The notes beneath the pieces are model-generated. The model was not told the DNA's origin and did not search any database. It saw only the letters and a program-made list of their open reading frames with translations. The position numbers and the translations under genes were made by a program. Shown in pieces: positions 1 to 64,000 of a DNA stretch of 64,000 nt. How positions within the stretch are numbered: position 1 is the first letter of the stretch; each line of letters begins with the position of its first letter. The stretch is from positions 26,725-90,724 of the forward strand of contig JBDTMN010000002.1 in the NCBI GenBank assembly GCA_039934295.1, written 5' to 3'. Source of the stretch: Candidatus Tayloriibacteriota bacterium (GTDB lineage: Bacteria > Patescibacteriota > Minisyncoccia > Phycocordibacterales > HO2-43-120).

Positions 1-288
1 TGGTTCTACAATGGCCATCTTGCCCAGCCGTAGCCCTTCAAAATTGAAAATCGCCCCAAAGACGACCACAACGCCTATGAGGGTAAGGAAAATCAGACTG
101 CTCCCGTCGAGTGCTGAAATTTCATTTACGACAAATGGAAAGAGCGCGATTGTGCCTATGATGCCGATGAAAAAAAGAGCCTTGGAGGAGCTTAGAGTTC
201 GAACAGTTTTTTGAATAAAAAAATCTCCAAAACCCCAGCAAACAAGGGCGGTGAGCGCGAAAACGATTCCAGTTTGGTAGAAGGTCAT
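1..288 (-). CDS. Polytopic membrane transporter, 5' part only (runs off window start), DMT/EamA-like guess
   Basis: Minus-strand ATG at 286-288 opens a hydrophobic ORF (MTFYQTGIVFALTALVCWGFGDFFIQK...LRLGKMAIVEP) continuing beyond coordinate 1. Not in the ORF track because it is truncated. Family assignment is from general N-terminal architecture only. Confidence 0.4.
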   Translation of the reverse strand, partial: MTFYQTGIVFALTALVCWGFGDFFIQKTVRTLSSSKALFFIGIIGTIALFPFVVNEISALDGSSLIFLTLIGVVVVFGAIFNFEGLRLGKMAIVEP

Positions 289-575
289 GGAAAAAGTAAA
301 AAGTGTAAAGTAAAATTATATCACGAAAAATCCAAACGTTTTTTAGTTTGATTTTAAGTTATTGACTCTAGTTCCCTCGCTTTAATAATTAACACCCAGT
401 GTTAATTCATTAGTGACCATTTGGTGTTGAGTAATTCGAGACAATGTGATAGTTTGTGATTCAGATGTTCCTCCCAAAGCATCGCGACAAACGACAACAA
501 TTAAGCGGCCAGGAACCGTTTTCTTAGGCACGAAGCCTTTTTGTCAATTCCGATGGGAAAAAAGAAAAATACAGT

Positions 576-1262
576 ATGAACACGCTTACATTGGCGACCC
601 TTGCAAGAAAAAAAAAGCAAGATAGATCTATCCTCATCAAGATGGTGGGGAGATGGAACGAGAAAAACTTCCACTACGTCTTTGGAGATCCGATATTCTG
701 CGCACTCGAGCTGAGGCCGATTCTTCTCGCAACCTTTCTCATTCCTATATTTGGATGGATTGTGGGGGGGGTTTTTTTGTATCCATTTCCGATTGCAATT
801 ATCCTTGTGGGTTTCCTTTCCACAACTCTCGGTTTGCTACTCGCGCCTCTCACCGCTTGGCTAGATGGCCGCCATCATCCGTTTCAACATCACATTTGGA
901 TGTGGCAGAGGGTCCAAAAGTTTTGCAGGTCGATATCGCTATTGGAGCAAAAGGCAGGAACGTTTAATCTTGATTGGTCAACCGAGAAGATTGCCAATAC
1001 GGCCACGGCCATCCTAAAGGATAAGGCCAGAGAGGTGAAGACGGCTGAGCAAAAGCTTGCGGAATTCATTAAGACTCACGAAAATGATTTAACATGGGAA
1101 AGACCGTATTCTAAACCCAAGGAATCGGAATTGCGCGATGCTGAAAAAGCCAAGAGGGACGAATTCAAGCGCTTGTACCACAAATGGATGTTTCCTATTG
1201 CTGACATCTCTGAAAACCACGCGATGTTTTTTGAAGACATGCCTCAAGTTGTGCGAGCATAA
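576..1262 (+). CDS. Hypothetical membrane protein (2 TM helices, charged coiled C-terminus)
   Basis: 228-aa ORF with two hydrophobic segments (ILLATFLIPIFGWIVGGVF / IAIILVGFLSTTLGLLLAPL) then a K/E-rich tail. No recognisable motif. Confidence 0.4.
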   Translation: MNTLTLATLARKKKQDRSILIKMVGRWNEKNFHYVFGDPIFCALELRPILLATFLIPIFGWIVGGVFLYPFPIAIILVGFLSTTLGLLLAPLTAWLDGRHHPFQHHIWMWQRVQKFCRSISLLEQKAGTFNLDWSTEKIANTATAILKDKAREVKTAEQKLAEFIKTHENDLTWERPYSKPKESELRDAEKAKRDEFKRLYHKWMFPIADISENHAMFFEDMPQVVRA

Positions 1263-1743
1263 CTGCGATGGTCCGACGTCTGCATTTTCATCCCTGCGCA
1301 TTCCGCGGGGATTTTATTTTGACAATTATGAAAATGCCAATATGAAATGAAGTTGCGAATAGTATGTAGAAAGTAGGCATTAGAAATTTTAGTCATTTCA
1401 CGAAAAATCCGATGTTTTCCACAGATGCATTTTTTGTTTTTTGAAAAAAGATGGTAAGATTGTTCTCGGCATTCATTCTAATGTTTTGAATTGAGTGCAG
1501 ATTTATCAGCAGAATTTTTTGCACTCATGAGTAAAATTCTTTTTGTTATTCTCGCGCCCATCTATGCGCCTATGGCACTTTTTTTAGGACTTACTTTTGA
1601 TTGGTGGATGGAACTTTGGGATTAACGCAGTCTTATCAAGCGAACCTCTTTGTAGGGAATAAAATGTTTCTCGGCGTATTTCCAAGCCAAAAAAGCAGAT
1701 TAGGTTGTTCTAACCAGCTTTTTAAACAATAAAATGACTACGA

Positions 1744-1998
1744 CTAGGTGAGATGCTTGGAAACAAGCTTCGTCATTTCAAACATATTCACTACCGCCTT
1801 CCCTCCGAATACCTTTTTCAAAGCCTCGTCGGCAATGATGTTTCTCTTATTTTTCGGATCCTGAAGATTCTTGCTCTTGATGTAGACCCAGAGCTTCTTT
1901 ACCACCTCGCTTCGAGGCATCGGCCCAGCACCTACCACCACAGCTAAATCGGCGCTCACCGTCATCGGCTTCATAAATGCGGAATTCACTTTTGCCAT
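1744..1998 (-). CDS. SWIB/MDM2 domain protein
   Basis: 84 aa. The segment PMPRSEVVKKLWVYIKSKNLQDPKNKRNIIADEALKKVFG is a typical SWIB domain core. Confidence 0.75.
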   Translation of the reverse strand: MAKVNSAFMKPMTVSADLAVVVGAGPMPRSEVVKKLWVYIKSKNLQDPKNKRNIIADEALKKVFGGKAVVNMFEMTKLVSKHLT

Positions 1999-2244
1999 AT
2001 ATTATTTGCCCGTCAAAATTTTCTCAAAGAAAATGTTGACGAAAGTTATCTATTAATAAATCGTTACTTAAGTATAGCACTTATCTTAAAAAAGACACCA
2101 ATGTACAGTTGCCCTTATAAGGTGATAGTCTTCATGAATCGGGATGACAACGGGTAACTAAAAAGTTATCCACATTCTAAGTCTATTCAGGTAATCACAT
2201 CAATGATAAAATACTTTTATTAGTAGTAAGATAACGTACTATTT

Positions 2245-2688
2245 ATGGAATCAAACGTGCAAAATGTAAATTTCACGCCATCCACTAAAAAAAGGAGGAC
2301 TTGGCCTTTGATCGTAGGTATCTTAGGTGGCATTGTCCTTCTGATCGTTGTCATTATCGGGGGTGCTTTGTGGATGACAAACGCTTCTGCAAAGGTAGCC
2401 ACGGATTTTATGAATTCCATCATCAGTCATAACATCACTCATGCATATGAGCTCGTTTCTCCTGAACTCAAAGAGGGCAAGGACGAGGCATCGTTTGAAG
2501 AATTTGTGCAAGGTGACTCAGTATTTTCTAAAGCCAATCATTATGAAATAAGTGGACGAGAAGTGCAGAATAATGTAGCCCAAATTACCGGGATCGTTAG
2601 CACTTCTGACGCTCAAACTTACGATATTAGTATTGTACTAGAAAAATCTAGCGGTAACTGGCTTGTCTCTGGGTGGGATATTAGGTGA
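2245..2688 (+). CDS. Hypothetical membrane-anchored protein
   Basis: 147 aa with an N-terminal TM helix (WPLIVGILGGIVLLIVVIIGGALW) followed by a soluble domain. No motif recognised. Confidence 0.45.
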   Translation: MESNVQNVNFTPSTKKRRTWPLIVGILGGIVLLIVVIIGGALWMTNASAKVATDFMNSIISHNITHAYELVSPELKEGKDEASFEEFVQGDSVFSKANHYEISGREVQNNVAQITGIVSTSDAQTYDISIVLEKSSGNWLVSGWDIR

Positions 2689-2831
2689 GCCTAATAATTT
2701 TTCTTTTCACGATGTACGCACCATTGCCTCTTAATTTTAGTCCGAAGAAAAAGCGGGAGTTTGATAAAAAAACGATGAACTAAATAGTATAGCCTACTGC
2801 CCAAAGAATCATTCTGTATTGGGTAAAGATG

Positions 2832-4670
2832 TTAAGACTTTTCCCGAAATAGTCTGGCGGAGTTAATGAGTGGGAAAAAGTCGCTCACAAAGTTGTAAAA
2901 TGCCGCCAATGCAGGACCGAGAACCCCGGTGAACACCAGCGCAAAGCCGATTACATTCGACGCAAACCAAATAATCATATCCCACCTAATAACCGACATA
3001 ACTTTTCGGCTATAAGAAATCGTGTCCGGCAGGCGGGATAAATCATCGTTTAAAATCACCACGTCGGCGGCTTCTACCGACACGGCCGCTCCACCCGAAC
3101 CCATTGCAATCCCTACATCTGCCCTAGCAAGAGCGGCAGCATCGTTTATTCCGTCGCCCACCATCGCCACAGGTCCCCCGCCAATAAGTTTTTCAAGTTC
3201 CCGAAGTTTTTCCTCCGGCTTCATTTCCGCGAGAACCTTGTCGATGCCGATCGCCCGAGCAATAGCGCCTGCAACCAATTTGTTGTCCCCTGTAAACATC
3301 TGGATATTATCCACGCCTAAACTCTGCAAATCAGCAATGCTCTCCCGCGCTTCAGGTCGGGGCATGTCACCCATTGAAAGGTATCCCCAGATTTTGCCGT
3401 TTCGAAATACAATCGCCCACGTTTTATCGCTCCCCTCAATCTTTTTCTTAATGCGAGACTTTTCCTCTTCGCTAAGAGCGATAGCAAGGTCAGAAATAAT
3501 GCTGAAATCCCCAATCGCAATCGCCTCTCCCTTGACACGAGCCGTAACACCGCTTCCCTTATACACCTTGAATTCCTCGGGGTCGGGAAAATCGCTCCCA
3601 TGTTTTATCGCTTCCTTAAAAATCGTCCTGCCGATAGGGTGCTCGGAAAACTTCTCTGTTACTCCTACCGCGCGCCAAAAATCGTCTGTGGAAATGCCCG
3701 GTTCGATCTCTATATCTTTAAGCTCAAACGAGCCATAGGTCAAAGTCCCGGTTTTATCGATAACAAGCGTCTTCAGTTTGCTTAATGTCTCTATCCACTC
3801 CCCTCCTTTCACAACCACACCGCGCTTGGCGGACCTGCCGAGAGCCGCCGTAATTGCAAGCGGTATGGCGACAGCCATGTCGTCGGCGCACGCTACCAAA
3901 AAAAGCGCGGCAGTCATCTCAATATTTCGAGTTATGACATAAGTGCCAATTCCCAGCGCGAGAACGATGGGAAGAAAAATCGTCGCAAATCTATCCGCCA
4001 ATTGTTCCGAATGAGATTTCTTTTTCGCCGCATCGGCAACAAGCGCGGCCATGCGTTCAATCGTAGAATCTTTTCCGACCCGTGTCGCCCGAATTTTTAT
4101 TAACCCCGATTCGTTGACCGTGGCGCTCAATACTTGATCGCCCACAACTTTCTCTACCGGCATTGATTCTCCGGTCACTGATGACTCATTTACAAGAGCT
4201 TTGCCAAATATCGTAATACCGTCCACGGGCACTCGGGACCCTTCTTTTATAAGGAGCGTATCCCCCATCGAAATAGCGTCAGTCGGAATCTCCTCGGTAT
4301 CGGCTCCTTTTTCCCTTAGCGCAGTCTGCGGTTTTAATTTAAAGAGTTCCTCGAGGGTTCGCCGGGTGCGCGACTCCGTATAGGCATTCAACATTCGAGC
4401 AAAAGCAAGCATGAGAATAATAAACGTTGCGGAATTCACGTCGCCATAGGCGAATGCCGCGCAAATGGCAAAGATATTGAACGAATCGATGCTAATGCGC
4501 GCCTTAAGCGTCGACTGGACGGCACCAATGAGCGTAGGCAGAGCGCCTAAAACCACTACCGGCCACAAAAAGTAAATCGCGGGAGGAAATAGAATTTTCA
4601 CCAAAAAGGCGATGACTATTGCAATCACCAAGGCAAAATCCATTTTCGTATTTACGTGCGCGTGGTTCAT
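2832..4670 (-). CDS. Cation-transporting P-type ATPase (HAD superfamily), no N-terminal metal-binding domain
   Basis: Actuator TGES (VTGESMPV), phosphorylation motif DKTGTLT and hinge MVGDGINDAAAL are all present. Multiple TM helices. No clear CPC/CPx motif seen, so ion specificity is uncertain. Confidence 0.85.
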   Translation of the reverse strand: MNHAHVNTKMDFALVIAIVIAFLVKILFPPAIYFLWPVVVLGALPTLIGAVQSTLKARISIDSFNIFAICAAFAYGDVNSATFIILMLAFARMLNAYTESRTRRTLEELFKLKPQTALREKGADTEEIPTDAISMGDTLLIKEGSRVPVDGITIFGKALVNESSVTGESMPVEKVVGDQVLSATVNESGLIKIRATRVGKDSTIERMAALVADAAKKKSHSEQLADRFATIFLPIVLALGIGTYVITRNIEMTAALFLVACADDMAVAIPLAITAALGRSAKRGVVVKGGEWIETLSKLKTLVIDKTGTLTYGSFELKDIEIEPGISTDDFWRAVGVTEKFSEHPIGRTIFKEAIKHGSDFPDPEEFKVYKGSGVTARVKGEAIAIGDFSIISDLAIALSEEEKSRIKKKIEGSDKTWAIVFRNGKIWGYLSMGDMPRPEARESIADLQSLGVDNIQMFTGDNKLVAGAIARAIGIDKVLAEMKPEEKLRELEKLIGGGPVAMVGDGINDAAALARADVGIAMGSGGAAVSVEAADVVILNDDLSRLPDTISYSRKVMSVIRWDMIIWFASNVIGFALVFTGVLGPALAAFYNFVSDFFPLINSARLFREKS

Positions 4671-4778
4671 TGGGTGTTTCGCTCATTTGCATTATAGCAG
4701 AGGCAAAAAAGAAATCACACAAAATACAAAGGAGTCCCCCTTAAATAGCCCGACAGCAACCATGCAAAATAAAATAGT

Positions 4779-4960
4779 GCTCGTCCTATCCCCGTAGCAG
4801 AGCTAGCGGGGTATTCGGCGAGCGCATTTTATTTTGAAAACCCCTCGGTTTTCAACGCTCGCCGACTCGCTGCTTTCCGCCACGGGGAAACTCCCGTTTC
4901 CCCGACCCCCTTCCCAAACTCCGCATTCATCCCCGCAGCAGAGCTGTGGGGAATTCTGCG
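4779..4960 (-). repeat. GC-rich hairpin-rich intergenic repeat, diverged inverted copy (copy 3 of family at 12411 and 21496)
   Basis: The reverse complement shares the blocks ctgcKgcggggatgaatg and cgaataccccgc...cggggataggacgag with the other two copies. The central long hairpin is replaced by a different hairpin (cggggaaactcccgtttccccg). GC is far above the surrounding sequence. Confidence 0.55.
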
Positions 4961-4966
4961 GATTTA

Positions 4967-6511
4967 TTAAACGAATCCGGGAAAATAGTCAGTTTTGATT
5001 TTAGAGCGTTTGACACCGATGCCTCGGAGAATTGCTTTGTACGAAGTTACCATCGCCTGCGGTCCTGAAATATAAAACTTTCGCTCCAGAAAATCAGGGA
5101 CTTCTCGTTTAACGGTTTGAGCAAAAAGCGCGGACAGCGCTTCCGGAGACAAGTGAACGCCGTCGTCGCTATATGAATAGACTGTTTTAATCCCGAGCTC
5201 CTTCTTTGCCCTTTCAAAAATATCCGAATATACGGCATCATTCGGAGTTTTATTGAAATACAAAAGAGTGATAGGGCGCGCCTCGCGGTTGTGAAGAAGA
5301 TACTGAATCATACTCCGAAACGGAGTGACCCCTATTCCCCCAGCGATGAAGACAAGCTTTTTATTTTTATTCTTTGGCAAGGTAAAATCGCCCGCGATCT
5401 CGGAAGCCACGATAGACTTCCCTGTGCTCATCGCGAGCATGGCTTTTTTGAATGTGCTTCCCGGTTCATAGAATTTCACCCCGATGGAAAGTTCTCGCTC
5501 GGTCGGAGAGGACGCAAGAGTAAAAAAACGCCTCACGCTCCGGCTATCGGGATGCGAGTGCGCAAGTGTCCACTCCATGTACTGCCCCGGCCGAAACGAA
5601 ACCGGCCTGTCTGACGCAAAAGCAAATTCATACACGTCTCGGGAAAGCCGAACTACTCGTTTCAGTTTCAAATTGAGCTTATATTTCGGGCTGACGAGAT
5701 ACGAAAATACATTTCCCACCAGAAGCGCGAGCTCGGGCGTGAAGTAGAAAGAACCGATGTTCACGTTCGGCAAAAACAGCAGGCCGACGAGAGCTCCGTA
5801 GAGTACACGCAATAATTTCGAGGGCGGAGTAGTCATCGGTTCCGTGAGCATAACCGTTGCAAAGAAAAACGTGGGAGCATAGAGCAACGCCTGACTTAAA
5901 GAACGCACGACATCAAGCCCTCTTCCAAAATAATAAAAGGCAATCCCCACAGTAAACACCCCTATGAAAGCAAACCACAAATCAAATCGTCGTATTTTCC
6001 GAACAATGAGAAGCCCCCCAATGAGCACAAACGGGACCATAGGAAGCGTCCCTATCCACCAACTAGCTGACAAGCCTAAAACAACGCTAGTAGCCGCCAC
6101 ACCGAAAGCGACGGGATTGAAAACATGCTTCTTTCGAATGGCTAAAATATATTTTGAGGCTATGGCAACTGCGGACGCCCAAAATGCGAGCGGAAGATAT
6201 TGCATATCGATCCAAAGAGTAGGGGGACTTATAATCAAAGCAAGAATGAGCGCGGTTATCCACGTTGATTCAGGATTCGAAGGAACCTCGAACATCCGAG
6301 CAAAAATTTTGTTCACAATCCAAGAAACAGAAAAAATAAAAGCCACCGAGAAAACAAGAAAAATAGGGTTTACCGGAAACACGCCAAAAAATCCCATGAT
6401 GAAGGCGACGAGCAAAAGAAAAGCAAGCTCGTACACCACGAGTCGGTACATCGTTATCCTATTTAATATTTTGTCGATTGCTTTTATCATCATGTATTTA
6501 AAAACCGGCAA
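4967..6511 (-). CDS. Membrane oxidoreductase: polytopic N-terminal domain (RnfD/NqrB-like by inference) fused to FNR-like FAD/NAD(P)H-binding domain
   Basis: The C-terminal half has an FAD-binding motif (RRFFTLASSP), an NAD-binding GGIGVTPFRSM motif and a C-terminal YxSGP-like segment (FYISGPQAM), as in the ferredoxin-NADP reductase family. The N-terminal 290 aa has about 8 TM helices with an HVFNPVAFG segment reminiscent of the RnfD/NqrB FNPA region. It overlaps the apbE end by 14 nt, so the two are co-transcribed. Confidence 0.7.
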   Translation of the reverse strand: MPVFKYMMIKAIDKILNRITMYRLVVYELAFLLLVAFIMGFFGVFPVNPIFLVFSVAFIFSVSWIVNKIFARMFEVPSNPESTWITALILALIISPPTLWIDMQYLPLAFWASAVAIASKYILAIRKKHVFNPVAFGVAATSVVLGLSASWWIGTLPMVPFVLIGGLLIVRKIRRFDLWFAFIGVFTVGIAFYYFGRGLDVVRSLSQALLYAPTFFFATVMLTEPMTTPPSKLLRVLYGALVGLLFLPNVNIGSFYFTPELALLVGNVFSYLVSPKYKLNLKLKRVVRLSRDVYEFAFASDRPVSFRPGQYMEWTLAHSHPDSRSVRRFFTLASSPTERELSIGVKFYEPGSTFKKAMLAMSTGKSIVASEIAGDFTLPKNKNKKLVFIAGGIGVTPFRSMIQYLLHNREARPITLLYFNKTPNDAVYSDIFERAKKELGIKTVYSYSDDGVHLSPEALSALFAQTVKREVPDFLERKFYISGPQAMVTSYKAILRGIGVKRSKIKTDYFPGFV

Positions 6512-7250
6512 CGGTAAAATCCAAAAATCCGCTCGTCATAACAGCAATACCATTTTTGTCTATTGCATATCCTTCAAAGTCTGAAATACTTTCGATAAAT
6601 TCAATCCCTCGATTGCCCATGGCAAACGCCGCAGTCGCAAAACGGTCCGCCTCGTATACGTCGGGTCCAATAACCGTCAAACTCACCATGTCGGTTTCCA
6701 CCGATTTTCCAGAATGAGGATTATAGATATGCTTGCCTCGAATATACACTCCCGAAGTTGCCACGCCTCGGCCTTTAGGATACACCACTTTAACTATTTC
6801 ATCACGATTGAATGGACTGCGGATACCGACGCTCCATTCTTTGCCCTCCTCATCGATACCTCGCGATTCAATGTCCCCTCCTACATCTACGAAGAAATTT
6901 TTACAGCCCATTTTTTTCAAGAGTTGTGCCGCATTTTTTATTGCCCAGCCTTTGACAATCCCCGAAGGGTCGTATGAGCCATCCGGTTTTTGTATGTCGA
7001 AATATCCAAGCGTTTCTTTTTTTGTTTTTTCAGAGAGAGTGAAAATTTCTTTCATTTCCTTGCTCAATTTTTCAGACGAAATTTCCCCCCTGTTAATTCT
7101 AGAAATTTCGCTATCATATTTGTAGGTGCTGAATTTTTCATCAACATGCTCGAGATAGTCGAACACGCGGTCAAAATATTCCTGACTTCCCGGAATGTCT
7201 GCAATGTTAACGGTTACTGGCATTCCCATTATGTCTCGAGTTTGTTTCAT
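6498..7250 (-). CDS. apbE: FAD:protein FMN transferase (ApbE family)
   Basis: 250 aa. The N-terminus MGMPVTVNI...FDRVFDYLEHVDEKFSTYKYDSEISRINRG is the characteristic ApbE opening. It lies between an FMN-binding domain gene and a flavoprotein gene. Confidence 0.8.
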   Translation of the reverse strand: MKQTRDIMGMPVTVNIADIPGSQEYFDRVFDYLEHVDEKFSTYKYDSEISRINRGEISSEKLSKEMKEIFTLSEKTKKETLGYFDIQKPDGSYDPSGIVKGWAIKNAAQLLKKMGCKNFFVDVGGDIESRGIDEEGKEWSVGIRSPFNRDEIVKVVYPKGRGVATSGVYIRGKHIYNPHSGKSVETDMVSLTVIGPDVYEADRFATAAFAMGNRGIEFIESISDFEGYAIDKNGIAVMTSGFLDFTVAGF

Positions 7251-7256
7251 TATTTT

Positions 7257-7862
7257 TTAAATTTTTGCCTGTGCAAGAGCATATGCGAGAGATTGACGGA
7301 ATGCGGCACTTATGTCGGTTGCCCCCGAAACAGTGCTCACTTTTGCGCTTTGCGCCTGTATCGCTTCGCTTACCAATCGGGGCATCGCACGGCTACTTAT
7401 ACTCCTCGATGTACTGCGGTCATTCGGATATTGAAGAAAAGATATGTCAGTAATTTTTCCTCCGGCAATAGTAACTGCCACCTCGACGTTTCCATAATAC
7501 GCATCGGCAATACTGCCATTGTACGAACCATCAACATACTGGCCAGCTGGTTTTGGTTTTGGAATGATTATAGGAGTAGGTATTGGAGTCGGAATTGGGG
7601 TTGGAGTTGGAGAGAAAATAATTAAAGGTGTCGGCTTAGGTTTGGGTAATGGCTTTGGCGAAATGGAAGGAGAGACGGTGAGCGTGGGAATCGGTGTTGA
7701 AGGAGTAGTCGGCACAACTATGACTCCGTTGTCATTGACGCGAGAAAGCGGAATCGGGACGGTAACGACAAATGCAGGCGAGCTCGGATAAGCCAACGCC
7801 CGATACATTCCATATGCGGCAAAAGCTACAATAAATATTGCTGACGTAATGAATTTTCTCAT
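7257..7862 (-). CDS. FMN-binding domain protein (NqrC/RnfG-like), membrane-anchored with Pro/Thr/Lys-rich linker
   Basis: N-terminal TM helix, then the linker PKPLPKPKPTPLIIFSPTPTPIPTPIPTPIIIPKPKP. The FMN_bind core reads YVDGSYNGSIADAYYGNVEVAVTIAGGKITDISF...VSTVSGATDIS. The SGAT threonine motif is the ApbE flavinylation site. Confidence 0.8.
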   Translation of the reverse strand: MRKFITSAIFIVAFAAYGMYRALAYPSSPAFVVTVPIPLSRVNDNGVIVVPTTPSTPIPTLTVSPSISPKPLPKPKPTPLIIFSPTPTPIPTPIPTPIIIPKPKPAGQYVDGSYNGSIADAYYGNVEVAVTIAGGKITDISFLQYPNDRSTSRSISSRAMPRLVSEAIQAQSAKVSTVSGATDISAAFRQSLAYALAQAKI

Positions 7863-7952
7863 AGGTATTTTTGTTTCGGGCCTAAAGCTTATGCCCTAGC
7901 TTTATACCTACTTATACGCACCGCCCGCGTATTTCTTTCACCTTACGTCCTT

Positions 7953-8681
7953 CTATTCTGATTCTCCAGAAGAAAATCTTCGGACGCCACTTGCCTCTAT
8001 TTCGTCGTCATCTTCGCCAAAAGAAGGCCCGAAAACATATACCTTATCGCCGATTTTGAGAAGTGGAGAATCTGGAGGAAGAATAACCTTGCGCGTTCCG
8101 TCATCTTCATCATGGTCCTTGTCGTCATGAGAAATGACAATAGTGTTCCCTTCCTTAGAAACAACACTCCCCCGAAATATTCCTTTCTCAGCGTGCGACT
8201 CGCGAATACGTCCATACGCTCCTCCAATCAAAGGCAATACCCCTTCGTCTGCGCGGTTCAAAAGAATTCTATTGAGCGGAGTATAATTGGCAAGAACGCC
8301 CAAAATGGCACTCGACGCAAATATAAAAAGAAAGATCGGGAGGAGAGGAATCCGGTAGCCGAATTTGAATGCCTGCAAGAGCCATTCAAGCAGGAACAGG
8401 AGCGCAATACCTAGGAGAAAAAATGCCCACGGGAAAAGCGAGAGGAAAACAAGCGCGCCTTGCCCCCCAAAGCCGAGTAAGAAGTGCTGTCCGCTTTCCT
8501 GAATGCTGAAAAAGATGAAGCTCGCGAGAAAAATGGAGAGGAGGAGAACAAGCGCCGAAGTAAAAATAATGCCCGCTATGCGCACAGCAAAAAATGCTTT
8601 CGACTTCATATGCACTTTGCTCTTACGAACTTTATCGAGCACCATATTCTGAATATTCTGTTCTATATTTTTTTCACTCAT
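7953..8681 (-). CDS. Putative anti-sigma factor / membrane protein partner of the ECF sigma
   Basis: The ORF overlaps the stop of the ECF sigma gene. The likely start is the internal Met (MSEKNIEQ...) at about 8681. There are several TM helices and a C-terminal soluble domain. The call rests on context only. Confidence 0.4.
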   Translation of the reverse strand: MSEKNIEQNIQNMVLDKVRKSKVHMKSKAFFAVRIAGIIFTSALVLLLSIFLASFIFFSIQESGQHFLLGFGGQGALVFLSLFPWAFFLLGIALLFLLEWLLQAFKFGYRIPLLPIFLFIFASSAILGVLANYTPLNRILLNRADEGVLPLIGGAYGRIRESHAEKGIFRGSVVSKEGNTIVISHDDKDHDEDDGTRKVILPPDSPLLKIGDKVYVFGPSFGEDDDEIEASGVRRFSSGESE

Positions 8682-9234
8682 TTTCTTTTTTGGGTAACAG
8701 CTTTTTAAGCGCCTCACGCGCCCGGGAAAGACGGATACCAACTGTGCCAATCGGTATATGCAAAATGTCACCTATCTCTTTGTAGCTGAAATTTTCGAAA
8801 TAGTAGAGACCGATGATTTCTCGATAGGAAGACGAGAGCCCCAGCAGGCTCTTCTCTAGTAGTACGCGCATTTCCTCCGCTTCTTTCTCTTTTTCAAGCG
8901 GGTCCTCATATTCCGCATGGGACATCACTCGGTCAAGGTCGAAAAAGTATAATGGCTCTTTGGCTTTTTTTCGAATTACATCAACAAACGCATTGTGCGC
9001 AATGCGGTAAATCCAGGGCGAAAAACGACGTGTTGAATCGAAATCCTGTATATTTTGATACACCGTCACAAAAACATCCTGCACAACATCGCCCACATTA
9101 TTTTCCTTTGAGAGAACCCTGCTTCCATACCGAAGCAACTTTCCTGTATAGCGTTCCATGAGAATAGCGAACGCCCGTTCATCCCCTTTCTGCACTTGTC
9201 TTGCAAGTTCTTCGTCCGAAGCAACATTATCCAT
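8674..9234 (-). CDS. RNA polymerase sigma-70 factor, ECF subfamily
   Basis: 186 aa with region 2 (YRIAHNAFVDVIRKK) and region 4 HTH (FSYKEIGDILHIPIGTVGIRLSRAREALKK). Confidence 0.85.
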   Translation of the reverse strand: MDNVASDEELARQVQKGDERAFAILMERYTGKLLRYGSRVLSKENNVGDVVQDVFVTVYQNIQDFDSTRRFSPWIYRIAHNAFVDVIRKKAKEPLYFFDLDRVMSHAEYEDPLEKEKEAEEMRVLLEKSLLGLSSSYREIIGLYYFENFSYKEIGDILHIPIGTVGIRLSRAREALKKLLPKKENE

Positions 9235-9267
9235 ACTCGTATTCTAAACCGAAAAAAAACTCACTTA

Positions 9268-9579
9268 TTAATCGTTCTTTTCTTGCTTATTCAATCCCCA
9301 TTGCCACTTCGGCTTTTCGCCCGTAAGATAGCAGATTCCAATTAGCGCGAGAACGAGAATTGCGGTTTGGGGAACAAAACTTATGAGAAAATCGCTTATT
9401 GAATTTTGCGTAGAATCAGTGCGAAAGAAATTGAGCGTAATGAGAGCAAGAAAAACCGCCAGGACCAGCCAGCCCTGCCACGTGGCAGGCGTCCAACCCC
9501 AACCGTAGAGCTTGGCTTTGAACCAGTATCCCTTCGGATTATCTTTCAAATATGCGATGTATTCTTTGAGCATACTCAA
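9268..9579 (-). CDS. Small membrane protein
   Basis: 103 aa with two TM helices and a W-rich segment YGWGWTPATWQGW. Confidence 0.4.
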   Translation of the reverse strand: MSMLKEYIAYLKDNPKGYWFKAKLYGWGWTPATWQGWLVLAVFLALITLNFFRTDSTQNSISDFLISFVPQTAILVLALIGICYLTGEKPKWQWGLNKQEKND

Positions 9580-9584
9580 TTACA

Positions 9585-9803
9585 TTACTGCTCGGAAGAC
9601 CGGTCATCGAGACCTCGTTCTCTTAGAAGCCTGTCATTAAGTGCCTCAAGACCTGCCTTATCATTAGTCTCTATGTCCGTCTGAATCACCGGACCGAGAG
9701 ACCCGTCTTGGTATCGTTCTCTCCACGTGCGTCGACCATCTTGTGAAGAGAAATTTATACCAATTGAAGTTTTACCTTCAATTTTTTCATTTTCATTTGA
9801 CAT
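9585..9803 (-). CDS. Small hypothetical protein
   Basis: 72-aa ORF directly upstream of the previous one. No motif recognised. Confidence 0.3.
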   Translation of the reverse strand: MSNENEKIEGKTSIGINFSSQDGRRTWRERYQDGSLGPVIQTDIETNDKAGLEALNDRLLRERGLDDRSSEQ

Positions 9804-9868
9804 ATAATTTTTTGAAAGCTACTAATGGGTTAATTATATCAGGTAATTTGCTTCCCCACATCGTGGGA

Positions 9869-10357
9869 CTACGTGGCAGAAAGAAACAATTTCAGAGTCT
9901 TCATAAACCCTCCCGTATATTTTTTTGGATTTACCTTCATATCTTCTGCTATGTCTTTTGGATTCGCCCAAAAGACCCTTTTCACCTCATCCTCCTTGAG
10001 CTTTACGGGAGTTGCCTTGCAAACATACACTCTAAACATATGCAATCTTTTAAAAATTTCCCCCTCACCTTGAGACCCTGCTAAACCAATATCTTGAAGG
10101 TCGACACCAAGAACACCCAGCTCTTCCTCCAATTCCCTCTTTGCCGCCTCAAGATAACTTTCCCCGACATCCACATGCCCGGCAGAAGAGTGATCAAGGT
10201 AGCCATCCTTTGCTCGTTCATTTACCAAAATCTCGCCTCTATCGTTTACAAGGTAAATCGCCGCCACTCTATGGAGCAGTCCTTCTTTATGCGCTTTTTC
10301 TCGATCCACTTCCCCAAGCACGGCATCATTTTCATCTACCCAAATGACATTACTCAT
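9869..10357 (-). CDS. NUDIX hydrolase
   Basis: Nudix box GHVDVGESYLEAAKRELEEELGV. The start is probably the internal Met (MSNVIWVDEND) at about 10357, which avoids overlap with the DoxX gene. Confidence 0.75.
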   Translation of the reverse strand: MSNVIWVDENDAVLGEVDREKAHKEGLLHRVAAIYLVNDRGEILVNERAKDGYLDHSSAGHVDVGESYLEAAKRELEEELGVLGVDLQDIGLAGSQGEGEIFKRLHMFRVYVCKATPVKLKEDEVKRVFWANPKDIAEDMKVNPKKYTGGFMKTLKLFLSAT

Positions 10358-10367
10358 AGCGGAAGAT

Positions 10368-10844
10368 TTATCCAAGCCAGTTTCGTAATTTGGGGAATTT
10401 TTTGCAGATGGGAAGACTGGCGCACCAATTTTCAAGCCCCCAAAAACGTCCGGCGCGAAGGCTAGCGAGAAGTAAAAGAGCAGTTATATAGATAATGTGC
10501 TCATCAACTATAAATGCGTGCTCGTTCGGATAGGGGAAATCGAGAAGGGGAAGATAGTAGAGGAGCATCAAAAGCGCTCCGCACACGGAACTCAAGCGGA
10601 CAAAAACGCCGAGAATAAGCGCGACACCGAGAAGCGTCAATCCCCATTCGTTGACAAAATTAATTACGGGCAAAATCTGCGGACTCGTGAGCCATAGATA
10701 GAATCCGGCAAAAGTTTTCGCGCCCTTCAAATACCCTCCCGCCGAACAACTCGGGTCGACGAGCTTTGTTATCCCCGCGTAGAAAAACATCCAGCCCAAG
10801 GATATTCGGAGTAAAAAAAGAGGAATTTTTATTGATTTGGTCAT
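10368..10844 (-). CDS. DoxX family membrane protein
   Basis: LRISLGWMFFYAGITKL opening and four TM helices, typical of DoxX. Confidence 0.6.
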   Translation of the reverse strand: MTKSIKIPLFLLRISLGWMFFYAGITKLVDPSCSAGGYLKGAKTFAGFYLWLTSPQILPVINFVNEWGLTLLGVALILGVFVRLSSVCGALLMLLYYLPLLDFPYPNEHAFIVDEHIIYITALLLLASLRAGRFWGLENWCASLPICKKFPKLRNWLG

Positions 10845-10876
10845 AAAGATAGCTATTAGTTGATAGTTAATAATTT

Positions 10877-11446
10877 TTAGTAAGTAATTTTTCTAATTTT
10901 TGGGACAAGATATTTTACAGATAGATATGCCACCACGACACCGATTGCGAACCCGCCCAAAATATCGGATGGGTAATGCACGCCGGCCATCACCCGGGCA
11001 ATGGTCATCAATAGTGTAACAAAAAATAGTGAAATACCCCATTTTTTATTGTAAAAATATATTGCCGTTGAGAAGGCAAAAAAGAAAGTAGCGTGAAGCG
11101 AAGGAAATGAATTCGAGGTCTCCAAAAATAGCGGCTCCAACCCGTAGCTAATGAAAGGTCGAGGATGAAAGTAGAATGTATGGATAAGAGTTGCAATGAT
11201 AAAACTGGAAACAAGAGCTGAAAAGAAAGCAACGCAGGCAATGCGTGTTTTCTCCCTCCGAGAATACCCGGAACGAAAAAGCAACACGAGAAATACTATG
11301 GGCAGGATAAAAGGCAAATACACGGCCAAAAAGGTAATTAACAAATCCCCCCACCCCGCTATCCCCGCAAAATTGTGGAGTAGAAAAAAAGCACTTGTGT
11401 CGAGATTCGTAAAAAATTGCATAGGGATATCTAGAGCTCCGTCCAA
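10877..11446 (-). CDS. PAP2-family phosphatase (phosphatidic acid / undecaprenyl-PP phosphatase-like)
   Basis: PAP2 motifs PSLHA and ARVMAGVHYPSDILGG, in a polytopic membrane protein. Confidence 0.75.
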   Translation of the reverse strand: MDGALDIPMQFFTNLDTSAFFLLHNFAGIAGWGDLLITFLAVYLPFILPIVFLVLLFRSGYSRREKTRIACVAFFSALVSSFIIATLIHTFYFHPRPFISYGLEPLFLETSNSFPSLHATFFFAFSTAIYFYNKKWGISLFFVTLLMTIARVMAGVHYPSDILGGFAIGVVVAYLSVKYLVPKIRKITY

Positions 11447-11456
11447 GAGTAAAAAA

Positions 11457-12334
<878 letters not shown>

Positions 12335-12381
12335 TTTGTCGGTCGGTTTTTCAAAAGGGTCTTCGAAGCCTGTTGAGTATG

Positions 12382-12413
12382 AGCCCCGACTTGCGTTGCA
12401 CGGGGCTTTTTTA
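12382..12413 (+). terminator. Rho-independent terminator after glnB
   Basis: agccccg-acttgcgttgca-cggggct hairpin followed by tttttt. Confidence 0.7.
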
Positions 12414-12693
12414 TTGGAAGCGGACAGAATACCTCGCGTCCCTCCTGCGGCGGGGATGTCATGCCTGAGGCAGATCCGTCCTGAGGCGGAAATGGCCGCA
12501 GTTGAATGAGAGCGAGCGCCCGCCCGAACGTAACCCGCCTGTACCGAAACGTTACGTTCGGGCGGGCGTTTCGGTACGGGCGGGGAGCTCGCTCTTCTCC
12601 AACAAAGTTTGCCCCGATGCCTCGCCTAATACCCCGCCGAGGTTTTGCGAGGGGACGGCTTGCCGCGGGGATAGGACGAGGCCAAACTTTATT
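12411..12693 (+). ncRNA. GC-rich structured repeat element, copy 1 (candidate ncRNA family)
   Basis: Starts ttattggaagcggacagaatacctcgcgtccctcctgcg and ends ggccaaactttat. Contains a long central hairpin (gagagcgagcgcccgcccg ... cgggcggggagctcgctcttc). Near-identical to 21496-21711 except for two insertions of about 31 nt. GC far above local background. Confidence 0.5.
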
Positions 12694-12783
12694 TCTTAAA
12701 TTTCCTAAGCACAACACCCTTACAAACTCCAGTTTGTAAGGATGTTGTGCAAGAGTTGCAGAATGCAGAGGCCTTTTCGATAG

Positions 12784-13680
12784 CTATTTCAGATTCCTAT
12801 AATATTCAAAAAGTGCTTTCGCCCCGGCAAGATTCCTCTCCCATTCGACAGTGCCGTGAGTGGAGAGCTCTACCGTAATCGCTGGAATGTTTATGGACGC
12901 GAGCCAACCTTCGGCGTCTCCGGTAATGGAGTACGCATCAAATGATTTAACCGCAGGATAGCCGGACGCTTTGGAGTAGACGTTCATGATGTCGAGAGTC
13001 CTCGGCAAAATACCTGCATTGCACTCCGACGCGTACACGGCATTAGACTGGCTATGCCAAAAAACGACTCCAACCGGTTTATCTTTGAGAACAAAATCGC
13101 GGAGTGCTTTCGCTTCCGGCTCGGAGAAAGCCTGTGTCCCAGCGCTTACCGTTTTTTCTCGCCATGTGCTTGTGGGCTTCCAGTTGCAGTCAAAGTTGCG
13201 ATTGAGATCGATATCGTGCGCGTTAAATCTCCCTAATCCGGGCGTGGTTTGCGGAGTCGTGGTCGGCACATCCGCGAGGACAAAGCGACCAACTTTCCCG
13301 ATTACCTTGAACACTCCGTCGGGATTCGCGGAAGGAATTACCGAAACAGTGAGACTCGCGGGCAGTGCCCCCGGATTCTGCGAGAGATAGTCGATGAATT
13401 GATACGAAAGAAGCACGCTGTTCCATTCATACCCTCCATGGATACCGCCCACAAATACGAGGTGCGTCGCCCCGCTTCCAAACGTGAATGCCTCGATGGA
13501 GCGACCTTCGACTGATGTGCCGATTACCGCGTGTTTTGTCCCAGATTCTTTCGGCTGTAACACGACCACCGGAGTCGAGACTGTTTCCACTTTGCGCAGT
13601 TTAACAAATGCAAACACACCTACGCCAAGCAAGACGAGAACAATACAGACCGCAATGACCCGCTTCGAGAACGTTCCCAT
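12784..13680 (-). CDS. M14-family zinc carboxypeptidase-like protein, secreted/anchored (paralog A)
   Basis: N-terminal TM helix. Motifs GGIHGGYEW, NAHDIDLNRNFDC and VFWHSQSNAVYAS match the M14 metallocarboxypeptidase pattern (HxxE, NRN, HS-Y). Confidence 0.65.
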   Translation of the reverse strand: MGTFSKRVIAVCIVLVLLGVGVFAFVKLRKVETVSTPVVVLQPKESGTKHAVIGTSVEGRSIEAFTFGSGATHLVFVGGIHGGYEWNSVLLSYQFIDYLSQNPGALPASLTVSVIPSANPDGVFKVIGKVGRFVLADVPTTTPQTTPGLGRFNAHDIDLNRNFDCNWKPTSTWREKTVSAGTQAFSEPEAKALRDFVLKDKPVGVVFWHSQSNAVYASECNAGILPRTLDIMNVYSKASGYPAVKSFDAYSITGDAEGWLASINIPAITVELSTHGTVEWERNLAGAKALFEYYRNLK

Positions 13681-14636
13681 TATTTAGAATAACTTTTTAG
13701 CACCGCTAAGATACCCGCTTTGTTATCAATCCATTCTACATCTTCATGGTTCGTGAGAAGCACACTTATTGCTGGAATGTTTTTCTTTGCAAGCCAATTT
13801 ACCATATCGCCGGTAATTTCATAGAAATCAAAATTCTCGTGAGCAGGATAGCCGGAAGCTTTCGAGTACATATCGGTAAGAGCGCTCGTGTCGGACGAAA
13901 CACCGTTGTGACAGCTCGAAGCATATACACCGCCCGCGGCGCTGTACCAAACAACAACCGCATTCGGCTTGTATAATTCCACATAATCTCGGATTGCCTG
14001 GCTCTCCGGCTCGGAGAATGCTTCGCTTCCTCCGCTTACCGTTTTGTTTTGCCATTTTGCGCTCGCCTGCCAGTCGCAGTCGAAGTTGCGATTGAGGTCA
14101 ACGGTATGCGCGTTGAAGCGTCCGGAGACGAGAGTTGTTTGTGAGGTGGACACATCCGCTTTAGCGAAAGGGCTTGTGGTGGTGCCCACAACCTTGCTCA
14201 AACCGTCCGGATTCAAAACCGGAATAACTGTCACTTCCACATTTTGAGGTATGACGTCAGGATTTTCCTTGAGAAAATCCCTAAGCTCATATGCCACGAG
14301 CGCTGTGTTCCATTCGTATCCTCCATGTATACCACCTATAAAGAGAAGCTTCGTGTCGCCCGTGCCGAAGTGGTATGCGAGAATATCGCGACCTTCGACA
14401 GACTTGCCGATGACTGTCATGTCTTTGTTTGCGGGCACTGGTATCGCGACTGTCGGCGATGGAGTCGGAGTAACAGTTGACACATTCTCTTTCTGCATCA
14501 GTTTGGTGTTAGAACTCCATGTTATAAAATAAATTCCGGCACCGAGAAGAATAATAACGACGATTGCGATGATTGTTTTTTTCATATACTTTTTATTAAC
14601 GCGACTTGTAAGTGTCAGATACTCTATATTGTCCAA
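13680..14636 (-). CDS. M14-family zinc carboxypeptidase-like protein (paralog B, tandem)
   Basis: Same motifs (GGIHGGYEWN, NAHTVDLNRNFDCDW, VVWYSAAGGVYASS). Clear paralog of the downstream gene. Stop and start are adjacent. Confidence 0.65.
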   Translation of the reverse strand: MDNIEYLTLTSRVNKKYMKKTIIAIVVIILLGAGIYFITWSSNTKLMQKENVSTVTPTPSPTVAIPVPANKDMTVIGKSVEGRDILAYHFGTGDTKLLFIGGIHGGYEWNTALVAYELRDFLKENPDVIPQNVEVTVIPVLNPDGLSKVVGTTTSPFAKADVSTSQTTLVSGRFNAHTVDLNRNFDCDWQASAKWQNKTVSGGSEAFSEPESQAIRDYVELYKPNAVVVWYSAAGGVYASSCHNGVSSDTSALTDMYSKASGYPAHENFDFYEITGDMVNWLAKKNIPAISVLLTNHEDVEWIDNKAGILAVLKSYSK

Positions 14637-15301
14637 TTATTTTTTGCAATTCCCCGAAGCTTGTATTCACCATTTTGGAGGTCAAAGACCAAATAAAGGG
14701 TGGTCCAGTCCATCCCCCCAAATTTCGGGTCAAACCCCTTGAAATGATAAGCGACAACAGTGCGGTTGCCAGAATCTTGGAGGATTGTGTTTACACTGTT
14801 TGATCCCCCGTCCAATATTTTATTTACTCCAACTTCGGGAGCGCTCGCGTAATCATGGTTGTAAATCCAGATGCTTAAATATTCGGAAATTGTCAAATAA
14901 ATTGGGTCGCCCTTGCCATCGGTGTAGCCAAATAAATATTTTTGCGGGTTGTTCGGTATGTTTGATATCTCGCTTGTTAAAATGTCATTTTTTGTCAAAT
15001 CAAGATTCGGTACTTCATTCCACGATAACCCGTCGGAACTTGTGAGATTTTCAAGTTTTTGATAATCCTTATTTTTGAAAGCTACCAAGACTTCTTTTGC
15101 GCTATCCATTACATTCTTTTGCGCATCTTTTTTCACTTTGACGACGGGGACTGCAATCGGTTCAGAAATTGAAAGAGAGATGGATTCTTGAGCTTTTTGA
15201 TACTGAACACCAATGTAAAAAGTGAGCAAAGGAAATACTCCCAAGAAAAATAGTATCGCAGCCAATTTCGAATACCAAGTAACCTCGTTGAGTTTTATCA
15301 T
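14624..15301 (-). CDS. Hypothetical secreted/anchored protein
   Basis: 225 aa with an N-terminal TM helix and no recognisable motif. Overlaps the next gene by 13 nt. Confidence 0.45.
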   Translation of the reverse strand: MIKLNEVTWYSKLAAILFFLGVFPLLTFYIGVQYQKAQESISLSISEPIAVPVVKVKKDAQKNVMDSAKEVLVAFKNKDYQKLENLTSSDGLSWNEVPNLDLTKNDILTSEISNIPNNPQKYLFGYTDGKGDPIYLTISEYLSIWIYNHDYASAPEVGVNKILDGGSNSVNTILQDSGNRTVVAYHFKGFDPKFGGMDWTTLYLVFDLQNGEYKLRGIAKNNWTI

Positions 15302-15414
15302 TAACCCTATTATAGGTCACAGAGGTAAAATTGCAAATAACTTTCTTTTTGAGAGTCTAAAGCCCGAATTCGAAAAAAAGCTCATTTCGGCAAGGTTTAA
15401 CCTTGACAGAAATT

Positions 15415-15693
15415 TCAATTTTTCTTTGTCTTTATAGTGATACTGACTTTCGTATCTATTAAATCTAATTTCTTTTCTCTACGCCAGCCCTGTATTTCTA
15501 ATTCTCGTCTGCGAGCTTTCTTAAGCGTTAAGAACCGTTCCGAATAAAGCAACTTCACCGGTCTGCGAATTTTCGTGTAATGAGCTCCCCTTTTAGAATA
15601 ATTATGCTGTTTCAAACGCCTTTCCAGATTGTTTGTGCAACCGACATACAAAGACGTATCGGCACATTCCAGTATATATGCAAAATAACTCAT
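15415..15693 (-). CDS. GIY-YIG nuclease family protein (UPF0213-like)
   Basis: YFAYILECADTSLYVGCTNNLERRLKQHN carries the GIY-YIG motifs. 92 aa. Confidence 0.75.
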   Translation of the reverse strand: MSYFAYILECADTSLYVGCTNNLERRLKQHNYSKRGAHYTKIRRPVKLLYSERFLTLKKARRRELEIQGWRREKKLDLIDTKVSITIKTKKN

Positions 15694-15863
15694 AGAAATT
15701 CTAGATCCTTCGTCAAAGATTCTCTTCGAGCCTGAAGCTTAGAGCCGAATGGTCTCGGGGACTTCTTCTCTTTGAGCCGGACAAAGACACTGTCTTTCAA
15801 GACCCTGAGGATCTTTCAGACCCGAACGGGATGAACCTTCGGCCTCGCGGAGGTAAAGAAGTG

Positions 15864-15936
15864 CTGGGGAGCTAGGGGTCGAACCTAGAGTCTTCTGCTC
15901 CAAAGGCAGACGTGTTACCAATTACACCACTCCCCA
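15864..15936 (-). tRNA. tRNA-Gln (anticodon UUG)
   Basis: The reverse complement TGGGGAGTGGTGTAATTGGTAACACGTCTGCCTTTGGAGCAGAAGACTCTAGGTTCGACCCCTAGCTCCCCAG folds as a cloverleaf. Acceptor is 7 bp with a U1-A72 pair, D-stem GTGT/ACAC, anticodon loop CTTTGGA and T-loop TTCGACC. No encoded CCA. Confidence 0.85.
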
Positions 15937-16188
15937 AAGTATTTAATTGTTCGGAAATAGCTCTAATCCATCCTGAAATTCTTCGGAGTAGTGTCGAGCT
16001 TTTTCTGACATTAATCTTTAAACAGCCATAATATAAGGCACCTTTATTACGCCGATGAGTCTTTGTATTATGCCTTTTATAATAGACTTTATCAAATTTT
16101 CTTATAGGTAACCCCGCCAAGTTTCCCCAAAACTTTTACCACCCAATCAACTACCCCGTCACAAGCGAGCGAGGTAAGCTAAGAATCT

Positions 16189-16623
16189 ATTCGCTTATTC
16201 TCACGAATAGGAGAATAGACTCATCCTCACACTTTTACGCTAAAAAGATCCCAGGAGAGAAGAGTGAGAGGGGTGAGAGAAGAAAGCAATAATTAGAGAA
16301 TAGAAAGTATATGTTTTGATGCGAGTTTCTGTGTTTGAGAAAGCGAAAAATACATTTCCAATCCCCTTTGTTCTTTTTGGACAATCTCCGAGTACGATAA
16401 TACAGACAAATGTCGCGACGTAGACTTGAACGACAAGTTGATCCGTTCGGCCAATTCTCCAACCGTTAGTTCTTTATTGTCCCGAAGCAACTTGAGAATT
16501 GCGAGCCTCCTTCGGTTCGCTAATGCTTTTAATGTTTTTTCCAAGTCGTTCCTTTTAATCATTACATTTTGATCTCTTCATTCCTCTTTAATCTATTCTC
16601 CTATTCTCACGAATAAGCGAATT
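16189..16623. repeat. Pair of 31-bp inverted repeats bracketing an ArsR-family gene
   Basis: Left arm attcgcttattctcacgaataggagaatagac at 16189-16220. Right arm tctattctcctattctcacgaataagcgaat at 16593-16623. They are reverse-complementary apart from an internally palindromic core. Confidence 0.6.
16293..16562 (-). CDS. ArsR/SmtB-family HTH transcriptional regulator
   Basis: 89 aa. LANRRRLAILKLLRDNKELTVGELAERINLSFKSTSRHLSVL is a classic ArsR winged helix. Confidence 0.75.
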   Translation of the reverse strand: MIKRNDLEKTLKALANRRRLAILKLLRDNKELTVGELAERINLSFKSTSRHLSVLSYSEIVQKEQRGLEMYFSLSQTQKLASKHILSIL

Positions 16624-16737
16624 ATACCAGACTGTATCAAGAAGTAAAATCTGTATTCCAAAACAAAACCAAATCCGAAACCGAATCCAAAACCGACATC
16701 TGAAATCTGAAATCCATGTTATAAAATCCATCTGTAT

Positions 16738-19014
16738 CTATTCTTCTTTACCGCAAAGCTTGATAAGAGCGAGCTCGAGCGGGAGCTGGGGAAGGTACGA
16801 GAAGCCCACTTTGTCCAGAGCATTGAGAAGCACAATGACCGTTTTGGATGAAATTTTCAAGGTCGGGTTTGCGCTCATTTTTTTGAGAAAATTAAAATCG
16901 TTCTGCCCTGTCTCCTCCTTGATTTCCTCTTCCATCTCCTTGGCGTATTTCAAAAGCAGGATGAGACGGACTTTGAAAAGGACGAGCTTCACATAGGTTT
17001 TCATGTCGATATTTGCCTCAGCGGCATTTCGAACGGCGCTCAAGCCTCGCTCTATATTTTGCTCCTCTATGGCCTCGATACATTCGTTCACAAGCTCCGC
17101 GCGAGGCGCGCCGGTGACCATTTCCACCTCGTCATGAGTGATTTTTTTGTCCTTCGAGAAACTCAACACCTTCTGCAAAATCCCCTGCGTGTCCCGAAAT
17201 GACCCTTCGCCCAAAAGTGCGATGAGCTCGAGCGAAGGCGCCTCGAGCGAATAGCCTTCCTTTTTGGAGATGACGGACACCACGTCCCGTAAAACTTCGA
17301 GCGATGGCTTTTTGAAATTAAAAACCTGACAGCGAGAGATAATGGTCTCGGGCAATTTCTCCATTTCGGTTGTGGCTAGAATAAAAACAACATGCTCCGG
17401 TGGCTCTTCCAAAGTTTTTAAAAGAGCATTATTAGCTTCCTTTGTAAGCATATGGCAGTTAGAAGAACATATTCCATTTGCAATAAAAGTATGCGTATCT
17501 TCGACGGTAAAATCGTATACTCTTGCATTCTCCTCTAATCTTTCAATAGTAAGTATTTTTTCGTATCGAAATTGTAAATACGGATTAAATTCCGGTGCTT
17601 CAGCTACCTTTATAAATTCTTTCACGGTCTCACGCATAAGACCCTGAAATTGATCGAGGTATATACCATGTTGATTCAATATCATATGGCTAAGGCGTAA
17701 TTCTTTTCGTCTCGCAAGAAAAGGGACTTGGAGAGGAATACTATCTTGCTTCTCTGCATGGTCAAATTGATTTTTAAGTACATCTGCTTTTCTTTGAATA
17801 GACAACCCAATAGAATTTTGAAAAATTCTTAGATCATATCCCGTAATGTTCAAGCGATATACTGTCTGATGCTTTATATTTTTTCGCTTGATTTCCATTG
17901 CACCGCTTCCGATGCCGAATTTTTTTAACAGAAGTTGAAGTTTTTTGGAAAAAATAGGAGAGCAAGAGTTAAAACTTAATTTAAAAAGTCTTGTCGATTT
18001 TGTAAATGTTGCATCACCCTCGCAGCAAAAACATGTATCAATATAAGCTCTTATGCTTTCAAGAGGTGCTTGGAAAATCGCATCAGGAATATCGATAGAA
18101 TTACTTTTTTTTCCCGAAGGACAGAGTAATTTGATGAGTTCCTTTTTTAGTTGCGGTGAATACGACCTTAGCAATGTAGTACCCCGTTTCGTCTTCGTAA
18201 TAGTCACTTCCCCACCACAATTCCATGCTTTGCATCCATTTGTAAAAGAGGAAATGAAATATTGGACATCTTTTGAGATCTCAACTTGAATTGTGCAAGA
18301 ATCTTTCGAAATATGACCATCACATTGTATCAGTGCGAGAAAAGCAGCTTGATCTTTTGTCAATAGATTTTTCGCTTTATGAGGCAAACTTGCAGGACTT
18401 ATAAGAAAATCTGAAAAATTTATATCTTCTGCCTTAACAAGAGAAAATGCTCCCTTTCTCATCACCCATAATTTATGCGTTGGAGTACATTTTAATGTTG
18501 ATTGAGGTGTACGAATACTGATTAGTTCTTTGGTTTTGCGTGAAAACCAATTAGAGATTTTTTTAAATACAATCGTTCCCGAATTTAAATCGACTGAGGC
18601 GACTTCATCCCCATTTTTTATTTCAGCGATAGATTTAACTGCTCCGTCTGCAAGCTGGATTAAATGATCAGATGTTAGACATTCGTCCACTATGTATACT
18701 TTGTGCTTTGAATCAAAGGGCAGAGTGCTCACCCCTTCGCGAAGTTCGCGCACGTCGTCAATCCCGCGATTCGACGCGGCATCAATTTCATAGAGGTCGT
18801 TGTCGGAGGTGCCGATTTCTCGCGCAAAAATCCTCGCAATCGAAGTTTTTCCGGTCCCCCGAGAGCCCTCGAAAAGATAGGCATGAGAAATTTTGCCTGC
18901 TTCAATAGAGCCCTTCAACACCTTCACGATATGGTCCTGCCCCAAGACATCTCGGAATGATTGAGGGCGGTATTTGCGATAGAGGGCTAATTTGCCCTTT
19001 TTTTCCTCTCCCAT
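16738..19014 (-). CDS. dnaX: DNA polymerase III subunit gamma/tau, interrupted by an intein
   Basis: Walker A GSRGTGKTS. The box KVYIVDE is followed by about 408 aa starting CLTSDHLIQLADG and ending HTFIANGICSSN, then CHMLTKEANNALLKTLEEPPEHVVF resumes the DnaX sensor region. The exteins sum to about 350 aa, a normal DnaX size. Confidence 0.85.
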   Translation of the reverse strand: MGEEKKGKLALYRKYRPQSFRDVLGQDHIVKVLKGSIEAGKISHAYLFEGSRGTGKTSIARIFAREIGTSDNDLYEIDAASNRGIDDVRELREGVSTLPFDSKHKVYIVDECLTSDHLIQLADGAVKSIAEIKNGDEVASVDLNSGTIVFKKISNWFSRKTKELISIRTPQSTLKCTPTHKLWVMRKGAFSLVKAEDINFSDFLISPASLPHKAKNLLTKDQAAFLALIQCDGHISKDSCTIQVEISKDVQYFISSFTNGCKAWNCGGEVTITKTKRGTTLLRSYSPQLKKELIKLLCPSGKKSNSIDIPDAIFQAPLESIRAYIDTCFCCEGDATFTKSTRLFKLSFNSCSPIFSKKLQLLLKKFGIGSGAMEIKRKNIKHQTVYRLNITGYDLRIFQNSIGLSIQRKADVLKNQFDHAEKQDSIPLQVPFLARRKELRLSHMILNQHGIYLDQFQGLMRETVKEFIKVAEAPEFNPYLQFRYEKILTIERLEENARVYDFTVEDTHTFIANGICSSNCHMLTKEANNALLKTLEEPPEHVVFILATTEMEKLPETIISRCQVFNFKKPSLEVLRDVVSVISKKEGYSLEAPSLELIALLGEGSFRDTQGILQKVLSFSKDKKITHDEVEMVTGAPRAELVNECIEAIEEQNIERGLSAVRNAAEANIDMKTYVKLVLFKVRLILLLKYAKEMEEEIKEETGQNDFNFLKKMSANPTLKISSKTVIVLLNALDKVGFSYLPQLPLELALIKLCGKEE
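17457..18681 (-). mobile_element. Intein in dnaX (about 408 aa) with LAGLIDADG-like homing endonuclease segment
   Basis: Begins with Cys, ends ...SSN with Cys at +1. An internal LALIQCDGHIS block resembles a LAGLIDADG motif. The boundaries come from extein motif continuity. Confidence 0.7.
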
Positions 19015-19051
19015 GTAAAAAGTATAGCAGATTTTGGATGAATAGTTGAAA

Positions 19052-19082
19052 GGCGGATTCGTGAGACGAATCCGCCTTTTTT
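19052..19082. terminator. Palindromic hairpin with T-run between dus and dnaX
   Basis: ggcggattcg-tgaga-cgaatccgcc followed by tttttt on the + strand. Both flanking genes are minus-strand, so it may act bidirectionally or terminate antisense transcription. Confidence 0.5.
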
Positions 19083-19238
19083 GATTGGCTCATTCGGGCT
19101 CGTTTATCCGAACTTACGCCTGATCACCTCCCTTTGCGAATGACCGATTCGAAGTGGTTTGCATAATCAAGTTTGATTTCATTATTTTTTATGGACAATC
19201 ACCTCGAGTCAGTTTGGCCAAGAAACAACAGCCGAACA

Positions 19239-20297
19239 TTATTTTATCGTAAAAGCCTCTACAATTCTAGAGACCTCATCTGCGTCCTTTGCTTCCATCA
19301 AGCGTGCTCGGAGTTCGGCCGCGCCGTCGAAGCCTTGCACATATGCTTTGTAATGTTTCTTCATGATGGCGAAATTTTTCTTTCCATGAAAAAGCTTTTC
19401 AAAAAGCCTGGTGTGCTCAACAAGGGCGCGGAGCTTTTGGGAAAGTGAGATTTCGTTTAAGAAACTTTGTCCCTCGGATGCCTCGGGACGTTTCTGCCCT
19501 TCACCCTGTTCAGGACGTTCCTTTTCTCGAATCTGTTCCAGATTCGAGAAAAGGAACGGATTCCCGAAAATTGCTCGGCCGAGCATCACTCCATCTGCCC
19601 CGCTCTCTTCCGCCTTAGCGAAAGCATCGGCAATTGTCGCAACATCGCCATTGCCGAAAATGAGCGTTTTGGATTTAAGACGATTGCGGATGTCGACTGC
19701 TTCTCGAACGTCCTCCCACCGCGCGGGAACTTTGGACATCTCTTTCCGAGTGCGTGCGTGAAGAGTTATAACTGCGGGCTCTTCGGCGAGAAGCTCTGGA
19801 AGCCATGTCAGAAGCTCATTTTTGTTGTAGCCCAAGCGAGTCTTTATCGATATGGGAATTTTGCTACCTGCAGATTCGAGACCTTCTCTTGCCGCACGAA
19901 CAATGGCTCTCGCAAGCGACGGGTTTTTCATCAGGGCAGCTCCAGCACACTGTTTCTCGATGGCTCTGTCGGGACAGCCCATATTGATATCAAGCCCATC
20001 AAAGCCTAATGTCGCGACTAATTTTGAAGCTTCACGAATCGTGTCAGGGTTGCCCCCAAAAATCTGCGCGACAATCGGCCTCTCTGCTTCAGTGTACATA
20101 AAGTCGAGCAGGAGTTTTTCCCTACCTTCTTTTGGTGCCCGAATAAGCCCGTCAGCAGAGACGAACTCTGTCCACATTACATCCGGTTTCCCGTGCGTTG
20201 CAATAACCCTCCGAAACGCCGCATCGGTAACGTTAGCCATGGGTGCCAAAGCAATTACGGGCTTCTCTAGTTTTTCCCAGAATCCTAAATTTATCAT
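19239..20297 (-). CDS. tRNA-dihydrouridine synthase
   Basis: ALAPMANVTDAAFRRV, INMGCP and a TIM-barrel Dus layout with the C-terminal helical domain. Confidence 0.8.
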   Translation of the reverse strand: MINLGFWEKLEKPVIALAPMANVTDAAFRRVIATHGKPDVMWTEFVSADGLIRAPKEGREKLLLDFMYTEAERPIVAQIFGGNPDTIREASKLVATLGFDGLDINMGCPDRAIEKQCAGAALMKNPSLARAIVRAAREGLESAGSKIPISIKTRLGYNKNELLTWLPELLAEEPAVITLHARTRKEMSKVPARWEDVREAVDIRNRLKSKTLIFGNGDVATIADAFAKAEESGADGVMLGRAIFGNPFLFSNLEQIREKERPEQGEGQKRPEASEGQSFLNEISLSQKLRALVEHTRLFEKLFHGKKNFAIMKKHYKAYVQGFDGAAELRARLMEAKDADEVSRIVEAFTIK

Positions 20298-20359
20298 GAC
20301 TTAGAGAATAGCACGAAAAAACGCCTTGCGAGCATTGGAAAACTATGCTGAGCAAACCT

Positions 20360-21481
20360 TTAATAGATGTCCATTTCTCGGTCGGAAGTTGTCGGTGCAG
20401 GAATATCCGGAAAGGTAAAATTCTCCGCAAGATAATTTACAATGGCGGCAATGTCTGTGTTTCGATCCTCGCTTTTAAGCACTACCACCACCACATTTCT
20501 GTTCACCCCATTTTTTTGCGGAATGTTCCATAGAGATACCGCGGTTCTATCCGCCTCGTCGGTGTAACCATTCTTCCCCCCAAGATAGGAAGGCACTCTC
20601 AAGAAAAGCGCGGAATTTGTCCAGGTGTGAGTCTTAGTAGTGTAAGACGACAACTTCGTAATATCGAAAATAATTTTCTCTTTTTTATAGATAAACTCCG
20701 CGATTTTAAAAAGGTCGAGAGAGGTTGAAGTATTGCGAGGAGAGAGCCCGGACGCGTCGGAAAATGCAGTGTGGGTAGCACCCATCGCGAGCACGGCCTC
20801 ATTCATGGCATCAAGAAATGCCACTCGACCATGGATTCTTGCCAGAGTCTCTGCCGCATCATTTGATGATTCAAATAGAAGAGGGTATAGGAGATCGCCT
20901 ACTCGAATTTTCTCGCCTGACTTAAGCTCGCCTGTCTCGCCATACGTGTCAGTGGCGCTTTTTGGAATCGTTATGATTTCGTCCTGTTTAAGATTCTGGA
21001 GAGAAACATAAGCGGTAACGAGTTTTGTGACAGAAGCTATCGGGAGCACCTCGTCCTTGTTCTTCTCGAGAAAGATTTCCCCCGAATCCAAATCGGCCGC
21101 GACGTATGAGAAGGCGGTCGTTTTCAGTTCGATTTTCTTAGGCAGGCTCTCTTCAATTTTTTTGATAAGATTTTTCTCGTCCGCTCCCGCCACCGCCTCA
21201 TTAGTATCAAAAGTGTCCTGAAGCTCGATGGCGGAAGATTCTGCTCTGTCGGATTCTTTGTTCTCATTTCCTTTCTCCGCGAGAGAAGTAACAGCGGAAG
21301 CTATTCCAGTAACCGCTTCCCTGTCTTCTCCCGAGTTCATCACGTAAGTCCGCCCATGTTCAAAAAAATTCTCATACGCAATTTTTGCTCCCGTAACTGC
21401 CCCCCACGCCAAAGCCCCCCCAAAAAGGAGAGGCGAAAATATCCAAAAAATATAATAAAAAATTGAGCGCTTGGAATACAT
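20360..21481 (-). CDS. D-alanyl-D-alanine carboxypeptidase (serine peptidase S11, PBP5/6-like)
   Basis: SxxK (IASVTK), SxN (FESSNDAAE) and KTG-like (GGKNGYT) motifs. N-terminal TM or signal sequence. Confidence 0.8.
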   Translation of the reverse strand: MYSKRSIFYYIFWIFSPLLFGGALAWGAVTGAKIAYENFFEHGRTYVMNSGEDREAVTGIASAVTSLAEKGNENKESDRAESSAIELQDTFDTNEAVAGADEKNLIKKIEESLPKKIELKTTAFSYVAADLDSGEIFLEKNKDEVLPIASVTKLVTAYVSLQNLKQDEIITIPKSATDTYGETGELKSGEKIRVGDLLYPLLFESSNDAAETLARIHGRVAFLDAMNEAVLAMGATHTAFSDASGLSPRNTSTSLDLFKIAEFIYKKEKIIFDITKLSSYTTKTHTWTNSALFLRVPSYLGGKNGYTDEADRTAVSLWNIPQKNGVNRNVVVVVLKSEDRNTDIAAIVNYLAENFTFPDIPAPTTSDREMDIY

Positions 21482-21495
21482 TTTTAGCGAATATG

Positions 21496-21711
21496 TTTAT
21501 TGGAAGCGGACAGAATACCTCGCGTCCCTCCTGCGACGAGGATGAATGGCCGCAGTGGAATGAGAGCGAGCGCCCGCCCGAACGTAACGTTTCGGTACGG
21601 GCGGGGAGCTCGCTCTTCTTGAACTATGTTTCCCTGATGCCTCGCCTAATACCCTGCCGAGGTACTCCGAGGGGACAGCTTGCTGCGGGGGTAGGACGAG
21701 GCCAAACTTTA
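21496..21711 (+). ncRNA. GC-rich structured repeat element, copy 2
   Basis: Same 5' (ttattggaagcggacag...) and 3' (...taggacgaggccaaactttat) ends and the same central hairpin as copy 1 at 12411. It lies between the ftsQ stop and the DD-carboxypeptidase start. Confidence 0.5.
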
Positions 21712-21746
21712 TTATACTTTAAAAAAGCATTTCCCATACTTACCTT

Positions 21747-22589
21747 TTATTTGAATTTGTAGAAGACCCTGTTGCCAAAGCGCAAATCAATGTAGTCTAT
21801 ATTCGTGGGAGAATTTTTTACATCTTTTTTAAACGAGTCCGACTCGAGAAGTGTCTTGAGGTGCTCGACAGTTTTTGCAAATGCTTCTCTTTCATTTACT
21901 AACACGCGGTTGTTATCCGAAAGAACAACTTCGTACTCCCCTCCACCTTTGGAAAGAAGCCGTGTGGCTGAAATTCTATTGTTTTCAAGTTCCTTAATGA
22001 AGCCGGACACCTTTTGAAAATCAGCTAGAGGAAGATACTGCGACCCGATTGGGTCAGACTCCGCAATAGCTCCGAAGAAACGAAAATAGACATTTTCGGA
22101 AAAAAGAGGAGCTTTCGAAAACACATACCCGGTGTCATCCATGAAAAAGCAATCCGAAACTTTGACCTCCGCAGACATTTTTTCACCGCACCAGAGAAAC
22201 ATCGCCTTTTTTTCAGTCACGGAAATGGCGAGCGCCGAGAGACCGACTCTCTCAATTTTCACCGAATCGATCCGTTTCCACGTATCCTTCATCTTCTCTT
22301 CAATGAGCCTTTTGGGATAGATAAAAATATTTCTTTTGGAAAAAATTTCATAGTAGCTTCCGTCAAGTTCGCCCTCCACGAGAGAAAGAATGTCATCCTC
22401 GGTTACCGCAGAATTGCCCTCAACCGTGATATCCGAAATGGCAACTTGTTGAAGTTTCGAAAGGTATGAAAGCGAGTAAATCAAAAGGGCGCACAGGATA
22501 ATCAGAAATATTATTTTAATCCAAAAAAATTTCCTCTTTTTTTTAGCGTATTTTTTTGACCTTAGTCTGGATCGTTTGAAGATAGACAT
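21747..22589 (-). CDS. ftsQ: Cell division protein FtsQ/DivIB-like (POTRA domain)
   Basis: Basic N-terminus, single TM helix, then VAISDITVEGNSAVTEDDILSL, which is POTRA-like. Confidence 0.65.
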   Translation of the reverse strand: MSIFKRSRLRSKKYAKKKRKFFWIKIIFLIILCALLIYSLSYLSKLQQVAISDITVEGNSAVTEDDILSLVEGELDGSYYEIFSKRNIFIYPKRLIEEKMKDTWKRIDSVKIERVGLSALAISVTEKKAMFLWCGEKMSAEVKVSDCFFMDDTGYVFSKAPLFSENVYFRFFGAIAESDPIGSQYLPLADFQKVSGFIKELENNRISATRLLSKGGGEYEVVLSDNNRVLVNEREAFAKTVEHLKTLLESDSFKKDVKNSPTNIDYIDLRFGNRVFYKFK

Positions 22590-22697
22590 ACAAATGACTT
22601 ATAACTTATCACTGAATAACAAATAGCTGAATGACTCGAAGCAAAAATTCATTTTTGGTTATTCAGTCATAGAGTTTAGAGTCATGAGTTATCTGTA

Positions 22698-23993
22698 TTA
22701 TTTCTGTATCAGCTTTTTGCCGTTCATATAGGGCGTGAGTGCCTCGGGAATTTTAATTGAGCCGTCTTCCTGCTGATAGTTTTCAATAATTACTGCGAGC
22801 ATCCTCCCCATAGCAACAAGCGTTGCATCATTCATGTGTAAGGGTTCGCTCTTGCCGTCCTTTCGCTTCACTTTGGCATTCAATCTTCGAGACTGAAAAC
22901 TTGCCGTCAAATCAGCAGAATGTGTTTCGCGATAGTTGTTTTCCCCCGGCATCCACGTCTCGATATCAATCTGGCGATAGTCGGGAAAAGCCATGTCGCC
23001 AGTGCAGACAGCAACAACACGGTACGGCAGTTTGAGAGAACGCAAAATATATTCCTGGATAGCGACGAGAAAATCCTGTTCAGCGAGAGAATGTTCCGGC
23101 AGGCAAAACGTTTCCATTTCGAGTTTGTCGAACTGGTGCTGGCGCAAGATGCCCTTTGTGTCCTTGCCTGCAGCTCCCGCTTCTCTCCGAAATGCCGATG
23201 AATAGCCCGCGAGGCGTATGGGCAAATCCTGCTCATTCACTGTTGCGTCCATGTACATTGGTCCCAAAGTGTGCTCTGCGCTCCCCACCAGCATCAGGTC
23301 ATCATTCGGAAAAAGGTAATGTTCCTCGGGCGTCAAAAAGCGCGCCATTCTGTTTTGGACCGCAGGCTTCACAAAAACGGGCGGAAGAACCGGAGTGAAT
23401 GCCGTGACGACAACCGAAAGTTTGGCATCTTTGGCAATCTCCTCTAACTTCGCTTTATCGGTGAGCACCCCGAGACAAAACTGCAAAAGTCCGAACTGGA
23501 GTAGAACCGCGTCACCTTTTAGGTATGCAAAACGAGAACCGGATACAGTGCCCGCGGTTTCCGTATCAATTATCCCTAAGGCGACGCCAAGCTCGTGATG
23601 GTCCTTCGGAGTAAAAGCGAATTGTGGTTTCTCTCCCCATTGCCTCACGACTTTGTTTTGGCTTGCATCAGCGCCTACTGGAGTATCCACCGAGGGAATA
23701 TTCGGAATTTTGAGCATTAATGCAAGATATTTTTTGTCCACATCGGCAAACTCCGCCTCAACGGATTCCACTTCCCTTTTGAGCGCAAGACCCTTTTCGA
23801 TATCGCGAAAACGCGCGGCCTCGTTACGCTTTTGGTTTATTTCATCAATCTTCTGCCTTTTAGCTTTCCGGTCTGCATACAATTGCAGCAATTGGTCAAG
23901 ATCCACTTCACGATTCTTGTTTTTGATCGCGGAAGCGACAATATCTTTGTTTTCTTGGATGAATTTAATGTCTAACATAATAGTGCGATACAA
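22698..23993 (-). CDS. serS: Serine--tRNA ligase
   Basis: N-terminal coiled-coil arm (MLDIKFIQENKD...) and class II core motifs. 431 aa. Confidence 0.9.
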   Translation of the reverse strand: MYRTIMLDIKFIQENKDIVASAIKNKNREVDLDQLLQLYADRKAKRQKIDEINQKRNEAARFRDIEKGLALKREVESVEAEFADVDKKYLALMLKIPNIPSVDTPVGADASQNKVVRQWGEKPQFAFTPKDHHELGVALGIIDTETAGTVSGSRFAYLKGDAVLLQFGLLQFCLGVLTDKAKLEEIAKDAKLSVVVTAFTPVLPPVFVKPAVQNRMARFLTPEEHYLFPNDDLMLVGSAEHTLGPMYMDATVNEQDLPIRLAGYSSAFRREAGAAGKDTKGILRQHQFDKLEMETFCLPEHSLAEQDFLVAIQEYILRSLKLPYRVVAVCTGDMAFPDYRQIDIETWMPGENNYRETHSADLTASFQSRRLNAKVKRKDGKSEPLHMNDATLVAMGRMLAVIIENYQQEDGSIKIPEALTPYMNGKKLIQK

Positions 23994-24039
23994 ATCATCG
24001 AATGCACGCGAATCTACGAATAAAAATCTTTATTCGTTT

Positions 24040-24074
24040 CATTCGCTGACTTATTCGTATATTCGCATCGTGCT
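24040..24074 (+). promoter_or_regulatory. 35-nt conserved intergenic element with iterated ATTCG motifs (copy 1 of 3)
   Basis: cattcgctgacttattcgtatattcgcatcgtgct recurs at 41712-41746 (same orientation) and 25777-25812 (inverted). This copy sits in the divergent serS/dprA promoter region. Confidence 0.45.
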
Positions 24075-24107
24075 TGATTTTCTAAATCATAACAGAATTG
24101 CTACAAT

Positions 24108-24983
24108 TTGGGAATGGAACACCCAATATTCGAACTTGCTCCCGATCATTTTCCGCCACTTTTGAAAGAAATTCCCGACCCTCCAAAAAAACTTTATGTG
24201 AGAGGGGCGCTTCCCGATTGGAATTCGCTCAAATTTCTCACCGTTGTGGGCTCACGAAAGTTCACAAACTACGGCCGAGAAGCCTGCGAAAAGCTCATTT
24301 GGGGACTCCGAGGATACCCCGTTGCAATAGTCTCCGGACTGGCCCTCGGCATGGACGCGATCGCCCACCAGACTGCGCTCGAAGCGGGACTCACCACTCT
24401 TGCTTTCCCCGGTTCCGGCCTTGACCCGAAAGTTTTGTACCCCGCGACGAATTCCAGGCTCGCCCAGGACATTTTAGAATCGGGCGGAGCATTGCTATCA
24501 GAATTTGAGCCCAATTTCAAAGCGACCCCCTACAGTTTTCCCCGCCGAAACAGGCTCATGGCAGGAATGTCAAACGCAGTTCTCATCGTCGAAGCGGAAA
24601 TAAAATCCGGCACATTAATCACCTCAAAGTTCGCCACGGAATACAACCGCGACGTGTTCACTATTCCCGGATCTATTTTTTCCAAAAATTCAGAAGGCCC
24701 CCACATGCTACTTCGCCTCGGCGCCACTCCCATTACAAAGGAAGCCGACCTCCTTGAAGCGCTCGGATTTTCAGATGAAAACAAAGAGCAATCTTTGGAA
24801 TTAAAATACAAGGACTGCTCGAGTGATGAGCTTAAAGTTATCGAAATTTTGCGAGAGCCCCTGAGCCGGGAAGACCTGCTCGCAACTCTTGCGATGCCGA
24901 TTCACAAGGCAAACACCCTTCTCTCTGTGATGGAAATCAAGGAGATGATTAAGGAGACGATGGGAGAGATGAGACTCATGTAA
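24108..24983 (+). CDS. dprA: DNA processing protein DprA
   Basis: VVGSRKFTNYGREA...VSGLALGMDAIAHQ...GSGLDPKVLYP...RNRLMAGMS are the DprA Rossmann-domain signatures. Confidence 0.9.
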   Translation: MGMEHPIFELAPDHFPPLLKEIPDPPKKLYVRGALPDWNSLKFLTVVGSRKFTNYGREACEKLIWGLRGYPVAIVSGLALGMDAIAHQTALEAGLTTLAFPGSGLDPKVLYPATNSRLAQDILESGGALLSEFEPNFKATPYSFPRRNRLMAGMSNAVLIVEAEIKSGTLITSKFATEYNRDVFTIPGSIFSKNSEGPHMLLRLGATPITKEADLLEALGFSDENKEQSLELKYKDCSSDELKVIEILREPLSREDLLATLAMPIHKANTLLSVMEIKEMIKETMGEMRLM

Positions 24984-25082
24984 TACGTAACTTATAACCC
25001 ATAACTGAATGACAGAATAACCAGAACAAAATTTAGATTTTTGTTATGAGTTATTCAGTTATTAGTTATTCAGTCATCAGTC

Positions 25083-25775
25083 CTACCACCCCTTCTTCTT
25101 CAACCCATTCTCGGCCGCTTTTTGTTCCGCTTCCTGTTTTGACTTTCCATCGCCACTTGCAATCAGAGCGTCGCGCAAGTAAACGCCGACTGTAAAAAAC
25201 TTGTCGTGGTCTGGACCGAGCTCTTTCGATACTTTGTACATGGGTGTGATTCCCTCAATCTCCTGGGATTTTTCCTGAAAAAGACTCTTCGCGTCAATCC
25301 ATGTTCCCTTGACCACGATATCATCGATATGGGGGGTAATATATTTGTTGATAAAATTTTCCGCCTCCTTATATCCCTGATCCAAAAATATCGCGCCGAT
25401 CAAGGCCTCCATCGTATTCGCTAAGATAATCTGTCTTGCTTTGCCCTTATCTTTGCTCTCGCCTTTCGAAAGAAGGAGAAAGTCGTCCATGTTGAGCTCT
25501 ACTGCGATGGAAGAAAGAATAATGGCGTTTACCAAAGCCGAGCGGTAGGAGGTAAGGTCGCCTTCGTTTTTGTTTGGGTATTTCTTATACAAATAAACCG
25601 TAGAAACAAGCTCCAGAACTGCGTCTCCCAGAAATTCCAGCCGTTCATTATGCTCCAGAGTCATCCTCTTGTTTTCATTGATGAAAGAGCGATGAGTAAA
25701 AGCCTGCTTCAAAAGGCCCTTGTTTTTAAAAGAGACTCCTATTTTTTTTTCAAATTGTTCGAAATCCATATACAC
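25083..25775 (-). CDS. rnc: Ribonuclease III
   Basis: RNase III signature ERLEFLGDAVLELV plus a C-terminal dsRBD. Confidence 0.9.
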   Translation of the reverse strand: MYMDFEQFEKKIGVSFKNKGLLKQAFTHRSFINENKRMTLEHNERLEFLGDAVLELVSTVYLYKKYPNKNEGDLTSYRSALVNAIILSSIAVELNMDDFLLLSKGESKDKGKARQIILANTMEALIGAIFLDQGYKEAENFINKYITPHIDDIVVKGTWIDAKSLFQEKSQEIEGITPMYKVSKELGPDHDKFFTVGVYLRDALIASGDGKSKQEAEQKAAENGLKKKGW

Positions 25776-25776
25776 G

Positions 25777-25812
25777 ATGCGAATTTACGAATAAATCAGC
25801 GAATGCTACGAA
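25777..25812 (-). promoter_or_regulatory. 35-nt ATTCG-iterated element, inverted copy, abutting the rnc start
   Basis: cacgatgcgaatttacgaataaatcagcgaatg is the reverse complement of the 24040 element with 3 mismatches. Confidence 0.4.
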
Positions 25813-25869
25813 TAAATGATTCAACTTCTTCCATTTGTTGATTCGCATGCATTTGTAGATTGGCATCGC

Positions 25870-26766
25870 TTATTTTTTTAGTAAAATACTGACTGCCTTC
25901 GTCACAATCGGCAAAATGTCGTTATATAGGTTAAGCTCGATGATCTCGTCAATTTTAAACCATCGGGCGTCGTTGAGACCCCCCGACTCCCCAAGAGTAA
26001 TCGGCGTATACTTCGATTCTCCCAGAAAATAGTGGACCTCTTTTCTGATTTTGCCTTTCTCGGGGTCCGATGCGATATATTCATTCTTGCCCAAATCTTC
26101 TTTTATCTCAATGTCGAGGCTGAGCTCTTCTTTAATCTCTCGTATTGTCCCCAATTTTACGTCTTCATCCCCTTCGAGCTTGCCTTTGGAAAGGGTCCAA
26201 TGTCCGAAAATATCGTGGACAAAAGCAAGATAGATGGTTTTTTTGCTTTTAGCGAAAACAACAGCCCCGCCCAATTTGATTATCGTCATGTCCTCGTAAG
26301 CGATTTCGGGACGAATTTTCTTCTTTGAAACCTCATCTTTCCCCGGCTCCCCCATTTCCTTATACACAGAGCCGAGCACGCCGTTTACAAATTTGCCACT
26401 ATTTTCTCCGCCAAATTTTTTTGCGAGCTCAATTGCCTCATTAATTGCAACTTTGGCAGGCACTTCAGCTCGGTCCGAAAACAGTAGCTCAAAAAGCCCG
26501 ATGCGAAGGACATTGCGATCCACGTATGAAATTTTGGCGATCGGCCATTCGGGAGCGGCTTTTTCGATTACCTGATCCAAATCTGCTCTCTTTTTTAATA
26601 TATCTTTTGCAAGCGAGACCACGAAAGACAAATCACCGATGCCTGGAGCGAATTCCTTGGCATTTCTCGCTAATATCTCATCAATATCGCTCTCTTTTCT
26701 TTGGGCAAAATCCCACTCGAAGAGCGATTGGAGAACTATTGATCTTGAAAGGTGCCTGTTGGCCAT
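25870..26766 (-). CDS. nusB: NusB transcription antitermination factor fused to a C-terminal NUDIX hydrolase domain
   Basis: The N-terminal 140 aa has a NusB fold pattern (RSIVLQSLFEWDF...NEAIELAKKFGGE). The C-terminal 150 aa carries the Nudix box GKLEGDEDVKLGTIREIKEELSLDI. Confidence 0.75.
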   Translation of the reverse strand: MANRHLSRSIVLQSLFEWDFAQRKESDIDEILARNAKEFAPGIGDLSFVVSLAKDILKKRADLDQVIEKAAPEWPIAKISYVDRNVLRIGLFELLFSDRAEVPAKVAINEAIELAKKFGGENSGKFVNGVLGSVYKEMGEPGKDEVSKKKIRPEIAYEDMTIIKLGGAVVFAKSKKTIYLAFVHDIFGHWTLSKGKLEGDEDVKLGTIREIKEELSLDIEIKEDLGKNEYIASDPEKGKIRKEVHYFLGESKYTPITLGESGGLNDARWFKIDEIIELNLYNDILPIVTKAVSILLKK

Positions 26767-26784
26767 TTTACATAGAACATGTAA

Positions 26785-26850
26785 CGCGTAACATATAACA
26801 TTTAAGATCGTATCCTCTTGTGTTACAAGTTGCGTGTTGCGTGTTGTGTG
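26785..26850. repeat. Heptanucleotide GTAAC-core tandem arrays in inverted pair (downstream of rpmF, upstream of nusB)
   Basis: gtaacgc gtaacat ataacat ... then gttacaa gttgcgt gttgcgt gttgtgt. The two arms can form an imperfect long hairpin. Confidence 0.55.
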
Positions 26851-26852
26851 TT

Positions 26853-27101
26853 CTACTTCTTGGGTTCTACCCCCAATGCTTTATTCTTGTCTTTCATCCT
26901 TTGTTCTTTTCTTGCGGTTTTTGCTTCCATATCGATGATCTGCACGCCTCGGTATTTTCCACAGTTCGCGCAAACACGGTGGCGAAGATGCAATTGTCCG
27001 CAATCCTTACACGTCGAAAGACGCGGCTCCCCGAGCGCGTGGTGGCTACGGCGATTTGCCGTGTGAGATCGCGTGTGCCTCATTCGAACTACCATGGGCA
27101 A
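26853..27101 (-). CDS. rpmF: 50S ribosomal protein L32
   Basis: RMRHTRSHTANRRSHHAL...C..C...LRHRVCANCGKYRG matches the bL32 zinc-ribbon pattern. Confidence 0.8.
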   Translation of the reverse strand: MPMVVRMRHTRSHTANRRSHHALGEPRLSTCKDCGQLHLRHRVCANCGKYRGVQIIDMEAKTARKEQRMKDKNKALGVEPKK

Positions 27102-27127
27102 TAGTATACCTAAGTAGGAAGAAAAGG

Positions 27128-27225
27128 CAAGAATGTGTAACGCAAAACGTGTAACGTATAACGCCTGAAAAAATATCCCTTTTTCTTCCGTTACACGTTA
27201 TACGCTACACGCTACACATTTTTCA
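27128..27225. repeat. Inverted pair of heptamer (GTAACR-like) arrays upstream of rpmF forming a long imperfect hairpin
   Basis: Left arm tgtgtaacgcaaaacgtgtaacgtataacg, right arm cgttacacgttatacgctacacgctacaca, separated by a 25-nt loop. Confidence 0.55.
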
Positions 27226-27844
27226 GAAAGCTCCTCCTATGTATCTTAGAGAGACCCCATTTTCGCAGGAGCTTATAGTGCTCTTTCGTGCCATATCCTT
27301 TATGACTCTCAAAAGCGTAGTTCTCATATTTCTTCGACAAACGAACCATAATCCTGTCTCGGGACACTTTTGCCACAATCGAAGCGAGACCGATTATTTT
27401 GATTTTTTCGTCTCCCCTTACAATCGTCTTCTGATTTGTAAATTCTTTTGGCGCCTTGAGTCCGCCGTCAAGGAGAACTTCGCACTCGCAGGGATTTACT
27501 TCGAGCTTGTCGAGACATCTTTTGACCGCAACCTTGATGGCTTTCGAAAGCCCTATCGTATCCAAAACATTCGGAGCAATATGCGATATCGAAAAATCAA
27601 GCGCCCCATTTTTTCTCTCCCGCATTATTTTCTTAAACCATTCCTCGCGCCTCAAGGGAGAAAGTTTTTTTGAATCTTTTGAACCTCGAAATTGAAAAAA
27701 CTTCTCTGATGCCGGCGCTTTAAGAGCGCAGAACGTCAAAGGTCCAGCGATAGGACCACGCCCTACTTCATCGATGCCTATTATATACTTCGAGACCATT
27801 GAAAATGCGTGGCAAGCACTAGACAAAAAAGAAGAAAATCGCAA
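27212..27844 (-). CDS. rnhB: Ribonuclease HII
   Basis: IIGIDEVGRGPIAGPL catalytic motif. The true start is probably the internal Met near 27799. Confidence 0.85.
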   Translation of the reverse strand: MRFSSFLSSACHAFSMVSKYIIGIDEVGRGPIAGPLTFCALKAPASEKFFQFRGSKDSKKLSPLRREEWFKKIMRERKNGALDFSISHIAPNVLDTIGLSKAIKVAVKRCLDKLEVNPCECEVLLDGGLKAPKEFTNQKTIVRGDEKIKIIGLASIVAKVSRDRIMVRLSKKYENYAFESHKGYGTKEHYKLLRKWGLSKIHRRSFLKNV

Positions 27845-28053
27845 TCGCCAAAATAAAGTTCACAACCACAACTGTGAGCAAGATGCCTTTAGCCTGACTT
27901 TCTTCTTTGATGATTCCTTTTTTAAGAAGCCACGCAGTCATAGGAGGCACCTGGTTTGAGGGGTAAGACTGCGCTCCATTATTTTCATCGAATTCTACGT
28001 TTGACATAAAAAATGTAAATAGCGATTAATAATCTATTTTACCACTCTGGTTC

Positions 28054-29703
28054 TTATTCCGCAACGATATGGTCTTTGAAATAGCGGAGGGTACTACCGA
28101 CTTTCTTGCCTGGGTTCAGAATGTTTTGCGGGTCAAAAATGTTTTTTACCTCCTTGAAAAGCGCCATGATTTCTTCTCCATACATCTTTGGAAGATAGGG
28201 TGTCCGCACAATGCCGTCTCCATGCTCGGCCGTGATCGAGCCCTTGTATTCTAAGACCAACTTATAGACTTCGCTTGAGACGTTCATAATAATCCCCTTT
28301 TCACGCGGGTCGCGCATGTCCATAAGGGGAATAATATGGAAGTTGCCGTTGCCTACATGCCCCGCAATGGTATAGACGAGTTTGTATCTGTCCAAAATTT
28401 CCGTTAGCTTCGGCATGAATTCGGGCAGGTGTTCGGGTCGAACAATAATGTCGTCGATGAAGGGCGCCGTTCTGCGATTCTTCACATGTTTGCGAAGGAG
28501 ATTGAAACTCTCACGGCGGATCGTCCAATACTTTTTTGATTCTTCCTCCGACGCAGTCACGCGAGTTTTTAAATGAAATGGCGCAAGATGTGCGTCAAGT
28601 TTCTGCATCTTGTCGTTCACGGCAGACTCGGAATCGTCCGCAAATTCGACGAGCACCACGAGCTTGGGCATCCCGCCTGTCACCATCATCCACGCTTCAG
28701 GAAGAAAACTCCACATAAGCTTCAAGAAACTGGTTTTCATCGTGCGCACCATGTCCGGCATAAATTTGATAGCTAGCATTAGAGTGTGGTCATCGTATGA
28801 TTCGAAACTCTCCGGCTTAAAGGGTAAAATTTCATTCACAAGCTTCGCGACAGGGTCGAGGCTTTTTAGGAAGATGACGTATAGTTTTGAATATTTCTTC
28901 ACCGGCACGAGCTTGAAAGTAATTTCGGTCGTAATCGCCAAAGTCCCCTGCGAGCCGACCAAAAGCTTATTCAAATCAAACGTCACTCCATCCCAGACAT
29001 TCCAAAGAAAGTATCCGGCGGAATTCTTGGAAACTTTGGGCTTCGCGCTCGCAAGCAAGTCTTTGTTTTTTTCGACGAGTTCAAAAACGCGTTTGTAGAT
29101 ACTACCTTCAAAATCGTTCTGCGACATTTTGATGTCGAGTTCGGGTTTTGCAAGTGGTTTAACAACATACTCGTTGCCGTCAGAAAAAATCACTTTGAGC
29201 TTATTAATGTAATCTTCCGTTTTTCCATAAGCGAGCGTTTTTTCCCCTCCCGAATTATTGCCTACCATTCCTCCTACGGCGCACAATTCTTTCGAGGCGG
29301 TATAGGAAGGCAGAAACACGCCTTTCTCCAACGTCTTCTTTTCAAAATCCCTATAGAATGTTCCGGGGAGAACAACAGCTTCTTCGTGGCCGGCTTCGGC
29401 AGAAACAGAAAGAGTCCCCTGCATGTATTTGTTGACATCGAGAATAATTGAGTCATTCAAAGGTCCTCCCGACATGCACGTGCCAGCCGCCCTCGGCGTT
29501 ATCGAGAGCGTCGGATTTTCTTTTTTGCGGTCTCGAACAAATCTGACAAGATTTTTTATATCCTCGACATCTTTTGGAAAGACGACTAGCTCCGGCGTCA
29601 CTTCAAGGAGACTCGCGTCGTGGCTGTATTTTTTGAGCGATTCCTCATCGTCCGCCACATCGCCTTTCACAAATTGTTTTATTTCTTCTTTCATGATATT
29701 CAA
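28054..29703 (-). CDS. FAD-linked oxidase (GlcD / D-lactate dehydrogenase-like, PCMH-type FAD-binding domain)
   Basis: 549 aa with an N-terminal FAD-binding segment (RAAGTCMSGG) and the typical C-terminal FAD-oxidase tail IFDPQNILNPGKKV. Confidence 0.7.
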   Translation of the reverse strand: MNIMKEEIKQFVKGDVADDEESLKKYSHDASLLEVTPELVVFPKDVEDIKNLVRFVRDRKKENPTLSITPRAAGTCMSGGPLNDSIILDVNKYMQGTLSVSAEAGHEEAVVLPGTFYRDFEKKTLEKGVFLPSYTASKELCAVGGMVGNNSGGEKTLAYGKTEDYINKLKVIFSDGNEYVVKPLAKPELDIKMSQNDFEGSIYKRVFELVEKNKDLLASAKPKVSKNSAGYFLWNVWDGVTFDLNKLLVGSQGTLAITTEITFKLVPVKKYSKLYVIFLKSLDPVAKLVNEILPFKPESFESYDDHTLMLAIKFMPDMVRTMKTSFLKLMWSFLPEAWMMVTGGMPKLVVLVEFADDSESAVNDKMQKLDAHLAPFHLKTRVTASEEESKKYWTIRRESFNLLRKHVKNRRTAPFIDDIIVRPEHLPEFMPKLTEILDRYKLVYTIAGHVGNGNFHIIPLMDMRDPREKGIIMNVSSEVYKLVLEYKGSITAEHGDGIVRTPYLPKMYGEEIMALFKEVKNIFDPQNILNPGKKVGSTLRYFKDHIVAE

Positions 29704-29804
29704 TGGAAATGTATGAGCTTGACTTTTTTCTTTGATTAGCTATTATAGTAATACAAATGCCTTCGGGCTCGCCCTCTCACGAGGGAGAAAAATAAGAAAG
29801 ACCG

Positions 29805-30266
29805 TCAGAGTATATCTTTGACGGTTTTTCTTATTCCTTCCCTCCCCTCCTCAGTTGAGGAGGGGTTAGGGGTGGTGCTGCCCAAAACTTCTTGCATCTT
29901 TATCAAAACTCCGTTTAGGTTTGTATTTACTTCATTATTCCAGAACCTTAGAACGTCACATCCTATGCTATTAAAAAACTTTGTCCTCCTAAAATCATAT
30001 TCTTTATTGTTATCGTCATCATGCTGACTACCGTCGATTTCAATGACAAGTTTCTTTTGTGAACAATAAAAATCCACGATGTATTGACCGACACTGTGTT
30101 GTCTTCTGAATTTATATCCGAGTTGTCCATTTTTCAACCTTGACCAGAGAATAATTTCTTGAGGTGTCGCGCTACTTCGCAAAGATTTTCGCATATCTTT
30201 AAGGATATTAAGATTATGAACAGTTCGCATATAAAAATTTTCACACCACCCCGCCGCGGACGGCAC
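29805..30266 (-). CDS. DUF559 (Vsr-like) endonuclease domain protein
   Basis: ATPQEIILWSRLKNGQLGYKFRRQHSVGQYIVDFYC....LVIEIDGSQHD matches the DUF559 pattern. The N- and C-terminal extensions are translated from flanking GGGAGG hairpins. Confidence 0.7.
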   Translation of the reverse strand: MPSAAGWCENFYMRTVHNLNILKDMRKSLRSSATPQEIILWSRLKNGQLGYKFRRQHSVGQYIVDFYCSQKKLVIEIDGSQHDDDNNKEYDFRRTKFFNSIGCDVLRFWNNEVNTNLNGVLIKMQEVLGSTTPNPSSTEEGREGIRKTVKDIL

Positions 30267-30293
30267 CCCTCCTCATCCGAGGATGGGAGGAGG
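29845..30293. mobile_element. DUF559 gene unit bounded by C/G-rich hairpins and short terminal inverted repeats (ggggtggtg / caccaccc), putatively mobile
   Basis: Left hairpin cccctcctc-agttg-aggagggg (29845-29868) plus ggggtggtg (29870-29878). Right caccaccc (30245-30252) plus hairpin cccctcctcatcc-gagg-atgggaggagg (30265-30293). A solo remnant of the same hairpin/TIR lies at 41571-41664. Confidence 0.35.
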
Positions 30294-30306
30294 AAAATAA
30301 ACTAAT

Positions 30307-31173
30307 TTACATCTTATTAAACAACTTCAGCCGAGCCTCCGCCACCCTCTCCACTTCCTCCATGGGTAATTTCATATATTTATACGGCGCGACCTCTTCG
30401 GGATTTTCCGCCAGGGACTTTTTGATTCCGTTTACGAATGCGACCCGAAGCTCGGTGGAAATGTGCGTGATTGAAATCCCGGCGTCAATTGCAGAAACTA
30501 AATCTTCGTCCACCGTTCCCGAGCCTCCATGAAGAACGAGGGGGATGCCCGACGCAACTCTAATATCTTTGATTCTCTTTATGTCGAGGCGGGGGTCATG
30601 TCCCACTCGCATCATGCCGTGGACGTTCCCCACCGCCGGAGCCAGAAGATCGATTCCCGTCATTTCAACAAATTTTTTCGCAACGTCCGGATGGGTAAGG
30701 TCATCACCCGTAACTTTTACGCCCTCGGGAAGCGCGTCCAATACTTTGGACGACTGACCGATGTATCCAAGCTCCCCCTCAATTAAAATATCGGGGCGGA
30801 CACTTTTTGCATATTCAACGCACTTCTTTGTCATCGCCACATTTTCATCGAAAGAAAGCTTCGCCCCGTCAATGATTGCAAGATCAAACCCTGCATCTAT
30901 CGCTTCCTTCACCCGCTCAAAACTATACGTGTGGTCAGCATTCAAAAAGACCGGGAAATTCGCTTCTTCCCGAAGACTTCGAACAACCGCCACAATTTGC
31001 TTTACTCCAAAAAAAGCGCGTTCACCTTCCGATGCTCCAATAATGACGGGAACACCGAGCTTCTTAGCCGCTGTGAACACCGCTTGAACCATCTCGATGT
31101 TTGAAATATTAAAATGTCCGATTGCGACCTTATTTTTTTCCGCCTCGGCAATGTATTCAAGAAGCGTTTTCAT
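30307..31173 (-). CDS. fba: Class II fructose/tagatose-bisphosphate aldolase
   Basis: MKTLLEYIAEAEKNKVAIGHFN... and LVLHGGSG match class II FBA. Confidence 0.85.
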   Translation of the reverse strand: MKTLLEYIAEAEKNKVAIGHFNISNIEMVQAVFTAAKKLGVPVIIGASEGERAFFGVKQIVAVVRSLREEANFPVFLNADHTYSFERVKEAIDAGFDLAIIDGAKLSFDENVAMTKKCVEYAKSVRPDILIEGELGYIGQSSKVLDALPEGVKVTGDDLTHPDVAKKFVEMTGIDLLAPAVGNVHGMMRVGHDPRLDIKRIKDIRVASGIPLVLHGGSGTVDEDLVSAIDAGISITHISTELRVAFVNGIKKSLAENPEEVAPYKYMKLPMEEVERVAEARLKLFNKM

Positions 31174-31356
31174 GGGGATATTGTATCACAATCCATCGGT
31201 ATGGAAAATTCGAAATTCGAAGAGCGAAATTCGAAAAAATTCAGAATAATTAACTGAAAGATCAGTTGCTTGAATTTAGAATTTTTTCACATTTTTTCGA
31301 ATTTCGAATTTCGGATTTCGTGCTTATATTTTTGCTTTTTGCTATACTATTCGAAT

Positions 31357-32346
31357 ATGAGAAACATGGACTTCCTCGCCATCGGTGACGTTACCACCGA
31401 CGCGTTCATCCGAATCAAGGACGCGAGCGTAACCTGCGACCTGGACCGCCGTAATTGCAAGCTCTCTTTGAATTTCGCCGACAAAGTGCCCTACGAATCG
31501 GTGACAGAACTTCCAGGAGTCGGAAACAGCCCTAACGCCGCCGTCTGCGCCGCCCGACTCGGACTCTCTTCGGCAATTGTTACGAATGTGGGCGATGATG
31601 AAAACGGGAAAGCTTGTGAAAAAGCTTTGAAGCAAAACGGGGTTAAGGCCAACTACCTCACCCGAGAAAAAGGCAGAAAAACAAATTACCACTACGCCCT
31701 TTGGTATGAAGACGAACGAACGATTTTAGTAAAACATGAGGAATTCAACTATTCCCTTCCAAAAATACAGACTCCTTCCTGGGCATATGTGAGCTCTCTC
31801 GGGTCAAACTCATTCAACTACCATTTGGAAATTATTGAGTTTCTAAAGAAAAATCCGGAGGTGAAACTTGTTTTTCAGCCCGGAACATTCCAAATGAAGC
31901 TCGGTCGGGAGAAACTAAAAGATATTTACGCGCGGTCAGAAATTTTTATCTGTAATGTTGAAGAAGCGCAGAGAATACTTGACATGCCAAACGGAGAAAT
32001 AAAAGCACTGCTGGCAAAGATGCACACGCTTGGACCGAAAATTGTTTCAATAACCGACGGTCCGAAAGGCGCCTACGCTTCCGACGGAAAAGCGCAGTGG
32101 TTCATGCCGATCTACCCCGACCCAAAACCCCCTCTTGAGAGAACAGGTTGCGGAGACTCCTTTGCCGCTACCCTTACGGTGGCAATTTCTCTAGGCAAAA
32201 GCTTAGAAGAAGCTCTCCTGTGGGCGCCGATTAACCCCATGTCTGTGGTACAATATGTGGGGGCGCAGGAAGGGCTTTTGAGCCGAAAAGCGCTAGAGGA
32301 TCTCTTAGCGAGGGCACCTGCCGATTATAAACCTAGAAAAATATGA
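31357..32346 (+). CDS. PfkB-family carbohydrate kinase (ribokinase-like)
   Basis: DFLAIGDVTTD at the N-terminus and the PfkB signature TGCGDSFAATLT. The start is taken at the internal ATG 31357 (MRNMDFLAIGD). Confidence 0.8.
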   Translation: MRNMDFLAIGDVTTDAFIRIKDASVTCDLDRRNCKLSLNFADKVPYESVTELPGVGNSPNAAVCAARLGLSSAIVTNVGDDENGKACEKALKQNGVKANYLTREKGRKTNYHYALWYEDERTILVKHEEFNYSLPKIQTPSWAYVSSLGSNSFNYHLEIIEFLKKNPEVKLVFQPGTFQMKLGREKLKDIYARSEIFICNVEEAQRILDMPNGEIKALLAKMHTLGPKIVSITDGPKGAYASDGKAQWFMPIYPDPKPPLERTGCGDSFAATLTVAISLGKSLEEALLWAPINPMSVVQYVGAQEGLLSRKALEDLLARAPADYKPRKI

Positions 32347-32678
32347 ATGAAGCCGAAAAAACGGAATTTCTTGAGGACGTGGCGGCTGAAAAAATAGCTT
32401 TCGCGTCAGAAGACCAAGAAAAAGTGGCGCACGAGCTCAAAATCCTTCAGACAAAATTGCGCAAACGTTTCAGTATGAACGATCGAGCTTTGATTGCGGG
32501 AGCGGAAGAAATGACGATGAATAGCGGGCAGAAGGAAGAAGCTTGGAAAGAATTGCGAACGATTCAGAGTGACATTTCTAAAATGCTCGCCGATAGATCC
32601 AGCGGACGAGAAGAGCTTAAAAGAATTGAGAAACGTATTCAATCGCTTGAGTCCATTCTTTCTCCAGAGAATCAATGA
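32343..32678 (+). CDS. Hypothetical coiled-coil protein, translationally coupled to the kinase gene
   Basis: 111 aa, charged and helical, with 4-nt overlap on the upstream stop. Confidence 0.4.
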   Translation: MNEAEKTEFLEDVAAEKIAFASEDQEKVAHELKILQTKLRKRFSMNDRALIAGAEEMTMNSGQKEEAWKELRTIQSDISKMLADRSSGREELKRIEKRIQSLESILSPENQ

Positions 32679-32755
32679 GTCGGTCTCGGAAATGACTTTT
32701 TTCACATCTCCAAACGCGTGTTGGAGATTTTTTCTACACTTTCAAATCGCCATTC

Positions 32756-33145
32756 TTATTCTTCCTTAAAAATGTCAAGTTTCGACAATAATTCTGTTTT
32801 GATTTCTTCAGGAGTGTTCACTAGATATTTATCTCTGACGTATGCTTGACGTTTGAGCAGGGCTTGTAAGTTTGCATTCGCTTGTTTGTATTGTTCTTCA
32901 AATTCCTTCGGAAATAATCCTTCTAATATTTGAAAGTATGCGAAAATTACGGAGAGAGTACTGCCGTAACAAGCGATCCACGGGTTACGACTTCCACCTT
33001 TCAATTCATTATCAATGTTAGCGGGCGCTTGACTGATTGCTTTCTTGATAATTTTTATTATCCCTTCCTCGGTATTCTCATCATTTTCGTTTGAGTTATC
33101 ACCTCCTTCAGTATTTAGTACACCTTTTTCAAGTAGATTTGTCAT
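32756..33145 (-). CDS. Hypothetical protein
   Basis: 129-aa ORF with an acidic N-terminus and no motif. Confidence 0.35.
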   Translation of the reverse strand: MTNLLEKGVLNTEGGDNSNENDENTEEGIIKIIKKAISQAPANIDNELKGGSRNPWIACYGSTLSVIFAYFQILEGLFPKEFEEQYKQANANLQALLKRQAYVRDKYLVNTPEEIKTELLSKLDIFKEE

Positions 33146-33155
33146 TTTTTTGATG

Positions 33156-34151
33156 CTATTTTCTTTTTAAAACTTTATTGACCGCATCTCTAATATCTTT
33201 TTCGCCCATTCCATAATGCTCGAGAAGTTCCTCTGGCTTTCCTGATTGACCGAATTCATCTTTCACTCCTACAAACTCTTGTGGAACGGGATAATTTTTG
33301 GCCAAGAATTCTGCAACAGCGGAGCCCATTCCGCCAGCTATTTGATGCTCCTCTACAGTGACAATTCTTCCCGTCTCTTTAGCAAGACGCAGTATGGCAT
33401 GTTCGTCCAAGGGCTTAATGGTTGAGAGATTAAGAACTTTCACTCCTATCTTCTCTTTCTCCAATTCCTTGGCGACTTTGAGCGCTTTGTGAAGAAGCGC
33501 GCCTGTCGCGATAATACCCACTTCTGCCTTTCCTACAATTGGTTCGAAGAAAACGTGCGCTTTTCCTACCTCAAATGGAGTATCCTCCGTAGTTATAACA
33601 GGAGTTTTATCGCGTGCGAGCCGAAGATAAACCGGCTTCCCCATCTTCGCCACAGCTTGGGTTGCCTTCTTGGCTTCTATTGCATCGCATGGCGAAATTA
33701 CAACCATGTTGGGAATAACCCGAGTGATGGCAATGTCTTCAATCGCCTGATGCGTCCCCCCATCGGGACCCACAGAAATTCCAGCGTGTGAGCCCGCTAT
33801 AATTACCGCTCTGTCGTTGTAACAAATCGTTGTGCGAATCTGCTCCCAGTTTCTGCCCGGAGAAAACATGGCGTAAGAGGAAATGAACGGGATTTTCCCC
33901 ATTGCTGACATCCCCGAAGCCACGCTAGCCAAATTCTGCTCGGCCACCCCCATTTCGATAAACCTCTCTGGAAATTTATTTTTGAAAAGATGCATCTTGG
34001 TGCTCTCTGTTAGGTCAGCGCAAAGGCCCACGACCCTTTTGTCCGCTTCTCCCGCGAGCACCAAACCTTCCCCGAACCCTTTACGGATTTCGGCCAATTC
34101 GACATCATTGTCAAAGAGTTTGGAATTGAGTTTTTGAGATTGGCTTAACAT
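33156..34151 (-). CDS. Transketolase, C-terminal (pyrimidine-binding) subunit
   Basis: FIEMGVAEQNLASVASGMSAMGKIPF pyrimidine-binding domain. 331 aa. Confidence 0.85.
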   Translation of the reverse strand: MLSQSQKLNSKLFDNDVELAEIRKGFGEGLVLAGEADKRVVGLCADLTESTKMHLFKNKFPERFIEMGVAEQNLASVASGMSAMGKIPFISSYAMFSPGRNWEQIRTTICYNDRAVIIAGSHAGISVGPDGGTHQAIEDIAITRVIPNMVVISPCDAIEAKKATQAVAKMGKPVYLRLARDKTPVITTEDTPFEVGKAHVFFEPIVGKAEVGIIATGALLHKALKVAKELEKEKIGVKVLNLSTIKPLDEHAILRLAKETGRIVTVEEHQIAGGMGSAVAEFLAKNYPVPQEFVGVKDEFGQSGKPEELLEHYGMGEKDIRDAVNKVLKRK

Positions 34152-34414
34152 TATAGCAGTCCTTTTATTTTAAGAATCCCGAAGCTAATCGAAGATATAA
34201 CTAAAATTATTCCTTCAATCCTTCTTAGTGAATAGTCTCGCAAGGTCTGCGGGTAGTCGTAACTGGCTTTTTTATTGAAAAGGAGCGTAATACCCAGAAG
34301 AAAGCTCACAGCTATGAATAGATAAATCCAGGTCGGCTGAAGCAACTTGCTGAACCAGAGCGTAATAGCCAAGAGAAGAAAAACTATTTTTAATATTATT
34401 TCTATATACCTCAT
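34151..34414 (-). CDS. Small membrane protein inserted between the transketolase halves
   Basis: 87 aa starting at the internal Met (MRYIEIILKIVFLLLAITLWF...), with 2-3 TM helices. Confidence 0.35.
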   Translation of the reverse strand: MRYIEIILKIVFLLLAITLWFSKLLQPTWIYLFIAVSFLLGITLLFNKKASYDYPQTLRDYSLRRIEGIILVISSISFGILKIKGLL

Positions 34415-34457
34415 CGTTGTTATTTTTAAAGCTAAAACCTGACAGCTAATAGCTTCC

Positions 34458-35324
34458 CTACTCATGTTCACTCCTAATCTTTCCTCCCAGCGTTCGGAGC
34501 GCGTGAAGAGCAATCTTTTTCTCCTCCGGAGTGGTCGGAGGCTTGCCATGCCATTCGAATTTTCCTTCAAATTCTGGAATGCCCTTTGATGGAATCGTGT
34601 GAGCTATAATTACCGATGGCTTCTCGCTCACCGCCCGTGCTTGCCCAACCGCCTCGTCAATTGCCCGAAAGTTATGCCCATCCACCTCCTGCACATGCCA
34701 GTTGAATGACCTCCATTTGTCCACAATGGGCTCTAAAGGCATGATGTCCTCGGTGAAGCCGTCTATCTGAATGTTGTTGCGGTCCACTATCGCCGTCAGG
34801 TTTTGCAATTTTTCTTTCCCGGCAAGAAGTATCGCCTCCCACGTTTGGCCTTCATCATGCTCGCCATCGGACATAAGGCAATAAAATTGCTTTCCGCTTG
34901 AGCGCCCGTTGTCCATGCGGTCTGCAAGCGCCATACCTACAGCTTGTGAGAGACCTGCGCCGAGTGGTCCCGACGAGGTTTCAAGCGAGGGAAGCCATTC
35001 TCGGTGTGGATGCCCCTGAAGACGTGTGCCGAATTTGCGAAGCGTCTTCAATTCCGAGACGGGAAAATATCCGGCGTGGGCCATCGTAGCGTAGAGAACC
35101 GGACAAATGTGGCCGTTTGAAAGCACAAGTCGGTCTCGCTCCGACCAGTCCGGCTTTTTTGGGTCATGCTTCAACGCGTAAAAATAGAGGTATGTAAAAA
35201 TATCGGTCATGCCAAGTGGCCCCGCCGTGTGTCCCGAGCCAGCCTCGATGAGCATCTCAATAATCGAGGTGCGGATTTGGTTGGCTGTGAGTTCAAGTTC
35301 GTGAATTTTTTTGTCATCCAACAT
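34458..35324 (-). CDS. Transketolase, N-terminal (TPP-binding) subunit
   Basis: GSGHTAGPLGMTDIFTYLYF and SNGHICPVLYA are transketolase N-terminal motifs. Confidence 0.85.
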   Translation of the reverse strand: MLDDKKIHELELTANQIRTSIIEMLIEAGSGHTAGPLGMTDIFTYLYFYALKHDPKKPDWSERDRLVLSNGHICPVLYATMAHAGYFPVSELKTLRKFGTRLQGHPHREWLPSLETSSGPLGAGLSQAVGMALADRMDNGRSSGKQFYCLMSDGEHDEGQTWEAILLAGKEKLQNLTAIVDRNNIQIDGFTEDIMPLEPIVDKWRSFNWHVQEVDGHNFRAIDEAVGQARAVSEKPSVIIAHTIPSKGIPEFEGKFEWHGKPPTTPEEKKIALHALRTLGGKIRSEHE

Positions 35325-35403
35325 GGTAGTTTAGTATGATAGTAAGTTAGTATATTAGTATGCCAGAAACTAGAATTCTTCTAAAATACCAACTTACTAT
35401 CTA

Positions 35404-36078
35404 CTAGCTTACTTTCTTAAACTCCTCAACCGTTTCCACAAGATTTTCGCTCTCGAATATCGCCGAGCCCACCACGAGCCGGTCTGCGCCTTCTTCTTTT
35501 AAAAGCTTCGCATTCTCCAAATTTACCCCTCCATCAACTGACACCAAAATCTCCGGATGATTGTTCTTGAATTCCCTGATTTTACCATAGACTCTCTCGT
35601 CAAGCTCTTCTCCCTGGAAGCCAATCTTCGCAATTCCCATAAATTGCACGAATTGAATGTTCTCGAGATAAGGCAAAATGGCATCATTCGGCGTATCGGG
35701 ATTAAGAGCAATCCCCAGTTCAACCACATCTTGAGTTGCAGAAAATATCGAACTTATCTCATTTTTTAGCGCTTCAACATGAATAATAATGCGCGATGCC
35801 CCTGCGCTTATCCAATCGGAAACAACCGCCTCGGGATTCAGGACCATCAAATCAACTTCAAAATCAAGCTCTTTCCAATAGGGCATTCCTTCGTCCTCTT
35901 TCAAAATCTTCTCGAAATCGACGCTGTATTTTCCCTTTACATATGGCCAGCTCTCCCTCGGCACAAATTTCCCGTCACAGACGTCAATCTGCACTAAAGG
36001 AACGAGACCTTTCACTTGCGAGAGATGCTCCTCTAAATCTTCGAAATTTTTGGGGATGATGGCGGGGATTATGGTCAT
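35404..36078 (-). CDS. rpe: Ribulose-phosphate 3-epimerase
   Basis: IIPAIIPKNFEDLEE...LVQIDVCDGKFVP and the RPE barrel pattern. Confidence 0.85.
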   Translation of the reverse strand: MTIIPAIIPKNFEDLEEHLSQVKGLVPLVQIDVCDGKFVPRESWPYVKGKYSVDFEKILKEDEGMPYWKELDFEVDLMVLNPEAVVSDWISAGASRIIIHVEALKNEISSIFSATQDVVELGIALNPDTPNDAILPYLENIQFVQFMGIAKIGFQGEELDERVYGKIREFKNNHPEILVSVDGGVNLENAKLLKEEGADRLVVGSAIFESENLVETVEEFKKVS

Positions 36079-36150
36079 GAAAAAAGCTTTTAGCTTCTAG
36101 CTGTTAGCTACTAGCTTTAAAATTAAAAGCTGACAGCTAATAGCTCTAAG

Positions 36151-36612
36151 TTAGCTAATGTTGTCTAACATCGCATTCCTCTTCATATGCCTCTCGTCGG
36201 CTGAAAACGGTGTCGCGAGCCACATATCAACTGCCTGTTTCGCTTCGGAAAAAGGCACAAAGTCCGCGCCTAACGCAAGGACATTAGCATCATTGTGTTC
36301 TCTTCCGAGACGGACAACTTCCAAATTCCCGCCATCATACACAATCGCTCGCACCCCGGGAAACCGATTGCACACTATGGCTTCGCCTTGCCCCGATTTG
36401 CCTATTACAATTCCCCTATTCTTCTCCGGATTTTGAGCTATCGTAAACGCAAGTGGAGTCAAAATTTCCGGGTAATCATCTCCCTCCACATATTTTTTCG
36501 CTCCAAAATCTTCCACGTCGAAATCCTTGCCGAGAAGATATTTCTTAAGCTCCTCTTTCAATGCAAATCCCGCGTGATCGGACCCGATAAAAATTTTAGA
36601 TGATTTCTGCAT
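36151..36612 (-). CDS. rpiB: Ribose-5-phosphate isomerase B
   Basis: KIFIGSDHAGFALKEELKKYL is the RpiB/LacAB signature. Confidence 0.85.
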   Translation of the reverse strand: MQKSSKIFIGSDHAGFALKEELKKYLLGKDFDVEDFGAKKYVEGDDYPEILTPLAFTIAQNPEKNRGIVIGKSGQGEAIVCNRFPGVRAIVYDGGNLEVVRLGREHNDANVLALGADFVPFSEAKQAVDMWLATPFSADERHMKRNAMLDNIS

Positions 36613-36676
36613 GGAACTAGTATATCACTAAGTCTCGGGTTTTGATAAGAATCCTGCCTCGTCTTTTAAAATGTCT

Positions 36677-36702
36677 TAAAAAAAGCTGTCATTTCTGACA
36701 GC
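36677..36702 (-). terminator. Rho-independent terminator downstream of the sigma-70 gene
   Basis: gctgtca-tttc-tgacagc hairpin preceded on the + strand by aaaaaaa, which is the U-run on the minus strand. Confidence 0.7.
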
Positions 36703-36723
36703 CATGACGTCCTCCCTACATTC

Positions 36724-37626
36724 TCAGTCCAATACCGAGGGCTCTACACCCAAACGTTTGAGTTTGAGGCGAAGACTTCGAAGAGCTTTGTTTTGGATTT
36801 GACGAATCCTTTCCCTAGTGACTCTTAGCAGTGGAGCGATTTCTTCCAGCGTTTTCTCATCTTGGCCATCAAGTCCAAAACGCGCAGTTAAGATTGTCGC
36901 CTCTCTTTTAGACAGTGTGCTCACCAAGCGTCGAAGCACGGCGTACTCGACCTTCACTTCCACTTCTACATCTGGAGGTAAAACACTACTGTCGGGAATC
37001 ATTTGCTCGAGGATAAAAGAATCTTCGTCAGTTTCCATCGGCACTTGGAGCGAGGTCGTTCCGGTTACAGCAAGACGAAGTTTCCTAACACGGAGAGCTG
37101 TGATGCCGAGTTCTCCAGCAATTTCTTCATCGGTTGGTTCTCGGCCAAGTTGGCGGTGAAGCTCTTCATCGACTCGACCCAACTTGGAGAACGTTTCGAA
37201 CACGTGCGGAGGCAATCTAATGGTTCTTCCCTGGCTTGATAAAGCGCGCATGATTGCTTGCCTAATCCACCAACGGGCATAATTCGATAGCTTACCCCCT
37301 TTTCCGAGTTCAAACTTATCGACCGCTTTCATGAGACCAATATTACCCTCATTAATAAGATCAAGTAATGGCATTCCAAGATCTTCGAAATCGCGAGCAA
37401 TTTTTATGACCAACCGAAGATTGGCCTTAATCATATGTTCTCGAGCCCGTGGACGATCTTTCTCCGGACCATGTATGATTTGATTAAAAAGCTCCAATTC
37501 TTCAGCCGGGGTGAGCACTTGAACCAGCCCGACTTCTTTCATATACAAACGGAGTGCGGAACTATCCTTCGCACCCCCGCCCATTTCTGTGGACACGGAT
37601 GCAATCGGTAATTCAACATCGTTCAT
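36724..37626 (-). CDS. RNA polymerase sigma-70 family factor (primary-like, lacks region 1.1)
   Basis: Region 2 LRLVIKIARDFEDLGMPLLDLINEGNIGLMKAVDKFELGKGGKLSNYARWWIRQAI. Region 4 LTARFGLDGQDEKTLEEIAPLLRVTRERIRQIQNKAL. Confidence 0.85.
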   Translation of the reverse strand: MNDVELPIASVSTEMGGGAKDSSALRLYMKEVGLVQVLTPAEELELFNQIIHGPEKDRPRAREHMIKANLRLVIKIARDFEDLGMPLLDLINEGNIGLMKAVDKFELGKGGKLSNYARWWIRQAIMRALSSQGRTIRLPPHVFETFSKLGRVDEELHRQLGREPTDEEIAGELGITALRVRKLRLAVTGTTSLQVPMETDEDSFILEQMIPDSSVLPPDVEVEVKVEYAVLRRLVSTLSKREATILTARFGLDGQDEKTLEEIAPLLRVTRERIRQIQNKALRSLRLKLKRLGVEPSVLD

Positions 37627-37852
37627 AGAAGTTTCCTGTCTCTGTTTTCTGATTCACGTTGTTCTGTCTGGCTAAAATAGTATTCCAAGAACAATAGTTG
37701 TCAATCTTTCGATATTTCATTTTTTACTATGTAAAATTGTCTGTAAAATTATCCCACTCGTCTTAATTACTTTTTTTGAAAAATCAGCCAAAAAACTCGC
37801 CGAAGCCCCGCCTTGCTAGACCTTGATATCGGGGAAACGGACCCAATCCCAA

Positions 37853-37878
37853 TGTCAAGGTTTAACCTTGCCGAAGAC
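37853..37878. promoter_or_regulatory. Perfect palindrome tgtcaaggtttaaccttgccgaa upstream of the sigma-70 gene (a second copy at 15385-15410)
   Basis: 15-nt perfect palindrome caaggtttaaccttg with conserved flanks. The identical 23-mer occurs in inverted orientation at 15385-15410. Confidence 0.45.
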
Positions 37879-38017
37879 CCTTTAAATAACTTGACTATTA
37901 CATAGCATGTATGTTATAGTAGCGAAAGAAGATCGATTCATCTAGATTAGCTATTCAATTGCTACCCCTTGCCACAATCAGTGGACTCATAAATGCGTAC
38001 CGATAGTACGGAGTTAA

Positions 38018-38488
38018 ATGAATTGGTTGTCTGAACCTATGAAAATCAAGTTATGTTTCGATGTCAGATTCCTCTTTAAAGAGAAGGATCACGAGAAAGC
38101 GGATCGGGAGGGATATTACGAGCGCGCTTTCGTAGGTGACCTCTACTACTCCTTCTCAAGGACAATATCGCTACCTTGTTTGCCTTTAAAAGGTCAAACC
38201 TACCAGCTAAGATACGACCCAGTGACCGACAGCCCGAACGCTGTCGGAGACAATATGCACTATCGTGTTCGAGATTCTGGATTCATTGAGCAAGACGAGA
38301 AGGAGAATATATTTCCGTATTTCGTTATTTCAGACGACAAGTCGTTCAGTGAATGGCTGGATGAAAATCCTACCCAAAAAAATGTAGGAGCGACCAATCA
38401 GTACGCAGAGTGGGAAAGTGAAGTAGAGCGAGGAATGGTCGAACTGACCAAAACATTCAAGCAACATGGCTGGGAACAAGAGCTATAA
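38018..38488 (+). CDS. Hypothetical protein
   Basis: 156-aa ORF with no motif. Part of a low-density hypothetical islet. Confidence 0.4.
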   Translation: MNWLSEPMKIKLCFDVRFLFKEKDHEKADREGYYERAFVGDLYYSFSRTISLPCLPLKGQTYQLRYDPVTDSPNAVGDNMHYRVRDSGFIEQDEKENIFPYFVISDDKSFSEWLDENPTQKNVGATNQYAEWESEVERGMVELTKTFKQHGWEQEL

Positions 38489-38611
38489 ATTGATCCACCG
38501 GCTTGATAAACAGAAGGAGTGCCCATCCGGGACGCTCTTTTTTTATTCACATGCTCAACCACGTATATCTTAGCTCGTTGTCGTACCAAGTCATCGACTC
38601 ACTTATATTCT

Positions 38612-38797
38612 CTATCCATTCCCTATAACATTTAATCCTACCAAAAGTAAGAAAATTGCTAATAAGACCGAAACTATAAGCAAGTATATCTCAGTAAAAT
38701 CAAAAACGTAGTTATTTATTAATCCTAAGACTATTAACAACCCTAGACCTATCATGCCTATCCAGCTCAGGTGTTTTCTATTTTTAGAGATAAACAT
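38612..38797 (-). CDS. Small membrane protein
   Basis: 61 aa with two TM helices. Confidence 0.3.
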   Translation of the reverse strand: MFISKNRKHLSWIGMIGLGLLIVLGLINNYVFDFTEIYLLIVSVLLAIFLLLVGLNVIGNG

Positions 38798-38893
38798 TTT
38801 GTTCTTATGTTAATTTACCAGCTTCAATCACATGCCTTACTAACGTATGAGTATACCCTAGTTCATTACTGTACCGTGTTAGCTTCGTCCAAC

Positions 38894-39241
38894 TTATTCA
38901 TCAAGTTGAAATGACTTTACGTCGGAGATGGTATAGCCGGATGAACGTAGGCTGTCTAAAATACGTAACGGTCTCGCGGCAAAGAAGATTAGTAGTTTTG
39001 GCAGGTTTGGATTTGAATGGTGGATTCTAATCGCAAACCAGGTCGGGTAATTTTTGATATTTATCTGCGACTTTAGTAATTCGACTTGACTATTTCTATT
39101 AATAACCAATTTATTATCCGAAACCGTTATGGAATGAACTCCTGTATATCTGAGAATCAATCGCAACGTAGATATAAGGGTTAACATCCACCAATTAGAA
39201 GCGAATATTCCTTTGAATTCTTTTTCCATAAATGAATACAC
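38894..39241 (-). CDS. Hypothetical protein downstream of Fic
   Basis: 115-aa ORF with a 10-nt gap to the Fic stop. Confidence 0.35.
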   Translation of the reverse strand: MYSFMEKEFKGIFASNWWMLTLISTLRLILRYTGVHSITVSDNKLVINRNSQVELLKSQINIKNYPTWFAIRIHHSNPNLPKLLIFFAARPLRILDSLRSSGYTISDVKSFQLDE

Positions 39242-39250
39242 TATTTATAA

Positions 39251-39790
39251 TCAATCCACTTCTTCATAATAATACGACTGCTCCACACCCTTCATGAAAA
39301 CTTCGCGGTCATCGATCCTATCGGTCAATGCGGAGCGCAAAAGTTCACGAATCTCAAGATCCTTCACCGGGCTGCGCTCCATAGCGTTCAAATAATCGGA
39401 TTTATCTATCTTGACCCAATCAATACATTGTTTGAGATTTTTTTTCAGAATCAAATCGAGCCAGACCCTCATACTCCGTCCGTTGCCTTCCATAAACGGA
39501 TGAGCGATATTCATTTCCACATATTTGGCAACGATGTTCTCAAAAGTACTTTCCTGCATTTCATCGATCTTTTTTAAACTTTCTTCCAGATATAAACAAG
39601 AAGCAAATCGGAAGCCACCTTTGCTTATATCTTTCACACGAATCTGGCCAGCAAAATCGTAAAGCCCTCCAAATAAATATTCATGAATTTGTTGCAAGCC
39701 TCTAGTCGTGCCAACCTCAAAACTCTCAATTTCCCGACTACCAAAAAGTTCCTTGGCCCGTTCTTTGCTCGTTTGATCAACATTTTTCAT
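39251..39790 (-). CDS. Fic-family protein (AMPylase/Doc-like toxin fold)
   Basis: Complete Fic motif [12 protein letters not shown] (HxFx[DE]GNGRxxR). 179 aa, similar in layout to small bacterial Fic proteins. Confidence 0.8.
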
Positions 39791-39935
39791 TGTTTTATTA
39801 TACCATTTTTACAGATATTTTTCCACAACAGTACCCCCCATAAAAATCAAATTTATCCCCCCACCCTTATAACATGCTCACCAAGAGTGCGACATAATAT
39901 TTATCTAGGAAATTCTTTGCTACGCCATATTCATT

Positions 39936-40445
39936 TTACTGAGGTGAGATAGTGAAATAATTATCACTTTCATCACATTTTGTGACTCCCGTATCTACTT
40001 CATCACAGACCTTGATTTTGTAATTCTTGTTGGTCTGAATTTTCGCATCACCAACAAACGATGATGCAAACACTCCATTACCCAAGGGATTTACCTTAAT
40101 AAAATCACTTCTAACTACTGCATTATTTGCATCTATCAAGTAAGCTGCGAATTTTCGAGTAGGTGTATAATTTGCACCCTGTGATTTCCAAGTAAATCCA
40201 AGATCTCCTGCTATCACAATATTTCCATATGGAATCTTCTCTCCACCATTTGGAGAAACAACCACTAGTCCGGGATATTTACCGCCTGACATATTTGGGT
40301 TAGTTGTAACTTCTGGCACTGAGGTCGTTTGTCGATAAATAGTTGTCGGCTTTTTTTTGAATGCAAAGTATCCAAAAGTAGTCACAAGAATAATGATTAT
40401 TACAATTAACCAAATATTTACTGGACCTTTTTGAAAATTTCTCAT
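39936..40445 (-). CDS. Hypothetical secreted/anchored protein
   Basis: 169 aa with an N-terminal TM helix (IWLIVIIIILVTTFGYF). Confidence 0.4.
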   Translation of the reverse strand: MRNFQKGPVNIWLIVIIIILVTTFGYFAFKKKPTTIYRQTTSVPEVTTNPNMSGGKYPGLVVVSPNGGEKIPYGNIVIAGDLGFTWKSQGANYTPTRKFAAYLIDANNAVVRSDFIKVNPLGNGVFASSFVGDAKIQTNKNYKIKVCDEVDTGVTKCDESDNYFTISPQ

Positions 40446-40471
40446 GTTTGAAATCTAAATTATTTTTAAAG

Positions 40472-41497
40472 TTATACAAGCCTACCAGCCTTTATCACAT
40501 GCTCCACCAACGTATACGTATACCCCATTTCGTTGTCATACCACGCGAGGACTTTAACAAGATTGCCGTCGACGACACGGGTAAATTTGAGGTCTGCGAT
40601 AGAGGCGTGGGAGTCGCCCAAAATATCGGAGGAGACGAGGTCTTCTTCGGTGACGGCGAAGGTGTCTTTCCAACGCTCCAAGGTAGCGGCAGCACGCAAA
40701 ATCTCATTCACCTCTTCTACTGACGTCGTCTTCTTTGAAATAAACGTAATGTCGGCAATAGAGCCGGCAACGACTGGCACGCGTAAGGAAATTCCGTCAA
40801 ATTTTCCCGCAAGATCGGTGATTGCCATCGTAGTCGCGATTGCGGCACCTGTCGAAGAAGGGACGATATTTTGCGCTGCCGCTCTTCCCTCTCGAAAATC
40901 TTTCTTATTCGGCCCGTCGACAAGTCCTTGGCTCGCCGTGTATCCATGCACTGTGCTCAAAATCGCCTTTTCTACCCCCAGTTTCTCATGCAAAATCGCC
41001 AAAAGAGGAGAAGCCGCGTTTGTGGTACACGAAGCGTTTGATGTTATTGGGCATTTGCCAAATTTTTCTTCGTTTACACCGAGAAGTATTGTGTCCGCAG
41101 ACTGCGCCGCTCCCTTTTCATCTTTTGCCGGAGCGGAAATCACGACAAGCCTTGCTCCCGCATCAAGATGAAATTTGGCTTTCTCGAAGCTGGTAAAGAG
41201 GCCCGTAGACTCGACAACAACATCAATCTCAAGCTCTTTCCAAGGCAATTTCGTGCCATCTTTTTCAGAAAGATAGGTTACTTCTTTCCCCTCAATTATT
41301 AATTTTGACCCCTGAATTTTGACTTCTAAACCGCTTCTTCCGTACACGGTATCGTATTTCAAAAGATACGCCATATTGTGTATGTCGCCCAAATCGTTCA
41401 CCGCCACAACTTCAATTTCTTTCCTGTCTTTTGCAATTTTATAAAAAGCTCTGCCAATTCTACCAAAACCATTTATCGCAACTCGAATTTTTTTCAT
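40472..41497 (-). CDS. gap: Glyceraldehyde-3-phosphate dehydrogenase
   Basis: INGFGRIGR NAD-binding motif and the active site SNASCTTNAASP. Confidence 0.9.
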   Translation of the reverse strand: MKKIRVAINGFGRIGRAFYKIAKDRKEIEVVAVNDLGDIHNMAYLLKYDTVYGRSGLEVKIQGSKLIIEGKEVTYLSEKDGTKLPWKELEIDVVVESTGLFTSFEKAKFHLDAGARLVVISAPAKDEKGAAQSADTILLGVNEEKFGKCPITSNASCTTNAASPLLAILHEKLGVEKAILSTVHGYTASQGLVDGPNKKDFREGRAAAQNIVPSSTGAAIATTMAITDLAGKFDGISLRVPVVAGSIADITFISKKTTSVEEVNEILRAAATLERWKDTFAVTEEDLVSSDILGDSHASIADLKFTRVVDGNLVKVLAWYDNEMGYTYTLVEHVIKAGRLV

Positions 41498-41711
41498 AGA
41501 GATGTATATTAATTAGTGTTCAAATTATATCATAAACGCAATGCCAATCCACGAATAAAAATAAACCCCTCTCCTCGAAGACTCGTTTCTCCCCTTGGAA
41601 ATGGGAGAAGGATCCCTCCCCTCCTTGCTAAGGAGGGGAGTCGAGTCTGCGAGACGGGGTGGTAATTATTATTCGCATGCTCTACTCGTAAGGGTTCCTA
41701 ACCATTCGTAT

Positions 41712-41746
41712 CATTCGCCGACTTATTCGTATATTCGCATCGTGCT
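41712..41746 (+). promoter_or_regulatory. 35-nt ATTCG-iterated element (copy 3), abutting the gatB stop, upstream of gap
   Basis: cattcgccgacttattcgtatattcgcatcgtgct differs by 1 nt from the 24040 copy. Confidence 0.45.
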
Positions 41747-41747
41747 A

Positions 41748-43172
41748 CTATTTTAATTGCGATTTGAACAACTCCTGCAAAGTCTTAGGATTGGCGGAGC
41801 CTTTCGTCTCTTTCATCGCCTGGCCGATAAGAAACTGCAAGCTCGCCTCTTTGCCTGCCTTGTAATCCGCGACTACCTTGGGATTGCCTGCAATTATCCC
41901 CTCAATAATTTTCTTCAAGGCTTCAGGGTCATTTTTTTGAAGCAGTCCTCGTTCCTCGGCAATTTTTTCCGCGCTTCCGCCTCCATTAAACATTATGGCA
42001 AGAATATCTTTTGCTGCCCGAGACGAGAGCTTTCCTTCATGAATCATTGAAATGAGAGACGCAAAATCATCCGCCGGAATCGGATTTGTCTTCCATGCGT
42101 TCGGCTCTTTTTTTATTAGCCCAAGCAAGTCCGAACTCAAGTAGTTTGCCGAAAGCTGAACAAGCTTTTTATCGCCTTTAAATCCCTCAATCGTCTTTTC
42201 AAAATAATCCGCCCACGCGACGTCATTTACAAAAATATCAATGTCCCCTGCTTTGAGCTCAAACTTTGTCTTATATCTCTCTCGTCTCTCCCAGGGAAGC
42301 TCCGGCAATTCTGCTTTGAGCTTTGCATGAGAAAATTCAGGAATTTCGCTCAACATTAATTTGGGCAAATCTGGGTCGGGAAAATATCGATAGTCATGTG
42401 AGTCCTCTTTCGCCCTCTGCGAGAAGGTGGCTTCTTTGTTTTCGTCCCAACCACGAGTTTCTTGAATTACTTTCTCTCCTTTTTCCAAAAGCTCAATATG
42501 TCGGGCCACCTCGTACTCGATAGCTTTCTCCACAGTTTTAAACGAGTTTAAGTTTTTAACTTCAACCTTGATTCCAAAATCTTTTGTATCTGAAACTGAA
42601 ATATTCGCTTCGACACGCATCTCCCCCTTCTCCATATTCGCCTCGCCTGCGCCAAGATACTGAAGAAGAAGCTGTAATTCTCTTGCAAAGTCACCCGCCT
42701 CTTTTGCGCTATGTATCACAGGCTCCGTGACAAGCTCCATCAAAGGAAGTCCTGAACGGTTAAAATCTACTAAACTACAATCATTTGATTCATGCGATGA
42801 TCGTGCCGTGTCTTCTTCGAGATGAATTCGAGTAAGAGCCACACCACTCAATTTTCCTCCTTTAATGAGAGGAAACTGGTACTGTGAAAGCTGATAGCCC
42901 TTCGGAATATCAGGATAGAAATAATTTTTGCGGTCAAATTCGGTAAAATCGGCAATCTCGCCCCCGACAGCAACTCCCATGGACAGCACATGCTTTACCG
43001 CCTGCTTGTTGATGACGGGAAGCGTGCCAGGGTAACCCATGCAGACAGGACAAATATTCACGTTCGGCTTTTTCTCATCCGGGTCATTTTTGGAATTGCA
43101 AAACATCTTCGTCACGGTTTTTAGCTCGGCGTGAATTTCAAGTCCAATAGTTGTTTTGTATTTTTCACTCAT
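41748..43172 (-). CDS. gatB: Asp-tRNA(Asn)/Glu-tRNA(Gln) amidotransferase subunit B
   Basis: YKTTIGLEIHAELKTVTKMFC N-terminal signature. 474 aa with a GatB/YqeY tail. Confidence 0.9.
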   Translation of the reverse strand: MSEKYKTTIGLEIHAELKTVTKMFCNSKNDPDEKKPNVNICPVCMGYPGTLPVINKQAVKHVLSMGVAVGGEIADFTEFDRKNYFYPDIPKGYQLSQYQFPLIKGGKLSGVALTRIHLEEDTARSSHESNDCSLVDFNRSGLPLMELVTEPVIHSAKEAGDFARELQLLLQYLGAGEANMEKGEMRVEANISVSDTKDFGIKVEVKNLNSFKTVEKAIEYEVARHIELLEKGEKVIQETRGWDENKEATFSQRAKEDSHDYRYFPDPDLPKLMLSEIPEFSHAKLKAELPELPWERRERYKTKFELKAGDIDIFVNDVAWADYFEKTIEGFKGDKKLVQLSANYLSSDLLGLIKKEPNAWKTNPIPADDFASLISMIHEGKLSSRAAKDILAIMFNGGGSAEKIAEERGLLQKNDPEALKKIIEGIIAGNPKVVADYKAGKEASLQFLIGQAMKETKGSANPKTLQELFKSQLK

Positions 43173-43203
43173 TGTCTTACGTCTTAAACTAACAGTAAAA
43201 AAC

Positions 43204-43884
43204 TCACTTCGAAGGTCGTTTTAAAATGAGCTCCTCTGGATTCTCTTTTTCTAAATTAGTTACAAGACGTTCTGATACGACACCTGCATCTAAAAAGTCC
43301 CCGAAATTTTCTGGTTTCTGCTCATCAAAAAGATGAGTCTGCATCCCACCCGGGTAAACTCCTATTACCTTTATTGACCCGCCCTTCACCTCCTCTCTTA
43401 AGGAGTCCGTAAATCCTTTTGCCGCATATTTACTGGCCGCATAACCTGACGCAGATGGTCGGCCAGAAAGCGCGCTCGTGGAAATAATATTCATAATGAT
43501 TCCGAAATTTTGTTTTTTCATTTGGATGAGCGCCGCTTTCGATCCGTACATTGTTCCCAGCACATTTACCTCAAAAAGATCGCGCACACGATCAATATCA
43601 AGATCTTCTACTTTGGCAGGAGGTTGCCAAATTCCAGCATTATTTACCCAGATATCTACGCGACCAAAATGCGCAATTGTTTCTTGGAGTAATTTTTTTA
43701 TTTCTTTTTCCTTTGTCACATCAGCAGAGATAGCAAGGCCATTGATCTCCTTGGCTATTTCCTCAATCTCTTTTTGAGTTCGGGCTGAAACTACAACTTT
43801 CGCCCCCCGCCTTGAAAAAGCGACAGCGAGCGCTTTCCCGAGACCTCGGCTTGCGCCAGTAATTACTACAACTTTATCTTTCAT
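43204..43884 (-). CDS. SDR-family short-chain dehydrogenase/reductase
   Basis: TGASRGLGKA cofactor motif and the catalytic YAASKYAAKG. Confidence 0.8.
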   Translation of the reverse strand: MKDKVVVITGASRGLGKALAVAFSRRGAKVVVSARTQKEIEEIAKEINGLAISADVTKEKEIKKLLQETIAHFGRVDIWVNNAGIWQPPAKVEDLDIDRVRDLFEVNVLGTMYGSKAALIQMKKQNFGIIMNIISTSALSGRPSASGYAASKYAAKGFTDSLREEVKGGSIKVIGVYPGGMQTHLFDEQKPENFGDFLDAGVVSERLVTNLEKENPEELILKRPSK

Positions 43885-43894
43885 ACGGTCAATA

Positions 43895-44866
43895 TTACAC
43901 GCTCCTAAATATTTTTACCAACTCGTCTCCAAATTTTTTAATTGAAACATCGTCGTAAACAGAGACAGACAGAACAAGAGGGTTGAGTTTCTTCATCTCT
44001 TTTATAGTCTTCCCCAAATGTTTTGCGTCCACGACATCCGTTTTTGTGAGAATAATAATTTCTTTCTTCTCGGCCAAATCTTTGTCATAGTCTTCAAGCT
44101 CTTTGCGGATTATTTTGTACGCTCCCTGCAAATCCTCATTTTCAAGCGAAATGCAATGAAGGAGAATTTTTGTTCTTTTTATGTGCCGTAGAAATTTATC
44201 TCCCAAACCCTTTCCCTTTGAAGCTCCCTCAATGAGCCCGGGAATGTCGGCTAGAATGAATCCGAAAAAATCTCCGAGATTTGGCTCTAACGTAGTGAAT
44301 GCATAGGACCCGACCTTGGCGTCCGCATTGGTAAGAACATTCAAAAGACTCGATTTTCCGGCATTCGGGAGTCCAATAATCCCCGCATCAACAAGCAATC
44401 GAAGTTCCACAAAAAAGTCCGCCGCTTCGCCTATTTTCCCCTCCGTGAACTGCCGCGGACTTCTGTTGGTGGACGCTTTGAAATGTTCGTTTCCTAACCC
44501 GCCTCGCCCGCCCTTCAAAATAAGGGTAGTCTCTCCGTCTTGCAACAGCTCGTGAACCGTGCCATCGCTCAAGTTGGTAATAAGTGACCCAAGAGGAAAA
44601 TCAATGACAAGATCGGGCGCGTTTTTTCCATACATATTTTTTTCCATTCCGTCCTGTCCATCTTCTGCCTTAAACTCTCTTTTATTGCGATATTTTGCCA
44701 AAACGCCCAAATCGCGAATAGCCCGAGCATAAATGCCTCCGCCATTCCCGCCGTTCCCTCCCGCAGGTCCCATCCTGTCCTTGCCTTTCTCCTGAAGCCA
44801 GCGCACCACGCCGTCTCCCCCGTCACCCGCCTTCATATGTATTTTTAGTTCGTCGATGAAAGCCAT
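43895..44866 (-). CDS. obg: GTPase Obg (no C-terminal TGS/OCT domain)
   Basis: MAFIDELKIHMKAGDGGDG, the Gly-rich GGNGGNGGG, and G1 GLPNAGKSSL. Confidence 0.85.
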   Translation of the reverse strand: MAFIDELKIHMKAGDGGDGVVRWLQEKGKDRMGPAGGNGGNGGGIYARAIRDLGVLAKYRNKREFKAEDGQDGMEKNMYGKNAPDLVIDFPLGSLITNLSDGTVHELLQDGETTLILKGGRGGLGNEHFKASTNRSPRQFTEGKIGEAADFFVELRLLVDAGIIGLPNAGKSSLLNVLTNADAKVGSYAFTTLEPNLGDFFGFILADIPGLIEGASKGKGLGDKFLRHIKRTKILLHCISLENEDLQGAYKIIRKELEDYDKDLAEKKEIIILTKTDVVDAKHLGKTIKEMKKLNPLVLSVSVYDDVSIKKFGDELVKIFRSV

Positions 44867-44914
44867 AAATAGTTATAAAGTAGAAAGTTATAAGGTTATA
44901 AAGTAAAGACTCGA

Positions 44915-45259
44915 TTAAATTTTCTTTATGAATGCGGACAATAATCTGGAAACTTCAAGTGCCATATCACGCAAGGTACGGAAATCTGATTCATGCAGAT
45001 ACTTTAATTCAAAAGCGAGATAAAGCAAAGAACGAACTTCGCCAGATGACCCTTTTGCTATATAAAGAAAATTTCTTAATTCAGCATTTGTGTGTCGCTC
45101 AAAACCCTCAGCAATATTGTTCATAATTGAAACTGAAGCACGTTGTATCTGATCCTTAAAAGCATAATCTCTATTGTTGGCAAAAAGTTTATACAAAAGT
45201 AAAGTTAACGTTTTTGACTTCTGCCAAGCAATAATTTCCTCAAAAGATGTAATCCTCAT
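44915..45259 (-). CDS. Four-helix-bundle protein (23S rRNA IVS-protein-like family)
   Basis: FEEIIAWQKSKTLTLLLYKL...IMNNIAEGFERHTNAELRNFLYIAKGSSGEVRS is the typical pattern. Confidence 0.65.
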   Translation of the reverse strand: MRITSFEEIIAWQKSKTLTLLLYKLFANNRDYAFKDQIQRASVSIMNNIAEGFERHTNAELRNFLYIAKGSSGEVRSLLYLAFELKYLHESDFRTLRDMALEVSRLLSAFIKKI

Positions 45260-45292
45260 TTCTTAACTTTAAAACTTTATAACCTTATAACT

Positions 45293-46213
45293 TTACAAAC
45301 TTAAGATTGCTCGCTTTGCGAGCTCGATTGCTCCTTCTTTCGACTTCGCCACAACCAAAAAGCGGTTGTTGTGGCAAAAGATGGCGTCGGCCACTCCGGT
45401 CGCTTTTGCGAGCTCCTCGTTTCTTTTTCCCGCCCAAGCCTCTGGCATGTCTTTTCGGCTTACAAACTGCGCCAAAGAATCCCTGACCGCTTTTACGCCG
45501 TATGTACCATCGGCGCGGTGATACACCACAAAAAGAGGTTCGGGCAATTTCGATAAAACCTCCTGCCAAAAATATTCCTTCTCAAGAACCACAATTCTTT
45601 TGTCCTCTGATTTCCTATAATCTTCAAGGACTCTCTTTTCCCCTTCCATTTCGTCTTGCAAAAACTTGACAGCTCGCGAGAGAATCTTTTTGCAGAGGCG
45701 CACAGTTTCCTCAAATTTCGCAAAAGCCGTGTCGCTTTCTTCTTTCCAGGTGGGGTTCGACATCAAGACAAACTGATGCAAGGAATAGGAGTTGATATCG
45801 GGGAAAATTGGCTTTGAAAGAGCCACTCCGTTGTCATGGGCATCGAAAGGAGCCACGAGCTCAAGGTCGATTCTTTGAGCGACCTCAATTGAGCCTCCGC
45901 AGATTTCCCTTCCAAACTTCTTCCACACCAACCCGAATGCGGCAAAGGGAATTTCGTTTTCTCTTCTTCCCGCCCCGCCTTTCTGATGGTGGTCAAAACG
46001 ATTCTTTTTTTCATCGTAGACATCCCCTACGTCAACGACATATTCTCCCCTTTCCCAGTCCTTCGGGTTTCGACTTCTTACTATCTCGACTTCTTGAGCT
46101 TCTTTTTTCAAGTGAAGAAGAAGAGTGGCCACGGCAAAACAGTCATCCGTATGGAATGTTCCTGTGTGAGTCACAATGACGGGCTTGTTAGTTTTAGAAT
46201 TTTTCTCTTCCAT
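45293..46213 (-). CDS. MYG1/UPF0160 family metal-dependent hydrolase
   Basis: VTHTGTFHTDDCFAVATLLL...DVGDVYDEKKNRFDHHQ is the UPF0160 signature. Confidence 0.7.
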   Translation of the reverse strand: MEEKNSKTNKPVIVTHTGTFHTDDCFAVATLLLHLKKEAQEVEIVRSRNPKDWERGEYVVDVGDVYDEKKNRFDHHQKGGAGRRENEIPFAAFGLVWKKFGREICGGSIEVAQRIDLELVAPFDAHDNGVALSKPIFPDINSYSLHQFVLMSNPTWKEESDTAFAKFEETVRLCKKILSRAVKFLQDEMEGEKRVLEDYRKSEDKRIVVLEKEYFWQEVLSKLPEPLFVVYHRADGTYGVKAVRDSLAQFVSRKDMPEAWAGKRNEELAKATGVADAIFCHNNRFLVVAKSKEGAIELAKRAILSL

Positions 46214-46742
46214 AATTGAGGGTTTTTACGTGCCAGACCAGATCATCAATAAATTTCTCAACGCGCTCGTCATATTTTTTATCCAGAATATTTCCTTTCT
46301 TATCAAAAAGTTCCTCAACATTGCCGAAATAAAGAGTGTTGAGCGATACCACCAACCCAAGTTTTCGAAACACGTGTATCAACAACTCCACCATTCTTGC
46401 TCCTCCAAAAATCCCGTTTGAGACCGCAGCCACGGCAACCGGCTTTCGTTTGTACTCTCCGTATGCCGAATCCAAGATAATTTTGAGTTCCCCGGGAAAT
46501 CCGTGATTGTACTCGGGAGAAACAATAATAAATCCCTCCGCTCTCTTTGCAATTTCTCTCCATCGCGTTACTTTTGGATCATCTTCCCACGAAGGAATGG
46601 TCCGACCAAAAAGGTGGTCCCGAACATCAATAAGTTCCGTTTCAATATCTTTTCTTTTTTGGATGCGGGGTAGGATATAATGGGCTACTTTCTCCGAGAA
46701 TCTTCCCTTCCTCGCTGTACCTAACAATATGGGTATATACAT
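46194..46742 (-). CDS. NADPH-dependent FMN reductase (flavodoxin-like fold)
   Basis: IPILLGTARKGRFSEKV...FIIVSPEYNHGFPGELK matches the NADPH-dependent FMN reductase family. Confidence 0.7.
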   Translation of the reverse strand: MYIPILLGTARKGRFSEKVAHYILPRIQKRKDIETELIDVRDHLFGRTIPSWEDDPKVTRWREIAKRAEGFIIVSPEYNHGFPGELKIILDSAYGEYKRKPVAVAAVSNGIFGGARMVELLIHVFRKLGLVVSLNTLYFGNVEELFDKKGNILDKKYDERVEKFIDDLVWHVKTLNYGREKF

Positions 46743-46913
46743 AACAGTTTAGTACTTACGTTTTTTTCTCTTACACCGCTTGCTAGCGGTGTCCTCATTT
46801 TTACAGCTACTCTAGGACTCGCAGGTAAAAATGGGAACTGCACTCAAACGCGCAAGCTCTTGATAAACAAGGATAAATTGATTATTACATGAAAAAGCTT
46901 GAGAGCATAGGGC

Positions 46914-46956
46914 AAAGAAAGTCGCCGAGCACCTCCGGTGCTCGGCGACTTTCTTT
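46914..46956 (-). terminator. Bidirectional-type terminator hairpin immediately after the rplU stop
   Basis: aaagaaagtcgccgagcacc-tccg-gtgctcggcgactttcttt is a perfect 20-bp stem whose A-run and U-run arms pair. Confidence 0.6.
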
Positions 46957-47273
46957 TAGCTCAGCGACTGAATAGAAACTTTAAAGTAGGGCTGACGGTG
47001 GCCGTATTTTTTGAAATATCGGCTCTTCTGCTTGTATTTGATAACATCCACCGTTTTGTGGCGCAATGCTTCTTCAAAAATGCCGGTTACCTTTGCTCCA
47101 GGAATATAGGGCATGCCAATAGTGGTTTCCTCGCCTTTATCAACCAAAAGCACCCTATCGAATATAATTTTGTCTCCTTTTTTAAATTCGCCCTGAAGTT
47201 TCTCAATGGAAATAACGTCTCCCTTCGAGACCTGATACTGCTTACCTCCTGTTAATATAATTGCAAATTCCAT
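46956..47273 (-). CDS. rplU: 50S ribosomal protein L21
   Basis: MEFAIILTGGKQYQVSKGDVISIEKL... matches bL21. Start taken at the internal Met (ORF track starts 47309). Confidence 0.85.
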   Translation of the reverse strand: MEFAIILTGGKQYQVSKGDVISIEKLQGEFKKGDKIIFDRVLLVDKGEETTIGMPYIPGAKVTGIFEEALRHKTVDVIKYKQKSRYFKKYGHRQPYFKVSIQSLS

Positions 47274-47339
47274 AGTGGACAAGTATACACGAACATATTT
47301 TTTTCGCAAGAAATATCTATTTAATGCGACTCAACCTAG

Positions 47340-48512
47340 TTATTCGTCCTCGCCCACATCTGGCTTCTCGAGCGCTAAAGGCTCAAAGTCGCTCGCTTTG
47401 CCGGTGATGCGAACGACATCTTTGTTTATCTTGCCAAACTCTTTGTCCGATGTATTGAAATGGCTAACCACAGTTGCAAGCGAGTTGCCGAGCTTGCCAT
47501 GATACTCTTGATAGGAGCGGAGATGCTTCTGGAGAGCCTCCACATTTTTGCGAATATCTTTTGCCGATTCTTCTATCTGGAGTGCCTTCAAGCCTTGTAA
47601 CACAGTCTGGAGAAATGCCAGGAATGAAGTCGGAGACACAATCAGCACATGCTTGTCCTTAAAGGCATATTCAATGAGGTCGCGGGTATTGATTTTCATC
47701 CCACCCACTTCTGCGACCAAAAGGTCATAATAAATTGCTTCGTGCGGAATAAACATGAACGCAAAATCCATCGTGCCTTGCGAAGGCTGAACGTATTTTG
47801 CCGTTTCATCAATGCGATTTTTGAGATCGCCTTTAAACGCCTTCTCGAGACGCTCGCGCTCCGCCGGGTCTTTCTCCGCAACAAGACGATTGTAATTTTC
47901 AAGCGAAAACTTCGAGTCAATCGGAATAATTTTGTCTTTCACGTGCACGACCGCATCCACAATCGTGCCATCCTTGAATGGATACTGCATTTCGAAGCTC
48001 CCCGGAGGCAGAACATTTTTGAGCAATGTCTCAAGATAGTATTCGCCAAGTATTCCTCTCTGTTTTGGATTTTTCAAAATGTCCTGCAGGTTTTGTAACT
48101 GGTCGGCAAAGGATACCACCTGCTTGTTGGTCTCGTCGAGCTTGGTCAAGCCCTGTGTCACGTCGCGGATAAGCTTTGCCGACTCGCTAAACTGGGTACG
48201 GACAGAATCGCTCATCTGCTTTGACCCTTCGGTCATTTTGGCGTCCACGGTTTTTCCCAAATCACTCATTTTTGAGTCCACCGTCCTCCCAAGCTCATTT
48301 AGCTGATTCAATAGCAATGTGAGCCCTTGACCGTCTTCCTTCGGCTTATCCCTTTTTCTCAAAAAAAAGAAAAGTAAAGCGCCATTTCCCACGAGGAAAA
48401 TAACCAAAATCAGGACAAGAACGTAGATATTAATTTGCATGGGGGTATTATACCAGAGAACGTGTAACATATAACATGTAACATTTAACGGGTAACGGGT
48501 AACGGGTAACAT
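47340..48512 (-). CDS. rmuC: DNA recombination protein RmuC
   Basis: N-terminal TM helix, coiled coil, then the RmuC core ILGEYYLETLLKNVLPPGSFEMQYPFKDGTIVDAVVHVKDKIIPIDSKF. The true start may be Met-25 (about 48440), because the first 18 codons of the ORF are encoded by a heptamer repeat array. Confidence 0.75.
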   Translation of the reverse strand: MLPVTRYPLNVTCYMLHVLWYNTPMQINIYVLVLILVIFLVGNGALLFFFLRKRDKPKEDGQGLTLLLNQLNELGRTVDSKMSDLGKTVDAKMTEGSKQMSDSVRTQFSESAKLIRDVTQGLTKLDETNKQVVSFADQLQNLQDILKNPKQRGILGEYYLETLLKNVLPPGSFEMQYPFKDGTIVDAVVHVKDKIIPIDSKFSLENYNRLVAEKDPAERERLEKAFKGDLKNRIDETAKYVQPSQGTMDFAFMFIPHEAIYYDLLVAEVGGMKINTRDLIEYAFKDKHVLIVSPTSFLAFLQTVLQGLKALQIEESAKDIRKNVEALQKHLRSYQEYHGKLGNSLATVVSHFNTSDKEFGKINKDVVRITGKASDFEPLALEKPDVGEDE

Positions 48513-48513
48513 C
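48465..48513. repeat. Seven tandem heptamers: gtaacat ataacat gtaacat ttaacgg gtaacgg gtaacgg gtaacat
   Basis: Directly readable at 48465-48513. It abuts or overlaps the annotated rmuC start and precedes a TGgTATAAT extended -10-like element on the minus strand. Confidence 0.6.
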
Positions 48514-48536
48514 TGATAGGAAACTTAAATTTTTTC

Positions 48537-48580
48537 TGACATACGTTATAATCTTGCTATAGCTAGATTATAACGTATGT
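48537..48580. promoter_or_regulatory. Perfect 17-bp inverted repeat with 10-nt spacer in the divergent rmuC / 48582 promoter region
   Basis: gacatacgttataatct-tgctatagct-agattataacgtatgtc. Confidence 0.5.
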
Positions 48581-48581
48581 C

Positions 48582-48971
48582 TTGAATCTAAGAGAGGTTG
48601 GAAGAGTATTTGAGATGACGCATTACAATTTATTCATTTCGAGTTATAATAGCTATATGAAAAAAAGATATTGGTTGAAGGGAGGAGTTATAGGATTTTT
48701 GACTCCCATAATTTTTATACCCTTAGGATATAGTCCCGTTGGTTTTGTAACTGGCCTTCTATTGACTCCTGTTGTCTTTATAACCAAAATGATTTTTGGG
48801 AGTTCAATCCTGGAAGAAAATACTGTGGATGGGACCGTAGTTTCAAATAGTATAGCTTCCGTGTTTCGCTTAGCTGCTGTGTTTTCCCCAATTTTTTGGT
48901 TTTTCATTGGTGCAATTTTAGGTTGGTTTTATGGCAAAATTAAAAACCGAAACTCTAAATCTATAAGCTAA
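48582..48971 (+). CDS. Hypothetical membrane protein
   Basis: 129 aa with 3-4 TM helices. Confidence 0.4.
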   Translation: MNLREVGRVFEMTHYNLFISSYNSYMKKRYWLKGGVIGFLTPIIFIPLGYSPVGFVTGLLLTPVVFITKMIFGSSILEENTVDGTVVSNSIASVFRLAAVFSPIFWFFIGAILGWFYGKIKNRNSKSIS

Positions 48972-48996
48972 CAGCTAATAGCTAACAGCTACTCTT

Positions 48997-49452
48997 ATGT
49001 CCCTCCAATCCCAAATAAAAAACGAAATTAAAGAAGCGATGCTTGCAAAAGATGCCGACAGGCTCGGGGTTGTTCGGGGTCTGACTGCCGCGTTTGTAAA
49101 CGAGCTAGTGGCAAAGGGCAGAAAACCGCAAGAGGAACTTTCCGACGAAGATGCCCTCGCTGTCATCCGGCGAGCGGTCAAACAAAGGAAAGATTCAATC
49201 GAACAGTTCAAAGCGGGGGGAAGAAACGACCTTGTCAAATCCGAAACAAAAGAACTCGTAATTTTAGAAACATATCTGCCCCAGATGATGAGCAAGAGCG
49301 ACATCCTCAAAATTGCAAAAGAAAAAAAATCGACAATGGGCATCACTGAAAAATCAAAAATGGGACAGTTCATGGGAGTACTGATGAAGGAGCTCAAAGG
49401 TAAAGCTGACGGTGGAGATGTGAAGGAAGTAGTAGAAAAATTATTTAGTTAA
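48997..49452 (+). CDS. GatB/YqeY domain protein
   Basis: LQSQIKNEIKEAMLAKDADRLGVVRGL...LETYLP matches the YqeY family. Confidence 0.7.
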   Translation: MSLQSQIKNEIKEAMLAKDADRLGVVRGLTAAFVNELVAKGRKPQEELSDEDALAVIRRAVKQRKDSIEQFKAGGRNDLVKSETKELVILETYLPQMMSKSDILKIAKEKKSTMGITEKSKMGQFMGVLMKELKGKADGGDVKEVVEKLFS

Positions 49453-49459
49453 AAAAAAG

Positions 49460-49678
49460 ATGAACCCTGAGAAGCCAGATTCCGGCAAACGATTTCAATC
49501 CATGCGCGACGTTGTAGCTGGTAAAATCTCCCAAGAAGAGGTGGAAAAAGCCGAAATGGACGCTCGTATTTTAGAAGCAGGACAAAAAAAGGGAAAGAAA
49601 AAACTGAGAAAAGTCGGGGTAAATCCTCAAATTAATTTGAACCTTTCCTCTCCTGAAGAGAAAAAAGAAAGCGAATAG
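49460..49678 (+). CDS. Small hypothetical protein
   Basis: 72-aa ORF 8 nt after the yqeY stop. Lys/Glu-rich. Confidence 0.3.
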   Translation: MNPEKPDSGKRFQSMRDVVAGKISQEEVEKAEMDARILEAGQKKGKKKLRKVGVNPQINLNLSSPEEKKESE

Positions 49679-50015
49679 ATCTAACTATTTAATTTTTTCT
49701 CGTAAATTTCGCTTCATCCCCGCACCTATCGAATAGATGCGGTGATGTATTTTTTCCCTTATGTAAGGTATAATTTTCCTTGGCTGCACAAAACGTGTAG
49801 TTAAAACAAAACATACTCCTATGGCAAAAACACTTAGCAGTGGTGGCGAAATCAGTTCGAAGACAGGTTTCGGCTGGAATGTTGAAAATAGTCTGGTTGC
49901 GGAGCCAGATGATGAAAAAACCTCCGCAGGAAGAAGACCCAACACTGGGTCGAAAAAAGATTTGAAACCCCCGCTCATCAAAAAGCGCCATGGTGGGACA
50001 TTCCCACGCCGTGAA

Positions 50016-50627
50016 TCAATGATTTTGTCGCAACGATAATTCGCGTCTCAACTCACTTCGCGCCCGAGCTCGCTCGGGCTTTTTTCTACCCATGTCAAGG
50101 GGAGTCCTGTCAACGAGCGCAAATCTCCAAAGTTTTTTTGACCACACGGGACCTGCATAGTCCACTCCTATTCGAGGAGTTTTTTTAATATTTTTTTTCA
50201 CCACTTTCACTCCCCTGTCCTCGAACCACAGTCCCGATTTTCTAGCCGCGCTTTTTCCGTTCAAACTTTTGTCGATTTGCAAGAATTTTGTAATTCTTCC
50301 AGGCCCATTTTTCCCTTCAACCCCCCGAATCAAAACTGCTGACGGATAACCCTTGTCACCCGTCACGACGTTCAACATGTAGTGCATTCCGTAGGTAAAA
50401 TACACATAAAAGACCCCGCCTTTCTCGTACATGACTTCTGTCCGAGAAGTTTTTCCCCTCGAAGCATGGCAAGCCAAATCACCTTCTCCATCATACATTT
50501 CGGTTTCCGTGATTTTGTAGGCAACCTCCTTTCCTTCGATTCTACGGACAAGATATTTGCCCAAGAGTTCCGGAGCAACCTTCGCCACCAGCCTCGTGAA
50601 GAATGATTGGGGTAACACCTTTTTCAT
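50016..50627 (-). CDS. DNA-3-methyladenine glycosylase (AAG/Mpg family)
   Basis: FFTRLVAKVAPELLGKYLV...ITETEMYDGEGDLACHASRGKTSRTEVMYEKGGVFYVYFTYGMHYMLNVVT is the Mpg family signature. Confidence 0.8.
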   Translation of the reverse strand: MKKVLPQSFFTRLVAKVAPELLGKYLVRRIEGKEVAYKITETEMYDGEGDLACHASRGKTSRTEVMYEKGGVFYVYFTYGMHYMLNVVTGDKGYPSAVLIRGVEGKNGPGRITKFLQIDKSLNGKSAARKSGLWFEDRGVKVVKKNIKKTPRIGVDYAGPVWSKKLWRFALVDRTPLDMGRKKPERARARSELRRELSLRQNH

Positions 50628-50755
50628 TCTTCAATTGTACCCGTTTTTTCGGCAATACAATAAGAGTTTAAAAATTTGCTGCAAAGCTTGTTTTCTGTTA
50701 CTTTAATTCCAGTTTGAAAACCTCATACACCGAAATCACCTGACCCCTAACTAAT

Positions 50756-51667
50756 ATGACTGACTACTGCTCGTCTCTGGAGAAGATCCAGGGAGTCCTC
50801 CCCCGCTCAACCCTCACGTTCATTCACAACTGCCCGCCCCAAAATTCAATCACCTGCTCCTGCCCCTTGCTCTTTATTCCTGGAATGGGCGGAAGCGCGG
50901 AACAGTTCGAACTATCGACAAATATCGCGCTTCGGTTCGGACTGGAAACATACGCACTCAATTTGAGAGACCACGGTCCGGGAGAAACTCCGCAAGCTTC
51001 TTCGATTCACGATTATGCTAACGATATAGTCTGCATGCTCCTGCATATTGGACGCCCGACGATTATCGTCGGACACTCGATTGCGGGACTCGCCGCGCAA
51101 ATGGTGGCAGAAAAATTCAGCACGAGCATGGATGACTCAAGTGAAGCCCTCGTAAAAGGTCTCGTCCTTTTATCATCGAGTCCGCCCGCAGGCATCCCGT
51201 TCTTCATTCGTCGGATGCTCTACCTGCCATATCTTTGGGCATGGCTCATACCTCCATACAGCACTTTCCGGATGAAGGAGAAACACGTCCTCAAGTTGTT
51301 CATGAATCAAACCCCCAACGCCAACAAATACGCTCAAAATTTGAAACTCGCTTCAGGTCTGGCAGTTTGGGAACTTGCCATGGGGAAAATCAGCGTGGAC
51401 GAGAAAAAAGTTTGCTGTCCTAGCCTTGTCATCGCTCCGACAGAAGACAGGGCGGTTTCCCTGAAAATTCAAAGAGCGGTTGCGGTAAAATACCGTCCCA
51501 ATTCTGCGTACTGCGAAGTACCAGGCGACCACATGGCTTTCATGTGGTCGAACGGGCCGATAGACGAGGTCATTCGGTGGGTGCAATTGCAAAAGTGGTT
51601 CTATCCCGGCGTGGACGTGTTTCCGCGAGTAGAGCCCGCCCGGGAACCGCAGGTTACGCGTAAATAA
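50756..51667 (+). CDS. Alpha/beta-hydrolase fold protein
   Basis: Nucleophile elbow GHSIAGL. 303 aa. Confidence 0.6.
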   Translation: MTDYCSSLEKIQGVLPRSTLTFIHNCPPQNSITCSCPLLFIPGMGGSAEQFELSTNIALRFGLETYALNLRDHGPGETPQASSIHDYANDIVCMLLHIGRPTIIVGHSIAGLAAQMVAEKFSTSMDDSSEALVKGLVLLSSSPPAGIPFFIRRMLYLPYLWAWLIPPYSTFRMKEKHVLKLFMNQTPNANKYAQNLKLASGLAVWELAMGKISVDEKKVCCPSLVIAPTEDRAVSLKIQRAVAVKYRPNSAYCEVPGDHMAFMWSNGPIDEVIRWVQLQKWFYPGVDVFPRVEPAREPQVTRK

Positions 51668-51809
51668 CCGTAATCATTCGTTCTTCTCATCACAACAGAG
51701 CCCCAAGGTTTCGGCCTCGGGGTTTTTCTTTTTTTGTCATTTATCCAAAAAATGCTATATTTCTTAGATTGGAAATTAGATATTAGTAATTAGAAATTTC
51801 TGCATGTTT

Positions 51810-51881
51810 GGCCCTATCGTCTATCGGCTAGGACGGAGCCTTCTCAAGGCTCAAAGCAGGGTTCGACTCCCTGTAGGGTCA
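51810..51881 (+). tRNA. tRNA-Glu (anticodon CUC)
   Basis: GGCCCTATCGTCTATCGGCTAGGACGGAGCCTTCTCAAGGCTCAAAGCAGGGTTCGACTCCCTGTAGGGTCA. Acceptor is 7 bp including one G-U. D-loop has GG. Anticodon loop TTCTCAA. T-loop TTCGACT. Discriminator A. Manual fold. Confidence 0.7.
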
Positions 51882-52424
51882 CAGATTTTTGCGTAGCATA
51901 AAAAGCTGTGACACTAAGCAGAGCTGGGGGCTCTGCGTCAGGGAGTCGAAGCCCGATTGAGCATTTTTTTTGAGTTTGCTTCAAACGAGGAAAAAATCCA
52001 ATCGGGGTACTGAACATGTAATGTTCGACTCCCTGTAGGGTCACAAAAATAATGAGGACAATGCGGAGCATTGGCTGAGTATAATTTTGTAGATTCTACA
52101 GGGAGTCGAAAGACGGAGCGGGCACCCGTTCACCAGAACGGGTCGCGAGTCGGGGTCGCGGCTTTTGTGAGACGGCGGTCGAACAAAAAGCTGTGACCGA
52201 CTCCCTGTAGGGTCACAAATTTTTTTAAAGCGAGCAAACTGCTTTGCTCGTGAAAAATTTGTGAAGGCACAGGCCTAGTTCGCGAGTACGCGAACAGCCG
52301 AGCCGGGGTCGGCAAGTACTTACATTTTTTGTGATTTTAAGAAACAAAAAATTTAGTAACTTGTGACCACATAAACTTTGAGTGCGTAGCACACAATTAT
52401 GACCGACTCCCTGTAGGGTCACAG
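51861..52424 (+). repeat. Array of four direct copies (plus two inverted partial copies) of the tRNA-Glu 3' end (T-loop plus acceptor 3' strand)
   Basis: Direct copies (g/a)(t/c)cgactccctgtagggtcaca at 51861-51883 (in the tRNA), 52023-52045, 52197-52219 and 52401-52423. Inverted partial copies agggagtcgaa at 51941-51951 and 52101-52111. Spacings 162, 174 and 204 nt. Confidence 0.7.
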
Positions 52425-52432
52425 ATTTTCGC

Positions 52433-55400
52433 TCACAATAAGTTCTGTAACATCTCGATTATCCATCGCAAAATTTTATACAACGTGTTCCAAAACTCTT
52501 GCAAAATGCCCATGAAAGATGCGCTGAGTGCCTTCAAGACCCCTGCAGTAACATTGACGGGAGAAACCGAGTCGGTATTTGTTTTGATACTTACGCTTAC
52601 GCCCGGAGCTTCCTGGCCAGGATGATTGAAGCGGTAGCCGGCGGGAATATTGTCAGCGGTTTGAGCAGCGTTTGTTGGAGAATATGGCGGCCAGGAGAGT
52701 GAGCCGAACCATGCGGGTTTGGAGGAAAGGTAGAGAGAATTTGGCAGAGTCTGTCCTCCCGTCAAGGCTTCATTTGCAGGAATGCCTTTGCCGAAAATAT
52801 AGTTCTGTTTCCTGATGAACGTGAGTCCGACATCCATATCAAGTTCCTGGAATCCTTCTGATCTCGGCCAAAGACCTATGGCAGTTCCCTGTGCCGGAAG
52901 TGGGTCTAGGTATCCTCCGGTAAGAGAAACAGCATTGCCGGAAAAAGCAGTCGTATGCATGCCTATTCGAGCGCCATTGCTCCATTGCGTTGTAATCGCC
53001 GGACAATTTCCTCCAAAAGCCTGGCAGTATCCTAGCAGTCGCGAAGTTCCGGCGCTCAAGGTTACGACACCGCTTGAACCATCAGATGCGCGACTAGTGA
53101 GGGTACCTTTGATGCCGAGCCCGGCGACAGGGCTCCAGTCTAGCCAATATATGCCTTGGCTCGGTAGGGCAAATCCCGTGGAGGCTCCATTGCCGATGTT
53201 CGGCTGGCCGAGACTATATGCACCTACGACATTACCGATGGCACTAAAATTCCTGGAAAAACGCTTGAAGGCAAGAAAGCCCGATGTCCAGTTCCTAAAG
53301 AACATTTCTTCCGAATCGCTTCCAAAATAGCCGTCTGATTTGAATTCGCCTCCCTGCAAATAATTTCCTTCATATAGATTGTAGCTATTATGAGAACCAT
53401 GGTTGACGTTCACACTGCCGTCAGGCATATAATTGTAGGCGAAAACATTACCTACGGAACTAAAGTTTATTTCAAGAAGCGGGAATGATTTGTAAACGAT
53501 GTTATCTTCAAACAGACATCCGGTATTTCCTCCGCTCAAAAATCCAGAGCCATTTGTACCGCCATGGTTGAGCTCGTCGAGGAAGGAATGTCTGACCTCG
53601 CACCCCAAGCTATCATTAAAACTTATCGAGTAATTACTCATGTGTCTGACTTTGACATTCTTGACCCATGAAGCGTATGTGCCTCCAGCGCTTATTCCAA
53701 ATTGAGTGGTGGCATTTGACCCGTCAATGGTCAGGTCTTCAATACCGACATACCTTGAGGTTGCATAATTCGGCGCAGTGATGCTTGGCTGTCTCCCTGA
53801 AAAATCAACGATAAGAGGCGGGGAGAAGCTAAGGGCGCTACCTGACTTCCCAGTCAGAACCACAATCTGGGATTGGATATTTTCGTAGCCCGAGACTGAT
53901 ATAGTCGGTAGAGATGTTTTATTTTTTCCGCTTATTTTGACTATATTTCCAACTGTATATGGTGATGAGTCAGAAACGCTGACTTGAGTGCTTCCCTTCG
54001 AAGCGCCTGAAAGGACCGGCACGGCAGAAACATTGTAAAATTCAGATCCGCGTATATTCACACAGACGCTTGGAACATAACAATCAAGAATAGTACTCGC
54101 TCCTGCTCCGCGAAGCGTTATATTACTCTTAAAAGATGCGACGATCTGGGTCAAGATCTTATAGGTTCCCGCGGGCAAATAAACAATATCATTTGCCACC
54201 GCGGCGGTGATGGCACTATTTATGGCTGGAGCGGCATCGGTAGCTCCAGTTTTATCCGCATTGTAGGGCGCTTGGGTGACATCAATGAGATGAGTGCGAT
54301 TTGTCGGAATCCCTCCAGTAACGCCTGCGGTAACTCCAGGAATCCAGTTGGCCAAACGGTTTGAAGGTATCAAAGCAGATGATCCGCCTGGAGTGGTTGC
54401 TGCAACACCTGCCGACGGAGGCGAGACATTTCCGCCGTTATCTGTAGCCGTCACTGTGTATGTATACGTCGTACCTGGGGAGACGGTGAAGTCCTGGTAG
54501 TACTGCTGTTCCGTATCATGATACGGAGCTTGGTACGGTATGTGCGCAATAGTCCCTATCTGGGTTCCATTCCTATATATAGTATACGAAGTAATGGTTC
54601 CGGTTGTTGGCGTTGAGCGCAACCAGATAAGGCTGATTTGGTCTGGCGCCACGCCGGCAGCCGATACATAGGTCGGCGCGGGCACGCCACTTACTGAAGA
54701 TAAGTTGAATGTTGCTGTAACTGTCGTATTTGAAGCTACAGTGACTACACATGTCCCCGTTCCACTACATCCTCCTCCAGACCAACCGGTGAAGGTAGAG
54801 CCCGAAGTAGCTACAGCGGTAAGAGTTGAAACTGTGCCAGAGGTGAGGCCTGAAGCCGAACAGGTACTGCCACAACTCACAGATCCTCCTGTGGAAGTCA
54901 CCGTACCTCCTCCCGTGCCTGCCTTGGTGATCGTAAGAGTAAATGTTGTTGGCGTCGCTACTCCACTAGTAGTAACCGATAAAGCGGCTGACGGAACGGA
55001 GTTATTGGGAGCTCCCGCGTTGTCATAGGATGATATAGTGTATGAATATGTGGTGCTTGCCACAAGACCAGAGTTGGCGAAAGAGGTACCGGATGTTACC
55101 GTGCCCACTTGAGCCCCTCCTCTCCATACTTTGTATCCCGCCACGTTTCCTCCCCCAGTATCAGTCGAAGCTGTCCATGAAATAGTTGCTCCTGTTTGGG
55201 TTACGTTTGATGACGAAAGATTTGTAGGTACGGACGGAGCTTGTGTGTCTGAAGGAGAGCCGGAACCACTACCATCTGTAGCGGTAACACTTCTAAATCC
55301 GTAGTCAGTATCCGCGCCTCCATATGCCCTGAGCCAGCCTATGCCGGGTGCACCACTGGCAAAGGTGCTGTCAGTAGTCGTAAGTATGGAAACATTGTTG

Positions 55401-57745
55401 ACGTAAAGGGTGATGGTATTGCCGATCATCGTGCCTTTGATGGTACTGTTGTCAGTAAGAAATGGGGCTCCCTGTGCGGCACTCAAATTGGCCAATACCG
55501 TGAAGTTACCTAACGCACCATTCCAGCGAACGATAGAATAATATTGAGTACCAGTTGGACTGAGACCGTAGGTCAACTCATAGCCAGTATTGGAATGGGC
55601 TGAGATACTGCTACGTAGACGAATCTCGAGTTCCTCAACAGCACTTCCTGTAGGATTCACCGTATGCACAACAGCAGTGACTGTTTGATCTGGACCCCAA
55701 GTGCCGGAGAGTATAGCGGTAGAATCATCATAGCCACCTGAGGGCGGCTGTGTGCCATATACCAATCCATTTGCCATACGCATATCAGTCCAGTCTAGAC
55801 CTGTCGCCTTGCCGTTGATCCAGTTGCCGGATTCTGATAGAGGATTTTCTGCGCCACCGGAGAAAGTTGTGACATAGGTACGGGGATTGCCTGCTGAAAC
55901 CGCCTGCGTGGTTGCGCTCGCGGAAGATGATTGGGCCGATGGATTCCCTGCCGCGTCTTGCGCTAAGACTGTATATGAATATGAGGTGTTTGCGGTAAGA
56001 CCAGTACTCGAATACGAATTGGTGCTTGGTGTAGCTACTTGTGTGCCGTTTCTAAATACTTTGTATCCTGTAACCCCTACATTGTCTGTTGAAGCAGTCC
56101 AGGATAGGTTTATCTGGCTCGAAGATACCGCGGAAGCCGAAAGGTTCGTAGGGGTCGAAGGTGCGGTGGTGTCTGGGACAACAGAGATAGTCTCAGAGCA
56201 GGAGGCAGTGGTTCCTCCGTTTGATCCGGTACAACTCCAGAGACGCGCAGTCGAGGTGTCAGTAACATCTGCGAATGTGCCCGATGTGCACTGGTTGAGA
56301 GTGGTTGAACACAGACCGTTGACCGCTGTCCCCCCTCCTCCCCCCACTGCATTCAATAGCTCGGTGATTTCTTGAGCAGAGAGTGCTCGGCTGTAGATGC
56401 GGACTTCGTCAATAGAGCCGTTAAAGACCCAGTTCGGACCGAAGATGTTGTTTATAATGACAGATTTACTATTTGCATCAGTGGTCCCACTAGCGGCGGC
56501 TTCAGATTTTTTGACACCGTCCACCCAGATGCTGACTTTTGAACCGTCATACATACCGACAAGATGGTGCCAATTTGAATCAGTTATGGTTGGAGCCGCT
56601 CCGGATGAGTACTTCACCCCTCCGCTTGTGATTTGAAATTGTGGATTGAACGCATAGTTGTCAGAATACAAGCTCCATTCTATAGTTGCATAAGGACTTC
56701 CTTTTGTGACCAGATATTTCAATTGACCCACTTCATTATTACTCACTTGCTTAATCCATACTGAAACAGTCATGGCGTTTAACCCATCGAGTGCGTTAAT
56801 GTCTTTCGCATCGACATAATCATCCACCCCGTCAAACTTCAATCCCTGCCCGATCTTTCCCGTGGTAAATGTCGGTCCGTTTATGAGTGTGCCGGTATTT
56901 GATCCCACGGAGTCGTTAGCGTTACCGTCGAAGGCCCAGTAGCTTATGAGTTTGCCAACGGAGGTCGGTGGGGGCGGAGTAGGAGTGACTCCTCCACCTG
57001 TGGAGTTGTATATGTCGGTGATTTCTTGAGCAGAGAGTGCTCGGCTGTAGATGCGGACTTCGTCAATAGAGCCGTTAAAGACCCAGTTCGGACCGAAGAT
57101 GTTGTTTATAATGACAGATTTACTATTTGCATCAGTGGTCCCACTAGCGGCGGCTTCAGATTTTTTGACACCGTCCACCCAGATGCTGACTTTTGAACCG
57201 TCATACATACCGACAAGATGGTGCCAATTTGAATCAGTTATGGTTGGAGCCGCTCCGGATGAGTACTTCACCCCTCCGCTTGTGATTTGAAATTGTGGAT
57301 TGAACGCATAGTTGTCAGAATACAAGCTCCATTCTATAGTTGCATAAGGACTTCCTTTTGTGACCAGATATTTCAATTGACCCACTTCATTATTACTCAC
57401 TTGCTTAATCCATACTGAAACAGTCATGGCGTTTAACCCATCGAGTGCGTTAATGTCTTTCGCATCGACATAATCATCCACCCCGTCAAACTTCAATCCC
57501 TGCCCGATCTTTCCCGTGGTAAATGTCGGTCCGTTTATGAGTGTGCCGGTATTTGATCCCACGGAGTCGTTAGCGTTACCGTCGAAGGCCCAGTAGCTTA
57601 TGAGGTTACTTGAGGGAATAGCTTGAGCGCGCTGGGAAGAAGTGTAGACGTTATTAATTTGCTTGTTGAGTGTGGAAAAACTTAAAACTGCTACTAATAA
57701 AAGAAACGCTGTGGCAATAATGCCAAGAATGTGTTTTTTATACAT
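52433..57745 (-). CDS. Giant secreted/anchored surface protein (1770 aa): two identical LamG/ConA-like lectin domains, fibronectin-III-like domains, Thr/Ser/Gly-rich linkers, C-terminal right-handed beta-helix-like region
   Basis: N-terminal signal anchor. Duplicated about 196-aa segment LISYWAFDGNANDSVGSNTGTLINGPTFTTGKIGQGLKFDGVDDYVDAKD... (LamG-like). FN3-like PSTPTNLSASAVSSSQINLSWTASTDNVGVTGYKVFRNG. A later region with NxxG / parallel beta-helix-like repeats. Confidence 0.7.
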   Translation of the reverse strand: MYKKHILGIIATAFLLLVAVLSFSTLNKQINNVYTSSQRAQAIPSSNLISYWAFDGNANDSVGSNTGTLINGPTFTTGKIGQGLKFDGVDDYVDAKDINALDGLNAMTVSVWIKQVSNNEVGQLKYLVTKGSPYATIEWSLYSDNYAFNPQFQITSGGVKYSSGAAPTITDSNWHHLVGMYDGSKVSIWVDGVKKSEAAASGTTDANSKSVIINNIFGPNWVFNGSIDEVRIYSRALSAQEITDIYNSTGGGVTPTPPPPTSVGKLISYWAFDGNANDSVGSNTGTLINGPTFTTGKIGQGLKFDGVDDYVDAKDINALDGLNAMTVSVWIKQVSNNEVGQLKYLVTKGSPYATIEWSLYSDNYAFNPQFQITSGGVKYSSGAAPTITDSNWHHLVGMYDGSKVSIWVDGVKKSEAAASGTTDANSKSVIINNIFGPNWVFNGSIDEVRIYSRALSAQEITELLNAVGGGGGTAVNGLCSTTLNQCTSGTFADVTDTSTARLWSCTGSNGGTTASCSETISVVPDTTAPSTPTNLSASAVSSSQINLSWTASTDNVGVTGYKVFRNGTQVATPSTNSYSSTGLTANTSYSYTVLAQDAAGNPSAQSSSASATTQAVSAGNPRTYVTTFSGGAENPLSESGNWINGKATGLDWTDMRMANGLVYGTQPPSGGYDDSTAILSGTWGPDQTVTAVVHTVNPTGSAVEELEIRLRSSISAHSNTGYELTYGLSPTGTQYYSIVRWNGALGNFTVLANLSAAQGAPFLTDNSTIKGTMIGNTITLYVNNVSILTTTDSTFASGAPGIGWLRAYGGADTDYGFRSVTATDGSGSGSPSDTQAPSVPTNLSSSNVTQTGATISWTASTDTGGGNVAGYKVWRGGAQVGTVTSGTSFANSGLVASTTYSYTISSYDNAGAPNNSVPSAALSVTTSGVATPTTFTLTITKAGTGGGTVTSTGGSVSCGSTCSASGLTSGTVSTLTAVATSGSTFTGWSGGGCSGTGTCVVTVASNTTVTATFNLSSVSGVPAPTYVSAAGVAPDQISLIWLRSTPTTGTITSYTIYRNGTQIGTIAHIPYQAPYHDTEQQYYQDFTVSPGTTYTYTVTATDNGGNVSPPSAGVAATTPGGSSALIPSNRLANWIPGVTAGVTGGIPTNRTHLIDVTQAPYNADKTGATDAAPAINSAITAAVANDIVYLPAGTYKILTQIVASFKSNITLRGAGASTILDCYVPSVCVNIRGSEFYNVSAVPVLSGASKGSTQVSVSDSSPYTVGNIVKISGKNKTSLPTISVSGYENIQSQIVVLTGKSGSALSFSPPLIVDFSGRQPSITAPNYATSRYVGIEDLTIDGSNATTQFGISAGGTYASWVKNVKVRHMSNYSISFNDSLGCEVRHSFLDELNHGGTNGSGFLSGGNTGCLFEDNIVYKSFPLLEINFSSVGNVFAYNYMPDGSVNVNHGSHNSYNLYEGNYLQGGEFKSDGYFGSDSEEMFFRNWTSGFLAFKRFSRNFSAIGNVVGAYSLGQPNIGNGASTGFALPSQGIYWLDWSPVAGLGIKGTLTSRASDGSSGVVTLSAGTSRLLGYCQAFGGNCPAITTQWSNGARIGMHTTAFSGNAVSLTGGYLDPLPAQGTAIGLWPRSEGFQELDMDVGLTFIRKQNYIFGKGIPANEALTGGQTLPNSLYLSSKPAWFGSLSWPPYSPTNAAQTADNIPAGYRFNHPGQEAPGVSVSIKTNTDSVSPVNVTAGVLKALSASFMGILQEFWNTLYKILRWIIEMLQNLL
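56361..57604. repeat. Apparently perfect 590-bp tandem duplication (56361-56950 and 57015-57604) with a 64-nt linker, inside the giant gene
   Basis: The ORF track shows two identical 79-aa + strand ORFs 654 nt apart. My read of the nucleotides shows identity from tcggtgatttcttgagcagag to cccagtagcttatgag in both blocks. Confidence 0.8.
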
Positions 57746-57916
57746 GCGATAATAATACAGAAAAAATTTTTCTTAGACTACAAAGATATCCACAGATACA
57801 TTATACGCAATAGATTACGCATGTTTGTCAAAAGTAATTCGCCGGATGAAATTTCATTCTATCTAAAAAAAATTCCGGAACTTTCCTAAATTAAAGCAGA
57901 GAAAGATGCTTTTTCA

Positions 57917-60793
57917 CTACCGAATAATCCCTACATATTTAAGCCAACCGAGGAAAGCACCCGCAACGCCTGCCCAATAGGAAGTCGACTGGGTTGTCGG
58001 TGCCGCGGTTATGGTAATCTCACCAACTTTGTATCGGCTGTTCCCTGCATCAGACACCCCAGATCCGGGAGTGAAGACGAGGCGTTCAGAACCGACGTAC
58101 ATACCAACGAGAACGTCGTATGATCCAACTGGGATATCATCGATGGATTTGGATGATGGAGTAGACATGGTTCCTGCTGACCACTGATCGGTCGGAGGAT
58201 TTGGGAAGAAGCCGAAGCTAACTACTTTGCTCCGATCAACTTTGTTGTTCAGGAATACGAATACCGACCAGCTTTGCTTTCCTAGAGAAAGTCTGTACGG
58301 TCCTCCAGACCAGTTCAGAGTGTAATTGAGGGTTTGGCCGACTTGGATGCTCGAAGGAGCATTCCAAGGAAGAACGGTGGGTTGAGTTTGAACCTGTTGA
58401 ATAGCTGGAACTGAAACTGCCAAATCTCTAGAGACTGAAGCGCCTGCACTGTTTCTGCACGTGAGCGTATAGTTGGCATTTGAAGTCAACACTCCTGTAT
58501 TGATAGCCTCGCTAGCTCTGTATGAAGCGTTGCTGAAGTTTGGACCATTCAGAGTACAGCCCGTTGCATTTGTCGCCGACCATACCAATGTCGTAGATCG
58601 GACATCGTTGGTGATAGGTTGTGAAGTTCTAAAATCAGTTATCGAAGGAGCAGGTGCATTAGTAGTGTTTGGAGCCGCCGTAACCGTAATCTCCCCGACC
58701 TTGTATCGACTGCTACCTGCATCAGATACTCCGGACCCTGGAGCAAAGACCAGACGTTCCGAGCCGACGTACATACCAACAAGGACGTCATATGAACCGG
58801 GAGGAATGTCAGAAGTAGACTTGGATGATGGAGTAGACATGGTTCCTGCAGGCCACTGCGCCGTTGGTGGATTTGGGAAGAAGCCAAAGTTAACTTCTTT
58901 GCTCCGATCAGCTTTGTTGCGCAAGAATACGAATACCGACCAGTTTTGCTTTGCTAGAGAAAGTCTGTACGGTCCTCCAGACCAATTCAAAGTATAGTTC
59001 AGAGTCTGACCAGCTTGGATAGTAGAAGGCGCATTCCAAGGGAGGACGGTGGGGGTTCCGGCTGCTGGGTTGGTAGTAACGGGAGGAAGTGTCGTAGTTG
59101 GAGGAGGATTGGTTGTTGCGGGGGGATTGGCGGGAACAGGTGTTACCGGAGGGTTTGAAGGGGTTACTGGTGTAACCGTTGTTGGCACATACCTAAAGAC
59201 TACCTTTGATACTTGGCCAGCAGTTATATTCACTGGCACCGAACAAAAACCAAGAGAGCAGGTAACATTGGTTTTTGAATATGATGATTGACTGCCGATG
59301 AGACACTCTGTCCCCTGATTGTTGAGGCCTCCGCCTGCAAATGTGCACGAAGCCGAGTATTCATCATATCCAAAAAGATCGGTGGCGTATGCGGTGTGTT
59401 GACCTACTGACGGATTAAATTGCCCTGCTCCTGTGCCGGAGCCTAGAGAAACTGTATACGGGTTTGCTGCTCCTACGGAAGAAATACTGTCCACGGTCGC
59501 CTGTGTTCCGGAAATAGGATTGAGATCGGCATCTACTCGCTTGATGATGAGGTTGGGAGAAAATGTGGACACGGTCCCAGCCCCAGAACCGGTACTTATA
59601 AAACTTGCCCTACTTGCACCTACAAATGGCGCAGTTGAAGGAGAAACTCCGCTCTGCTGACCATTGTAGACTATCACGTCAGTCGAACCGCTGAACCTAA
59701 CCCCGTCGGAAGAAATCTTGACTTGGTATTTTGTGCCGTTCGTAGAACCAACCATGTCGTTTGGTAGATCTATAGAAAGAAACCATTGGGCCGACGTAGA
59801 TTGGTTGTCGATGGTAAGAGTCTTTGTGTAGTTTTTACCGGTAATATTGACATAATATCTAGCGATGGAAGGGTCTATGATAATAGCGTCTCGCGGCCAC
59901 ACATTATACGGTGCAGTTGGGGAGAAATTTTGTATGTAGACCTTAGATAGAGTACACGAAGATGTATTGGTCTCTGACGGACACGTACGCACAGCATACT
60001 GATAATCCCTCACTACCTTGTGGGATGTCTGATACAGTCTCATCGATGAGAGGTTCGGACTAACTATCTTCAAGGTAGATGGCGGGCTCCAAGTCTTTTC
60101 CCCATCTATGGAATAACTCACTTGAATAGACGAGCCGACGACGGCATTGGCGGAAACAGTAAATGGAGTGGCGGGAACCGAAGTGAAATCCACTTGTCCA
60201 TTGCCTATAGATCCACCTATAGTTCCAGAAAATATTCTGGTAGTGCTTAGATTGCTCAATGTCACCGTATTGGTCGGATAGACAACGCGGACTGAAGAAG
60301 TTTTCACTGTAGAAAGAGCTCCCAGTAAAATATACATCTGTTCACCGCGATAGGCGGTTTTGGTCGATGCTGCAAAAGCTTCAAGCACGATGAACTCTGG
60401 AGCTTTCGGTGTGACCTGTGTAGCTGTTTGTCCGCCTTGTACACCACCAGTGGCTGTAGAGGTGACTTTGTCCAAATATCGCTCTTCAACCCAACCCGTG
60501 CCTGCATAATCAAAGTCAACCGCCCATGACCAAGTACCGAGACTATTGGACAGTGCTGGAACATTCGGTCGTATTGTACCGACAAAGTCTTTTTTGGCAG
60601 TGTTTCCATTTGTTAGTTCAACAGAAACGTTGGAATTGATCTTAACGCGATCACCTGTCTTAAACTTGGTTGAAATCTGAGAAGCTGTCGGTGTAACCCC
60701 TTGAGCATGAATCGGGTTAGCTACTATAAAGGTGAAGGCCAGTACAATCGCCGACAAAGCTAAGAAACGTGCATATGTTTTCATAAAAATCAA
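57917..60793 (-). CDS. Giant secreted surface protein (958 aa) with internal 130-aa repeats and a Pro/Thr-rich linker
   Basis: Signal peptide MIFMKTYARFLALSAIVLAFTFIVANPIHA, linker PVTPSNPPVTPVPANPPATTNPPPTTTLPPVTTNP, two diverged copies of TVLPWNAPS(T/S)IQ(A/V)GQTLNYTLNWSGGPYRLSL... and a hydrophobic C-terminus. Confidence 0.65.
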   Translation of the reverse strand: MIFMKTYARFLALSAIVLAFTFIVANPIHAQGVTPTASQISTKFKTGDRVKINSNVSVELTNGNTAKKDFVGTIRPNVPALSNSLGTWSWAVDFDYAGTGWVEERYLDKVTSTATGGVQGGQTATQVTPKAPEFIVLEAFAASTKTAYRGEQMYILLGALSTVKTSSVRVVYPTNTVTLSNLSTTRIFSGTIGGSIGNGQVDFTSVPATPFTVSANAVVGSSIQVSYSIDGEKTWSPPSTLKIVSPNLSSMRLYQTSHKVVRDYQYAVRTCPSETNTSSCTLSKVYIQNFSPTAPYNVWPRDAIIIDPSIARYYVNITGKNYTKTLTIDNQSTSAQWFLSIDLPNDMVGSTNGTKYQVKISSDGVRFSGSTDVIVYNGQQSGVSPSTAPFVGASRASFISTGSGAGTVSTFSPNLIIKRVDADLNPISGTQATVDSISSVGAANPYTVSLGSGTGAGQFNPSVGQHTAYATDLFGYDEYSASCTFAGGGLNNQGTECLIGSQSSYSKTNVTCSLGFCSVPVNITAGQVSKVVFRYVPTTVTPVTPSNPPVTPVPANPPATTNPPPTTTLPPVTTNPAAGTPTVLPWNAPSTIQAGQTLNYTLNWSGGPYRLSLAKQNWSVFVFLRNKADRSKEVNFGFFPNPPTAQWPAGTMSTPSSKSTSDIPPGSYDVLVGMYVGSERLVFAPGSGVSDAGSSRYKVGEITVTAAPNTTNAPAPSITDFRTSQPITNDVRSTTLVWSATNATGCTLNGPNFSNASYRASEAINTGVLTSNANYTLTCRNSAGASVSRDLAVSVPAIQQVQTQPTVLPWNAPSSIQVGQTLNYTLNWSGGPYRLSLGKQSWSVFVFLNNKVDRSKVVSFGFFPNPPTDQWSAGTMSTPSSKSIDDIPVGSYDVLVGMYVGSERLVFTPGSGVSDAGNSRYKVGEITITAAPTTQSTSYWAGVAGAFLGWLKYVGIIR

Positions 60794-61052
60794 AATTAAT
60801 TACAGCTTCTAAATGATACAGAAAGTATACAGTATTGACTTCCGCATACCAAGATAGTTATACACAAGCATATTGCTAAAAGTTGAACGGTCGGAGACAT
60901 TTTCTATCACAGCGATGCATCATCGAAGCGCGTTTGTATAGCAAATGAAGTAAATTTCATCCCACAAGGGCAACTTTCTGAACTCTCCCAAAGAAAAAAG
61001 GATGTCCACTTGGAACATCCTCGATGTAACTGACTGAAACTTTGACGACCGT

Positions 61053-61418
61053 CTACCAGGTCCAGGACGGACGATGACCCGCAAAATTGCGGCGGACCCA
61101 GGAGGCAAACTCGCCAAACGTGAAGTGGCAGTAGATAGACTGCGCTTCCTGCGCAATCCTTCGCCATTTTTTTTCGCCGAGGCGAAGCCACGCCAGCGTT
61201 AACCGCTGGAGATTCGCCTTTTCCTCGCTAATCAAGCCGAGGCCGTATTTGAACGCTATCAGACACGCCTTTGCAAGTGAAATCCGGTTTACAAAAACCT
61301 TCATCACCACCCCCTTCCTCATTGTCTTGGAGAGCATGTCTCCTCGTGCGAATGCCGACGTTGCATCGGCTTTTGAGTGGATGGTTGATGTGGATTCCGT
61401 CTTGCCTGTTTTTTTCAT
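61053..61418 (-). CDS. Hypothetical ORF in a GC-elevated patch (uncertain)
   Basis: 121-aa ORF in a 0.8-kb region of locally high GC with no other convincing gene. Could be a gene remnant or an RNA. Confidence 0.2.
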   Translation of the reverse strand: MKKTGKTESTSTIHSKADATSAFARGDMLSKTMRKGVVMKVFVNRISLAKACLIAFKYGLGLISEEKANLQRLTLAWLRLGEKKWRRIAQEAQSIYCHFTFGEFASWVRRNFAGHRPSWTW

Positions 61419-61597
61419 GGAGTTCTACCTTTACCGTTGTACTGCTGTTTGTTTTTGTTGGTCGGAGAGGAATAGGCCAACATACAAGAACACGACTCCC
61501 ATTTCCTGTAGGAGAACAGCTCCAAGAAGGAATCTACCATAAAGAAAATTAAATAGCAACCCCCCGCCCCCGCCATATGGGGAAAAACCTCATTTCT

Positions 61598-62023
61598 TTA
61601 AAACTGCGCTATTTCATTCGAAGAAACGATACTCCAAATGCCTCCGGTTTCTTTTGCCAGCGTCTCCACATTGGAATAGGTATTTTGGAATCGAGAACGG
61701 GTCCGAATGAGCAAATCCACTCCCTGGGGCATTATTGAAAAAATCGTGCATTTGTGCTCGGTCTCCGTTTCCGAAAGTGAAATCTCATCTCCTCCAGATG
61801 ACGGCGAATATGCGCTATTTGTTGATAATTTTAAAAGCGCGATGTCTCTGCAACTTTTCGCAAATGACGAGCTCATCTCCTTAAATTCAGAATCTAAAAC
61901 ATTGAACCTCGCCGAGAATCCCCCGAGATTCAGCGTGAAAACAATGGTCGTCATAATAAGAGAGATGAGAATGACCGAAATCAGCGCGATGAACCCTTTT
62001 TCTTTTTTAGATGAACACGTCAT
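61598..62023 (-). CDS. Prepilin-like / pseudopilin protein
   Basis: N-terminus KKEKG|FIALISVILISLIM has a prepilin-type cleavage site G-F and a hydrophobic helix, but no Glu5. 4-nt overlap with the upstream gene. Confidence 0.55.
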   Translation of the reverse strand: MTCSSKKEKGFIALISVILISLIMTTIVFTLNLGGFSARFNVLDSEFKEMSSSFAKSCRDIALLKLSTNSAYSPSSGGDEISLSETETEHKCTIFSIMPQGVDLLIRTRSRFQNTYSNVETLAKETGGIWSIVSSNEIAQF

Positions 62024-62538
62024 TGAATCAATTTGATTAACTCATATACTTCTCCTTTAATCGTAAGGAAAACTTTCACGAATTCTTTTCCGTTCGCGCT
62101 CTCGTGTTCAAATGATAGAGCGTCAATGGAAACAAAATCGCTATTCAATTTATTTTCGGGTGATGCTCCTCTTCTTAGCATGATACTTTTTCCCGCTGGG
62201 TCAAAACTCAACGTTAAAGAAATTCCGGACCCGCGCAGAGAGAGCGTTGACCCAGAACTACCCAATGCGGGCACTGATACAGACGTAACTCCGGCAAACA
62301 AGGAATCAATCTTTTTGAGCAAGAAATTTGTCTCTTCAATGAGCAGGACTTTTTCGCTCATGGCATTTTCGTTTGCAATAACCTGATATGCAGTCTGAAG
62401 AAAACTTCCCATGATAAGAGCAAGAAGGGCAATGTAAATGAGAGACTCGATGAGGGTGAAGCCGCGGGAATATGTAACATGTAACTTGTAACATGAAACA
62501 TGGAAAAATCTTTTTTGCATTTTTGATTTCATGGTCAA
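62020..62538 (-). CDS. Type IV pilin-like protein with long leader
   Basis: SRG|FTLIESLIYIALLALIMG is the canonical prepilin N-methylation/cleavage motif with Glu5. The leader is 20-26 aa depending on which Met is used. Confidence 0.7.
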   Translation of the reverse strand: MTMKSKMQKRFFHVSCYKLHVTYSRGFTLIESLIYIALLALIMGSFLQTAYQVIANENAMSEKVLLIEETNFLLKKIDSLFAGVTSVSVPALGSSGSTLSLRGSGISLTLSFDPAGKSIMLRRGASPENKLNSDFVSIDALSFEHESANGKEFVKVFLTIKGEVYELIKLIQ

Positions 62539-62560
62539 ATGTTAAATGTTACATGCTACA
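62471..62560. repeat. Inverted pair of heptamer GTAACA-type arrays. One arm is inside the pilin leader-coding region, the other in its 5' UTR
   Basis: atgtaacatgtaacttgtaacatgaaacat (62471-62500) and aatgttaaatgttacatgctacatgc (62537-62562) are mutually reverse-complementary heptamer runs flanking the start codon region. Confidence 0.5.
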
Positions 62561-62575
62561 TGCTTCCTGTCATTC

Positions 62576-63937
62576 CTAGTTTCCTTTTACAAATATTATT
62601 TTGTTTGGAGTTGCAACATACATTGTATTCCCCTCGCAGTCGAGGCTTATGCCGTCTCCATTCAAGTTGATGTCTCCAATTTTTACAATGTTGCTCGGGT
62701 CTTTCACATTCCATATTTGAAATTCTTCCGCCCCAACTAGTGTTGCAAGAAATGCCTTGTCGCTTCGAACAAAAATGTCATTCACACTCTTCCCTATTTT
62801 TTCCGACCCAACCGAGCTCTCAGATTTTGTATCAATAATGTGCAATTCATGATTAGACGCGATCGTTCCTCCATAAGTTCTTCCGAGATAAACCGTATCC
62901 CCCAATGGATAAAGACTCTTCCCGCTCTGGGTTAGAAATTGAGTCAATGTAATACTTCCGATTTCCTTGATATCACTGGGATCATTCACATCCAAAATTC
63001 TCATTTGTTTACTGCTGGCGGTAGCTAGATACGCCTTCGCTCCGACAACATAGATGTCGTTTACTACATTCCCTATCTCAAAGCTTCCGAGCAATGAGGG
63101 ACTAAGAGGGTCAGAGACATCTATAACGGAGAATTCAGGGTAGCTCGGTGAATTATTTGTTCCGAGAAACACTTTTTTATTCGAATAGAAAATGCTACTC
63201 GAAGTTCTATTGTCATTTATTCCTACAATGGAAGGCAACTTCAATTCTTTTTTAAGCAATGGATTAGAAGAATCAGACACATCAATAATCTGAAGTTGCG
63301 CGTTTATGCTTCCATTTGCAACATACGCGTAATCTCCTGCTACATGCAGAGCGTTGAGACCTGGGCCCGTGGTTATACTCGATACTATTTGAATATCTGA
63401 ATGATTAGAAATATCCACAATGTGAAAATCGGGTTGAAGCGGAGTGCTTGAATTCGTCGTCACATATATTTTATTATTGAGAACATCAATTTGGGTGATG
63501 TCAGTGAGACTTGAAATAGACGCAATTTCGCTTGGATTACTCCAATCATCGGTTAGAAACATGTCGCAGGTATCCGTTCCGAGAGCGTTTTCTGAATTCG
63601 TCGCAATTCTTGATAGTACCACTTGGTGTTTTCCACCATCCCAACTGACAGCGCTTTCTACAGATTTCGCAAAATTCGTTATCGGTTCAACAGTAATTGT
63701 TTTTTCAAAAATCCCGTCGGCAACCAAAGTGTTTTGCAGAGAATAGAAATCTTCGAGTAGAAAGATTTCGAGTCCTGATTTTGCTTTTGCGAGAGCGATT
63801 AGCGACAGTTCCGCCTGCAAAATCATGCTCCTGCTCCCGAAAGAAACCAAAATCACGGCAGTTATAACCAAAATACCCACTGAAAAAGCAACAAGTATTT
63901 CAAGCGTGCTCATGCCTTGTGAAGATTGTTCGTTCAT
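62576..63937 (-). CDS. Pilin-like N-terminus fused to an LVIVD-repeat beta-propeller (putative minor pilin / adhesin)
   Basis: QG|MSTLEILVAFSVGILVI is a prepilin motif with Glu5. At least four LVIVD-type repeats follow (YAYVANGSINAQLQIIDVSDSSNP, KVFLGTNNSPSYPEFSVIDVSDPLSP, KAYLATASSKQMRILDVNDPSDI, KAFLATLVGAEEFQIWNVKDPSNI). Confidence 0.65.
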   Translation of the reverse strand: MNEQSSQGMSTLEILVAFSVGILVITAVILVSFGSRSMILQAELSLIALAKAKSGLEIFLLEDFYSLQNTLVADGIFEKTITVEPITNFAKSVESAVSWDGGKHQVVLSRIATNSENALGTDTCDMFLTDDWSNPSEIASISSLTDITQIDVLNNKIYVTTNSSTPLQPDFHIVDISNHSDIQIVSSITTGPGLNALHVAGDYAYVANGSINAQLQIIDVSDSSNPLLKKELKLPSIVGINDNRTSSSIFYSNKKVFLGTNNSPSYPEFSVIDVSDPLSPSLLGSFEIGNVVNDIYVVGAKAYLATASSKQMRILDVNDPSDIKEIGSITLTQFLTQSGKSLYPLGDTVYLGRTYGGTIASNHELHIIDTKSESSVGSEKIGKSVNDIFVRSDKAFLATLVGAEEFQIWNVKDPSNIVKIGDINLNGDGISLDCEGNTMYVATPNKIIFVKGN

Positions 63938-64000
63938 TTGATTTCACCAGTTGATCGTTCCTTCATCTCCAATTGAAATTGACTTTGTTTGACCGTCCTC

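Follow-up and report, generated by a model that had tools for sequence, protein, structure and literature searches.

A tRNA gene followed by copies of its own 3′ end

The window, by which we mean the whole 64-kb stretch of Patescibacteria (Candidatus Taylorbacteria) DNA analyzed here, holds a tRNA-Glu(CTC) gene that is followed by three further exact copies of its own 3′ end and by inverted partial copies of it. Upstream of this array lie housekeeping genes (L21, RmuC, YqeY, 3-methyladenine glycosylase and alpha/beta hydrolase), with the hydrolase and the DNA glycosylase as its immediate neighbours. Downstream, on the opposite strand, follow genes for a 1770-aa LamG/fn3 protein and a 958-aa protein, and then pilin-like genes. 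The tRNA gene encodes no CCA, its discriminator A being followed by CA. The gene and the copies are arranged as follows.

51734–51761, + strand: sigma-70-like promoter candidate for the tRNA-Glu gene (TTGTCA-16-TATATT with TG), a match to the consensus only and not evidence of function
51810–51881/2, + strand: tRNA-Glu(CTC), called by ARAGORN; Rfam tRNA, 52.5 bits
51861–51883, + strand: copy 1 (X1), comprising T-loop, 3′ T-stem strand, 3′ acceptor strand, discriminator and CA; the reference for the other copies
52023–52045, + strand: copy 2, 23 nt of exact tRNA 3′ end, from G53 of the T arm
52198–52217, + strand: copy 3, 20 nt identical to the tRNA, from C56
52404–52429, + strand: copy 4, 26 nt made up of 20 nt of tRNA end from C56 and the tRNA's trailer GATTTT

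The 19-mer GACTCCCTGTAGGGTCACA is found exactly at 51865, 52027, 52199 and 52405, always on the + strand, and dinucleotide-preserving shuffles of the window gave no match even with three mismatches, so that the chance expectation for extra copies is 0. The repeats of the tRNA end that a preliminary description of this locus had reported are therefore real. It had placed a 23-mer at three further sites; the full length is in fact repeated once only, at 52023, because copies 3 and 4 start 3 nt later, and what stands at those two sites are shorter copies. Identity in copy 4 reaches 26 nt because the trailer is repeated too, and this copy abuts the stop codon (52433) of the 1770-aa gene. A 15-mer search of the whole window with up to three mismatches found no copy beyond 52423 or elsewhere. 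ARAGORN and Rfam call tRNA-Glu(CTC) as the sole tRNA at the array site, and copies 2–4 have no 5′ acceptor strand, D arm or anticodon arm; as had been supposed, they are not additional tRNAs.

The repeated block takes in the 3′ half of the T-loop, the 3′ strands of both T-stem and acceptor stem, the discriminator and no fewer than two trailer bases (CA). Identity to the tRNA begins at G53–G57 of the T-loop and extends at least 2 nt beyond the discriminator, in line with the direct repeats of integrase-type tRNA islands, which start in a loop flanked by a symmetric stem and bound the inserted DNA. Upstream and downstream copies can differ from one another, for example GGGTCAT against GGGTCACA, or CCCCG against CCCTG.

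Inverted copies CAGGGAGTCGAA lie at 51939–51950 and 52099–52110, the second of which extends as CTACAGGGAGTCGAA from 52096. Both had been noticed before, with coordinates 1–2 nt off, while a third inverted segment (52253–52273), complementary to copy 3 and its trailer, had been overlooked. The expectation that direct and inverted copies form long stems is borne out by the predicted fold: on the tRNA-sense strand the 548-nt array reaches −243.9 kcal/mol against −155.8 kcal/mol for shuffled sequence (z = −14.7), and on the opposite strand −212.1 kcal/mol (z = −11.5). The only ORFs in the array are short ones running through the repeats; none is credible, and no gene lies between the window copies.

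Composition of the array

Between the copies lie three units and a short remnant, listed here with their parts. R1 is the covariance model described in the next section.

51884–52022, + strand: unit 1, type A module; best match a module of locus L011, 89% over 62 nt
51885–51907, + strand: unit 1, hairpin with GCGTAGC loop
51908–51916, + strand: unit 1, imperfect acceptor-end antisense GTGACACTA
51920–51936, + strand: unit 1, small hairpin
51939–51950, + strand: unit 1, T-arm antisense CAGGGAGTCGAA
51951–52007, + strand: unit 1, long hairpin, with linker GTACTG next
52012–52026, + strand: unit 1, TGTAA-loop hairpin, whose last base is the C56 equivalent
52046–52197, + strand: unit 2, type B module; R1 match at 52101–52205, 59 bits, E = 2e-13
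52218–52375, + strand: unit 3, B-like module with inverted repeat I3; R1 match at 52256–52375 weak, 16 bits, E ~0.05–0.16
52230–52250, + strand: unit 3, hairpin GCGAGCAAACTGCTTTGCTCG, found also in L020 and, with substitutions, in L074
52252–52264, + strand: unit 3, antisense of the end of copy 3 and its trailer
52376–52403, + strand: short remnant before copy 4, with a GCGTAGC motif at 52383–52396 (similar to 51890–51903; direct repeat D4), then ATGACC

The architecture of unit 1 recurs behind tRNA-Ser in L029 and behind tRNA-Val in L021. In unit 2, copy 2 and its trailer pair with the antisense segment (arms 52024–52053 and 52081–52110, inverted repeat I1), and the core that follows is a three-way junction, a1-GAAAGACGGAGC-P2-GAGTCGG-P3(GGTCGC...GTGACC). 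Unit 2 shares 92% identity over 73 nt with the first unit of L074, and unit 3 has its parts in the same order as the second unit of L074; it ends in a divergent B core that closes with GTGACC, after which the tRNA end recurs in short, degenerate form as CACATAAAC. L074 is not syntenic with the window and carries the unit 2-like and then the unit 3-like unit directly behind its tRNA, without unit 1; unit 1 was therefore either gained in the lineage of the window or lost in that of L074. The window units are mutually dissimilar: no pair reaches the similarity threshold, and units 1 and 2 come from different families. The array is a stack of 3–4 short (~50–200 nt), non-coding and strongly structured tRNA-end modules, of families that are widespread behind tRNA genes of Patescibacteria.

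Two families of structured modules

Comparison was made with related loci, labelled L0xx throughout, of which L073–L076 are metagenome loci. The 19-mer GACTCCCTGTAGGGTCACA is held by 37 GTDB loci, all from MAGs, 35 of them labelled Patescibacteria/CPR, one 'Bacteroidia' and one only 'bacterium'. At least 15 of these 37 have a second copy 120–260 nt downstream and/or the same modules; a second copy of the tRNA-Glu 3′ end is seen, for example, in L004, L006, L021, L023, L024, L025, L028, L032, L037 and L073–L076, and the intervals can be aligned across genomes. The adjacent alpha/beta hydrolase is on record only from a Candidatus Taylorbacteria MAG with no homologue recorded, a look-up of the 1770-aa protein gave no match, and homologues of the glycosylase led to loci with neither tRNA-Glu nor modules, which are usable only as a specificity control.

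The modules fall into two families, A and B, found behind tRNA-Glu(CTC/TTC), tRNA-Ser(CGA) and tRNA-Val(GAC). Their common layout is a tRNA 3′ segment from the T-loop (X) with its trailer, an antisense of X, a three-way-junction core of type A or B, and a hairpin ending at C56, where the next X begins.

Family B reads a1-GAAAGMCGGAGC-[P2 hairpin]-GAGKCRG-GGTCGY-[P3 hairpin]-RTGACC, followed by the tRNA copy from C56/G57. Helices P2 and P3 are recovered by RNAalifold, and with an outer helix P1, formed between a1 and the first bases of the copy, the core becomes a 26-pair three-way junction in which 93.8% of positions pair, compared with 27–35% for slid-partner controls; the observed values were reached by 0 of 500 shuffles. 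Compensatory changes occur at 15 pairs in the first alignment. Over 19 distinct R1 matches the pairing is 93.1% with 19 compensatory pairs, in an alignment that leans towards R1 because it was fitted to the model. The M of the first junction covaries perfectly with the K of the second, as A-U or C-G, and one G.U pair in P3 is invariant; the modules have an excess of G.U over A.C (34 against 7). Run over 347 kb of loci and the window, the covariance model R1 has 22 matches, almost all of them in the flanks of tRNA genes; the exceptions are an inverted copy in L002 and a weak match in L008 (E ~0.1–0.4). Neither 99 kb of further Patescibacteria DNA nor the rest of the 64-kb window gives a match to it.

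Family A comprises unit 1 of the window and modules of L008, L011, L020, L021 and L029. Its parts are ordered as acceptor-end antisense, small hairpin, 12-nt T-loop/T-stem antisense, AAG, long hairpin, GTACYG and short hairpin; this final hairpin, usually with a TGTAA loop on a covarying stem, stops at the C56 equivalent, and the tRNA copy comes next. Scans with Rfam 15, at E limits of 10 for the window and 1 for five related loci, returned only the tRNA and chance-level matches. The intervals of types A and B are conserved, covarying structured modules and not random remnants. The preliminary description had suggested decayed elements or a small-RNA-producing array for the 140–200-nt intervals; the first of these is not supported, given their conservation in many genomes and behind three tRNA species.

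Modules behind other tRNA species

The terminal direct copy and the antisense segment both vary with the neighbouring tRNA. Behind tRNA-Ser(CGA) in L006 a B core ends in GTGACC followed by AAATCCCTCCCTTTCCGCA, which is the 3′ end of that tRNA-Ser from the same T-loop position, and a1 has become GGATTT, complementary to AAATCC, replacing GAGTC. The type A module behind tRNA-Ser in L029 has the antisense AAGAGATTTGAA, a perfect 12-mer, and the one behind tRNA-Val in L021 has CAGGATTTGAA with one G.U pair; the cognate 3′ copy is present in both cases. A B-like core also lies next to tRNA-Val in L029. Because sense and antisense segments, some 100 nt apart, have been re-tuned together, the comparison of sequences argues for selection on their pairing. 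Such co-tuning is not required of known attP arms.

An antisense segment can pair with the upstream or the downstream copy. The upstream copy with its trailer is often the better partner (L021, L074, L075 and units 2 and 3 of the window), which is not decisive. In L074 the antisense CTACGGGGAGTCG pairs perfectly with the module's own tRNA (CCCCG) and, via G.U, with the downstream copy (CCCTG).

Occupied sites, empty sites and cargo

Among related loci the genes upstream of the tRNA are conserved and those downstream are not. The tRNA-Ser module is present in L006 and absent from its close relative L028, which has an identical tRNA and the same neighbouring gene, though the boundaries in this comparison of occupied and empty site are not clean. 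L005 and L009 have the same tRNA-Glu(TTC) as L006 and L028 and no module. The comparison with empty sites that had been suggested yields bare tRNA-Glu genes, as in L034, where a bare tRNA-Glu(CTC) stands in an L21-RmuC-YqeY neighbourhood that gives it the same upstream synteny as the window. Further bare sites are L036, with RmuC upstream, and L012, with RmuC and L21, but downstream of the tRNA.

Some sites hold genes between the copies (0.6–3 kb, co-oriented with the tRNA). The L028 array opens with a B unit behind the tRNA; next come 3 kb that include an Ldh_2 dehydrogenase and a UvrD-like helicase, and then a second, exact B unit, so that the whole ~165-nt unit is duplicated on either side of the cargo. 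The cargo between copies in L037 and in L030 (~0.64 kb) is one ORF of ~0.6 kb, weakly HEPN-like in L037 and a small ORF in L030. Just past other arrays lie accessory genes: Fic, AAA/zeta-like kinase, N6/N4 DNA methylase, SocA/Panacea antitoxin and NYN. With five empty sites (L034, L012, L036, L005 and L009) and three with variable cargo (L028, L030 and L037), the 3′ flank was correctly identified as an insertion hotspot in this lineage.

There is no such support for the two giant surface-protein genes as island cargo, as they had been read: no distal copy exists in the window, and they lie on the opposite strand. The G+C content of 52433–60793 is 42–51%, not clearly apart from the 39–49% of the flanks. 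A classical integrase island, the other part of that reading, is not supported either: neither the flanks of the window nor those of any related array contain an integrase. Pfam scans of 19 flank and cargo ORFs of related loci and of the window's 1770-aa ORF detected no tyrosine or serine recombinase, integrase or transposase, and a loose search for tyrosine-recombinase motifs found none in 61 window ORFs and 352 ORFs of the other loci. One ORF of L002 has a sub-threshold Cas12f1-like zinc-ribbon match (17.4 bits against a cut-off of 26.3).

IMG/VR gave no real match for the tRNA-end 19-mer, a gapped B-core pattern or two type A/unit 3 motifs, and its 32 matches of a 15-mer are chance matches. 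Phage and plasmid collections, searched with the array by BLAST, returned nothing, and a phage or plasmid origin was set aside.

Proposed origin of the array

For what is observed (the copies, the fold and its covariation, the retargeting to three tRNA species, presence and absence among relatives, cargo in some genomes and no local recombinase) we propose, with a probability that we put at roughly 45%, that the array consists of non-autonomous insertion modules that are aimed at the T-loop/3′ end of tRNA genes, are acted on in trans and were stacked by repeated insertion. A module would enter the tRNA gene at the T-loop/3′ end and restore the 3′ end of the tRNA. Repeated insertion at one tRNA would build a stack with the newest unit beside the tRNA, and small gene cargo could be taken up at the same sites. 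The enzyme is hypothetical because no recombinase was found next to any array; it would be encoded elsewhere and act in trans. Its substrate may be a folded single strand that rebuilds a duplex target copy, like integron attC and CTX-phage attP, as the antisense:sense pairing suggests. We infer site-specific recombination of the modules, and with it the crossover point, the folded-strand substrate and the order of insertion, from these patterns.

The modules run in the order direct copy, short loop, inverted copy, body and direct copy, which is what a folded single strand produces on integration in the case of CTX-phage attP and integron attC (PMC3458562), and non-autonomous units are known to stack at a single att site (PMC5704250). 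The distribution between relatives suggests that the modules are mobile, as does the fact that units 1 and 2 match units in non-syntenic genomes (89% in L011 and 92% in L074) and not one another. On the other side, presence and absence are explained as well by loss of units, through recombination between copies, as by gain. The duplicate of a whole unit in L028 is better accounted for by homologous (Campbell-type) recombination, or by duplication, than by site-specific exchange over a short core. Neither excised circles nor junction reads nor an autonomous parent element turned up, and the IMG/VR, phage and plasmid collections gave no match.

A bolder version, unlikely but with a realistic chance, is that the A and B modules are the cis sites or a guide-like nucleic-acid component of an undescribed gene-capture and insertion system of Patescibacteria on a tRNA platform, in which a trans-encoded enzyme would use a folded single strand (DNA or RNA) to insert cassettes at the T-loop, in an integron-like or bridge-RNA-like manner and with programmable tRNA targets. 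The folded strand would present the sense and antisense T-loop/3′ end around the three-way junction, and a change of ~20 + 6–12 nt would suffice to retarget a module (Glu, Ser, Val).

Repeats of tRNA 3′ ends are normally read as passive integrase scars, whereas here the intervals are a conserved covarying fold that is re-tuned for each tRNA. The module families are apparently undescribed, and point to a small mobile element or a tRNA-linked RNA at a gene-insertion hotspot. They are widespread in a huge and poorly understood radiation of tiny genomes, where they mark sites of toxin/defence-type gene turnover with no visible recombinase. If they are recombination substrates, they would reveal a route of accessory-gene exchange among episymbionts and provide an insertion site that is small and retargetable. 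As RNAs, they would form a new and abundant class of tRNA-linked RNA. The R1 covariance model makes the question testable in existing metagenomes and metatranscriptomes.

Relation to known systems

The transposons of the IS200/IS605 family and the REP/RAYT ends have a hairpin beside the junction and a short 5′ segment that pairs with sequence 3′ of the hairpin. The modules share with them a junction hairpin, guide-like pairing, direct and inverted copies that alternate like those of REP clusters, and, on the reading favoured here, non-autonomous copies acted on in trans. They differ in pairing over 5–17 bp instead of 4 nt, in lying in tRNA flanks instead of dispersed as far as the scanned DNA goes, and in the 20-nt target copy, which those transposons are not known to make. 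As to REP/BIME-type dispersal through a genome, R1 was run over the rest of the 64-kb window and 99 kb from other loci and has no match there. An IS200/IS605 element or a TnpB guide RNA is not supported, the flanks showing no Y1/HUH transposase, tnpA or tnpB ORF apart from the sub-threshold zinc-ribbon trace in L002.

Behind the E. coli tyrT gene, units of ~180 nt follow one another head to tail, and the final ~19 nt of the tRNA recur in every one; the region is co-transcribed with the tRNA and yields a small RNA on processing. These distal repeats and the rtT RNA were reportedly described by Egan and Landy in 1978 and by Bosl and Kersten in 1991. The likeness lies in a tRNA gene followed by head-to-tail units containing the tRNA end. 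The tyrT units are near-identical tandem duplicates, whereas the units here are unrelated to one another and come from two families that different genomes and tRNA species have in common, and Rfam rtT has no match.

Integrative elements of tRNA and tmRNA genes resemble the array in that 3′-end direct repeats delimit the units, identity starts in the T-loop and the intact gene stands at one end of the stack (PMC9897764, PMC5704250); recombinase-less units likewise pile up at one site (cis-mobilizable), and relatives show empty sites and variable cargo. The differences are the size of the units (here ~50–200 nt, mostly without genes), the lack of an integrase near ~20 arrays, and the covarying three-way junction with its tRNA-tuned target antisense, neither of which is a feature of known attP arms.

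The hairpins of integron attC and CTX-phage attP(+) also have a direct core copy at the unit boundaries and an inverted copy tens of nucleotides away, so that one strand can fold into a duplex target copy (PMC3458562, PMC5027507). With integron attC the modules further share structure kept over sequence, promoterless co-oriented cargo followed by a structured site (L028, L037), and tandem arrays at one chromosomal site. They nevertheless do not fit integron cassettes, in which R′ GTTRRRY and an inverse core RYYYAAC stand at the ends of one imperfect hairpin: the core here reads GTTCGAC, with C at position 4, and the fold is a three-way junction with conserved junction sequences. Nor does this fit an integron array, given that no intI or Xer-type gene lies nearby, no recombinase motif occurs in the window, most 'cassettes' are empty and the target is a tRNA gene.

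Other candidates were set aside as well. CRISPR is excluded by the period of 162–206 nt, the heterogeneous units and the lack of a cas gene. TIGR arrays have 8–12-nt repeats and ~9-nt spacers and lie beside a Nop-domain gene (PMC12045711), so the geometry differs, and no Tas/Nop-domain gene is present. By inspection, the three-way junction is not hammerhead-like: a GAAA linker is there, but CUGANGA and a UH site are missing. Rfam families, ribozymes, rtT and CRISPR repeats among them, had no match in the window or five related loci.

Alternative explanations

The strongest alternative, in our judgement still unlikely, is that the modules are genes for tRNA-linked small RNAs, transcribed with or just after the tRNA and released as structured RNAs with a three-way junction and tRNA-like topology. 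The tRNA-identical 3′ end would then be a signal to the tRNA 3′-processing machinery, the antisense would switch between upstream and downstream copies, and the genes would have spread and multiplied by recombination. Covariation with conserved junctions (GAAAGMCGGAGC, GAGKCRG) and variable stems is typical of functional RNAs. The invariant G.U, the excess of G.U and the stabler tRNA-sense fold (−243.9 against −212.1 kcal/mol) fit an RNA function at least as well as insertion modules acted on in trans. Leaving aside the inverted copy in L002, every convincing module is found downstream of the tRNA and on its strand, the L074 antisense CTACGGGGAGTCG fits its own tRNA perfectly and the downstream copy via G.U, and a copy with its T-run looks like a terminator. 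However, a terminator-like hairpin with a U-run usually lies between tRNA and module (L006, L013, L032, L037), so that transcription together with the tRNA would depend on read-through; close relatives can do without the modules; no Rfam family matches; and RNA function alone leaves the copy-flanked coding cargo of L028, L030 and L037 unexplained.

It is very unlikely that the copies are scars of conventional integrase islands or prophages, that is, functionless attL/attR remnants of repeated integration at tRNA-Glu after loss of nearly all the DNA. The downstream flank is variable and the upstream one conserved. A tRNA 3′ end repeated directly from the T-loop onward is the textbook footprint of such elements (PMC9897764, and Williams 2002 as cited there), and tandem accretion of integrated elements is known (PMC5704250). 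Against this, the intervals stay conserved in distant genomes and covary as helices, the antisense segment follows the tRNA species, unit size is tight across genomes (120–165 nt between copies), and no flank contains an integrase remnant; phage and plasmid matches are likewise missing.

Unequal crossing-over between copies of the tRNA end, a mechanism proposed for the 178-bp repeats beyond E. coli tyrT, could have duplicated units locally in tandem. It would account for head-to-tail units of 162, 172 and 206 nt that each close with the last ~20 nt of the tRNA, for the trailer that copy 4 shares with copy 1, and for the exact whole-unit duplicate in L028. For the window it is largely refuted and highly improbable, since the three units have no significant mutual similarity, each is much closer to a unit of another genome, and unit 1 is of type A but unit 2 of type B.

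An assembly artefact, in the form of a chimeric or collapsed MAG join at a repeated k-mer, is scarcely credible: two independent Logan contigs of the same population support the sequence only to ~52019, in unit 1, where both end, and the rest has no independent assembly support, yet the order of a unit 2-like and then a unit 3-like unit recurs in the unrelated contig L074, comparable arrays occur in many independent assemblies, and the exact repeats are only 20–26 nt long, below typical assembly k-mers.

Sequence at and behind the tRNA 3' end

The discriminator is followed by CA, not CCA, in the tRNA-Glu, tRNA-Ser and most tRNA-Val genes (window 51882-51883; L006, L021 and L029, three of the GTDB loci that hold the same tRNA end), while some tRNA-Glu genes have T in place of CA (GGGTCAT). 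In the Glu and Ser genes the CA is repeated along with the rest of the block. Immediately 3' of tRNA ends or copies, several genomes carry a small hairpin whose loop, GCGTAGC, is conserved; this hairpin is found in the window and in the loci L008, L010, L011, L018, L020 and L023. Downstream of tRNA-Gln(TTG), the other tRNA gene of the window, neither a copy of its own 3' end nor a module was found.

Features of the window
15863-15936, (-): tRNA-Gln(TTG)
51885-51907: GCGTAGC hairpin
52383-52396: GCGTAGC hairpin
52433-57745, (-): 1770-aa LamG/fn3 protein (ORF and domain scan)
57917-60793, (-): 958-aa protein, neighbour of the LamG/fn3 protein
61598-63937, (-): three successive ORFs with hydrophobic N-terminal segments

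B modules and the genes behind them

The related genomes L006 and L028 differ in the accessory genes that follow the B module downstream of tRNA-Glu(TTC): at this one position L006 has Fic and an AAA/zeta-like kinase, and L028 has Ldh_2 and a UvrD-like helicase. Beyond these genes both continue with the same conserved 196-aa gene. A B-like module in inverted orientation lies at 4887-4965 of L002, where the region behind tRNA-Glu (4780-5570) contains about 330 nt flanked by a direct repeat of about 60 nt.

In the B core, hairpins P2 and P3 each have symmetric CGAG/CGAG motifs (e.g., window 52117-52146; L004 4588-4693). From their sequence these motifs would form tandem G.A pairs, and the predicted pairs may be a protein-binding, kink-turn-like feature.

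Surroundings of the array in the window

L070 and L071, independent Logan contigs of the same population, both stop within unit 1, the type A module between copies 1 and 2 (at window ~52019), which could reflect either population heterogeneity or an assembly break induced by the repeats.

Both surface-protein genes beside the array contain internal duplications: a segment of ~225 aa is present twice, almost identical, near the N-terminus of the LamG/fn3 protein, and the 958-aa protein has a long one close to its C-terminus. The three-ORF run lies directly past these genes, and one of its members (62020-62538, (-)) has a type-IV-pilin-like GFTLIESL motif.

Follow-up and report, generated by a model that had tools for sequence, protein, structure and literature searches.

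Phage capsule and O-antigen depolymerases and tailspikes carry a right-handed parallel β-helix of about 500-600 aa, as in the Klebsiella phage K64-1 S2-4 protein (9k4a), the K1-specific lyase (7w1c), gp49 of Pseudomonas phage LKA1 (4ru4) and gp54 of Acinetobacter phage AP22 (4y9v). A LamG domain and FN3 domains joined to a catalytic domain make up the classic layout of a secreted carbohydrate-active enzyme. Cultivated Patescibacteria are episymbionts that bind their hosts by type IV pili (PMC9894109, PMC12206443). We analyzed a 64,000-nt stretch of DNA (the window) from a Ca. Taylorbacteria genome, in which two adjacent genes encode large proteins that we call P1 and P2. The C-terminal domain of P1 has the β-helix of the phage enzymes in common. 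We assign a probability of roughly 0.55 to the reading that P1 is a lectin-guided depolymerase and P2 a surface binder, and that the two are separately assembled, lineage-specific mosaics.

Two large proteins with N-terminal export signals

P1 is encoded at 52433-57745 by an ORF of 1770 aa that begins with ATG, and corresponds to NCBI protein MEO8637464.1, which is named 'LamG-like jellyroll fold domain-containing protein'. P2 is encoded at 57917-60793 by an ORF of 958 aa that begins with TTG; the NCBI version starts at Met4, has 955 aa and is described as hypothetical protein ABI430_01010. Both records come from a Ca. Taylorbacteria MAG, and both genes, with all of the domains described below, are on the minus strand. 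The first-pass annotation had reported ORFs of 1770 and 958 aa at these positions and both were found as described. Such long ORFs cannot be put down to chance.

Hydropathy windows above 1.6 (Kyte-Doolittle, 19 residues) occur only at the amino termini, at residues 2-10 of P1 and 2-12 of P2. The maximum for P1, 2.59 at residue 6, falls within a predicted signal peptide or signal anchor, MYKKHILGIIATAFLLLVAVLSFST (residues 1-25, 57671-57745). The sequence and hydropathy of P2 indicate a Sec-type signal peptide (…FIVANPIHA/QG, residues 1-30, 60704-60793), and the IHA/QG read off the sequence is a typical signal-peptidase-like site. Both proteins have an even number of cysteines, which are closely paired, and the translations contain Thr/Pro linkers at about residues 250-265 of P1 and 541-581 of P2. 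Hydropathy and translations agree with the earlier description of large, exported, multi-domain proteins with signal or anchor amino termini and Thr/Pro linkers, and both proteins would probably be exported by Sec to the cell surface or the surroundings. A profile scan and a regular expression search found no prepilin or class III signal peptide (G/[FM]T[LI]xE, N_methyl) in P1 or P2, and since they lack this signal we conclude that they are not pilins. No sortase LPXTG-like motif was found near either carboxyl terminus, and surface retention is uncertain because the hydropathy of the C-terminal tails remains below the transmembrane threshold.

P1 and P2 each form a singleton cluster at 90% identity, and the relatives of P2 have only individual domains in common with it, at 31-47% identity, which argues that neither is a conserved core gene. 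The two genes lie beside tRNA-Glu repeats and pilin genes, as the first-pass annotation had noted. A tRNA-Glu(CUC) gene occupies 51810-51882, and there are four copies of its 3′ 18-mer, the last of them reaching position 52422. Minor-pilin-like genes are directly upstream of P2 on the same strand (61598-63937), and one of them, at 62020-62538, carries the class III signal peptide/N_methyl motif. A hairpin that has a T-run and resembles a terminator (61022-60998, minus strand) and a promoter-like site (60852-60824) intervene between the pilin genes and P2. The region from 52 to 60 kb also has a higher GC content and a positive GC skew, which could suggest horizontal transfer; as both features are attributable to the Ser/Thr/Gly/Ala/Pro-rich composition of the encoded proteins, we do not count them as evidence for it.

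Lectin, FN3 and β-helix domains of P1

Following the amino terminus, P1 contains two concanavalin A-like lectin domains of the LamG_3 type, at residues 48-245 (57011-57604) and 266-463 (56357-56950). Together they score 150.6 bits with PF13385 (Laminin_G_3; gathering cutoff 27.6) in two stretches that span model positions 1-150/151. The second copy is an exact tandem duplicate of the first: every codon of residues 48-243 is identical to that of residues 266-461, over 588 nt. Copy 1 also has a weak match to the arabinanase CBM-like chain 5hon. A short linker module with paired cysteines (C479/C486 and C505/C516; residues 470-520, 56186-56338) is without a family match. Three stretches match PF00041 (fn3) with 81.4 bits against a gathering cutoff of 25. 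FN3 domain 1 (residues 525-612, 55910-56173) is closest to the FN3 domain of chitinase A1 (1k85, E 3.4e-18), FN3 domain 2 (residues 833-915, 55001-55249) is 53% identical to domain 1, and FN3 domain 3 occupies residues 1022-1118 (54392-54682). Between the first two lies a β-rich domain of about 210 aa (residues 620-830, 55256-55888) that has no match in Pfam, NCBIfam or PDB sequences. An InlB B-repeat-like (Flg_new_2) domain at residues 949-1015 (54701-54901) is just below the cutoff for PF18998, with 22.2 bits against 23.6.

The C-terminal part of P1 (residues 1125-1735, 52541-54373) is a predicted right-handed parallel β-helix that resembles polysaccharide depolymerases. PF12708 ('GH28-related') scores 41 bits against a gathering cutoff of 27 over residues 1161-1368 when residues 1100-1770 are scanned alone, and is not listed at E ≤ 0.01 in a scan of the whole 1770-aa protein. 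The lectin, FN3 and β-helix domains named in the first-pass annotation are therefore all above the cutoffs of their families (PF13385, PF00041 and PF12708). The PF12708 model (Pect-lyase_RHGA_epim) spans about one third of the conserved unit of about 610 aa in P1, and the profile also matches the N-terminal cap regions of the pectin-lyase-fold protein 7chu, AlgE4, a GH87 enzyme and rhamnogalacturonase A. Of the candidates scored in a search with the β-helix, 556 are homologs at E ≤ 1e-3. Identity to P1 is 36-63% for the 120 that were listed, most of which carry PF12708, and among the source names of the homologs are 'glycosyl hydrolase family 28-related' and 'pectate lyase-like'. The family is also present outside of episymbionts, for example in Verrucomicrobiota, so the β-helix does not by itself imply host interaction.

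An alignment of 48 β-helix sequences has about 60 invariant columns, all of which are kept in P1, and the invariant residues on successive rungs include E237, E284, R286, E314, N316, H350, E360 and D372 (segment numbering; adding 1099 gives the position in P1, so that E237, E284 and E314 correspond to E1336, E1383 and E1413). The AF2 model (pLDDT 88) has regular short strands every ~25 residues. Foldseek comparison with solved structures returned only β-helix enzymes, with E-values from 6e-13 to 1e-7, and BFVD agrees; the TM scores are low (0.2-0.4) and the E-values speak to a shared fold class, not to substrate specificity. The top matches are the Klebsiella phage depolymerases 9k4a and 7w1c and the tailspikes 4ru4, 4ru5 and 4y9v, followed by GH110 and AlgE4; for 9k4a, 7w1c, 4ru4 and 4y9v the E-values are 6e-13 to 4e-11, with a sequence identity of 9-13% and a global TM of 0.25-0.4. 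Relatives that are 23-35% identical are encoded on 26 viral contigs; PHROG annotation of two of these contigs gave zero matches. P1 ends with a predicted amphipathic helix (residues 1741-1769, 52439-52525; helix 642-670 of the model, pLDDT 57-82), which is absent from the listed β-helix homologs. Based on the family match and the model, we suggest that P1 is a candidate lectin-guided, tailspike-like polysaccharide depolymerase, an annotation that goes beyond 'LamG-like', and that its catalytic-type domain speaks for cleavage of polysaccharide no less than for adhesion.

A β-sandwich module and a C-terminal cassette in P2

No entry in Pfam-A, NCBIfam or PHROGs matches P2 at or above any curated cutoff. 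A homolog search with the whole protein returned P2 alone, where low-complexity linker words probably dominated the candidate list, and the module described below was then used alone for an exhaustive search. A word-indexed search with residues 28-537 returned nothing and missed even the identical database entry, which makes this an untrustworthy negative. After the signal peptide, P2 begins with a lineage-specific β-rich region (residues 31-414, 59552-60703) that has no Pfam or NCBIfam match and no homolog among 237 proteins by local phmmer. In the same set, the only part of the N-terminal query that is shared is the segment at residues 415-545, which holds an uncatalogued 4-Cys domain (residues 415-540, 59174-59551) that is also present in the proteins P0055 (three copies) and P0024 (two copies). 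A Pro/Thr linker follows (residues 541-581, 59051-59173), and then two copies of a β-sandwich module, A (residues 582-708, 58670-59050) and B (residues 806-932, 57998-58378). The copies flank a small Ig-like domain with one Cys pair (C746/C779; residues 716-797, 58403-58648), which local phmmer matches to P0073, P0055 and P0084 and which belongs to no curated family in Pfam or NCBIfam. The 4-Cys domain, linker and module form a conserved C-terminal cassette. P2 ends with the weakly hydrophobic tail STSYWAGVAGAFLGWLKYVGIIR (residues 936-958, 57920-57988), at the position where homologs have an S-x-W-D-A-F-K-x-L-F-G-F tail.

The first-pass annotation had described two diverged copies of a novel module of 130 aa. 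Two copies are present, and 'diverged' overstates the difference between them, as they are about 87% identical in amino acids (86-90%) and 78% identical in nucleotides. Codon differences between A and B are 46 synonymous and 22 non-synonymous, which argues that the module is a real, constrained coding sequence under purifying selection. The module is indeed unrecognised, with no Pfam or NCBIfam family at or above cutoff; however, it is not novel in the sense of being unique to this genome. The family comprises at least 106 clusters (50% identity) at E ≤ 1e-3, and 32 when the limit is set to E ≤ 1e-10. Besides Patescibacteria proteins, it includes an Anaerolineae GT39 glycosyltransferase and a GH9 cellulase-like protein, among others. 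The module is frequently repeated in tandem, with 2-4 copies per array, and is often C-terminal, and it co-occurs with GH9, GH16, GDSL lipase, PG_binding_1, Beta_helix, PMT_2/GT39 and an M6-like protease. There is also a weak similarity to DUF4832 (PF16116): 17 of 42 module copies match, with a best E-value of 2e-4, and no single copy reaches the gathering cutoff of 29.2 bits. Whole-protein scores of multi-copy proteins reach 3e-12 over the C-terminal part of the 216-position model (~122-207), P0002 has 23.9 bits and thus stays under the same cutoff, and the copies in P2 itself have no match at E ≤ 1. The literature on DUF4832 yielded no functional information.

The AF2 model of module copy A is a β-sandwich with a pLDDT of 94.5. 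No solved structure is close (TM ≤ 0.56); NIS1, the glycan-binding Wzt C-domain and CARDB have a loose likeness in fold (TM 0.4-0.56), and β-sandwiches of the CARDB/NPCBM_assoc/Wzt_C type are the comparison class. Because the module co-occurs with GH9, GH16, metalloprotease-like and GT39 proteins, it is most likely an accessory glycan- or surface-binding domain, as judged from sequence and model, and P2 is a probable glycan binder; the module could also be a structural spacer. We conclude that it represents an uncatalogued and fairly widespread domain family, and with at least 106 clusters and a confident predicted fold it merits a Pfam entry.

We also considered that module and tail form a cell-proximal stalk or anchoring cassette, which would fix diverse passengers to the Patescibacteria envelope instead of binding a ligand. 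The module is the last domain in many homologs, and a conserved amphipathic tail, for example SVWDAFKSLFGF, comes within the next 8-30 residues. The tail pattern occurs 20 times in the 237 proteins; 15 of the 20 occurrences are no more than 30 residues from the carboxyl terminus, every one of them in a module protein, and the N-terminal passengers are highly varied. Against this, the module also directly follows signal peptides, occurs in tandem arrays within proteins and is found in tail-less GT39 and Anaerolineae proteins, the tails lack the length and the hydrophobicity to span a membrane, and no sorting enzyme for such a cassette was identified, and we regard this reading as unlikely. More speculative still, and in our view improbable, is the idea that module and tail (C-terminal tail consensus about S-[IV]-W-[DN]-[AS]-[IF]-K-x-[LF]-F-G-F) are an undescribed Patescibacteria protein-sorting or envelope-anchoring cassette. 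It would have the P2 tail as a divergent version and the appended helix of P1 as unrelated, and it would display interchangeable lectins, hydrolases and proteases on ultra-small cells. A literature search returned nothing relevant on a Patescibacteria C-terminal sorting signal or on 'PamR'. The recurring tail is a cheap and testable lead to a possible surface-sorting signal, and if the idea were true the list of tail-bearing proteins would be a surface proteome of an uncultivated superphylum.

Possible roles of P1 and P2 and comparison with known systems

In the reading that we favor, a Ca. Taylorbacteria cell would export both proteins. The two LamG lectin domains and the FN3/Ig-like spacers of P1 would hold out the C-terminal PF12708 β-helix. 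With its invariant acidic, His and Asn residues arranged in a ladder, this β-helix would bind and cleave polysaccharide, in the way that a phage tailspike acts on capsule or O-antigen. P2 would be a surface-retained binding protein in which variable N-terminal domains precede the conserved cassette of 4-Cys domain, Pro/Thr linker, two β-sandwich modules around an Ig-like domain and a short hydrophobic or amphipathic tail. The likeliest target would be a foreign polysaccharide, in a host cell envelope or a biofilm matrix. About 8 kb of a tiny Patescibacteria genome is spent on P1 and P2, and they are therefore reasonable candidates for dealing with foreign surfaces, and credible cell-surface tools. 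To a specialist this will be unsurprising, since large mosaic adhesin-like or enzyme-like proteins are common in Patescibacteria genomes, and no new mechanism is demonstrated here.

The first-pass annotation had proposed an apparatus for attachment of an episymbiont to its host. Host attachment is plausible for P1 and P2 from lineage and predicted surface location, and the β-helix indicates cleavage at least equally. A dedicated apparatus that works with the adjacent type IV pilus genes appears doubtful to us. The source organism is a member of the Patescibacteria, minor-pilin-like genes are directly upstream on the same strand, and a tailspike-like depolymerase would suit work on a host envelope. 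However, the hairpin and promoter-like site separate the pilin genes from P2, neither protein has a prepilin motif, the β-helix and module families also occur in lineages that are not episymbiotic, and to our knowledge Taylorbacteria are without a cultivated host system. Further, no β-helix homolog adjoins a module protein in nine other module-bearing loci (five genome and four metagenome loci, retrieved with one very strict pattern that under-samples the taxonomic spread). Across these loci a conserved pairing of P1 and P2 is lacking, and they do not support the apparatus as a functional unit. Alternatively, both proteins may serve nutrient scavenging, with P1 as an extracellular polysaccharide-degrading enzyme targeted by its lectin/CBM-like domains, P2 as a CBM-type binder of environmental or matrix glycans, and no attachment between cells. 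This is a possibility that we take seriously while leaning against it. The LamG, FN3 and catalytic-type layout of P1, an FN3 domain nearest to that of chitinase A1, the presence of the module in GH9 and GH16 proteins and the GH28-related names of the β-helix homologs all favor it. Yet the folds nearest to P1 are phage depolymerases that act on cell-surface polysaccharides and not enzymes for plant polymers, and the tails of P1 and P2 suggest retention on the cell; present evidence does not cleanly separate scavenging from the depolymerase and surface-binder reading.

A prophage origin is very improbable and was rejected; P1 would then be what remains of a receptor-binding protein, a tail fibre or tailspike, from an element that had inserted at tRNA-Glu. 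Only 10 nt separate the end of P1 from the last of the four tRNA-Glu 3′-end copies, which is reminiscent of att-site scars, and its tailspike-like fold has relatives on viral contigs. But P1 has an N-terminal export signal, and the flanks hold cellular genes and pilins, with no integrase or phage structural gene. The PHROG matches in P1 are confined to its generic LamG and FN3 domains, cellular β-helix homologs (40-63% identity) are closer than the viral ones (23-35%), and the tRNA-Glu repeats, 160-210 nt apart, are too close to bracket an element.

The depolymerase and surface-binder reading sets P1 and P2 beside several described systems. Phage tailspikes share the β-helix with P1, but P1 has a Sec-type amino terminus with lectin and FN3 domains in place of a virion-attachment domain, and it lacks a phage context. 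In secreted modular carbohydrate-active enzymes such as Bacillus chitinase A1, LamG or CBM, FN3 and catalytic domains follow the same logic as in P1, whereas their catalytic domain is a TIM-barrel GH and the putative one of P1 a β-helix. The type IV pilus-mediated episymbiosis of Saccharibacteria (PMC9894109, PMC12206443) belongs to the same superphylum, and pilin-like genes adjoin P2; in contrast to that system, P1 and P2 are not pilins, are without a class III signal peptide and are set apart by a terminator-like site. The module and tail of P2, if they did prove to be a sorting cassette, would be a functional analogue of LPXTG/sortase signals or of T9SS C-terminal domains.

Gene order and predicted export of P1 and P2

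P1, the 1770-aa protein with LamG, FN3 and beta-helix domains, is encoded at 52433-57745, and its 958-aa neighbor P2 at 57917-60793, both on the minus strand and exactly with the coordinates and lengths of the first-pass annotation. The length of P2 is counted from a TTG start, and NCBI places the start at Met4, giving 955 aa. Exact look-up identified P2 as 'hypothetical protein ABI430_01010' from a Candidatus Taylorbacteria MAG and P1 as MEO8637464.1, a 'LamG-like jellyroll fold domain-containing protein'; the two records share one 99,441-bp contig, and each protein is alone in its 90%-identity cluster. Signal or anchor N-termini had been claimed for both proteins, and the sole strongly hydrophobic stretch of each is indeed N-terminal (Kyte-Doolittle, 19-residue windows; top mean 2.59 in P1 and 2.23 in P2). 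A canonical signal-peptidase-like 'IHA/QG' site is present in P2. Ser, Thr and Gly are abundant in both proteins, each of which contains an even number of closely paired Cys residues. These sequence features point to export of P1 and P2. A prepilin motif (Pfam, NCBIfam and motif scan) and an LPXTG motif (sequence motif scan) were absent from both.

The two genes are co-directional and separated by 171 nt. The gap contains no minus-strand terminator-like site, and thus P1 and P2 may be co-transcribed. Both neighbors named in the first-pass annotation, pilin-like genes upstream of P2 and tRNA-Glu 3′ repeats beside P1, are present. Three pilin-like genes lie on the same strand as P2, at 61598-62023, 62020-62538 (N_methyl motif, weak ComGE/GspI-like matches) and 62576-63937. 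The 453-aa product of the last joins a prepilin-like N-terminus (…QGMSTLEILVAFSVGILVI…) to an LVIVD beta-propeller (PF08309, E 9e-12) and looks like a modular minor pilin with a propeller domain. Between these genes and P2 are ~800 nt (60794-61597) with no recognised gene, which hold a 121-aa minus-strand ORF without a family match (61053-61418), two minus-strand terminator-like hairpins (61514-61496 and 61022-60998, the latter with a 10-bp stem) and a promoter-like site (60852-60824).

On the other side, a tRNA-Glu 3′ 18-mer is present in four exact copies, the last of them 10 nt from the P1 stop codon. No integrase or phage gene was found near P1, and the genes adjoining downstream encode a methylpurine glycosylase, an alpha/beta hydrolase, YqeY and RmuC. 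The tRNA-Glu(CUC) 18-mer, GACTCCCTGTAGGGTCAC, is repeated exactly at 52027, 52199 and 52405 (region 51810-52430, plus strand), and inverted 11-mers, TCGACTCCCTG, occur at 51939-51949 and 52099-52109, so that units 51930-52046 (-48.5 kcal/mol, z -5.7) and 52092-52218 (-75.6 kcal/mol, z -8.5) fold into long closed hairpins. These units match no Rfam family; att-site scars, tRNA-derived structured RNAs and miniature mobile elements are all possible identities.

The repeated module of P2

No part of P2 matched a Pfam, NCBIfam or PHROG family at or above the curated cutoff. P2 begins with a signal peptide, and the next ~385 residues have no detectable relatives in a comparison set of 237 database proteins. 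They are followed by a 4-Cys domain (residues 415-540), a Pro/Thr linker (541-581), copy A of a ~130-aa module (582-708), an Ig-like domain with one Cys pair (716-797), module copy B (806-932) and the tail STSYWAGVAGAFLGWLKYVGIIR. The 415-540 domain occurs three times in database protein P0055 and twice in P0024, and the domain-linker-module arrangement of P2 is colinear with the C-termini of both, indicating that P2 is a mosaic of shuffled domains. P0055, with its three such domains plus the module, is the closest architectural relative of P2. In its locus (L005, CAZEBH010000018.1, 4827-8468 and 8739-9503), the P0055 gene seems to be broken by a frame change at ~8015, and a small LamG_3 protein is encoded next; the locus is labeled 'uncultured archaeon', and its flanking Toprim, LemA, M48 peptidase and thymidylate kinase genes decide neither an archaeal nor a bacterial origin.

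Module copies A and B share 86-90% protein identity and 78% DNA identity, with 46 synonymous versus 22 non-synonymous codon differences, which shows both to be under purifying selection. An exhaustive phmmer search of 1.84 billion cluster representatives matched the module to 106 proteins at E<=1e-3, 32 at E<=1e-10 and 2 at E<=1e-30, many with 2-4 tandem copies and frequently with the module as last domain. The alignment of 42 copies has invariant Trp and Tyr residues and the motif NWsGGP…FVHF…P.PT..WsG…VP…PpGTY.V.vGLY…RL.L..GsGV..D…RY.VGTiTV, and AlphaFold with this alignment predicted a 10-strand beta-sandwich (pLDDT 94.5). The best Foldseek matches were the fungal effector NIS1, the Wzt O-antigen-binding C-domain and CARDB, with no solved structure close (TM 0.4-0.56, E>=1.5e-4), and the module profile found nothing significant among PDB sequences. 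Pfam gave no match at cutoff; DUF4832 scored below threshold in 17/42 copies (best 2e-4) and reached 3e-12 with whole multi-copy proteins, on the C-terminal ~85 positions of the model. The module family is uncatalogued and probably related, distantly, to the C-terminal sandwich of DUF4832. It is a new member of a broad class, the beta-sandwich accessory domains, and deserves a family entry. Domain annotation bears out its description as unrecognised, in that no curated family matches it, and its fold is predicted with confidence; with 106 matching proteins, the module also occurs outside this genome.

Among genome representatives, the module was found in Saccharibacteria, Patescibacteria, Taylorbacteria and Paceibacterota MAGs and in one MAG labeled 'uncultured archaeon', with four more loci in metagenomes; these counts are lower bounds, since the search pattern was very strict, and the same strict pattern found none in viral contigs. 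Distant members occur in an Anaerolineae GT39 glycosyltransferase cluster and in GH9 cellulase-like and M6-metalloprotease-like proteins, and further partners are GH16, GDSL lipase, PG_binding_1, TIG, PKD and beta-helix domains. Such promiscuous pairing with carbohydrate- and envelope-active domains is the pattern expected of an accessory binding module, and we infer, mainly from these partners, that the module binds glycans. In none of nine other module-bearing loci does the module protein have a beta-helix homolog beside it, and the module of a related Taylorbacteria genome belongs to another protein, a TIG-domain protein of 1871 aa. The P1 and P2 genes thus have the look of variable surface genes particular to their lineage and not of a conserved two-gene system, and they are not conserved core genes.

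Many homologs carry a short conserved amphipathic tail 8-30 residues after the last module (…SVWDAFKSLFGF, …SIWDSIKGLFGF, …SVWNAIKSWFGFE), with a consensus of about S-[IV]-W-[DN]-[AS]-[IF]-K-x-[LF]-F-G-F. Carriers are P0009, P0011, P0015, P0018, P0021, P0024, P0030, P0031, P0034, P0035, P0040, P0044 and P0047 and loci L002, L004, L007 and L008. Across the 237 proteins (170,429 residues), a loose form of the pattern is matched 20 times; 15 of the 20 fall within the last 30 residues, all 15 of them in module proteins, and none was found in 120 beta-helix homologs. The P2 tail is longer and more hydrophobic than those of its homologs, still under the transmembrane threshold, and P1 has a different, appended helix. 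The tail has no NCBIfam model, no description of it was found in the literature, and it may serve as a sorting or anchoring signal.

Lectin domains and beta-helix of P1

The lectin, FN3 and beta-helix domains reported earlier were recovered in P1 as two Laminin_G_3 (150.6 bits) and three fn3 domains (81.4 bits; both Pfam) and PF12708. An InlB B-repeat-like domain at residues 949-1015 falls just below the Pfam threshold, and residues 620-830 have no match in Pfam, NCBIfam or PDB sequences. The domains of P1 are all of known kinds. Its tandem LamG copies (residues 48-243 and 266-461; 56357-57604, minus strand) are identical in every codon over 588 nt, with diverged edges of 4-5 residues. The identity points either to duplication or gene conversion in the very recent past or to a short-read assembly artefact, and the real copy number could differ.

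Scanned alone, the C-terminal 670 residues of P1 match PF12708 at 41 bits (cutoff 27). The family is large and well conserved: 556 proteins reach E<=1e-3 among scored candidates, and the 120 matches listed of these have 36-63% identity, with alignments covering as much as 93% of the query. Members come from Patescibacteria and also Verrucomicrobiota, are mostly stand-alone proteins of ~600 aa carrying PF12708, and are in some cases named 'glycosyl hydrolase family 28-related' or 'pectate lyase-like'. An alignment of 48 sequences has ~60 invariant columns, all kept in P1, including a Glu/Asp/His/Asn/Arg ladder on successive rungs. The extreme C-terminus of many stand-alone members (among P0111-P0226) is a conserved motif, …IPAGYRY.HG.DP…(Q)KP.NVRI…, which resembles an FN3 first strand without the remainder; P1 has this motif (…SPVNVTAG…) followed by the extra helix.

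AlphaFold modeled the P1 C-terminus as a right-handed beta-helix (pLDDT 88) with a long terminal helix (1741-1769) missing from the homologs listed. The top PDB Foldseek matches, at E 6e-13 to 4e-11, were Klebsiella phage capsule depolymerases/lyases (9k4a, 7w1c) and Pseudomonas and Acinetobacter phage tailspikes (4ru4, 4ru5, 4y9v), followed by GH110 galactosidases and the AlgE4 epimerase, and a search of a viral structure library agreed. TM-scores were low (0.2-0.4); the evidence therefore establishes which fold class and general function P1 has, not its substrate. Relatives at 23-35% identity occur on 26 IMG/VR contigs. Two viral loci (L012, 1536-7662; L015, 1665-7746) encode, in colinear order, three proteins of ~1220 aa, 240-315 aa and ~600 aa, the last of them a beta-helix relative of P1. 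The trio looks like a tape-measure, distal-tail and tailspike order; of ten proteins tested from these loci, none matched any PHROG at E<=1e-5.

Function and candidate targets

In the best-supported reading of these sequences and models, P1 would be an exported, lectin-guided polysaccharide depolymerase, a functionally tailspike-like member of PF12708, and P2 a mosaic binding protein retained at the surface, with the uncatalogued module in its conserved C-terminal cassette. The sequence data are compatible with three candidate targets alike: the envelope of a host cell, in an episymbiont reading; biofilm or environmental polysaccharide, in nutrient scavenging; and the cell's own envelope. The earlier suggestion that P1 and P2 form a host-attachment apparatus draws entirely on lineage and neighborhood, and we consider such an apparatus rather unlikely. 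Type IV pili are implicated in Saccharibacteria episymbiosis (PMC9894109, PMC12206443); that literature concerns pili and not proteins of the P1 or P2 kind. As a whole, the architecture of P1 and P2 is of a known kind, that of modular secreted glycan-active surface proteins.

Follow-up and report, generated by a model that had tools for sequence, protein, structure and literature searches.

The window, by which we mean the whole 64-kb stretch of DNA that was analysed, carries on its minus strand a gene (52433..57745) that was defined from the ORF list, its translation and Pfam. Its product has 1770 aa, in agreement with the preliminary description, and is 100% identical to NCBI MEO8637464.1, titled 'MAG: LamG-like jellyroll fold domain-containing protein', from a 99,441-bp contig of a Candidatus Taylorbacteria bacterium MAG. 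From the N-terminus, it comprises, in order, a hydrophobic signal/anchor, a LamG domain, a linker, a second LamG domain, a Cys-rich stretch, and an FN3 domain (aa 530-606, 55928..56158, minus strand; best Pfam fn3 stretch). The first FN3 is followed by a domain of ~220 aa, a second FN3 (aa 836-911, 55013..55240, minus strand; Pfam fn3_2 stretch), a divergent InlB B-repeat-like domain (aa 949-1015, 54701..54901, minus strand; PF18998, E=1.4e-4, slightly under the gathering score), another FN3, a pectate-lyase-like right-handed beta-helix (aa ~1161-1368, 53642..54265, minus strand; PF12708, E=2.5e-10, 41 bits against a cut-off of 27), and a C-terminal tail. Residual repeats of 34 nt, spaced by 930-933, connect the FN3 at aa 836-911 with the first FN3.

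The PF12708 match was obtained in Pfam with a shorter C-terminal segment; a PDB sequence search with the C-terminal 822 aa resulted in no match. The only relatives found for the C-terminal module are 40% identical and come from unrelated phyla, one in a Saccharibacteria MAG and one in an Opitutaceae MAG, where the beta-helix forms a stand-alone ORF of 609 aa; the search returned no orthologue. The signal/anchor and the FN3 modules make the host protein plausibly extracellular, in line with the surface location given in the preliminary description; its function as an adhesin is one reading among others.

The gene neighbourhood includes a large secreted protein, a prepilin-type protein and an LVIVD beta-propeller protein. 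The upstream neighbour, a secreted protein of 958 aa (57917..60793, minus strand), has its own internal duplicate of a 127-aa domain, which provided an internal control, representing an old duplicate. The two 127-aa copies share 81% nucleotide identity, with dS of ~0.96 and dN of ~0.07; hence, ordinary duplicates in this locus do diverge.

The two LamG domains of the host gene have not diverged in the same way. In a base-by-base comparison at an offset of 654 nt within the one MAG assembly, positions 56361-56950 and 57015-57604 were equal at 590/590 nt, which bears out, with zero mismatches, the earlier claim of two nucleotide-identical blocks. Copy 1 (57015..57604, minus strand) covers codons 48-243 plus 2 nt and encodes LamG domain 1 from LISYW to …SAQEIT, and copy 2 (56361..56950, minus strand) covers codons 266-461 plus 2 nt and encodes LamG domain 2. 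The offset corresponds to 3 x 218 codons and is in frame. A repeat search of the window recovered the same 590-nt pair with a spacing of 654; Tandem Repeats Finder was blind to it and gave no output, as its longest period (500) is shorter than 654, and the base-by-base comparison was used. Within the tract, 0 differences were counted at ~130 synonymous and ~458 non-synonymous sites, and a perfect match of this length cannot arise by chance within 64 kb. No third or partial copy of the tract was found in the 64-kb window by blastn, and the tract resembles the host gene in GC (0.459 vs 0.486) and GC3 (0.49 vs 0.45); neither result suggests that it was imported.

Just outside both tract ends, identity falls to the background of ~25-40%. 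Only at 56335-56360, next to the low-coordinate end and over ~26 nt, is the agreement higher, at 15/26, mainly through Gly codons. The copies are separated by a unique spacer of 64 nt (56951..57014, minus strand), so the preliminary description of a tandem duplication holds for two direct copies and not for a head-to-tail arrangement. The spacer encodes (D)IYNSTGGGVTPTPPPPTSVGK, that is, the end of the last helix of LamG-1 and then a Gly/Pro/Thr linker. No other copy was found in the window by blastn, and the spacer does not resemble either outer flank: identity is at background level upstream of copy 1, and downstream of copy 2 it is at background except for the Gly-codon-rich stretch beside the tract. 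The possibility that the spacer is mere filler was rejected, as it encodes a canonical domain end and a linker, and its only other match is 20 nt at 90% in the neighbouring gene (E=0.009). With a pLDDT of 55-68 in the AF2 model, the linker is flexible as modelled.

Each copy was confirmed as a Laminin_G_3/ConA-like jelly roll, a two-sheet beta-sandwich according to profile and model. The Pfam profile Laminin_G_3 (PF13385) matched with E=4.7e-44 and 150.6 bits against a cut-off of 27.6, in two stretches, the best of which spans residues 87-242 and profile positions 1-150 of 151. The AF2 model of the LamG domain (pLDDT 88.8, pTM 0.85) has 15 strands and a C-terminal helix, with the first strand at aa 48-52 and the last helix at aa 239-247. 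Foldseek against the PDB retrieved the lectin-like subdomain of the tetanus/botulinum Hc region (E=2.5e-12, TM 0.73), AbnA domain 4 (TM 0.78), and a trans-sialidase lectin domain. The closest solved relatives are carbohydrate-binding modules (CBMs) of GH43 arabinanase (phmmer E=4.4e-5; Foldseek TM 0.70-0.78). These relatives and the C-terminal beta-helix suggest that the LamG copies may be CBMs of a surface glycan-active protein; ligand binding is putative and read from the relatives.

The limits of the tract were then compared with the fold. The tract starts at the first beta-strand and ends at aa 243, inside the helix of aa 239-247. Therefore, the claim that each block encodes a full LamG/ConA-like domain agrees with Pfam, AF2 and Foldseek, except that the block stops 4-5 residues before the fold is complete. 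These residues lie beyond the tract, in DIYNSTGGG at the start of the spacer for copy 1, and in the homologous, diverged helix end and Gly run (E)LLNAVGGG for copy 2 (56336..56360, minus strand). The two stretches are identical at 16/27 nt and 4/9 aa, and the nine codons give a pS of ~0.53 and a pN of ~0.36, values that come from a small sample. The PDB relatives 5hon_A and 4qvs_A align as far as 'DIYN', and 702 homologous domains show L/I at position +2 past the tract end, Tyr at +3 (85%), and Asn at +4 (45%). Family conservation and structure thus support the homology of the nine codons that follow each tract, although their likeness could in part reflect conservation at the family level and not descent from one duplication.

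For the family comparison, adjacent-pair identities were obtained from phmmer domain coordinates and pairwise alignment. In the 119 homologues, 492 adjacent LamG pairs had a median identity of 37%, and 0/492 reached at least 90%, which makes the identical pair an outlier. The nearest relative of the host protein is at most 44% identical, with a coverage of at most 31%, and the host protein's own cluster has 1 member. No second strain was detected when 30-mers and 24-mers of the tract were searched for in genome, metagenome and viral contigs. One homologue, P0002, contains three LamG copies that are 81-89% identical at the nucleotide level, and its contig name suggests a nanopore assembly. The relationships among these copies vary by segment, with 17 vs 3 informative sites in columns 75-220 and 11 vs 46 in columns 600-738. 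Judged from these sites, mosaic exchange among LamG repeats may occur elsewhere in the family, and the P0002 mosaic is partly due to differing borders of the duplication units.

Several other properties of the locus were screened. Since CPR genomes abound in diversity-generating retroelements, such an element was considered; it was rejected, as no RT domain was present in the ~50 ORFs scanned across the window and the 590-nt repeats are perfect. A mobile-element origin was likewise discarded, since no integrase, transposase or reverse transcriptase occurred among the scanned ORFs. In a promoter and terminator scan of the locus, the counts were those expected from shuffling, and antisense promoter-like sites seen in the tract were merely duplicated along with it.

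The preliminary description had left the choice between a recent duplication and gene conversion, and the anatomy of the repeat favours conversion. A one-step tandem duplication with a period of 654 was rejected, since it repeats its full period and predicts 654 identical nt with the spacer found again at an outer flank; only 590 nt are identical, and the 64 nt of the spacer are unrepeated at the outer flanks. What was found instead is a block of identity that includes synonymous sites and is bounded by homologous, diverged sequence in the nine flanking codons. On balance, we consider it somewhat probable that recent intragenic gene conversion produced this identical block within an older two-domain architecture. 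Observed directly were the perfect identity, where it begins and stops both in the sequence and relative to the fold, the unique spacer that keeps the frame, the fold itself, and the divergence of the homologous residues next to the tract; the mechanism, its recency and its consequence are what we infer. In this scenario, two paralogous LamG modules already lay side by side in the ancestral gene, connected by a Gly/Pro/Thr linker. Non-reciprocal homologous recombination would recently have overwritten ~590 nt of one module with the corresponding stretch of the other, possibly as one of several such events in series. The copied segment would reach from the first beta-strand to a highly conserved block just short of where the last helix ends. 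The modules would thereby have become equal at all bases, with the helix ends and linkers beyond the tract still diverged.

Genes for DprA and RmuC are present, and thus recombination functions are encoded in the window; no RecA gene was seen within these 64 kb. Because RecA-type conversion needs identity at the ends, it could hardly have been initiated had the old domains been only ~57% alike at the nucleotide level, as the flanks are. From such a low identity, conversion would require either that the copies had been homogenised continuously ever since they first arose by duplication or that the exchange was anchored in conserved motifs at the ends.

The main competitor of gene conversion is an effect of assembly, which we regard as unlikely while giving it more weight than the other alternatives. 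Here the genome would contain two or more very similar LamG modules. The assembler would have gone twice through a single collapsed repeat node, so that a few true differences were flattened to a consensus, or the true copy number would be at least three or variable in the population, or both. The source is a MAG, the protein cluster has its single member on 1 contig, the 590-nt repeat exceeds typical short reads, and the protein collection and the genome, metagenome and viral contigs hold no independent assembly of the population. Graph (de Bruijn) assemblers settle loops of the form repeat-spacer-repeat by coverage and merge bubbles of low divergence. However, the unique in-frame spacer, with its helix end and linker, indicates that the repeat-spacer and spacer-repeat junctions are real; an expansion artefact from a single LamG copy is unlikely for the same reason, since the spacer encodes a proper helix end followed by the Gly/Pro/Thr linker. 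Near-identical LamG repeats also occur in P0002, a probable long-read assembly. Moreover, collapse presupposes near-identity, so a homogenised block within diverged flanks would stand despite it.

A very recent duplication of a single LamG module by illegitimate recombination or slippage, with the spacer created or captured at the junction, seems improbable to us. It would account for the absence of any difference across 590 nt and for a tract whose start coincides exactly with the fold's first residue, and domain duplication is frequent among the LamG homologues, which carry 4-11 modules each. On the other hand, the spacer opens with the canonical DIYN (L/I-Y-N in the family) and continues as a typical linker, whereas copy 2 ends in ELLN, and a bare 590-nt duplicate breaks the frame (590 = 196 x 3 + 2). 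Very improbable, in our judgement, is a recent overwriting of both positions from an external third copy, for instance in a paralogue located elsewhere in the genome or in a LamG gene carried by a phage. CPR phages with ConA/LamG proteins have been reported (PMC11310336), and the examined DNA represents 64 of the contig's 99 kb. Against this, there is no third tract copy in the window, no protein more than ~50% identical to the module among 5.8 billion clusters, and no tract 24-mer in the viral contigs; the tract has the composition of the host gene, and two separate conversions with equal end points are less parsimonious than one.

Gene conversion and concerted evolution in bacteria affect tufA/tufB, rRNA operons and repeated surface-antigen modules. 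Santoyo & Romero 2005 is reportedly an example reference for gene conversion of bacterial paralogues. The LamG pair shares with such cases a sharply bounded full identity, synonymous sites included, within older diverged homologous flanks, but its partners belong to a single ORF, as domains separated by just 64 nt, unlike those of the tufA/tufB type. Gene conversion is an ordinary process, and the LamG pair reveals no new mechanism and opens no long-standing question.

A closer parallel is provided by the Periscope Proteins and their kin (SasG/Aap, Rib/alpha C, Sgo_0707, Esp and CdrA), in which the high DNA identity of the repeats has been proposed to allow intragenic recombination and thereby changes in repeat number (PMC8201768, PMC9704523). 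As in those proteins, a folded unit longer than 50 aa, at least 80% identical between copies, lies inside a large secreted protein. It departs from the usual limit of less than 50% identity between neighbouring domains, a rule that the LamG family otherwise obeys, with its median of 37% across the 492 pairs; with 196 aa, 100% identity and two adjacent copies, the pair agrees with the description of the repeats in PMC8201768. The Periscope stalk lies between the wall anchor and an N-terminal ligand-binding head (PMC8201768, PMC9704523). The LamG repeats are globular lectin-like jelly rolls that follow directly after the N-terminal hydrophobic segment and are joined by a flexible 20-aa linker (pLDDT 55-68), and they may differ in this from a rod-forming stalk. 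There are just two copies, seen in a single assembly, whereas repeat-number variation is known for Periscope strains, and the host is an uncultivated CPR bacterium and not a Gram-positive pathogen.

The copies also resemble the tandem CBMs represented by GH43 AbnA domain 4 (PDB 5hon/5ho0) in fold and in detectable sequence similarity, and the host protein can be placed beside glycan-active enzymes with CBMs through the beta-helix in its C-terminal third. Its modules have a far higher mutual identity than those of characterised multi-CBM enzymes. More binding modules give higher avidity. For CPR bacteria and DPANN archaea, LamG/ConA-like surface proteins have been proposed to mediate host-cell attachment (PMC11310336, PMC9563170). 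The present protein, a signal-bearing multi-LamG protein of a CPR (Ca. Taylorbacteria) genome, resembles them; those papers concern domain presence and enrichment rather than identical intragenic copies, and adhesion is a hypothesis there too.

The main practical value of the finding is a warning that the length of this locus in a MAG calls for long-read confirmation before interpretation. The earlier suggestion that the repeats are a substrate for copy-number change is sound, since 590-nt direct repeats 64 nt apart allow an in-frame loss or gain of 654 nt; a literature search on measured deletion rates between direct repeats yielded nothing directly usable. Further recombination between the tracts could delete or add one 218-codon module in frame, which would alter the number of lectin modules, and with it the valency or reach, of a glycan-binding protein that an episymbiotic CPR bacterium secretes or displays on its surface. 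If real, the locus would be a clean natural case of domain-level homogenisation within a single gene, would show that the <50%-identity rule for adjacent domains is breakable outside cultured pathogens, and would provide a ready in-frame switch for lectin-module number in a surface protein, in an organism believed to live in attachment to other cells. We consider it doubtful that the identity is upheld by recurrent conversion, that a variable number of lectin modules benefits the bacterium, and that alleles with 1, 2 and 3 modules coexist. Were recurrent conversion true, the protein would be a Periscope-like, copy-number-variable host-attachment or glycan-capture protein, the first with LamG domains and the first in Patescibacteria.

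A base-by-base comparison of 56361-56950 with 57015-57604 at offset 654 resulted in 590 of 590 identical positions, and directly outside both ends of this tract the identity was at background level. A repeat search of the window gave the same pair, and no third copy of the tract was found in the 64-kb window. With zero mismatches at these positions, the coordinates and the perfect identity claimed in the preliminary description are correct; the pair of identical blocks is real, and its confirmation is statistically trivial. The copies had also been called tandem; however, they repeat in the same orientation at a period of 654 nt (218 codons) and do not lie head-to-tail, as a unique spacer of 64 nt (56951-57014) separates them. 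According to the ORF list and its translation, both are within a minus-strand ORF of 1770 aa (52433-57745), where they occupy codons 48-243 and 266-461, each with two further bases of the following codon. The tract shares the composition of this host gene (GC of 0.459 versus 0.486; GC3 of 0.49 versus 0.45).

Pfam found Laminin_G_3 twice in the host protein (E=4.7e-44). For residues 40-270, AlphaFold2 was run with 34 homologous domains and gave a model with a pLDDT of 88.8 and a pTM of 0.85. Submitted to Foldseek, this model matched lectin-like jelly rolls with a TM of about 0.7, namely the N-terminal subdomain of tetanus/botulinum Hc, domain 4 of the GH43 arabinanase AbnA, and the lectin domain of trans-sialidase, while a PDB sequence search returned AbnA domain 4 and an S-layer-associated protein. 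Based on these matches and the model, each block encodes a ConA-like/LamG module, of the kind serving as carbohydrate-binding module, as proposed earlier.

The tract begins exactly at the first strand of the model (residues 48-52, LISYW) and ends at residue 243, inside the C-terminal helix (residues 239-247). Over 702 homologous LamG domains from 119 proteins, conservation extends past the tract end, with L/I at +2, Tyr at +3 (85%), and Asn at +4 (45%), and these residues are also aligned in solved relatives in the PDB sequence search. Copy 1 (57015-57604, the N-terminal module) continues as D-I-Y-N-S-T-G-G-G and copy 2 (56361-56950) as E-L-L-N-A-V-G-G-G. These helix ends are homologous though diverged, with 4/9 amino acids and 16/27 nucleotides identical (pS about 0.53), whereas inside the tract there are 0 differences at about 130 synonymous sites. 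Thus, both modules have retained individual, old helix ends and linkers, and the two-module architecture around the identical block is older than the block.

Old edges of this kind around an identical block are a hallmark either of gene conversion or of concerted evolution that continues while its edges diverge. Gene conversion between pre-existing LamG modules is favored over a fresh duplication; neighboring modules would have been homogenized, with helix ends and linkers left diverged. The 3' limit comes directly after the block that is most conserved in the family (G178 95%, D181 97%, Y186 90%, and E194 80%), which is consistent with the expected stop for a conversion tract between diverged paralogues and is no test of the model. 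A one-step tandem duplication with a period of 654 needs 654 identical bases and the spacer recurring at an outer flank, and neither was seen: in the gene direction, what precedes copy 1 shows no relation to the spacer end, and what follows copy 2 resembles the spacer start only weakly. Had only the 590-nt tract been duplicated, the reading frame would be shifted. The preliminary interpretation is partly right: of its two options, recent duplication or gene conversion, the diverged helix ends favor the latter, and the missing flank copy of the spacer speaks against the former.

The preliminary description had also raised an assembly artefact. In the form of an expansion, in which a gene with a truly single LamG module gained its second copy in assembly, this is unlikely, as the spacer occurs only once, keeps the ORF in frame, and codes for a canonical helix end followed by a Gly/Pro/Thr linker; therefore, the tract-spacer-tract arrangement is present in real molecules. 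Graph assemblers are known to flatten differences or miscount copies at collapsed repeat nodes. One collapsed node may have been passed twice, flattening a few true differences between the copies, or the locus may in truth hold three or more copies, or a number that varies within the population. A near-identical block inside diverged flanks would survive either case. A search of the protein collection and of the genome, metagenome, and viral contig sets found no independent assembly of the locus.

Duplicates in this locus normally diverge, as judged from the neighboring 958-aa secreted protein (57917-60793, minus strand). Its 127-aa C-terminal domain is duplicated internally at a spacing of 672 nt, with 81% nucleotide identity, a dS of about 0.96, and a dN of about 0.07. 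This neighbor had no Pfam assignment, and its C-terminus carries a short hydrophobic tail and then basic residues. In the 119 homologues, 492 adjacent LamG pairs had a median identity of 37%; two pairs reached 80% and none reached 90%, and the maximum over 1716 intra-protein LamG pairs was 95.9%. The pair of the host gene is the extreme of a continuum among LamG pairs.

A homologue from another assembly, P0002 (ENA ERZ26871208, contig_41681_np1212), comprises 2985 aa, its eight LamG modules being interspersed with Ig-like domains. Three of its LamG copies (A, B, and C) are 81-89% identical in nucleotides and 91-96% in protein, and their longest perfectly matching stretch is 137 nt. The closest pair changes by DNA segment: A=C at 17 sites versus B=C at 3 in columns 75-220, and B=C at 46 sites versus A=C at 11 in columns 600-738. 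This discordance fits sequence exchange among LamG repeats in other members of the family, and part of the mosaic signal stems from differing duplication-unit borders. The contig name suggests a nanopore assembly, and P0002, probably long-read-supported, may be the better case for studying LamG repeat exchange.

The host protein is 100% identical to NCBI MEO8637464.1, [quoted passage not shown], whose cluster has a single member on one 99,441-bp contig. Read from the sequence, its N-terminus is a hydrophobic signal or anchor. Beside the two Laminin_G_3 domains, Pfam placed three FN3 modules, an InlB-B-repeat-like module, and, in the C-terminal third, a pectate-lyase-like beta-helix (PF12708, E=2.5e-10). 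The protein is a mosaic because its beta-helix part is found by itself, as an ORF of 609 aa, in an Opitutaceae MAG. A segment of ~220 aa between the first two FN3 modules (aa ~615-838; 55231-55900, minus strand) had no Pfam match even at E=5. Residual 34-nt repeats at a spacing of 930-933 mark an FN3-plus-segment unit, which seems to be an old internal duplication.

Upstream of the host gene and on the same strand lie the genes of the large secreted protein (57917-60793), a prepilin-type protein (62020-62538), and an LVIVD beta-propeller protein (62576-63937); therefore, the locus is a cluster of envelope or surface genes. The remaining window is an ordinary small-genome chromosome segment with GAPDH, GatB, Obg, RNase III, NusB, SerRS, DprA, RmuC, a split transketolase (minus strand; N-terminal ORF 34458-35324 and C-terminal ORF 33156-34151, 300 nt apart), and an intein-containing DnaX-like gene (DNA polymerase III tau/gamma; 16738-19014, minus strand), the intein harboring a LAGLIDADG homing-endonuclease domain. 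A scan of the window ORFs found no reverse transcriptase, integrase, or transposase.

Other repeats occur in the window. Between tRNA-Glu(CTC) (51810-51882) and the host gene stop codon lies a 560-nt non-coding gap (region 51810-52432). The last 19-22 nt of this tRNA (CGACTCCCTGTAGGGTCACA) form four exact direct copies starting at 51865 (inside the tRNA), 52027, 52199, and 52405 (spacing 162/172/206), and its T-arm part has two inverted copies at 51939 and 52099; none of these would be expected by chance. They look like stacked attachment-site scars of tRNA 3'-end integrations or a tRNA-derived terminator-like repeat family, and no integrase lies nearby. Additionally, an 85-nt GC-rich element occurs twice in the same orientation (12609-12693 and 21629-21713; 89% identical), each just 3' of a minus-strand gene and folding as a long imperfect hairpin; it had no Rfam match and only these two copies in the window.

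The identical-block phenomenon belongs to a known kind. In Periscope Proteins and related identical-repeat surface proteins, repeat-number variation is driven by high DNA identity of tandem domains, which departs from the rule that adjacent domains stay below 50% identity (PMC8201768). They are the closest concept, and the host gene satisfies their screening criterion of more than 50 aa with at least 80% identity (PMC8201768); however, it has two copies only, and its repeats, rather than forming a stalk, are lectin modules at the N-terminus that sit on a flexible linker. The host protein, seen at a single length in one assembly, should not be filed as a Periscope Protein. LamG/ConA-like surface proteins have been discussed as attachment factors of CPR/DPANN organisms (PMC11310336, PMC9563170).

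We infer that two identical 590-nt tracts 64 nt apart can recombine, which would remove or add exactly 218 codons and give products of 1552 aa with one lectin module or 1988 aa with three. The recombination functions DprA and RmuC are encoded nearby in the window, and RecA was not found in the 64-kb window. Because the protein has a C-terminal beta-helix and modules akin to carbohydrate-binding modules, it is at least as likely to bind or degrade glycans at the surface as to be a pure adhesin. That an episymbiont here actively maintains a lectin array of variable copy number is rather improbable.
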